Shown here: one piece after another, positions 1 through 20,000 of the stretch
Position numbering within the stretch: position 1 is the stretch's first letter
Layout: each line of letters begins with the position of its first letter
Virus record (IMG/VR): IMGVR_UViG_3300016474_001145
Coordinates: 51,808-71,807 of that record
Length of the DNA: 20,000 bases
DNA from: an uncultured virus (IMG/VR IMGVR_UViG_3300016474_001145)
Lineage: Duplodnaviria > Heunggongvirae > Uroviricota > Caudoviricetes
Direction: 5' to 3' (one strand)
Program-made: the position numbers and the translations under genes
The notes under the pieces: generated by a model
The model's input: the letters and a program-made list of their open reading frames with translations, nothing else
What the model was told of the DNA's origin: nothing
Databases searched by the model: none

Positions 1-2
1 CT

Positions 3-548
3 AAAAATGATAGTGCCGCATTAGATGAACTAATTAACATGATGCAAAAAAATATTGTTCCTTTAGAATTAAAACAATATGTATTGGCAATCTTCAGAGA
101 ATATTGTAATAAAGTGAATAGTGAGTTAGCTTTAAAAATTGTAGATTTGGTTGAGAATGATAGTAAAAGTTTAGCAATACAATTCTTAAAGCAAGCATCT
201 AAAGTCAATGAACAAGCTAGTTATAAATTAGCTATGTTAGTTTTCACTGATCCTCATAGTAGCACCAGCGAAATAGAAAGTGTAATAGGGGATTTAAAGG
301 AAAGTGCCATGAGGCGCAGGATTCCTGCTATGATGAGCCTCGGAAAATATTATTTACAGATAGGCGATAATAAGAATGCTTTTAGATGGCTCTATGCTGC
401 TAGAGCAGAACATGATAAAGAAGCACAAAAATTATTAGAAGACCTAAATAAGAAAATTAGTAAAACTGAATTCAATAACTTTAAAACAGATGGTGATGCT
501 TTAGTGGATGAAATAAAATTTATAGATGAAAATCGTATGAGACAGTGA
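3..548 (+). CDS. 5'-truncated helical-repeat (Sel1/TPR-like) protein
   Basis: Frame is open from position 3, so the gene probably starts before the window; motif AMMSLGKYY...AFRWLYAA...EAQ resembles a Sel1-like repeat. Confidence 0.55.
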   Translation, partial: KNDSAALDELINMMQKNIVPLELKQYVLAIFREYCNKVNSELALKIVDLVENDSKSLAIQFLKQASKVNEQASYKLAMLVFTDPHSSTSEIESVIGDLKESAMRRRIPAMMSLGKYYLQIGDNKNAFRWLYAARAEHDKEAQKLLEDLNKKISKTEFNNFKTDGDALVDEIKFIDENRMRQ

Positions 549-722
549 TTATTTTTCTTTAACTAATTTATTAACAGCATCCCATAATGCTGTTATTTGT
601 TTATCATAATTTTTTTCAAGATAATCAAGACGCACCTTCAAGGTCACAGCATAAGCTGCTATAGCTACAACACCCGCACCTAAAAACCATAGTTTTCCTA
701 ATGCATCAGCAAGACCTTCCAT
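549..722 (-). CDS. Small membrane protein, 57 aa (not in ORF track): MEGLADALGKLWFLGAGVVAIAAYAVTLKVRLDYLEK...
   Basis: ATG at 722 just after the nuclease stop; N-terminal hydrophobic helix plus short coiled coil; TAA at 551-549 abuts the convergent gene. Confidence 0.7.
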   Translation of the reverse strand: MEGLADALGKLWFLGAGVVAIAAYAVTLKVRLDYLEKNYDKQITALWDAVNKLVKEK

Positions 723-727
723 TTTTA

Positions 728-1153
728 TTATCCTTTTAGTTCGCCTCTTTCTATTAGCTTTTGTTTATTATATTGATGTTGTTCTTGAACTAATTCTTTA
801 TTTTCGCCTTGATAAAGAACAGCATAATTATTATCAATCATCCACTGATTTAAACTAGTACCATCTTCTAAAATAAACACACCTAGTATTCTACCAAACT
901 TATCATCATTCGCATCAGATTTCATAGTTTGAATTCTTTGCCAACTTCCCACAGGTAATTTTTCTGCTACTTTCTTTTTAGAAAGTGTTCCTCTTATCTT
1001 TTCCTCGTTATTAGAAGTTCTTGATTCAGGTGTATCAATGCCCGCCATCCTAACCTTTTGATTGACAAGCATCATATTGAAGCCTAAATCAAGGTCAATC
1101 TCAACAGTATCACCGTCGACCACTTTATTAATTTTGCATCTGTAAATATACAT
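728..1153 (-). CDS. Thermonuclease (staphylococcal nuclease-like) protein
   Basis: VVDGDT, VRMAGIDTPES and DKFGRILG motifs typical of the SNase family; AGGAG RBS. Confidence 0.85.
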   Translation of the reverse strand: MYIYRCKINKVVDGDTVEIDLDLGFNMMLVNQKVRMAGIDTPESRTSNNEEKIRGTLSKKKVAEKLPVGSWQRIQTMKSDANDDKFGRILGVFILEDGTSLNQWMIDNNYAVLYQGENKELVQEQHQYNKQKLIERGELKG

Positions 1154-1161
1154 AGTTTCTC

Positions 1162-1797
1162 CTATTTGCCTTCATACATTACATCTGTTGTATCACCTAA
1201 TGCCCATTTTGGATTAGTTTCCACTCTATAGGTTTTAGTACAAACCTTAAAATCGGGGAATTTTAATTCTCTTGGATTACTTGCAGCATCCAAGAATATA
1301 CATCTGTTGTTTGGCTGTGCTGCATATTGCCCATTATCTAATTCAATAAAGTTAAAACTCTTGTGATCTTCTGGCCATTCTGCATAAGTTGTATCTATAG
1401 TGTTTGGATCAGAATGAGCATTATCTACAGTAAACATATAGCCGCCGCTGTAGAAGTTTTTATCCTTTGCATAGAATTTGCAGGTCAAATTTTTGAGAAA
1501 AGATTTTTGTAATACGGTAACATCATGAGAAAAACAATCCCAAATTTGTAATGTATCTAAGGGTAAGAATGGACCTAAATTTTCTGTCTTAGATACAAAC
1601 GCATGCAAGGGCAACTTATCATATAATGCTCCATAGTTTGGTAAATATGATTCTATTCTAAATGCTTGTCCTCTGATGGATTTAACTGTTACCCAGATAC
1701 AAGGTTCAAATTCCCCATGTCCTTTTTCAAAATCATAAAGAAATTCTCGTCTAATGTAACAATGTACAGGGGGAATATTTGCTATAAGATGTGCCAT
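1162..1797 (-). CDS. Conserved phage hypothetical protein
   Basis: 211-aa ORF coupled to the upstream gene by a TAATG overlap; no function recognised. Confidence 0.75.
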   Translation of the reverse strand: MAHLIANIPPVHCYIRREFLYDFEKGHGEFEPCIWVTVKSIRGQAFRIESYLPNYGALYDKLPLHAFVSKTENLGPFLPLDTLQIWDCFSHDVTVLQKSFLKNLTCKFYAKDKNFYSGGYMFTVDNAHSDPNTIDTTYAEWPEDHKSFNFIELDNGQYAAQPNNRCIFLDAASNPRELKFPDFKVCTKTYRVETNPKWALGDTTDVMYEGK

Positions 1798-2450
1798 TAT
1801 TTGTTTGCCAGAGGATTATCCAATGCCTTTTTAAGTTTATCATCTAACTCACGTTGTGCTGCTTTCAACTTAGAATCTATTTCTTTATTATTCGCGGCAA
1901 TGGCTTTAGAATTTTCAGCAGCCATTCTATTCATTTCTTTAGTAGCAGCATTCATAGATGCATCTGCAGATTTTTGTATGTTTCTTACTTCTGTTTTTAC
2001 TTCAGCTACCGTTCTATCTATTTCTCTTTGCTGAGTCTTATTACTTCGTTCAACATCTTCTACGGTTTTTTCGAGGCGTCTAATATCATTCTTCAAGTCA
2101 TTCTTAATATCTCTAGTATACTCGGCAGTTTTATCAGACCCCTCTTGAACTGCCTTTGCTGTCTTACTAGCATTTTCTTCTATTACAGCTAAGCGTTTAT
2201 CAAATTCTGAAAAGTCTGGAGAAACATACTCGGCAATTTTCTTCTTCATACCCATATAATCTTTATATACTTCGAATACACCATATAGTCCACCTAATGT
2301 GCTTGATACAATTGTTGCAGCTACCATTAGTTTAGCAGGAGTAAATTCATAACCGCCTATACTGATTACGGTATCTTTACTTGCATATTTCTTTGCTGCC
2401 TCTTCTAATTCATCAACCTTTTTATTTAGATCGACTTTTTCTTCTGACAT
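1797..2450 (-). CDS. Membrane-anchored coiled-coil protein
   Basis: Hydrophobic segment LMVAATIVSSTLGGLYGVF followed by a long heptad-rich region. Confidence 0.7.
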   Translation of the reverse strand: MSEEKVDLNKKVDELEEAAKKYASKDTVISIGGYEFTPAKLMVAATIVSSTLGGLYGVFEVYKDYMGMKKKIAEYVSPDFSEFDKRLAVIEENASKTAKAVQEGSDKTAEYTRDIKNDLKNDIRRLEKTVEDVERSNKTQQREIDRTVAEVKTEVRNIQKSADASMNAATKEMNRMAAENSKAIAANNKEIDSKLKAAQRELDDKLKKALDNPLANK

Positions 2451-2452
2451 GT

Positions 2453-4759
2453 TTACCTCGGTAAGTATTGTTGATCTACCATTTCTTGATGCAATTTATC
2501 ACTAGCCAATTGTCTTAATGCTCTAACATTATCTATTGTCTTTTGATTTCTATAAATTTCTTTTGGTGCATAGAACGCCGCATCATTTAAAGCAATCAAA
2601 TAAGTATTGAAACCAGCAGGAGTCCTAGCAATAGAAGCAATAGAAACACCTGCGGCTGCGTCGTTGTCTTGAACATTGGATTTTACCTGCTGTGTGTTTG
2701 TATCCCTACGATCTTGTTCAATAGTTGTAGTTTTATTTTCTATTATATCGTTTATAGGATTTGTTTTGTCTGTAGTAAAATTACTTTGTGCAGTAGGCAA
2801 CTCAATATTTGATACAGGGGCAATAGTTGTTAATTGATTGGATTGTTGAACTTCTATTGGTTGTGTCTGGGGAGGTATCAATGTTACTGTAAAATTATTA
2901 GATATTTTTATTTCTTGTTGCTGGCTCTCAGTCTTTATATCTGATACTAGTTGCGCTGGAGGTTGATACAAACTTATTGAATTAATGCTTTGTTCAGTAT
3001 TTTTACTAGGTTGCATTAAGGCAATTATCTGTGATTGCGTATTAACTTGATTTTCATTAGTTGTTATTTCCAACCCAGTTAAATTTACAATATTATTAGT
3101 TATATTTCTATTATCCATAGACACATTGACTGTATTAGTACCTCCTATTCTAGTTTCTAATGGTGTTAAATTATCTGTTTGTTTAGATGTAGTATTGACA
3201 CTAGAGGATGTTACTAAATCATTATTCTCATTGCTTGTTACTGCTTGAGTTAATGCTATAGACTCTGCTTGGTTAATGCTAACTGCTGCAGCATCATTTG
3301 CACTCTTGATTGCTTTTTGGCTAGCTTGTATCGCTATACTATTTTCTCTATTTTGATTTTGTCTTATTAGACTAAGAGCAAAATTATTATTTGCTGTATT
3401 TTGAATAGAAGATTCTGTTTGAATACTAGTAACAACTACTGAAGGATTTGTGCTATTAACATTATTCAAGGTAGTTGTAATAGTTTCTGTGGGTGTTAAG
3501 GTAGTGCTAGAAGTATTAAGCAATGCTATTTTATCTTGTTGTGCTTTTATATCAGCAATAGTTTGTCTTAAAGTTGTTTGAAAATTAGAACAGTTTGGAC
3601 TATATAAACCATTTGAATAACAAGGATCAGGAGTCCATATAGGCCTGGTCCAACCTACCCAACCAAAATGATTCCAAACATCACTCGCCCACCATTGTAT
3701 GTTACCCATGTCTAGACTGTTTCTATTTTCAGTAAATAGGTATCTGTTACTATAACTACCTCCAGAATTATTACCTGCTACATACCATTGTTGTTGAAGC
3801 ATTGTAGTATTATTTTTATCACTAATTCTAAAGTTAATATTGCCGCCACCATCAGTGCGCCAATCCGTACACCAGAACATGAATGTATTATAGCAAGCAC
3901 CGTAATTGTACCAATTAAATCCGTAATCGTAGCCATGTAAAACTACGCCACCTCCTATATGTGGTAAGGACTGAGCAATGTTATAACTATAATAAAATGT
4001 TGGGCTCTTAGATCCTTGTAGGATGTTTTGAAATCCTGGACAATTACTATTAAACGCAGGATTCAGCACACAAGGATCCACACTGTAATTGAGACGCATG
4101 TAAGCATCTTTTATTTGAGGTCCGTAGCAGTCTGGGTTACATGCCCAAAATCCACCGTCCATGCCTGTGATACTTAATCTAGCTGTGCCCACAGTGGCTA
4201 TAGGTTTAGCTCCAGCAAATGTATATGTTTCGGCTAGTTGTTGCCATACTGGATTATAAGCAGGATTGCCGTCATTGACATTCTTCAAACCCAATTGATA
4301 AACATTGGTGGCTTCGACAGTGCCATTGGGTGCCCTATAGGTAAATGTAGCATTGAGGGTATCTTGAGTAGTGCCTGTGTCACAGGTGGTACCAACTGTT
4401 TGAGCACATTGAAATCTATACTTAAACCCGTACATAATGCCAGTGGCAAACACAGCGCCGGTATTTTGGTAACCAAAGTTAATAGCCCCAAAATTAACAT
4501 CTTGTTGTATAGTACCCGAAGCATAACTAAAAATGTAACCATCTGGAGTATAAGATCCAGTCATGCCAGACGTAGTCCAGCCGGTGCCCGATGTCATTGT
4601 AGGGTTTTGTATTAGATTACCAGTGGTGCTGTCTATGCTGTAGCCACTAGGAGTATTAGGTGAGGTTTGCGCGAATGCTGAACCAACTACTAATATAAAA
4701 AAAATTAGTAAGGCTATTCCAAAACCCTTAGTCCATTTGTAATCATAATTCTTATCCAT
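2453..4759 (-). CDS. Large exported protein with signal peptide, Cys-paired beta-rich domains and low-complexity linker
   Basis: Hydrophobic signal ending AFA-Q; repeated DPC-x(7-9)-NC motif (DPCVLNPAFNSNC, DPCYSNGLYSPNC); T/N/Q/S-rich C-terminal half. Confidence 0.7.
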   Translation of the reverse strand: MDKNYDYKWTKGFGIALLIFFILVVGSAFAQTSPNTPSGYSIDSTTGNLIQNPTMTSGTGWTTSGMTGSYTPDGYIFSYASGTIQQDVNFGAINFGYQNTGAVFATGIMYGFKYRFQCAQTVGTTCDTGTTQDTLNATFTYRAPNGTVEATNVYQLGLKNVNDGNPAYNPVWQQLAETYTFAGAKPIATVGTARLSITGMDGGFWACNPDCYGPQIKDAYMRLNYSVDPCVLNPAFNSNCPGFQNILQGSKSPTFYYSYNIAQSLPHIGGGVVLHGYDYGFNWYNYGACYNTFMFWCTDWRTDGGGNINFRISDKNNTTMLQQQWYVAGNNSGGSYSNRYLFTENRNSLDMGNIQWWASDVWNHFGWVGWTRPIWTPDPCYSNGLYSPNCSNFQTTLRQTIADIKAQQDKIALLNTSSTTLTPTETITTTLNNVNSTNPSVVVTSIQTESSIQNTANNNFALSLIRQNQNRENSIAIQASQKAIKSANDAAAVSINQAESIALTQAVTSNENNDLVTSSSVNTTSKQTDNLTPLETRIGGTNTVNVSMDNRNITNNIVNLTGLEITTNENQVNTQSQIIALMQPSKNTEQSINSISLYQPPAQLVSDIKTESQQQEIKISNNFTVTLIPPQTQPIEVQQSNQLTTIAPVSNIELPTAQSNFTTDKTNPINDIIENKTTTIEQDRRDTNTQQVKSNVQDNDAAAGVSIASIARTPAGFNTYLIALNDAAFYAPKEIYRNQKTIDNVRALRQLASDKLHQEMVDQQYLPR

Positions 4760-4821
4760 ATTGAAATCCTGGTATTATAGCTAGTATCATTAGACAAAAT
4801 AATAATATCCAATTTACAAAT

Positions 4822-6195
4822 TTATCTCGCATTGTATGCTATTTCTTTTTCAGTTTTATAGTCATATTTTGGAACCTTATTAGGATTTTTTTCCCATAAT
4901 TCTTTAGCTTGTTCACCAATTTTGCCCTCATATGGGCAAGGTGTACCAGCAGCCATCATTGCTTCCCATACTCTTCTGTCTTGACACATTGTTGCAACTG
5001 CAGCAACTTTCATACCCATATCGTAAAGTGTTTTACTTAACTTTAGTCTTTCACAGTTTAAATCTCTACTTGTTCCTCCTAGTGCCATGCCTAAAAATTG
5101 AGTTTGTACTGCACCTGATTGTCCTGTAGTACAAAGATCAGCTCCTCCCCCGCTCATCATTGCTGGCGCTATAGCAGTAGGGGGAGGTTGAATTACTCTT
5201 TGTGTTATAGTTGTTTCATTGATATTTCTATTTGTCATATCACCAGTTTGAATATTCTGATTAACCGCTGTGCTAGTATTAACATTTGTATTTTGATTGT
5301 TAGATGTTGATACTGAGGTGGAATTGTTTATATTTCTATTTGTCATATCACCAGTTTGAATATTATTGTTTGTATTAGTTGTAGTAGCAGTCGTATTGTT
5401 TATATTTCTATTTGTCATATCACCAGTTTGAATATTATTGTTTGTGTTTACGTTTGTAGATGTACTAGTATTATTATTGTTATATGTCATAGTGCCAGTA
5501 TTTACATTTTCATTTTTACTAACACTATTCGATACATTAATATTTGTATTTTTATTGTCACTAACACTAGTTGATGTATTAATATTTCTATTTGTCATAT
5601 CACCAGTTTGAATATTATAGTTTGTGGCTGTACTCGTGTTTACGTTGTTATTGTTATAAGTCACAGTGCCGGACATTATGGTTCTATTAGTATTGTCACT
5701 AGTAGTAGTGTTAATATTACGATTTGTCATATCGCCTGTTTGAATATTATTGTTTGTATTCACATTGATACTATTTGACGTACTTACATTATTGTTATTA
5801 AAGGTTTGCGTACCAGTATTTACATTGTTATTAGTGTAAGTTACGGATCCACTCATAACATTGTTATTAGTTACTGTTCCGCTTTGGATATTATTATTAG
5901 TATTTACATTTGTCGAAGTACTAGTATTCACGTTATTATTTGTGCTTGTACTATTTACTGTACTATTATTGGTATTAGTGCTTGTACTCACACTAGTATT
6001 ATTGGTTTGAACGGAACTTGTACTATTAGATGTTGAATTAGTGTCTACTAAACTTTTGGAATCATAGGCACCTTGATTAATTGGGTTAATTGTGCTGGTA
6101 GTAGTACCATTAGTAGTTACTTGTGTACTTACATTTTGAGCAAAAACATTAGATACTGCTAATAATAAAAGCGCCGCAATCGCCGCTCTTAGCAT
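4822..6195 (-). CDS. Exported Asn/Thr-rich repeat protein with Cys-containing C-terminal domain
   Basis: Signal peptide MLRAAIAALLLLAVSNVFA-Q; five IQTGDMTNRNIN repeats; C-terminal domain with 4 Cys; AGGAG RBS. Confidence 0.8.
   Translation of the reverse strand: MLRAAIAALLLLAVSNVFAQNVSTQVTTNGTTTSTINPINQGAYDSKSLVDTNSTSNSTSSVQTNNTSVSTSTNTNNSTVNSTSTNNNVNTSTSTNVNTNNNIQSGTVTNNNVMSGSVTYTNNNVNTGTQTFNNNNVSTSNSINVNTNNNIQTGDMTNRNINTTTSDNTNRTIMSGTVTYNNNNVNTSTATNYNIQTGDMTNRNINTSTSVSDNKNTNINVSNSVSKNENVNTGTMTYNNNNTSTSTNVNTNNNIQTGDMTNRNINNTTATTTNTNNNIQTGDMTNRNINNSTSVSTSNNQNTNVNTSTAVNQNIQTGDMTNRNINETTITQRVIQPPPTAIAPAMMSGGGADLCTTGQSGAVQTQFLGMALGGTSRDLNCERLKLSKTLYDMGMKVAAVATMCQDRRVWEAMMAAGTPCPYEGKIGEQAKELWEKNPNKVPKYDYKTEKEIAYNAR
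5222..5748. repeat. Intragenic 35-bp direct repeats (4 identical, 1 variant)
   Basis: atatttctatttgtcatatcaccagtttgaatatt at 5222, 5330, 5402 and 5582; synonymous variant at 5714. Confidence 0.9.
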
Positions 6196-6305
6196 TTAGA
6201 TCTCCTAATTTCGTTAAAAGAACAAAATCAATATCGCAAAATCAGGATTACTACATAAATATTATATGCACAGGCATATTATGATTTAATTGATCAACCT
6301 ATCTA

Positions 6306-6334
6306 TTGACCATTCATTCAATAATATTTATAAT
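6306..6334 (+). promoter_or_regulatory. Sigma70-type promoter for DNA polymerase operon
   Basis: TTGACC(6306-6311)-17 bp-TATAAT(6329-6334). Confidence 0.75.
6325..6332 (-). promoter_or_regulatory. T4-type late promoter (TATAAATA) for leftward operon
   Basis: tatttata on + strand = TATAAATA on - strand, upstream of the 6195 start. Confidence 0.6.
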
Positions 6335-6357
6335 ATAGAATCCAATGGAGATTCTTG

Positions 6358-8847
6358 ATGCGCTTTTACACTAATGTAGTACAATTTGGTAACAGAATCC
6401 TCGTCCGAGGAATAAATAATGGCAAACAAGTACAGGATCGTGTTGATTTCAGCCCCTGTCTTTTCGTCAGAAGTCCTAAACCCTCAAATTACAAATCATT
6501 ATTTGGTCAAAATCTAGAACAGATTGACTTTGAATCAATCAATGAAGCAAAAGATTTTGTAAAAAGATATAAGGAAGTACAAGACTTTCCGATATTTGGT
6601 AATACCAATTTCGCCTATCAGTACATAACCAGATCATTTCCTAACGATATTGATTTTGATATTAGCCAGATTAAAATTTGGACAATAGACATCGAGACAT
6701 CTGCAGAATTAGGATTCCCAGATGTTAATGATCCGTTAGAAGAAGTTTTATTGATCACTATTCAAGATTATAATACGAAGGATATTATTTCTTGGGGGTC
6801 TAAACACTGCGAAGCAATTAAAGAAAATCATAAGTATATTCGTTGTAAAGATGAATATGATTTATTGAAAAAGTTTATTGAACATATATCATTAGATTAT
6901 CCCCATATTATTACTGGCTGGAACATTGAGTTTTTTGATATTCCATATCTTTGCAATCGAATTAGAAAGATTCTTGGTGAAGATTCAATGAAACAATTAT
7001 CACCGTGGAATATAGTAAACCAAAGAGAAATATCTCGTTTCAAGAGTATGGAAACGGTATTTGATATTATGGGTGTTTCTATTTTAGATTATCTAGATTT
7101 GTATAAGAAGTTTACATACACAGCACAGGAATCCTACAAATTAGATCACATTGCAAAAGTAGAACTTGGAAAAGAAAAATTATCATATGCCGAATATGAT
7201 TCATTTAGAATGTTCTATAAGAATAATTGGCAAAAGTTTGTTGAGTATAACGTAGTTGACGTTGAACTTGTAGATCAACTTGAAGATAAGATGAAGTTGA
7301 TTGAATTGATTCTCACAATGGCATATGATGCTAAGTGTAATTATGTAGATGTATTCTCAGCTGTTAGAACCTGGGATTGTATTCTATGGAATCATCTGTG
7401 GAAAAAGAATATAGTGGTTCACCAAAGAGATGAGTCTAGAAAGGGTCGACAGATTGAAGGGGCATTTGTACAAGAACCAGTACCAGGAAAATATGATTGG
7501 GTAGTATCATTTGATGCGACTAGTCTTTATCCAAGTATTATCATGCAGTATAATCTTTCCCCGGAGACATTAGTACCAGGCGGGGCAGATGTAACCGTTA
7601 ATTCATTAATAAGTAAAGATCATACTCTGGATTCTCTAAGAGAGGATAATCTTTGTATGACGGCAAATGGTTACAGATTTAAAACAGACAAGCAAGGAAT
7701 TTTTCCAGAGATCGTACAGAAGTTATTTGACGATCGACAAAAGTATAAGAAGTTAATGATTTCTGCTCAAAAGAAATATGAGGAAACAAAAGATAAGTTA
7801 TATCAGAAGGATATTGCCAAATTCAATAATTTTCAGATGGCAAGAAAAATTCAATTGAATTCTCTCTTTGGAGCATGGGGTAACGAATTTTTTCGTTTCT
7901 ACGATGACCGAATAGCTGAGGGGATTACAATCACTGGGCAGTATATCATTAGAACTGTAGGTAAAGCTCTCAATGAATACCTTAATAAGATTTGTGGTAG
8001 TAACGATTATATCTATTCTTTCTATTCAGATACTGATGCATGTTATATTACGCTTGATCCCTTAGTGCAGAAATTCTATAAAGATATGCCAAGGGAAAAG
8101 GTAGTAGAAATACTTGACAAAATCTGTGATGAGAAAATAGAAAAGGCAATCAATAAGGCATGTGATGATCTCATGTCTTATACCAATGCCTTTGAAAGAA
8201 AGGTATACTTCAAACGAGAAGTTATTGCCGATCGAGGTATCTGGGTAGCAAAGAAAAGATATGCTTTGAATGTTTACAATAATGAGGGCGTTCAGTATAA
8301 GGAACCAAAGCTAAAGGTCATGGGATTGGAAATAGTTAGATCATCCACACCTGAACCAATTAGAGATGCTCTAAGAGAGGCAGTTAAATTGGCTTTGACA
8401 AAAACAGAAGCCCATATTCAAAAGTACATTCGAGAGTTTGAGGAAGAGTATAAGACTCTTAGAGCAGAGGACATTGCTTTTCCTAGAGGTGTGAATGGAT
8501 TAGAAAAATATACCGATAGAGCAAATATCTATCGTCAAGGTACTCCGATGCATGTCAGAGGATCCTTATTATATAACTATCATCTTAAAGATAAAAAATT
8601 AGAAAAGAAATATGAATTGATACAAGAAGGGGATAAGATCAAATTTTTATATTTGAAAGAACCAAATATAATTGGCGAGAATTGTATCGCATTTGTTTCT
8701 TCCATTCCTGAAGAATTACAATTGACAAAATACGTCGATTATAATATAATGTTCGAGAAGTCGTTCCTTGAACCATTAACAACTATTCTAAATGGTATCG
8801 GTTGGTCAGCAAAACCAAAAGCTACTTTAGAAGGGTTATTTGCTTAA
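6358..8847 (+). CDS. 43: Family B DNA polymerase (T4 gp43-like)
   Basis: Exo motifs IDIET and GWNIEFFDIPY; pol motifs FDATSLYPS, KIQLNSLFG, YSDTD, KKRYAL; C-terminal clamp-binding LEGLF; GGAG RBS before ATG 6358. Confidence 0.97.
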   Translation: MRFYTNVVQFGNRILVRGINNGKQVQDRVDFSPCLFVRSPKPSNYKSLFGQNLEQIDFESINEAKDFVKRYKEVQDFPIFGNTNFAYQYITRSFPNDIDFDISQIKIWTIDIETSAELGFPDVNDPLEEVLLITIQDYNTKDIISWGSKHCEAIKENHKYIRCKDEYDLLKKFIEHISLDYPHIITGWNIEFFDIPYLCNRIRKILGEDSMKQLSPWNIVNQREISRFKSMETVFDIMGVSILDYLDLYKKFTYTAQESYKLDHIAKVELGKEKLSYAEYDSFRMFYKNNWQKFVEYNVVDVELVDQLEDKMKLIELILTMAYDAKCNYVDVFSAVRTWDCILWNHLWKKNIVVHQRDESRKGRQIEGAFVQEPVPGKYDWVVSFDATSLYPSIIMQYNLSPETLVPGGADVTVNSLISKDHTLDSLREDNLCMTANGYRFKTDKQGIFPEIVQKLFDDRQKYKKLMISAQKKYEETKDKLYQKDIAKFNNFQMARKIQLNSLFGAWGNEFFRFYDDRIAEGITITGQYIIRTVGKALNEYLNKICGSNDYIYSFYSDTDACYITLDPLVQKFYKDMPREKVVEILDKICDEKIEKAINKACDDLMSYTNAFERKVYFKREVIADRGIWVAKKRYALNVYNNEGVQYKEPKLKVMGLEIVRSSTPEPIRDALREAVKLALTKTEAHIQKYIREFEEEYKTLRAEDIAFPRGVNGLEKYTDRANIYRQGTPMHVRGSLLYNYHLKDKKLEKKYELIQEGDKIKFLYLKEPNIIGENCIAFVSSIPEELQLTKYVDYNIMFEKSFLEPLTTILNGIGWSAKPKATLEGLFA

Positions 8848-8859
8848 TACGGAGTTAAT

Positions 8860-9921
8860 ATGTCGCTATTAGAAAAGTTAAAAAAGAATTCTACAATTAA
8901 AGAAACAGAGATACTGAGTAAATCCAAATTTTTCTCCAAGAAGGATATGATTCAGACATCGGTGCCAATGATGAATGTGGCTTTGTCTGGGAGTTTAGAG
9001 GGAGGATTAACTCCAGGCTTAACTGTATTTGCCGGACCATCCAAACATTTTAAAACTGCTTTCTCATTACTTTGCGCAAAGGCGTACTTAGATAAATATG
9101 AAGATGCTATTGTTCTATTTTATGATTCTGAGTTTGGTAGCCCTCAGTCTTACTTTGATAATTTCGGTATCGACCCAGCCCGTGTTCTTCATACGCCCAT
9201 AACAGATATCGAACAGTTAAAGTTTGATAGTATGCAACAGATCAATAATATTGAGCGCGGTGATCATGTTATGATTGTAGTTGATTCCGTTGGCAACCTA
9301 GCATCAAAGAAAGAAGTTGAGGATGCTTTAGAAGGTAAATCGGTCGCGGATATGACTCGTGCTAAACAGATGAAGTCATTATTTAGAATGGTAACACCTC
9401 ATCTAACAATCAAAGACATTCCAATGATTGTTGTGAATCATACGTATGCAGAGATTGGATTGTTCCCTAAACAGATTGTTTCTGGGGGCACAGGAATTTA
9501 TTACTCAGCAGACAACATCTTTATCATTGGTCGTCAACAAGAAAAAGATGGAACAGATGTTGTGGGATTTAACTTTATTATGAATGTAGAAAAATCTAGA
9601 TTCGTAAGAGAGAAGTCTAAGATTCCTATTGAAGTATCTTTCGAGGGCGGTATCAGCACATGGTCTGGTTTACTAGATGTTGCTATGGACGGAGGCTTTG
9701 TAGTTAAACCTAGTAATGGTTGGTATGCCCACAAAGGATCAGAGAAAAAGTATAGGCAAAAAGATACATATACAAAAGAGTTTTGGTTGCCTATTTTAAC
9801 TAATAAAGAGTTTCGTGATTACATAGAATCCCAATATAAGATTGCTGGTACAGATATGGTTAGAAATCAATTATCAGACGAAGAATTAAACGAGGAGTTC
9901 GAAAATGCCAGTGAGTTATAA
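8860..9921 (+). CDS. uvsX: RecA-like recombinase UvsX
   Basis: FAGPSKHFKT Walker A, YDSEFG, VADMTRAK and SGGTG motifs; T4-like synteny. Confidence 0.95.
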   Translation: MSLLEKLKKNSTIKETEILSKSKFFSKKDMIQTSVPMMNVALSGSLEGGLTPGLTVFAGPSKHFKTAFSLLCAKAYLDKYEDAIVLFYDSEFGSPQSYFDNFGIDPARVLHTPITDIEQLKFDSMQQINNIERGDHVMIVVDSVGNLASKKEVEDALEGKSVADMTRAKQMKSLFRMVTPHLTIKDIPMIVVNHTYAEIGLFPKQIVSGGTGIYYSADNIFIIGRQQEKDGTDVVGFNFIMNVEKSRFVREKSKIPIEVSFEGGISTWSGLLDVAMDGGFVVKPSNGWYAHKGSEKKYRQKDTYTKEFWLPILTNKEFRDYIESQYKIAGTDMVRNQLSDEELNEEFENASEL

Positions 9922-10228
9922 ACTCTACACATTTAATGCAGAATTGATGGTTGAGGTATTGGACGGAGAATTTGCCTCTTCACGGTTTACTATTAAAAAT
10001 GTGAAGGGGAATTCTAAAGGGGACGGAGTTACTTTGGAATATGATATCTTTTCCCAGTGGCATCATCTTACTGAGGGGAAGAATGAATATGATCTTTATA
10101 GCCAACCCTTTAAAGATATTCTAAGTCAGGTTGCAAATGATTTACTAACTAATCTAGTTGATATTCGAGTAAAAATAATTAACAAGGAAATTGAGGAATA
10201 TGTTATACAGCCCTTGGCACAAGAGTGA
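9905..10228 (+). CDS. Small protein in the gene-40 position (paralogue 1)
   Basis: GAGGAG RBS; lies between uvsX and 41; shares a GEFA motif with the next ORF. Confidence 0.65.
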   Translation: MPVSYKLYTFNAELMVEVLDGEFASSRFTIKNVKGNSKGDGVTLEYDIFSQWHHLTEGKNEYDLYSQPFKDILSQVANDLLTNLVDIRVKIINKEIEEYVIQPLAQE

Positions 10229-10457
10229 TAAATTATGGGGATTTAAAATAGATGAGGGCGAGTTTGCCGGCACTACTATTAGTATTAATGATGTTCAATT
10301 ACCAGATAATAGTAGTGACTTAGTTATGGATTTTAATTATGTAACTTTGCCTGAAGGAAAAACTGAAAAAGATATGGAGTGTGAAGCATTTAATCTAGTT
10401 GTCAGTACTATTTTAAACGATATTATTCTGAAAAACCTAACAGAGACAAAGACTTAA
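10200..10457 (+). CDS. Small protein in the gene-40 position (paralogue 2)
   Basis: GAGGA RBS before ATG 10200; stop directly abuts the helicase ATG. Confidence 0.65.
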   Translation: MLYSPWHKSDKLWGFKIDEGEFAGTTISINDVQLPDNSSDLVMDFNYVTLPEGKTEKDMECEAFNLVVSTILNDIILKNLTETKT

Positions 10458-11858
10458 ATGAGTTCAAAGATTGAAACTGTAATTCTACAGAATCTAATCC
10501 ACAATGATGATTTTATGCGAAAAGCGATCCCGTTTATAAAGCGGGATTACTTTTCTGACACTAATGAACAAAAGATCTATGACCAGATAAAAAAGTTTAT
10601 TGATGATTTCAATGCTGTGCCTAATACAGATGCACTTATAGTTGCATTTCAAAATGATAAATCTTTAACTGACGATCAGTATAAAGAAATCATACAATAT
10701 GTAAATGAACTTACACCTACAGAACATAATAGAGACTGGTTACTAACTGAGACTGAAAAATTTTGTAAGGATAAAGCTTTATATAATGCGATACTTAATT
10801 CTATTTCCATTATTGATGGTCGTGATAAAAGCCTGTCAACCGACGGAATCCCACAGTTACTCCAAGACGCTCTCGCCGTATGTTTCGACAACAATGTAGG
10901 GCATGATTATATTGATAATGCTCAGTCAAGATATGATTTTTATCATAAGGTAGAATCAAGAATACCGTTTGATCTAGACTACTTCAATAAAATCACAAAT
11001 GGTGGCCTACCAAATAAGACATTAAATGTAGTACTTGCTGGTACTGGTGTTGGTAAATCCTTATTCATGTGCCATGTTGCAGCATCTATTTTAGCTCAAG
11101 GTAAAAATGTCTTATATATTACTTTAGAGATGGCAGAGGAAAGAATTGCTGAACGTATTGATGCCAATCTAATGAATATAACAATGGATCAACTAAAGGA
11201 TTTACCTCGAGCACTTTTTGAAAATAGAATAGAAAAGATAAGAGACAAGACAACCGGCAAACTAATCATTAAGGAATATCCTACAACCAGTGCGCATGTA
11301 GGACATTTTAAAGCATTACTAAATGAGTTACAGCTAAAGCGTCAGTTTAAACCTGATATGATTATTGTAGACTATCTTAATATTTGCGCATCATCTAGAT
11401 TCAAAGCTGGCGCTAATATCAATTCCTATACTTTAATTAAGTCTATTGCTGAAGAATTACGAGGATTAGCAGTCGAGGAAAATTTGCCTATATTATCTGC
11501 GACTCAAACTACAAGAGGTGGATATGGAAATACTGATGTTGAACTTACTGATACTTCAGAATCATTTGGTCTTCCTGCTACAGTTGATCTCATGTTTGCC
11601 CTCATTGCAACTGAGGAACTTGATCAATTGAATCAGATCATGGTCAAGCAATTGAAAAACAGATATAATGATCCAACAATAAATAAAAGGTTCGTCGTCG
11701 GGATTGATCGAGCAAGAATGAAATTATATGATCTTGAGCAAAATGCTCAGAAAAATTTATCAGATTCAGGCGTATCATTAGACGAATCAAAACTAGAAAC
11801 ATATGATATCAATTCTTTCTTCAAGAAGTCTCGTGATTATTCAGGGATAAAACTATAG
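10458..11858 (+). CDS. 41: Replicative DnaB-like helicase (T4 gp41-like)
   Basis: LAGTGVGKS Walker A, YITLEMAEE, IVDYL, SATQTTR, SESFGLPAT and KNRY motifs. Confidence 0.96.
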   Translation: MSSKIETVILQNLIHNDDFMRKAIPFIKRDYFSDTNEQKIYDQIKKFIDDFNAVPNTDALIVAFQNDKSLTDDQYKEIIQYVNELTPTEHNRDWLLTETEKFCKDKALYNAILNSISIIDGRDKSLSTDGIPQLLQDALAVCFDNNVGHDYIDNAQSRYDFYHKVESRIPFDLDYFNKITNGGLPNKTLNVVLAGTGVGKSLFMCHVAASILAQGKNVLYITLEMAEERIAERIDANLMNITMDQLKDLPRALFENRIEKIRDKTTGKLIIKEYPTTSAHVGHFKALLNELQLKRQFKPDMIIVDYLNICASSRFKAGANINSYTLIKSIAEELRGLAVEENLPILSATQTTRGGYGNTDVELTDTSESFGLPATVDLMFALIATEELDQLNQIMVKQLKNRYNDPTINKRFVVGIDRARMKLYDLEQNAQKNLSDSGVSLDESKLETYDINSFFKKSRDYSGIKL

Positions 11859-11866
11859 GAGGCGTT

Positions 11867-12019
11867 ATGCTTTTTCCTCACCCAAATCAAAATCCAATTC
11901 AAGAACAAACCGATCAAGATAAGATGCTTCTAAAAGAAGTACTTAATGATCAACCAAAAAAGATCAAGCAAATAGAAGAAGAATTATTTAATCACGAACC
12001 GCCTGCGTTCACCGACTAA
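11867..12019 (+). CDS. Small hypothetical protein, 50 aa (not in ORF track): MLFPHPNQNPIQEQ...
   Basis: GGAGG RBS at 11858-11862; stop abuts the next ATG. Confidence 0.7.
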   Translation: MLFPHPNQNPIQEQTDQDKMLLKEVLNDQPKKIKQIEEELFNHEPPAFTD

Positions 12020-12463
12020 ATGATAGTATCAGTTAGAAATGCTAGAGATAGATATCTAACATCTTTACTAAAGACAGCAGCAAATTTTTATGCTGGTATG
12101 CTGATGTCTCCCCAATTGATAAAACATTTAAGTATCAGAATCATAATATATGACAGCCTAGGCAAACATGCACAAGCATATTGCTGTCCAGAAGAGTTAT
12201 CCGGGAGACTCAGAAGTTTCGAGATTGAAATTAAAAAGATGCGAACAAATAAGATGTTACGTTTGCTCGCACATGAGATGGTGCATGTAAAACAGTTTGC
12301 TAAGAATGAACTAAAGGCAAAATACTTCAGGGATGGTTACAAGACAGTTTGGCATGGCGAAGTCTGCAATATTGATTCTTACTGGGATCAACCTTGGGAG
12401 ATAGAAGCTTTTACCCTAGAGGAGGAATTACTTTGTTATTTCAAAGAGGAGTATCAATATTGA
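12020..12463 (+). CDS. Zincin-type metallopeptidase-like protein
   Basis: HEXXH motif LAHEMVHVKQF plus downstream PWEIEA. Confidence 0.75.
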   Translation: MIVSVRNARDRYLTSLLKTAANFYAGMLMSPQLIKHLSIRIIIYDSLGKHAQAYCCPEELSGRLRSFEIEIKKMRTNKMLRLLAHEMVHVKQFAKNELKAKYFRDGYKTVWHGEVCNIDSYWDQPWEIEAFTLEEELLCYFKEEYQY

Positions 12464-12478
12464 GCAGAAAGGATAGGC

Positions 12479-12640
12479 ATGAACTCAATCACATTCACGT
12501 TAATGGATCTACTACAGATTGGTCTGATGCTAGCAGCATGTTATGCTTGTTACTTGAGGGGCGTAAATAAGGGCATAGGTGACACACTAGATTTTTTCGA
12601 AGAACAAGGACTAATAGAAAAAGAAGAGATCAACGAATAA
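12479..12640 (+). CDS. Small membrane protein, 53 aa (not in ORF track): MNSITFTLMDLLQIGLMLAACYACY...
   Basis: AAGGA RBS, N-terminal hydrophobic helix, acidic tail, TAA at 12638-12640. Confidence 0.65.
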   Translation: MNSITFTLMDLLQIGLMLAACYACYLRGVNKGIGDTLDFFEEQGLIEKEEINE

Positions 12641-12690
12641 TCAATGACTTACAAGTGTTGTTCTAGAACAACAGATTAGAACCCGAGCAT

Positions 12691-12719
12691 TTGACTCGGG
12701 TTACTTTTTCTTATATAAT
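12691..12719 (+). promoter_or_regulatory. Sigma70 promoter overlapped by an inverted repeat
   Basis: TTGACT-17-TATAAT; AACCCGAG/CTCGGGTT inverted repeat flanking the -35. Confidence 0.8.
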
Positions 12720-12725
12720 TATGAT

Positions 12726-13106
12726 ATGAACTTAGAAATCGGACAATTTATAGAGCTCAAGACACGCCGCTACTCTCATCTGTATAAGAGTGAAGGCTGG
12801 GTTGAGAATACTCTAAAAGGGCAAATCGTCCCCAATCCGAAATGGTTGGATGACGACTATATTAGTGTTTTGACTGACAATCCGATGCATCCCATTTCGA
12901 TGGTGTTCAAGCAAAATATTGTTGGTTTAGACATGGCAAAGGGACGTTCTGCTAGCAGACTTTTCAGAGTTAAGTCTAAGAAAACTGGTAAACAGTATCA
13001 AGTGATCTCCAGAAACGGATCAGTCTCTTGTGAATGTATCGGATACCAGTATCGTAAAGCATGCAAGCATTCATCTGCAGTTAAGAAATTTATCCAAAAT
13101 GCTTGA
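12726..13106 (+). CDS. SWIM zinc-finger domain protein
   Basis: C-terminal CECIGYQYRKACKH (CxC...CxH); no RBS, ATG at the predicted +1. Confidence 0.75.
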   Translation: MNLEIGQFIELKTRRYSHLYKSEGWVENTLKGQIVPNPKWLDDDYISVLTDNPMHPISMVFKQNIVGLDMAKGRSASRLFRVKSKKTGKQYQVISRNGSVSCECIGYQYRKACKHSSAVKKFIQNA

Positions 13107-13131
13107 CAAGGTGTTCAGTCGGTTATATAAT
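13103..13131 (+). promoter_or_regulatory. Consensus sigma70 promoter
   Basis: TTGACA-17-TATAAT, perfect match. Confidence 0.85.
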
Positions 13132-13180
13132 TTCGGTATAGTAGTTAATTAAGATCAATTTTATGAGAGGTAATTATATC

Positions 13181-13582
13181 ATGTCAGATTCATATTTTAC
13201 AGTTGCAGGTGTTTCTACTCAGCATGGTTCCACTAAGGTTCGTTTCGCTAATGATCTAGCATCTCGTGTTAAGTTGCTAGCCAAAGGTGGTCACGATCCT
13301 TTAGAGCTTGTTCAACTTCCTAAAGCAATGACGAAGGCAGAAGCATGCCAATATTTGCTCGATCTAGGCGGAGTGTTCAAGCAATGGGATTCGCTGATTA
13401 CTGAGACAATGGGTAAGAAATCCGGTGCATCCGCACCCAAAGCGCCGAAAGTTGCTAAGGCGCCGGCCTCGGTTAAGGCTCCTGCTAAGACCAAAGCTGT
13501 TAAGCAACCCAAGATCACAGTAGCCCCTAAGGCTGAAGATGAGGATCTTGAAATTGAAGAGCTGAAGCAAATCGCAGCTTAA
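13181..13582 (+). CDS. Hypothetical protein with Ala/Pro/Lys-rich tail
   Basis: GAGAGG RBS favours ATG 13181; APKAPKVAKAPASVKAPAK tail, then acidic end. Confidence 0.75.
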   Translation: MSDSYFTVAGVSTQHGSTKVRFANDLASRVKLLAKGGHDPLELVQLPKAMTKAEACQYLLDLGGVFKQWDSLITETMGKKSGASAPKAPKVAKAPASVKAPAKTKAVKQPKITVAPKAEDEDLEIEELKQIAA

Positions 13583-13596
13583 ACGTCGGGAGACGA

Positions 13597-13604
13597 TATA
13601 AATA
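13597..13604 (+). promoter_or_regulatory. T4-type late promoter
   Basis: Intergenic TATAAATA. Confidence 0.6.
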
Positions 13605-13675
13605 ATGGGGGAGTGAGCGAGACATGAGAGCTTGCCTATTCTTAAACAACAGTTTGTGCCCCGACGGAGAATAAT

Positions 13676-13861
13676 ATGGGAAGACCTAAAAAAGTAAAAG
13701 AAGTTAAAGCTGAAGTTGTTGCTGTAGAACAAGTTAAGGATGGTACGTTCAAAGGTGAGTATAGTACATCTTTATACAACAATGGAGAGCTAATTAGTTT
13801 TGATATTGATTGGGATATGTTGAAAAAACATGTGCAGAGTGCGACCGTAGGGTATAAATAA
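13676..13861 (+). CDS. Small protein with N-terminal GRPKK (AT-hook-like) motif
   Basis: GGAG RBS; MGRPKKVKEVK. Confidence 0.7.
   Translation: MGRPKKVKEVKAEVVAVEQVKDGTFKGEYSTSLYNNGELISFDIDWDMLKKHVQSATVGYK
13853..13860 (+). promoter_or_regulatory. T4-type late promoter upstream of leader peptide
   Basis: TATAAATA ending 21 nt before the leader ATG. Confidence 0.65.
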
Positions 13862-13881
13862 TAAAAAGAACAGGAGAAGTT

Positions 13882-13983
13882 ATGTTTTGTATGTTACATT
13901 CCTTTAGAATTATTACGGTATCAGGCTATGATAAGCCAGAGTGCCGTGCCACACAAAATCCATGGAGTGTGCTAGAGGGCTAG
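13882..13983 (+). CDS. Putative attenuator leader peptide, 33 aa, containing all 20 amino acids: MFCMLHSFRIITVSGYDKPECRATQNPWSVLEG
   Basis: AGGAG RBS (13872-13876) 5 nt before ATG; TAG at 13981; overlaps alternative RNA helices and precedes an intrinsic terminator. Confidence 0.75.
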   Translation: MFCMLHSFRIITVSGYDKPECRATQNPWSVLEG

Positions 13984-14011
13984 GTAACATACAAAACACA
14001 GTTTTTACCTG

Positions 14012-14046
14012 AAACCCTCGTAGCAGAAATGTTCCGAGGGTTTTTT
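14012..14046 (+). terminator. Intrinsic terminator of the putative attenuator
   Basis: AAACCCUCG/CGAGGGUUU stem extended by AGCA/UGUU, GAAA tetraloop, U-tract 14041-14046. Confidence 0.85.
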
Positions 14047-14071
14047 ATTTTAGAATTGAATATCCTTACAG

Positions 14072-14100
14072 TTGACTCGGGTATCATTAGATGTTAATAT
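14072..14100 (+). promoter_or_regulatory. Sigma70-type promoter for tRNA array
   Basis: TTGACT-17-TAATAT with extended -10 TG; shares TTGACTCGGG with the 12691 promoter. Confidence 0.6.
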
Positions 14101-14114
14101 AAGGGTATGGTGAA

Positions 14115-14160
14115 GAACGATACGTCGTTCGAAGATGTAAAAAAGTTCATTAATAATTTA
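14115..14160 (+). promoter_or_regulatory. rrn-like boxB/boxA antitermination signal
   Basis: Hairpin GAACGA-UACG-UCGUUC (14115-14130), then GTTCATTAATAATTTA (14145-14160) resembling rrn boxA GCTCTTTAACAATTTA. Confidence 0.55.
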
Positions 14161-14170
14161 GCGTACCTAT

Positions 14171-14245
14171 ACCAGGTTAGCTCAGAGGTAGAGCAGTGGA
14201 TCGATAATCCATTGGTCAGTGGTTCAATCCCACTACCTGGTACCA
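14171..14245 (+). tRNA. tRNA-Ile(GAT)
   Basis: Cloverleaf: ACCAGGT/ACCTGGT acceptor, loop TC-GAT-AA, encoded CCA. Confidence 0.9.
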
Positions 14246-14346
14246 TATTGAAGCACACTTGAAGACCCGTCAAGGACCAACGCTACGATGCATAGACATA
14301 TAAGCCGGGGCGAAAAAGTTTGGTATTAGTGTGCTTCAATATGGTA
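14241..14346 (+). ncRNA. Conserved-stem cassette A
   Basis: Perfect 19-bp inverted repeat taccatattgaagcacact/agtgtgcttcaatatggta enclosing 68 nt. Confidence 0.65.
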
Positions 14347-14350
14347 ATAA

Positions 14351-14430
14351 GGGGGATGGGACTGCTTGGGGTGGTCACCGCACTTGCAATGCGGGTATTC
14401 AGATCGGTTCGAATCCGTTATCCTCCACCA
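14351..14430 (+). tRNA. tRNA-Ala(TGC)
   Basis: G3:U70 pair; CCGCA-CTTGCAA-TGCGG arm; CCA end. Confidence 0.9.
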
Positions 14431-14438
14431 AAGAATAA

Positions 14439-14513
14439 GGTCTCAAAGTGTTCATGGACGCACGTTGGCTTGTCACGCCAAAAGAAGGGGATCGTTACCC
14501 CTTGGGACCGCCA
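14439..14513 (+). tRNA. tRNA-Asp(GTC)
   Basis: TTGGC-TTGTCAC-GCCAA arm; G73; atypical T-loop ATCGTTA; CCA end. Confidence 0.88.
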
Positions 14514-14519
14514 GTATTT

Positions 14520-14593
14520 GCGGGTATAACTTAGTGGTAAAGTAACTGGCTTTTAACCAGTAAATCGGAGTTCGATTCTCCGTGCCCGTACCA
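14520..14593 (+). tRNA. tRNA-Lys(TTT)
   Basis: ACTGG-CTTTTAA-CCAGT arm; TTCGATT T-loop; CCA end. Confidence 0.92.
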
Positions 14594-14597
14594 GTAT

Positions 14598-14647
14598 NNN
14601 NNNNNNNNNNNNNNNNNNNNNNNNNNNNNNNNNNNNNNNNNNNNNNN
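14598..14647. other. Assembly gap (50 N)
   Basis: Run of N within the tRNA array; true length unknown. Confidence 0.99.
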
Positions 14648-14657
14648 CAAGTTTTAT

Positions 14658-14730
14658 GCGGGTGTTCTCCTGGGAGAGGACTCAGCCTTCCAAGCTGATG
14701 GAGAGGGTTCGAATCCCTTCGCCCGCTCCA
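14658..14730 (+). tRNA. tRNA-Gly(TCC)
   Basis: GCGGG acceptor, TCAGC-CTTCCAA-GCTGA arm, U73, CCA. Confidence 0.9.
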
Positions 14731-14736
14731 ATTTAT

Positions 14737-14821
14737 CTAGGGTTCGCATAGCGGCGATTGCAGCGGCCTCCAAATCCGCCGGTTAAAACCCACGGGGGTT
14801 CGAGTCCCTCACCCTAGGCCA
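14737..14821 (+). tRNA. tRNA-Trp(CCA) with long variable region
   Basis: CTAGGGT/ACCCTAG acceptor, loop CT-CCA-AA, G73, extra arm CGGTTAAAACCCAC. Confidence 0.85.
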
Positions 14822-14828
14822 GTATTAT

Positions 14829-14906
14829 TGGGGGTTAGCTTAGTTAGGTCTAAAGCACTAGTCTTTGAAATTAGGATCACTGGTTCGAATCCAGTACCCC
14901 TTGCCA
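14829..14906 (+). tRNA. tRNA-Gln(TTG)
   Basis: CTAGT-CTTTGAA-ATTAG arm; weak 1-72 pair; GCCA end. Confidence 0.9.
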
Positions 14907-14912
14907 GTCAAT

Positions 14913-14987
14913 GGTGGTTGTAGCACAATGGAGTGCCCCGGTTTGTGAGACCGTTAAGTGTGAGTTCGAATCTCATCAACCACCCCA
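14913..14987 (+). tRNA. tRNA-His(GTG)
   Basis: G-1:C73 8-bp acceptor; loop TT-GTG-AG; CCA end. Confidence 0.9.
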
Positions 14988-14992
14988 GTAAT

Positions 14993-15069
14993 GCCGGTTT
15001 AGCTCAGTTGGCTAGAGCAGTGCTCTTGTAAAGCAAAGGTCGTCAGTTCGAATCCGACAACCGGCACCA
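14993..15069 (+). tRNA. tRNA-Thr(TGT)
   Basis: GCCGGTT/AACCGGC acceptor; loop CT-TGT-AA; CCA end. Confidence 0.92.
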
Positions 15070-15074
15070 AATAT

Positions 15075-15149
15075 CTGACCGTCGTTCAAGGGAAAGGACA
15101 TGGTTCTTCTAAATCCAGAATGGGGGTTCGAATCCCTCCGGTCAGGCCA
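15075..15149 (+). tRNA. tRNA-Arg(TCT)
   Basis: CTGACCG/CGGTCAG acceptor; loop CT-TCT-AA; GCCA end. Confidence 0.88.
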
Positions 15150-15155
15150 TTTTTA

Positions 15156-15244
15156 GGAAGGTTGGCAGAGTGGTAATGCACCGGATTGCTAATCCGCCGT
15201 TCACGAAAGTGGGCGCACAGGTTCGAATCCTGTACCTTCCGCCA
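15156..15244 (+). tRNA. tRNA-Ser(GCT)
   Basis: Loop TT-GCT-AA, long variable arm, G73, CCA. Confidence 0.92.
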
Positions 15245-15245
15245 A

Positions 15246-15321
15246 GGTGATGTAGCATAGCGGCTAATGCGGTACTTTCATAGGGTATCTATCGTAGGTT
15301 CGAGTCCTACCATCACTACCA
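15246..15321 (+). tRNA. tRNA-CAT (elongator Met or lysidine-Ile2)
   Basis: Loop TT-CAT-AG; lacks initiator features (no C1:A72 mismatch, no three G-C anticodon-stem pairs). Confidence 0.85.
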
Positions 15322-15326
15322 AATAC

Positions 15327-15418
15327 GGAGGGTTAACTAGTCTGGGACTAGCACTGTCTTGAAAACAGATGGATCGGTGATGAGCCGGTTGGAGTTCGAT
15401 TCTGCCATCCCTCCTCCA
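15327..15418 (+). tRNA. tRNA-Ser(TGA)
   Basis: Loop CT-TGA-AA, long variable arm, CCA; bulged T-stem. Confidence 0.82.
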
Positions 15419-15426
15419 ATAAGTGC

Positions 15427-15455
15427 TTGACATTAAATACTAATGTCTATATAAT
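15427..15455 (+). promoter_or_regulatory. Consensus sigma70 promoter inside tRNA array
   Basis: TTGACA-17-TATAAT; GACATTA/TAATGTC inverted repeat overlaps the -35 and spacer. Confidence 0.85.
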
Positions 15456-15478
15456 AAAGAAAATGTAGTAAAGAATAT

Positions 15479-15554
15479 TCCCCGGAATTCGAGCATGGTG
15501 CACGGACCTGACTGTTAATCAGAGATTAGCTGAGATCGTTACTCAGACGGGGAG
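15479..15554 (+). tRNA. tRNA-Asn(GTT), CCA not encoded
   Basis: TCCCCG/CGGGGA acceptor, loop CT-GTT-AA, T-loop ATCGTTA; ends G-CACA. Confidence 0.8.
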
Positions 15555-15583
15555 CACAAGAGTTTAGTCAAGACTCGAACTCT

Positions 15584-15591
15584 TATAAATA
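15584..15591 (+). promoter_or_regulatory. T4-type late promoter of homing endonuclease
   Basis: TATAAATA preceded by hairpin AAGAGTT...AACTCTT; AGGAG RBS follows. Confidence 0.7.
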
Positions 15592-15616
15592 CTTAGTATA
15601 CGGTTAGGAGATAACT

Positions 15617-16249
15617 ATGTACTATACAATTTATAAGATTACAAATCAAATTAATGGCAAATTTTATATAGGATCACATAAGACCAAAGATTTGAATGAC
15701 GATTATATGGGTTCGGGAAAATATCTTAGAGTAGCCCAAGAAAAATATGGTATTGAAAATTTTAAAAAAGAAATTCTTTTTATTTACGACAATCCCGATG
15801 ATATGTTTAATAAAGAAAAAGAAATCGTTTCCGAAGATTTTTTAGCTACAGAAAATACCTACAATTTAAAACAGGGTGGATTTGGCGGGTTTGACCTAGT
15901 TAATAAAACTGGGAAGAATTTATATGGAAATAACGGTAAAATAGGTTTTGGTGGCGAAAATCTTATTAAAGGTAGATATAGAAAAATTTCTCAAGAAGAA
16001 AAATCCAAAATTTCTAATACTATGAAAGAAGGATATAAAACAGGTAAATTTTTCCCCCCTTTCAAAGGAAAAACCCATACAGATGATACTAAAAAATTAA
16101 TTGGAAGTAAAAGTTCTATACATCAAGCAGGAAGCAAAAATTCTCAATTTGGAACGATGTGGATTACCAATGGATTAGATAATTTAAAAATACAAAAAAC
16201 TGCTGAGATACCTGAAGGTTGGGTTAAAGGCAGAAAGTTAAAAAAGTGA
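15617..16249 (+). mobile_element. Free-standing GIY-YIG homing endonuclease (Seg-like) with NUMOD3-like motif
   Basis: TIYKITNQINGKFYIGS, YMGSG and YNL motifs; FKGKTHTDDTKKLI; located in a tRNA cluster like T4 segB. Confidence 0.88.
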
Positions 16250-16323
16250 GGGTGGCAGAGTGGTCAAATGCAAGTGCCTGCAAAGCATTACAATCATCGG
16301 TTCAAATCCGATCCCTCACTCCA
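16246..16323 (+). tRNA. tRNA-Cys(GCA)
   Basis: GTGAGGG/CCCTCAC acceptor, loop CT-GCA-AA, U73, CCA. Confidence 0.9.
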
Positions 16324-16329
16324 GTTTAT

Positions 16330-16418
16330 GGGACCTGCCCCTATCAGCGTACTGTAAATCCGTCGTCAGAAAACAGATAGGAAGTAGACAAGTGGAGCGT
16401 TACCACCAGGGCCCACCA
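16330..16418 (+). ncRNA. Rearranged tRNA-Tyr(GTA)-like RNA lacking a canonical D-arm
   Basis: GGGACCT/AGGGCCC-ACCA acceptor, GCGTA-CTGTAAA-TCCGT arm, T-like arm GTGG-AGCGTTA-CCAC. Confidence 0.6.
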
Positions 16419-16422
16419 GATC

Positions 16423-16726
16423 CCCGGACCTATGCCGGTTATCAGTAGGCGCGACAAGACCAGCGTTAGGGGTCTTAGGTTTCTTTTTTCCTCCCTCCGG
16501 GCCATTCATCCGGCAGGGTAAAACAAAAGATAGGACCGTGTCATCCGATAAACAAGACACTGGACAGGGCAATACCTCAATCGGGGCTCTTGGGAAAGAG
16601 TAGCCGATATCATAACACGTGGCCATCAGCGTGTATAAAGGCGGCGAGTCTTAAACGAAGTCGGTGACGGGATAGGTAGAACAGTTACTCCGAAAGTGTA
16701 ACGCCGGATTTTGTAACCGGCAACCA
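16423..16726 (+). ncRNA. Block of unidentified structured RNA(s)
   Basis: GC-richer than coding DNA, many hairpins, units ending in CCA at 16504 and 16726; no credible ORF. Confidence 0.5.
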
Positions 16727-16824
16727 TATTGAAGCACATTCCTGCCGTATTGGTCTACGGTTCGAAAAGCGATAGGACCTAGAGTAACCGCCTAGGGAGT
16801 TTGATGAGTGTGTTTCAATATGGT
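16723..16824 (+). ncRNA. Conserved-stem cassette B
   Basis: accatattgaagcacattc/gagtgtgtttcaatatggt, 19 bp with 2 G-U pairs, enclosing 64 nt. Confidence 0.65.
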
Positions 16825-16947
16825 GAGTAGGAAGTAACTGTGAGCCGACTTGGTGAGGTTGCAGACTAAAGATCAACTTCGACCGCGTAGATAGTCCGGA
16901 CTATCGTTTGAAACGGAAGATGCATCCATCCCCTGCCCTACTGGCCA
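16822..16947 (+). ncRNA. Unidentified CCA-ending structured RNA between cassettes B and C
   Basis: Terminal stem GGUGAGUAGG/CCUACUGGCC then A; internal palindrome GATAGTCCGGACTATC. Confidence 0.45.
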
Positions 16948-17031
16948 TATTGAAGCACATACAGTTCCGCCCGATAGTAAGGGAGATAGCGACTAGCGTT
17001 GAAGGACTGTTTAAGTGTGTTTCAATATGGT
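16944..17031 (+). ncRNA. Conserved-stem cassette C
   Basis: gccatattgaagcacat/gtgtgtttcaatatggt, 17 bp with G-U pairs, enclosing 54 nt. Confidence 0.65.
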
Positions 17032-17077
17032 CTAGGAGTAATTAACCTGTACCATAGTCGGAAGTCATGACTCCGGC

Positions 17078-17212
17078 GATCCGTGGTAGTGTAATGGATA
17101 ACACGCAGCGAGGCGTGGGTTCGAGTCCCACCTGCTCCATCGGGGCAGTAGCTTAGAGGTTAGAGTGCAGCGAAATGAGGGTTTCGAAATCCCTCCCACA
17201 ATGGATCAACCA
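17078..17212 (+). ncRNA. Anticodon-less double-elbow tRNA-like RNA
   Basis: Two D-arms, two T-arms, two acceptor-like stems, no anticodon loop, 3' ACCA. Confidence 0.7.
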
Positions 17213-17225
17213 TAAATATGGTTAA

Positions 17226-17867
17226 ATGAAACAACACCGTATAGCGTTATTTCACAATCATCCGGAGTGCAGTGTAGAGTGTGCTCATGGCATCTTAAGA
17301 TCATTAAGTATGGCATTCGATGTCGACGTAATTAATAGAGATGAATTGACTGATGCTATACTGAGTAAGTATAAGATGATAGCTTTTCCTGGAGGCATAG
17401 GTGACAGTAATAGGTACTATAAATTATTAGCTGATAAACAAGATGTAATACAAAATCAAATTGCTAAAGGAAAACGATATCTTGGTATTTGCATGGGAGC
17501 TTATTGGGCCGGGCCTCATTACTTCAATATACTAGAAGACGTTAATCCTGTACAATATATAAAAAGACCTAATGCTGAGACAAATAGAAGTTATGGTACG
17601 GTTGTTAATGTTACGTGGAACGGACATGATGAAGAAATGTTTTTCTATGATGGTTGCAGTCTATTAGGTGATACTAATAAGTTTGAAACTATTGCTACTT
17701 ATAGTAATGGTGATCCAGCAGCAATCATACAAAAGAATATTGGAGTTATTGGTCCTCATCCAGAGAGTGATATTTACTGGTATAAGAAAAAATTCTTAAA
17801 GCCATATTGGCATGAGTACAGACATCATCAATTATTACTTAAATTTGTTAAACGATTAATGAGATAG
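17226..17867 (+). CDS. Class I glutamine amidotransferase-like (BPL_N-like) protein
   Basis: FPGG, YLGICMGAY nucleophile elbow and GPHPE catalytic triad motifs. Confidence 0.8.
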   Translation: MKQHRIALFHNHPECSVECAHGILRSLSMAFDVDVINRDELTDAILSKYKMIAFPGGIGDSNRYYKLLADKQDVIQNQIAKGKRYLGICMGAYWAGPHYFNILEDVNPVQYIKRPNAETNRSYGTVVNVTWNGHDEEMFFYDGCSLLGDTNKFETIATYSNGDPAAIIQKNIGVIGPHPESDIYWYKKKFLKPYWHEYRHHQLLLKFVKRLMR

Positions 17868-17939
17868 CCCTCCAAGTTAATCTAGTGAAAGCATACGCCT
17901 GAAGAGCGTGGGAGTCTGGGGCGTAACCAGAAGAGGGCA
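17867..17939 (+). tRNA. tRNA-Phe(GAA), divergent, CCA not encoded
   Basis: GCCCTC/GAGGGC acceptor, TACGC-CTGAAGA-GCGTG arm, T-loop GGCGTAA, ends A-CTA. Confidence 0.72.
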
Positions 17940-18028
17940 CTAAACATATGAATAAATATTTTATCTTTTTCAATAATCTTTATTCGGATACAAAGTTCAC
18001 TATTGTAGAACTTTTGTTTATAGTTTGC

Positions 18029-18057
18029 TTGATATCTTATACATTATACAATATAAT
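18029..18057 (+). promoter_or_regulatory. Sigma70-type promoter before tRNA-Pro
   Basis: TTGATA-17-TATAAT. Confidence 0.65.
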
Positions 18058-18067
18058 TAGTTATTAC

Positions 18068-18144
18068 CGGGGTGTAGCTTAGCCTGTTAAAGCGCCTGTT
18101 TTGGGAACAGGAGACCGAAAGTTAGAATCTTTCCATCCCGACCA
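18068..18144 (+). tRNA. tRNA-Pro(TGG)
   Basis: C1-G72, A73; CCTGT-TTTGGGA-ACAGG arm; CCA end. Confidence 0.9.
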
Positions 18145-18177
18145 CCTCTTTTATATTTCTACATACCATCTCAAAAG

Positions 18178-18570
18178 ATGATTAAAATTATAGTAAATGG
18201 TACTTTTGACATTATTCACGTTGGACATTTGAAATTATTGGCCTATGCTAAATCTCTTGGCACATTTCTAACTGTAGCCATAGATACAGATGAAAGAGTT
18301 AGAAGTAATAAGGGCAATTCTAGACCAGTAAACAATGAGTATGAACGTAAAACAATGTTGGAATTTTTAAAACCAGTTGATAATGTAATTCTATTTTCCA
18401 ATGACCAAGAATTAATAGATATCATTAAACAAAATGATATCATGGTCAAGGGTTCAGATTACCAAGGTAAATTTATAATTGGCGAAGAATTTTGTAAACA
18501 AATAATTTATTATGACAGAATCGAGGAATATTCAACAACGAAAAAAATTCGAAATATTATTACTAGGTGA
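18178..18570 (+). CDS. Cytidylyltransferase-family nucleotidyltransferase, HldE/RfaE domain II-like
   Basis: NGTFDIIHVGH (HxGH), KG...RP, VKGSDY and YSTT motifs. Confidence 0.85.
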   Translation: MIKIIVNGTFDIIHVGHLKLLAYAKSLGTFLTVAIDTDERVRSNKGNSRPVNNEYERKTMLEFLKPVDNVILFSNDQELIDIIKQNDIMVKGSDYQGKFIIGEEFCKQIIYYDRIEEYSTTKKIRNIITR

Positions 18571-19273
18571 TAACTGTATAGACGTATACCAATATGGGTA
18601 CGTTGATCGCATAAGTCCAGAAGCACCAGTACCAGTATTTAGATTAGATAAGGAAGAATCCAGGCCTGGTATGGCTGGAAATGTTCGTGCCAATCTAATT
18701 CAGTTGGGATGCAATGTAAATTTTGTACATGGTAAGACATCTACAAAGACCAGACTAATAGACATCAGAAGCAAACAACATATAGTTAGAATAGATAATG
18801 ATGTCTTGTCTGAATCAATTAACCTATTGACTACATATCTATACGATGCAATCGTTATCAGTGATTACAACAAAGGTACCATTTCTCTTGACCTAATAAA
18901 AGAGATACGACAAGATTTCAATGGTCCTATTTTTGTTGATACTAAGAAAACTGATTTAAAAGAATTACAAGACTGTATAGTAAAAATTAATGCTTTAGAA
19001 TATTCTTTACTTAAATCTGAATGTGAGAATCTTATTGTCACATTGGGAAGCGAAGGTGTTAGATACAGAGATAAAATTTTTTCAGCTGTACCCATAGAAG
19101 TTGTGGATACGTGTGGTGCAGGCGATACTTTTCTAGCAGCACTTTGTTACGGATTTTTAACTAATCATGATATGATCAAAGCAATAAAATTTGCTAATAA
19201 GGCCGCTGCCATAACAGTACAACACAGCGGAGTATATTCTCCGACATTAGAACAAATTGCGGGTATGATGTAA
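18512..19273 (+). CDS. PfkB-family sugar kinase, HldE/RfaE domain I-like
   Basis: RISPEAPVPV, ISDYNKG and DTCGAGDTF motifs. Confidence 0.87.
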   Translation: MTESRNIQQRKKFEILLLGDNCIDVYQYGYVDRISPEAPVPVFRLDKEESRPGMAGNVRANLIQLGCNVNFVHGKTSTKTRLIDIRSKQHIVRIDNDVLSESINLLTTYLYDAIVISDYNKGTISLDLIKEIRQDFNGPIFVDTKKTDLKELQDCIVKINALEYSLLKSECENLIVTLGSEGVRYRDKIFSAVPIEVVDTCGAGDTFLAALCYGFLTNHDMIKAIKFANKAAAITVQHSGVYSPTLEQIAGMM

Positions 19274-19332
19274 TGGTAACCTGAATCCTTGCCAAGGATT
19301 ATTTGCGAGTTCGATTCTCGCTACCCGCTCCA
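19259..19332 (+). tRNA. tRNA-Gly(GCC)
   Basis: GCGGGTA/TACCCGC acceptor, AATCC-TTGCCAA-GGATT arm, U73, CCA. Confidence 0.9.
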
Positions 19333-19340
19333 TTTAATTT

Positions 19341-19416
19341 GCCGAGTTAGCTCAGTTGGTAGAGCGGCACGTTTACACCGTGTAGGTCGGGAGTTCGAGA
19401 CTCTCACTCGGTACCA
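19341..19416 (+). tRNA. tRNA-Val(TAC)
   Basis: GCACG-TTTACAC-CGTGT arm; A73; CCA end. Confidence 0.92.
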
Positions 19417-19427
19417 AAGGAATAAAA

Positions 19428-20000
19428 ATGTCAGCAACATTTCTCACAGCAGATCCTCACTTCGGTCACGAAGGTGTGTGCAGATTTCTTCGTAAAGACG
19501 GAACAAAACTTCGCCCATGGAATTCAGCAGAAGAAATGGATGAAGCTATGGTAAAACTCTGGAATGAAACTGTAAGTAAAAATGATAAAGTCTACATGCT
19601 TGGTGATATCGTCATCAACCGAAAAGCGTTACCTACACTTAGTAGACTTAATGGAGACAAGATTCTAATAAGAGGCAATCACGACATATTTAAACTAGGA
19701 GATTACTCTAAATACTTTAGAGATATTAGAGCTACTCATATTATGAAAGGTCTTATTTGCACTCATATTCCTATACACCCAGACAGCCTTGCTAGATTTG
19801 GATGTAATGTGCATGGACATCTGCACGAAAAACGAGTTATGCGTAATGACGAAATAGATAATAGATACATTTGTGTTAGTGTCGAGCATACAGAGTTCAA
19901 ACCTATTTCTTTAGAAGATCTTAGAGATAGAATTTTAAAGCAAGGTGGTGAATTGGAAATGCGAGGTGTTTCATCTTGGTGTGACATGCAACCTAGTTAG
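19428..20000 (+). CDS. Calcineurin-like metallophosphoesterase
   Basis: DPHFGH, LGD, GNHD and HGHLH motifs; AAGGA RBS. Confidence 0.88.
   Translation: MSATFLTADPHFGHEGVCRFLRKDGTKLRPWNSAEEMDEAMVKLWNETVSKNDKVYMLGDIVINRKALPTLSRLNGDKILIRGNHDIFKLGDYSKYFRDIRATHIMKGLICTHIPIHPDSLARFGCNVHGHLHEKRVMRNDEIDNRYICVSVEHTEFKPISLEDLRDRILKQGGELEMRGVSSWCDMQPS

Follow-up and report, generated by a model that had tools for sequence, protein, structure and literature searches.

A compact cassette that precedes a tRNA gene array in a T4-like virus is, on balance and with modest confidence, best read as a ribosome-mediated attenuator, in which a short leader open reading frame (ORF) would gauge nearly every aminoacyl-tRNA and would control late read-through into a complete set of tRNA genes. 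This reading draws on comparative sequence analysis, which documents the parts of the cassette and their geometry, the conserved amino-acid completeness of the leader, the covariation of its RNA, and its position before the tRNA array, and on a folding model of the leader transcript. The stretch of DNA that was analysed (the window, 20,000 nt) forms the final 20 kb of a 71.8-kb IMG/VR virus record. The virus is T4-like and encodes a gp41-type helicase at 10458-11858, through which its nearest cultured relatives were found to be Synechococcus phage S-SRM01 and Methylophilales phage Melnitz (~62% identical). Searches of 50,697 cultured-phage records with the cassette element of the window (megablast and blastn) and with that of L044 (blastn) revealed no true homologue, and the upstream 61-aa ORF (13676-13861), used as a query, returned a single weak relative.

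All parts of the cassette lie on the plus strand. It opens with the motif TATAAATA (13853-13860), which we take to be a late promoter of the T4 type; in all, the plus strand of the 71.8-kb record contains 15 copies of this motif, compared with about 10.6 expected. A Shine-Dalgarno (SD) sequence, AGGAG (13872-13876), is located 5 nt ahead of the ATG (13882) of the leader ORF, which spans 13882-13983 and consists of 33 codons followed by a TAG at 13981-13983. Its translation contains 20 of the 20 amino acids, the last being reached at W28, and 27 distinct codons are used. In the MFE structure, the 5′ arm of a closing helix (13871-13897) takes in the SD, the AUG, and codons 1-6, segment 1 (TCCTTTAG, 13900-13907) is the partner of segment 2 in the untranslated RNA, and two hairpins (13914-13948 and 13950-13971) occupy positions 13914-13971 within the ORF. 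Segment 2, the predicted 5′ strand of the antiterminator, was placed at 13969-13988 by duplex prediction, with the TAG inside it. The post-stop spacer (13984-14011) provides the 3′ arm of the closing helix, as judged from the MFE structure and from the cognate pairing test described below. The spacer is followed by an intrinsic terminator (14012-14046), comprising segments 3 and 4 in a hairpin at 14012-14043 and a T run that ends at 14046. A sigma-70-type promoter, TTGACT-17-TAATAT (14072-14100), lies between the terminator and the tRNA-Ile(GAT) gene (14171-14245), the first of the array. In the window, 16 tRNAs were called from 14171 to 19416, and no further gene separates the cassette from them.

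Three pairings can be drawn among these parts. Positions 13883-13897 pair perfectly with 13984-13998 over 15 bp (helix i), and GAGGG (13975-13979) together with AGGTAA (13982-13987), around the stop codon, is complementary to CCCTC (14015-14019) together with TTACCT (14005-14010) (helix ii); the third is the terminator itself. The coordinates, the ORF, its 20/20 content, and the three helices given in an earlier note on this DNA were all reproduced base for base. The RNA from 13853 to 14060 was predicted to fold with -70.9 kcal/mol, compared with -39.5 ± 4.4 kcal/mol in shuffles (z = -7.2), into a single long multibranched hairpin that buries the SD and the AUG, followed by the terminator. Rfam covariance models, among them those of T-boxes, amino-acid leaders, and small RNAs, gave no match to 13853-14060 at E values up to 1.

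The cassette was traced through 269 loci, which were assembled from homologues of an adjoining 139-aa gene and of the helicase, and supplemented by contigs that matched the terminator of the relatives; a further search that started from a distant homologue of the 139-aa gene led for the most part to contigs already collected. By nhmmer, the element was detected in these loci as 40 distinct sequences (38 full-length) from related uncultured T4-like phages, and a covariance model recovered 36 of the 36 sequences supplied to it. All 40 distinct homologues contain an ORF of 29-42 codons and, upstream of it, a late-promoter box (TATAAATA, TATATATA, or TATAAATT, the search pattern having accepted TATAAATT also). 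Most lineages with a 5′-UTR carry AAGGA or AGGAG. Several lineages have an in-frame ATG 5-6 nt downstream of TATAAATA, so that the late mRNA would be leaderless, a reading that is based on the promoter-to-start distance in T4 late transcription. In each of the 38 full sequences, a spacer of 25-33 nt separates stop codon and terminator, and the predicted stability of the terminator hairpin lies between -9 and -16.5 kcal/mol; this hairpin, loop included, is the most conserved part of the cassette. The tRNA array begins 20-284 nt after the cassette, and tRNA-Ile(GAT) was the first tRNA called in 29 of the 36 relatives with a tRNA in view.

The distribution of the cassette was further examined among loci and proteins beyond this set. 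The cassette is missing from about 16 related loci that share the adjoining gene and the tRNAs, and among 54 array starts, 22 show no cassette and no diverse small ORF; among the cassette-less relatives and the other array starts no comparable small ORF was found, the best containing 16 residue types. A profile search of 1.84 billion representative proteins yielded 9 matches, comprising six small homologues and three long unrelated proteins. By eye, one of the six contains 20 types in 34 residues, three contain 19 types, one is identical to a complete peptide already counted, and one is an N-terminally extended form of 48 residues that holds all 20.

Taken for the window alone, the completeness of the leader is not extreme. 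With the amino-acid composition of this genome, 20 of 20 types are expected by chance in 33 residues with a probability of ~7e-4, and 9 of 19,653 sliding 33-residue windows in the long ORFs of the genome hold all 20, the mean being 14.8 types. Its significance therefore rests on conservation across the relatives. Among 35 distinct peptides, 20 residue types are present in 23, 19 in 10, and 18 in two. These peptides form 14 clusters at 65% identity, between which about half of the aligned nucleotides differ, and a complete member is present in 12 of the 14. When the family's own residues were redistributed among one representative per cluster, 0.1 complete peptides of 14 were expected, or 0.4-0.6 with the core columns fixed, compared with 9-12 observed; the observed completeness was reached in 0 of 20,000 shuffles of the first set, and five resamplings with 5,000 shuffles each likewise gave 0. 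When complete peptides were allowed to drift in simulation, 19%, 5%, and 0.3% of them stayed complete after 10%, 20%, and 70% of the sites had been redrawn. Across all loci, 1,771 distinct ORFs of 28-42 codons begin with ATG; 23 of them hold all 20 types, and 20 of these 23 belong to this leader family. The completeness that the earlier note had singled out is thus notable across the relatives and not in the window by itself, and the diverged homologues, as its idea of a sensing leader would have it, retain a short ORF with near-complete amino-acid coverage.

The manner in which completeness is kept is also informative. The leader contains no runs, and about 10 residue types occur exactly once. 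The positions of D, H, K, C, I, and F differ between lineages, a pattern that looks like loss offset by gain elsewhere in the leader. The last unique residue is located on average 4.3 residues from the C terminus, compared with 2.05 in shuffles. An internal (elongator) Met is present in only 15 of the 35 peptides, so that the twentieth type is supplied by the initiator; as judged from these comparisons, the leader keeps all 19 non-Met residue types against drift and shows no such retention of elongator Met. The shallow clade to which the window belongs has 2 complete peptides among its 6 distinct ones; the other 4 fall short by one or two types, losses that, on the sequences compared, are as expected from neutral drift alone. 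The fraction of leader codons decodable by the tRNAs of the array (0.53-0.87) was similar to that of ordinary ORF codons (0.53-0.82) in 10 loci, and thus gives no signal of tuning to the array anticodons.

The reading frame of the leader is open in all 14 lineage representatives, whereas of the two alternative frames one is open in 4 of 14 and the other in none. Differences are distributed evenly over the codon positions (0.53/0.47/0.55), and the ratio of nonsynonymous to synonymous changes within clusters is 257:109. An AGGGTT motif at the end of the ORF is retained in two reading frames, and in the inner hairpin a change of G to D co-occurs with one of P to S, such that the base pair is preserved. 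The apparent conservation of residues would therefore largely mirror RNA pairing. The leader peptide matched no family in Pfam or PHROGs. An open frame that encodes a barely constrained peptide is the profile of a leader ORF; by this profile, the ORF would be translated, yet its peptide would not be under protein-level selection.

A plain MAFFT alignment of 34 sequences gave no predicted pairs in RNAalifold; a core of 13-16 sequences did give pairs, and the structure model was built from this core. In the alignment fitted to the model, 88.4% of the cells are paired, compared with 80.6% in shuffles, and both-sided changes are found at 18 of the 36 model pairs. The covariation score is 0.262 in this alignment, which leans towards the structure model, compared with 0.141 in shuffles (0 of 500 reach the observed value) and 0.01-0.07 in slid registers. 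Both-sided changes affect 3 of 3 pairs of helix 1 (segment 1 with segment 2; columns 27-29 with 217-219) and 13 of 17 pairs of helices 2-4 inside the ORF; those of helix 5 are one-sided only. An alignment-free test, in which cognate arms were compared with non-cognate ones, supported a lineage-specific closing helix across 14 lineages (-10.0 versus -6.3 kcal/mol; 0 of 20,000 permutations reach this difference). In the same kind of comparison, the stop-codon region pairs with the 5′ arm of the terminator and its flank at -13.8 kcal/mol for cognate and -11.35 kcal/mol for non-cognate partners (p = 5e-5). Covariation thus supports, on the sequences compared, the ORF-internal helices, a lineage-specific closing helix between the start and post-stop regions, and the terminator. 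Cognate and non-cognate partners of the 1:2 duplex did not differ (p = 0.29), because both of its strands are conserved. A ribosome stalled downstream of segment 1 might leave 1:2 pairing possible around it, which counts against an attenuator.

The antiterminator was assessed separately. In the window, the 2:3 duplex (13969-13988 with 14005-14025) was predicted at -21.7 kcal/mol (z = -4.7 relative to shuffles), with 10 of 11 nucleotides of the terminator arm paired. A 2:3 duplex was predicted in 18 of 18 representatives, with energies from -8 to -22 kcal/mol and z of -2.9 or lower in 13 of the 18. It pairs 5-10 of the 9-11 arm nucleotides, and segment 2 spans or abuts the stop codon in all 18. 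The core of the 2:3 helix showed no column-wise covariation, 67.7% of its cells being paired compared with 67.9% in shuffles, because the terminator arm hardly varies. The antiterminator is thus best described as a conserved pairing potential, short of a proven helix. The pairing of the stop-codon region with the 5′ arm of the terminator, which had been pointed out in the window, is possible in every lineage, and the covariation anticipated by the earlier note was recovered for the closing helix, as well as for the ORF-internal helices, and not, column by column, for the core of the antiterminator.

The switching behavior of the leader was modeled by stalling a ribosome codon by codon and folding only the RNA 3′ of it, at equilibrium and with kinetics ignored. 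For the window, the probability of the terminator was 0.89 without a ribosome, fell to 0-0.27 when the P site was placed at codons 5-23, and was 0.88 at codons 26-33; for the stalls at codons 5-23, the terminator arm was paired upstream with a probability of 0.63-0.90. Without a ribosome, the probability of the terminator was 0.82-0.89 in 13 of 16 representatives, and a ribosome in the last ~7 codons returned it to ~0.85. The three-state switch was clear in 9 of the 16 lineages and weak or incomplete in 4; the remaining 3 (L029, L079, and L043) showed none. The late position of the last unique residue, 4.3 residues from the end, is consistent with the zone of termination that the model places at the end of the ORF. 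For the window, the equilibrium model thus reproduces the stalled-ribosome logic that the earlier note had proposed, and its states match the trp-type 1:2 / 2:3 / 3:4 logic on which that proposal was patterned.

The proposed output is set by what lies downstream of the terminator. A perfect TTGACA-17(16)-TATAAT was found between the terminator and the tRNAs in 29 of 36 relatives with data, and a weaker sigma-70 version in five relatives of the window's type. In L014 the promoter is absent and the tRNA begins 20 nt past the terminator, and L073 has only a poor promoter match. Since the array has its own early promoter, read-through would be dispensable for its expression as such, and regulation could act only on transcription that runs through from the late promoter. 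The suggestion that the cassette gates the tRNA array consequently does not hold in the form of a simple gate, given the sigma-70 promoter downstream, and is possible for late-promoter read-through only. Arrays with at least 23 tRNAs in view cover all 20 specificities in 5 of 5 loci, so that a complete leader stands before a complete tRNA set. Contigs from four metatranscriptome libraries span the ORF, the terminator, the promoter, and tRNA-Ile, with ends that are not visible in the contigs; the RNA-library contigs leave 13663-13880 uncovered, and the locus is present in riverine and marine metatranscriptomes. These bridging contigs are a weak hint, compatible with read-through, and could represent carried-over DNA.

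In the mechanism that we propose, expression of the array early in infection would rely on its own sigma-70 promoter, and the attenuator would come into play late. In the untranslated RNA, the SD, the AUG, and the first codons would pair with the post-stop spacer, segment 1 would pair with segment 2, and the terminator would form. A ribosome that reaches the stop codon would mask segment 2, and the terminator would again form. A ribosome that stalls at a hungry codon, roughly within codons 5-25, would hold off the 5′ arm and leave segment 2 free. Free segment 2 could then pair with the 5′ arm of the terminator, allowing RNA polymerase to proceed through the early promoter into the tRNA genes. 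The attenuator would in this way add tRNA on demand late in infection whenever any aminoacyl-tRNA is short, for example upon cleavage by a host anticodon nuclease. A broader version of this proposal, plausible and put forward tentatively, is that a "pangram" leader of about 33 codons acts as a general decoding gauge, through which depletion of any tRNA of host or phage, for instance by defences based on anticodon nucleases, would elicit late re-synthesis of a tRNA set with 20 specificities.

Other explanations were weighed against the same evidence. One treats the cassette as a self-contained late transcription unit whose product is a stable, highly structured small RNA or mRNA (a riboregulator or dual-function RNA); its terminator would chiefly shield the early tRNA promoter from transcription arriving from upstream, and the completeness of the ORF would serve some other purpose. 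The very stable fold (z = -7.2), the burial of the SD and AUG in the MFE structure, the conservation of the terminator hairpin and its loop above all other parts, and the consensus promoter that the array owns downstream would all suit such a unit, as would the concentration of covariation in helices 2-4, which have no obvious role in attenuation. It leaves unexplained that all 14 lineages retain an open frame, that 19-20 residue types are held against drift, and that the stop codon always lies in a segment able to pair with the terminator arm; no Rfam family was matched. We regard this explanation as unlikely. A functional late microprotein of ~33 residues (motif C..SYG.QPE.FAR.NSW), with the RNA structure as mRNA housekeeping, appears more improbable still: a residue motif is recognisable across lineages, an SD is present in many of them, and six small homologues are annotated as proteins in public data, but the flat variability of the codon positions (0.53/0.47/0.55), the nonsynonymous to synonymous ratio of 257:109, the paired G to D and P to S changes that restore base pairs, the AGGGTT kept in two frames, the failure to match Pfam or PHROGs, and the shifting of residue types between positions all argue against selection on a protein.

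It is about equally improbable that the leader senses translation and has an output other than tRNA transcription, such as the stability or processing of its own RNA, or action as a trigger or decoy connected with tRNA-targeting defences of the host. The evidence for a translated, composition-selected leader serves that explanation just as well, and with a promoter downstream it is uncertain whether read-through is needed; against it, no other gene precedes the tRNAs, and the terminator/antiterminator geometry is what control of read-through requires. Very improbable, finally, is a composite terminator and early promoter of the promoter-early stem-loop (PeSL) type, that is, a recombination or regulatory module with a fortuitous ORF adjoining. 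In 29 of 36 relatives, the parts are ordered in that way, with a consensus early promoter after the stem-loop. However, each of 31 contigs, including ones of 130-222 kb, contains the terminator pattern a single time, and the window's terminator occurs once in the 71.8-kb record, so that it is not a dispersed repeat of the PeSL type, and the ORF, the late promoter, and the completeness are co-conserved with the terminator. Ribosome-mediated attenuation of late read-through remains the reading that we prefer.

The purpose of large phage tRNA arrays is a long-standing question. If the attenuator reading is true, the leader before such an array would be a built-in sensor that ties tRNA shortage to tRNA production, and on the broader pangram reading the arrays would act as an inducible and regulated counter-defence rather than as a constitutive codon supplement. 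The recent proposal that phage tRNA arrays replace host tRNAs destroyed by defence nucleases (PMC10264068, PMC11555353) bears on the same question. A search of a library of open-access papers revealed no published account of leader-peptide attenuation of tRNA genes; the cassette would, if the broader reading is true, be the first such case, and the attenuator reading would extend to viral tRNA genes the principle known from amino-acid operons and from whiB7. The cassette could also serve as a compact, naturally occurring reporter element for translation stress, and the idea is directly testable.

Several known systems share features with the cassette. In the trp model of leader-peptide attenuation, the outcome is set by 1:2, 2:3, and 3:4 pairing. 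The enterobacterial leaders trpL, hisL, leuL, thrL, and ilv are like the cassette in this logic, in that untranslated RNA terminates, and in a stop codon sited so that a terminating ribosome blocks the antiterminator; they differ in being built around runs of cognate residues (one to three amino acids) and in regulating biosynthetic operons, whereas the cassette has no runs and precedes tRNA genes. In T-box riboswitches, tRNA status sets the choice between terminator and antiterminator ahead of genes for translation supply. T-boxes, however, recognise a single specific uncharged tRNA by direct binding and work without an ORF, whereas the cassette has a conserved ORF and no T-box match. A stem-loop terminator with a consensus early promoter immediately after it, occurring as dispersed repeats, is the layout of PeSL cassettes. 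Those of T4-like phages, a subject of two reports (PMC2839356, PMC4122927), resemble the present cassette in having a stem-loop terminator and then a consensus early promoter. Unlike them, the present cassette occurs as a single copy per genome, and its hairpin is coupled to a late promoter and an ORF on the upstream side.

The closest published analogue of the cassette is the whiB7 upstream ORF (uORF) attenuator of mycobacteria, which senses shortage of many amino acids, tRNAs, and synthetases (PMC10274678). The uORF of Mycobacterium smegmatis whiB7 contains 19 of the 20 amino acids, and variants that lack Trp or His lose the matching starvation response; these experiments demonstrated that the composition of the uORF determines which starvations are sensed (PMC10274678). 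The earlier note's statement that no equivalent had been described was therefore too strong, since this attenuator is on record (PMC10274678). The whiB7 leader, as described there, is like the cassette in combining a short uORF, a Rho-independent terminator, and an alternative antiterminator, such that a stall anywhere in the diverse uORF leads to read-through. It is unlike the cassette in being bacterial, in controlling a transcription factor gene, and in having a longer, alanine-enriched uORF. The two have no sequence relationship, and their likeness is one of mechanism only: the cassette, unlike whiB7, is viral, is headed by a late promoter, has a leader of 29-42 codons with near-complete coverage under selection, and has tRNA genes downstream.

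Between the 139-aa gene, one of the two genes through whose homologues related loci were collected, and the cassette of late promoter, leader ORF, and terminator lies a 61-aa ORF (13676-13861). No match to it was found in Pfam or PHROGs, and a single weak relative was detected among viral contigs. The closest relatives lack the ORF, and in them the cassette follows the 139-aa gene by about 100 nt; the ORF looks like a recent insertion. Cassette copies at other related viral loci (L021, L031, L079, L081, L091, and L184) place an in-frame ATG only 5-6 nt 3′ of the T4-type late promoter motif, TATAAATA. Given this spacing, the late transcripts of these loci would have their 5′ ends at or adjoining the start codon and would be leaderless, in which case the leader ORF would be translated from that ATG only on the late transcript, and not on read-through RNA from upstream.

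Within the tRNA array, ARAGORN did not call a gene at 15327-15414 that resembles a tRNA and has a long variable arm. Rfam scored it as tRNA-Sec, at 44.4 bits, which is below the gathering score of 47. The predicted fold places UGA in the anticodon loop, and in relatives, tRNA-Ser(TGA) is located no more than one or two genes 3′ of tRNA-Ser(GCT); on these two grounds, the gene is probably tRNA-Ser(UGA). The relatives also bear on the gap between tRNA-Lys and tRNA-Gly, which in the window holds a masked run of N (approximately 14594-14650; 50 N in the record in total) that appears as X in translations. In the relatives, this position is occupied by tRNA-Glu(TTC). Two other genes were called at lengths above those usual for their isotypes, tRNA-Trp (14737-14821, 85 nt), with an Rfam score of only 41 bits, and tRNA-Ala (14351-14430, 80 nt); both may carry additional nucleotides or short inserted stretches.

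The spacer of 110 nt that separates tRNA-Ile from tRNA-Ala (14243-14352) is predicted to fold into a hairpin with a 17-bp closing stem (-36.4 kcal/mol, z = -5.1), for which neither an ORF nor an Rfam match accounts. This hairpin might function in processing, or it might represent a small RNA inside the array. The approximately 900 bases 3′ of tRNA-Cys (16324-17225) were searched on the + strand for ORFs of at least 60 aa and are almost devoid of them, the sole one (16260-16448) overlapping the tRNA. Matches to tmRNA and Y-RNA-like Rfam families near 17083-17166 were weak (E = 2e-4 to 0.7), with scores far below gathering.

The array also harbours a GIY-YIG/NUMOD3 (segE-like) homing endonuclease gene (15617-16249), upstream of which are found both a perfect TTGACA-17-TATAAT, at 15427, and a further copy of the late promoter motif, at 15584. 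Insertions in the array vary among the relatives, at the site of the homing endonuclease gene as well as at other points.

Follow-up and report, generated by a model that had tools for sequence, protein, structure and literature searches.

A near-standard stem frame around unrelated small RNAs in phage tRNA arrays, a candidate RNase III processing stalk

Background

Phage tRNA clusters also contain stable RNAs that are not tRNAs, such as the species 1 and 2 RNAs of T4 (rnaC, rnaD) and the small RNAs of the T5 tRNA region; we know of no common frame with swappable contents among them. In the RNase III stalks of 16S and 23S rRNA and at T7 early sites such as R1.1, one RNA of a polycistronic precursor is enclosed by a helix that carries a proximal and a distal box, and a double cut leaves 2-nt overhangs, thereby freeing and protecting the products (available portions of PMC8708148, PMC3867540 and PMC1540722). 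The intervening sequences of 23S rRNA are variable, stem-closed inserts in a stable-RNA precursor that are excised by RNase III (PMC8708148, available portion). Repeated elements where modules shuffle are represented by the PeSL cassettes of T4-type phages, which flank protein genes and consist of a promoter and a terminator (PMC2839356, available portion). Bacterial Y RNAs (YrlA) combine a terminal stem with a variable, sometimes tRNA-like domain, and their genes lie within 4 kb of a Ro60/TROVE gene (PMC4201824, available portion).

In this study, a stem that recurs three times in the tRNA array of a T4-like phage was analysed in a window of 20,000 nt (the whole stretch of DNA examined, to which all positions refer). 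The arm pair, hereafter the frame, encloses a different interior, or cargo, in each copy, and no description of it was found in the literature searched.

Methods

Loci were oriented by T-loop counts; those that could not be oriented (14/122 and 20/231) were left out, and 348 were retained in the final set. RNase III rules were those of E. coli, which may not be those of the host, and helices were scored with the in-vivo pair score from PMC6212723 (Table S4; threshold −25.5). The 24 RNA runs contain 0.08–0.16 of the sampled words; four of them were examined, over a stretch that does not reach copy A.

Results

Three stems of 17–19 bp were located at 14241–14346, 16723–16824 and 16944–17031 around unrelated interiors (Table 1), and the 5' end of each is the CCA of the preceding RNA. 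The arms and coordinates given in the initial annotation proved exact. The CCA at the start of frame A belongs to tRNA-Ile, and frames B and C appear to start on the CCA ends of non-tRNA hairpin RNAs. The arm 13-mer has nine matches at ≤2 mismatches in the window, six of which are the arms, against 1.14 expected; none of 200 shuffled windows contained nine or more. The region upstream of frame B (16626–16726) gave 34 nhmmer hits, 13 of them distinct, and RNA X is represented in RNA-library contigs. The 3' arm of B can also pair with the 5' arm of C around RNA X (27-bp helix, 16805–16963), which leaves the predicted cuts unchanged.

Table 1. Positions of the three frames, their cargos and the neighbouring RNAs in the window
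Feature	Position	Strand	Remarks
tRNA-Ile(GAU)	14171..14245	+	frame A has its outer end on the discriminator base and CCA
Frame A 5' arm	14241..14259	+	19 bp; predicted RNase III cut 14249^14250; score −20.4
Cargo A, 68 nt	14260..14327	+	predicted released RNA 14250–14339 (90 nt)
Frame A 3' arm	14328..14346	+	predicted cut 14339^14340; tRNA-Ala (start 14351) would keep an 11-nt leader
Hairpin RNA with CCA end, upstream partner of frame B	16660..16726	+	conserved; from the fold, 5' end putative
Frame B 5' arm	16723..16741	+	19 bp; predicted cut 16730^16731; score −22.7
Cargo B, 64 nt	16742..16805	+	predicted released RNA 16731–16818 (88 nt)
Frame B 3' arm	16806..16824	+	predicted cut 16818^16819; GG is the putative 5' end of RNA X
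RNA X, 126 nt	16822..16947	+	acceptor-like terminal stem and CCA; 23 nhmmer hits, 8 distinct
Frame C 5' arm	16944..16960	+	17 bp; predicted cut 16951^16952; score −25.5
Cargo C, 54 nt	16961..17014	+	predicted released RNA 16952–17025 (74 nt)
Frame C 3' arm	17015..17031	+	predicted cut 17025^17026

When the arm pair was searched and the interiors were clustered, as had been proposed, the pair was found reused around 217 clusters of 398 distinct interiors at 348 oriented loci in viral and metagenome contigs, including the window. No true copy was detected in 185,579 prokaryote genomes, where the single pattern match was an unrelated palindrome without a tRNA. A blastn search of 50,697 cultured phage records with positions 16640–17040 returned no match, and four cultured relatives chosen from the best UvsX hits contained no frame and two lone one-mismatch matches, equal to the control. 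Two stems 3' of tRNAs in phage Mendera differ in sequence, present no clear RNase III register and were not counted. A shared phage partner protein was also considered and rejected, the genes common to four carriers being generic (Hsp20, metallophosphoesterase and replication genes). The arm motif is absent from the readable tables, mostly metadata, in the available part of the IMG/VR catalogue of PMC10690425, which could hold single cargos.

Pairing of the frame is under selection, and compensatory change keeps the helix on the transcribed strand. The helix spans about 18 bp, the first of them formed by the discriminator base and CCA of the preceding RNA. With the tRNA CCA as the only anchor, a stem of ≥16/18 was found in 122 of 877 trailers and in 3 of 382 controls. 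Positions left free by the search were paired in 88.9% of cases compared with 56% after shuffling, and the central pair among 196 cargos was G-U in 124, G-C in 47, A-U in 23 and A-C in 2; the elements are related by descent, and counts over them are therefore not independent. The folding z of copies A, B and C was −5.6, −5.5 and −6.2, respectively. Copies B and C are more stable on the + strand (−40.3 and −36.3 kcal/mol) than on the − strand (−30.8 and −24.5 kcal/mol) because of G-U pairs. These are the pairs from which RNA-level selection had been read; the fold of copy A is strand-symmetric. Across the frames, G-U wobbles are biased to the tRNA strand.

This strand bias also counts against a DNA-level mobile unit inserting at tRNA ends, whether of MITE type or a cassette for site-specific recombination. 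Such a unit would agree with the finding of at least two upstream RNAs for 38/40 cargo clusters, of at least two cargos for 30/37 upstream groups, and of variable frame presence in 34/52 tRNA groups. However, ordinary tRNAs swap neighbours at least as often as cargos do (upstream neighbour kept in 228/1104 tRNA pairs and 103/319 cargo pairs), and the five near-complete carriers lack a tyrosine recombinase and a reverse transcriptase. Target-site duplications, which had been named as the mark of a MITE-type element, were found in 0/223 elements (4–9 nt, four arm boundaries), and the interiors lack the homogeneity of a MITE, with 217 clusters among 398. The mobile unit is largely refuted and very unlikely. 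Retron msr-msd units are inverted repeats around a structured RNA with an adjacent reverse transcriptase; the latter was present in 0/5 near-complete carriers, and this candidate was rejected. A likeness of the frame 5' arm to the 3' ends of CRISPR repeats was dropped because the resembling positions vary with compensation.

The RNase III-sized duplex would serve as the processing handle suggested in the initial annotation, and it fits both the E. coli consensus and the in-vivo score in one register, namely, CCAUAUU^GAAG / CAA^UAUGG. Of the 16 letters defined in the consensus WNAGWGNNCWUNNN^NAWGNNCWCUNW (PMC4357697), the two arms match means of 11.0 and 11.6 in this register and ≤7.6 in the 11 other registers. 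By the in-vivo pair score, the predicted register is best in 120/196 cargos (median −22.6) under the E. coli rules; it is best in 71/132 distinct arm pairs and in 33/72 arm pairs that differ from the consensus in at least three places. A total of 165/196 cargos lie above the threshold, and a median of 1.5% of shuffled helices score equally well. A competing register lies 2 nt further in and ranks first in 45/196, and in frame C two other registers score −25.6.

G-C at proximal-box position 2 blocks RNase III binding (PMC1540722, available portion), and the 132 arm pairs have 0 G-C and 0 mismatches there, in line with the A-U/U-A rule. U-A plus U-G, the optimum for a distal box, is present on the inner side only (U-A in 186/196, U-G in 175/196), the outer distal box being missing, and a helix of at least 11 bp runs from the cut to the distal box on the transcribed strand. 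Two positions deviate from the optimum. The pair beside the scissile bond (proximal-box position 4) is G-C or C-G in 66/132 arm pairs, G-C being the commonest; this pair is a catalytic antideterminant in vitro that slows cleavage 7–14-fold (PMC1540722, available portion) and occurs in 14/85 in-vivo sites (PMC6212723). Between the cuts, both pairs are mostly U-A, compared with the G-C preferred in vivo. Both rules are preferences rather than absolute requirements.

A Y-RNA-like design, with Ro60/Rsr bound to the stem and the effector function placed in the cargo, would share the layout of stem plus variable domain and the T-arms found in some cargos, and AUUGAAG resembles the GNCGAAN0-1G motif (PMC4201824, available portion). 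However, the motif is mismatched at two defined positions, both of which vary, so that the frame falls outside it; a TROVE gene is absent from the phage's own contig and from 20 carrier records (five of them ≥90% complete), and no YrlA match lies on any frame among the loci scanned. We regard this design as most improbable.

RNA-library contigs were inspected around RNA X and copy C. In one run (X4), a contig over 16840–16974 (depth 45.7) extends 30 nt into copy C (depth 54.6) and spans the predicted cut at 16951; uncut molecules or DNA are therefore present there. An 89-nt contig covering exactly copy C was rejected as a record of RNA ends because the neighbouring contig overlaps it by 30 nt, and its ends are attributed to an assembly branch point. 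No back-joint was listed among the contigs, and an RNA ligase occurs in only 3/5 near-complete carriers. The earlier interpretation, a handle that releases or circularises variable small RNAs, is retained for release, as a probable function, and finds no support for circularisation.

The cargos comprise about 200 unrelated RNAs of 29–134 nt. Interiors shorter than 20 nt occur in only 3/431 frames and the other 428 carry cargo; frames are almost never empty, and therefore the cargo matters. The modular small-RNA cassettes that had been proposed gain support from this, from frame covariation, from the agreement with the RNase III consensus and in-vivo score, and from the lack of target-site duplications. 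At least two two-sided changes were found in 25/45 cargo families, with folds derived from the same alignments. In the window, cargo A has three variants, one diverged; cargo B has four variants that are ≥97% identical and show neither covariation nor two-sided changes; and cargo C has four variants, in four different frame variants, with one two-sided change, the search that yielded them having fixed the stretch with the putative kissing loops. The B helices and the C three-way junction noticed in the initial annotation appear in minimum-energy folds, but interiors A, B and C folded by themselves show no gain over shuffles (z 0.22, 0.03 and −1.34). The suggested search of cargos against Rfam was unproductive: with Rfam 15 at gathering score, no frame or cargo matched, cargo A included, in the window (tRNA only) or in the 30 of about 410 loci scanned (20 with tRNA only; 10, credited with 42 distinct cargos, with tRNA plus one group I intron). 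As guides to the phage's own contig, cargos were rejected, the longest other exact match being 10–11 nt.

These data also allow another reading to be weighed, in which the frame is only tRNA-processing punctuation. The interior would then be excised waste, as intervening sequences are in 23S rRNA, or what is left of a captured RNA that was parked there. The high proportion of singletons (137/217 clusters), the stability of cargos alone being no greater than that of shuffles (median z −0.47; 7% of 217 below −2) and the presence of tRNA T-arm words in 22/217 clusters against 2.3 expected are consistent with it. However, interior lengths begin sharply near 30 nt, families at 55–75% identity retain invariant loops and compensated helices, the same cargo persists across different frame variants and contexts, and the frame occurs on only 211/1463 tRNAs. 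Punctuation alone is an improbable explanation.

The choice of upstream tRNA is uneven. The U34-thiolated tRNAs are often followed by a frame (Lys(UUU) 80/107, Glu(UUC) 38/97, Gln(UUG) 14/60), compared with tRNA-Met (1/116), Asp (1/81) and His (0/43), a bias that may reflect ancestry; one search pattern also enriched a Lys-linked arm variant. Anticodon nucleases attack tRNAs Lys, Glu and Gln. A frame that binds RNase III and is cut slowly or never could serve as a decoy for RNase III, or could clamp the CCA of selected tRNAs in a paired state until they are modified, with cargos as passive passengers or clamp tuners. The tRNA preference, the contigs across the predicted cut, and the G-C beside the scissile bond, which uncouples binding from cleavage in vitro (PMC1540722, available portion), would fit. 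However, tRNAs that look normal would be kept from maturing if the frame stayed uncut, cargo would be unnecessary in frames that nearly always carry it, an ARAGORN tRNA begins only 176/398 frames, and the bias is open to the ancestral explanation above. This rival is unlikely, although it deserves slightly more weight than punctuation alone.

Discussion

Judged from sequence and folding, the arms are probably a standardised RNase III processing stalk in a polycistronic stable-RNA transcript of the phage. Carriers come from unrelated phage lineages and 0/5 near-complete carriers have an RNase III gene, which points to the host enzyme. Host RNase III would cleave both strands with a 2-nt 3' overhang, thereby releasing the upstream tRNA with a 4-nt trailer that is then trimmed, while the following RNA would keep a leader, at its shortest 3 nt, for RNase P. 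The freed cargo would be an RNA of 74–90 nt in the window copies, with predicted 5' ends at GAAGCAC (predicted start GAAGCACA, 3' end UUCAA) and an 11-bp stem shielding both ends. Control of upstream 3' maturation, offered earlier as an alternative, is compatible with this scheme but not separate from cargo release, because one cut would leave the tRNA with its 4-nt trailer. In the literature searched, no account was found of RNase III freeing a tRNA 3' end by cleavage 4 nt past the CCA. The cargos would be separate small non-coding RNA genes, and recombination across the whole array, which shuffles the tRNAs as well, may reassort the units.

For the action of the cargos, our leading but tentative proposal is that they are trans-acting structured RNAs, which serve as ligands of host proteins or as decoys for them. 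A broader view is more doubtful: unrelated phage lineages may share a plug-in RNA expression format, in which any framed folded RNA is cut out by host RNase III and end-protected. The format would supply more than 200 kinds of RNA decoys or ligands, which turn over quickly, are directed against host proteins of defence and translation, and sit by preference behind tRNAs targeted by anticodon nucleases. If cargos are decoys, they would form a large RNA-based counter-defence repertoire. As a sequence tag, the frame marks hundreds of phage small RNAs that are not yet catalogued and predicts their exact ends, and thus the old question of the non-tRNA RNAs of phage tRNA clusters becomes testable cargo by cargo. 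Frames also predict tRNA 3'-end release through a cut 4 nt past CCA, constitute a natural and much-varied set of predicted RNase III substrates, and may offer a scaffold on which stable small RNAs could be expressed.

RNA X and the RNA before frame B look like the T4 species 1/2 and T5 kind, a likeness of description. The remaining comparisons extend as far as the available portions of the sources cited above. Frames share with YrlA the terminal stem and variable domain, but have no Ro60 gene nearby, depart from its motif and possess a stem that fits RNase III rules. As in PeSLs, modules shuffle around a repeated element; in contrast, the contents are RNA, the frames are without promoter consensus and the shuffling is not frame-specific. 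Frames resemble 23S rRNA intervening sequences in their variable, stem-closed interiors and predicted excision, but lie between RNAs rather than within one and hold conserved, selected-looking families. The bracketing helix and predicted double cut are those of the rRNA and T7 stalks, whereas the phage stalk is near-standard, is reused around the whole range of cargos, has the CCA of the preceding tRNA as its base, and would remain on the product as its cap.

Frames in the window and adjacent features

The window is the 3′-terminal part of a virus record of 71.8 kb (completeness 40%), and the best matches of its DNA polymerase and UvsX among cultured viruses are T4-type phages (50–64% identity). 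Three units, each with paired 17–19-bp arms (the frame) around a variable interior (the cargo), were confirmed at the positions of the initial annotation. Six occurrences of the arm word are arms, where approximately one match would be expected, and each unit has a folding z of approximately −5.5 or lower. The claimed RNA-strand signature also stood for B and C, which G-U pairs make more stable by 10–12 kcal/mol on the tRNA strand. As had been read, each 5′ arm begins at the CCA of a preceding RNA, namely, tRNA-Ile (A), a 67-nt hairpin RNA (B) and RNA X (C); the 5′ end of RNA X appears to be the GG of frame B's 3′ arm. Cargos folded alone exhibited no unusual stability, and the known relatives of cargos B and C are too alike to test the helices and kissing loops, which are proposed structures.

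Coordinates of frames, predicted RNAs and neighbouring features in the window
Feature	Position	Strand	Remark
tRNA array	14171–16323	+	13 genes by ARAGORN
Frame A	14241–14346
Predicted released cargo A	14250–14339
tRNA gene	14351–14430		Ala per ARAGORN
tRNA gene	14737–14821		Trp per ARAGORN
tRNA gene	14829–14906		Gln per ARAGORN
tRNA-like gene	15327–15414		overlooked by ARAGORN; 44 bits against tRNA-Sec
Sigma-70 consensus	15427–15455		perfect; upstream of homing-endonuclease-like gene
tRNA-like gene	15478–15556		overlooked by ARAGORN; judged by eye
GIY-YIG/NUMOD3 homing-endonuclease-like gene	15617–16249		within tRNA array; Pfam matches weak
Stretch without protein genes	to about 17215		follows tRNA array
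tRNA-like gene	16330–16420		overlooked by ARAGORN; judged by eye
Conserved ~180-nt RNA	16435–16620		nhmmer 29 hits, 14 distinct
Frame B	16723–16824
Predicted released cargo B	16731–16818
RNA X	16822–16947		126 nt, between frames B and C
Frame C	16944–17031
Predicted released cargo C	16952–17025
Conserved double tRNA-like RNA	17040–17215		nhmmer 18 hits, 10 distinct
Downstream genes	17226–19997		glutamine-amidotransferase-like, cytidylyltransferase-like, sugar-kinase-like (by eye) and metallophosphoesterase, tRNAs in between

In the RNA-library contigs, frame B was covered weakly, RNA X and frame C reached a depth of ~46–55 in sequencing run X4, and one contig spans the predicted cut ahead of C. 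These contigs demonstrate presence in RNA libraries only and are uninformative on ends, strand and level.

Several neighbouring features were recorded. The conserved ~180-nt RNA had a contig depth of ~870–980 over 16440–16528 in RNA runs X1 and X4, an adapter-bearing loose end ahead of its first stem and no Rfam match; its relatives have a CCA 3′ end, often followed by a frame. The double tRNA-like RNA holds two tandem D/T-arm modules inside a single terminal stem, and two small hairpins lie ahead of it; its YrlA and tmRNA scores were weak, and its relatives often lie between two frames. Relatives may lack the homing-endonuclease-like gene, because one RNA-run contig skips 15481–16295. Other anticodons look possible for the Ala, Trp and Gln genes (Cys, and a TTTGAAA loop at 14863–14869), and the best phage matches of the first are annotated as Ala or Cys. 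Relatives of the metallophosphoesterase were present in 4/4 phages bearing frames (carriers) that were compared.

Extent and carriers of the frame family

Pattern scans yielded at least 121, 9, 100 and 126 viral loci and 26 metagenome loci, and family counts rest on the 348 loci allowing orientation. The arm pair proved to be conserved beyond the window with diverse interiors: among the matches listed, 398 distinct interiors (29–134 nt) fell into 217 clusters, including 137 singletons. A CCA stands at the frame start in 318/398, and 176 of these are the end of an ARAGORN tRNA. With strict arms, 95 elements have a tRNA ≤60 nt upstream, and in 85 of them the tRNA's CCA is precisely where the element begins; of 77 downstream tRNAs, 30 have the GG of the frame's 3′ arm as their start.

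Carriers include 345-kb, 150-kb and 98-kb phages, the last sharing only 9–17 ORFs with the others. Three carriers encode permuted tmRNAs with ANDE-FALAA-type tags, which suggest proteobacterial hosts. The sole match in 185,579 prokaryote genomes was an unrelated palindrome, and cultured phages gave no match to the frame. Long stems in the cultured Stenotrophomonas phage Mendera (loci L422, 5681–5880, and L423, 1482–1554; interiors 156 and 41 nt) begin 1–3 nt past tRNA-Gly and tRNA-Leu; these were rejected as frames, being unrelated in sequence and having no clear RNase III register. A group I intron (71 bits) was also observed within a phage tRNA array (L158, 2053–2248).

Frames followed tRNA-Lys(UUU) in 80/107 cases, Glu(UUC) in 38/97, Leu(UAA) in 11/32, Leu(UAG) in 13/42, Gln(UUG) in 14/60, Ile(GAU) in 12/56, Met in 1/116, Asp in 1/81 and Ser(GCU), His and Arg(UCU) in none, a bias that may be inflated by ancestry and search patterns. 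Behind tRNA-Lys, 46 different cargo clusters were found.

Selection on pairing and exchange of units

Pairing of the frame arms is a selected property. Positions that one scan did not constrain (three per arm) pair in 88.9% of cells across 48 distinct arm pairs, compared with 56% (maximum 65%) in a shuffled-partner control. At the third pair inside the core, which was never constrained, 85% of 196 cargos are paired, and six types of pair are represented. Counts at the central pair are 124 G-U, 47 G-C, 23 A-U and 2 A-C; therefore, it is on the tRNA strand that the arms pair. A tRNA-CCA-anchored search recovered stems of at least 16 of 18 pairs in 122/877 trailers versus 3/382 control starts.

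A MITE-like DNA element would be betrayed by target-site duplications; these were detected in 0/223 elements, and the units do not qualify as MITEs. Units are freely exchanged: 38/40 cargo clusters occur behind two or more upstream RNAs, and 30/37 groups of upstream RNAs precede two or more cargos. Neighbours of ordinary tRNAs change no less frequently, so the arms do not stand out as sites of crossover. A single empty site was observed.

Fit to RNase III rules

Judged from sequence, the distribution of invariant and variable positions agrees with the rules for RNase III; scoring used those of E. coli, which may not be the host's. In the predicted register (CCAUAUU^GAAG / CAA^UAUGG), the two arms agree with the consensus in PMC4357697 at 11.0 and 11.6 of its 16 defined letters on average, compared with at most 7.6 in 11 alternative registers. 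Using the in-vivo pair scores of PMC6212723 (Table S4), this register was best in 120/196 cargos (median −22.6; A −20.4, B −22.7, C −25.5), and 165/196 exceeded the strict threshold, although any helix yields good scores in its central registers. With each arm pair counted once, it was best in 71/132 pairs and in 33/72 divergent pairs, counts affected by shared ancestry.

According to PMC1540722, the optimal distal box is U-A plus U-G, G-C at proximal-box position 2 blocks binding and one box set suffices. The frames possess this distal box, and G-C or a mismatch occurs at proximal-box position 2 in 0/132 arm pairs. Of all 46 mismatches, 29 lie at the pair adjoining the predicted cut. Against the fit, this adjoining pair is G-C/C-G in 66/132, which slows cleavage in vitro (PMC1540722), U-A rather than G-C pairs lie between the predicted cuts and the outer distal box is missing. 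Real sites are rarely perfect consensus matches (PMC5371410).

Proposed processing and cargo role

One double cut would release the upstream RNA, still carrying a trailer of 4 nt, together with the cargo, capped by an 11-bp stem with a 2-nt overhang, and would leave the downstream RNA with a short leader. The RNase III gene is absent from 5/5 near-complete carriers, so we infer a host enzyme. Alternatively, the 3′ arm of frame B and the 5′ arm of frame C can pair with each other and enclose RNA X, which would recreate the same duplex and the same predicted cut sites.

The frame appears to exist for the sake of its cargo, because interiors are shorter than 20 nt in only 3/431 frames and cargo families carry two-sided changes: 25/45 families with at least three variants have two or more, often around invariant loops, although the folds derive from the same alignments and lean favourable. 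tRNA T-arm words are enriched (22/217 clusters versus 2.3 expected). Putative structured ligands or decoys are favoured over antisense guides, because cargos A–C have no match longer than 11 nt elsewhere in their contig. Cargo cluster 6 (L025, L062, L065 and L072) has an 8-nt self-complementary segment, altered yet palindromic in three variants, which suggests that its RNAs may dimerise via loop pairing.

Comparison with known systems

Frames and cargos belong to no Rfam family among the loci scanned. Nor do they qualify as retrons or as Y RNAs (criteria for the latter from PMC4201824). The frame was not found described in the literature searched, although PMC10690425 may contain single cargos. 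The frame is a real and widespread variation on a known processing signal, apparently undescribed, and it tags a large number of new small RNAs. By analogy, it would work like the rRNA and T7 RNase III stalks, as described in PMC8708148 and PMC3867540.
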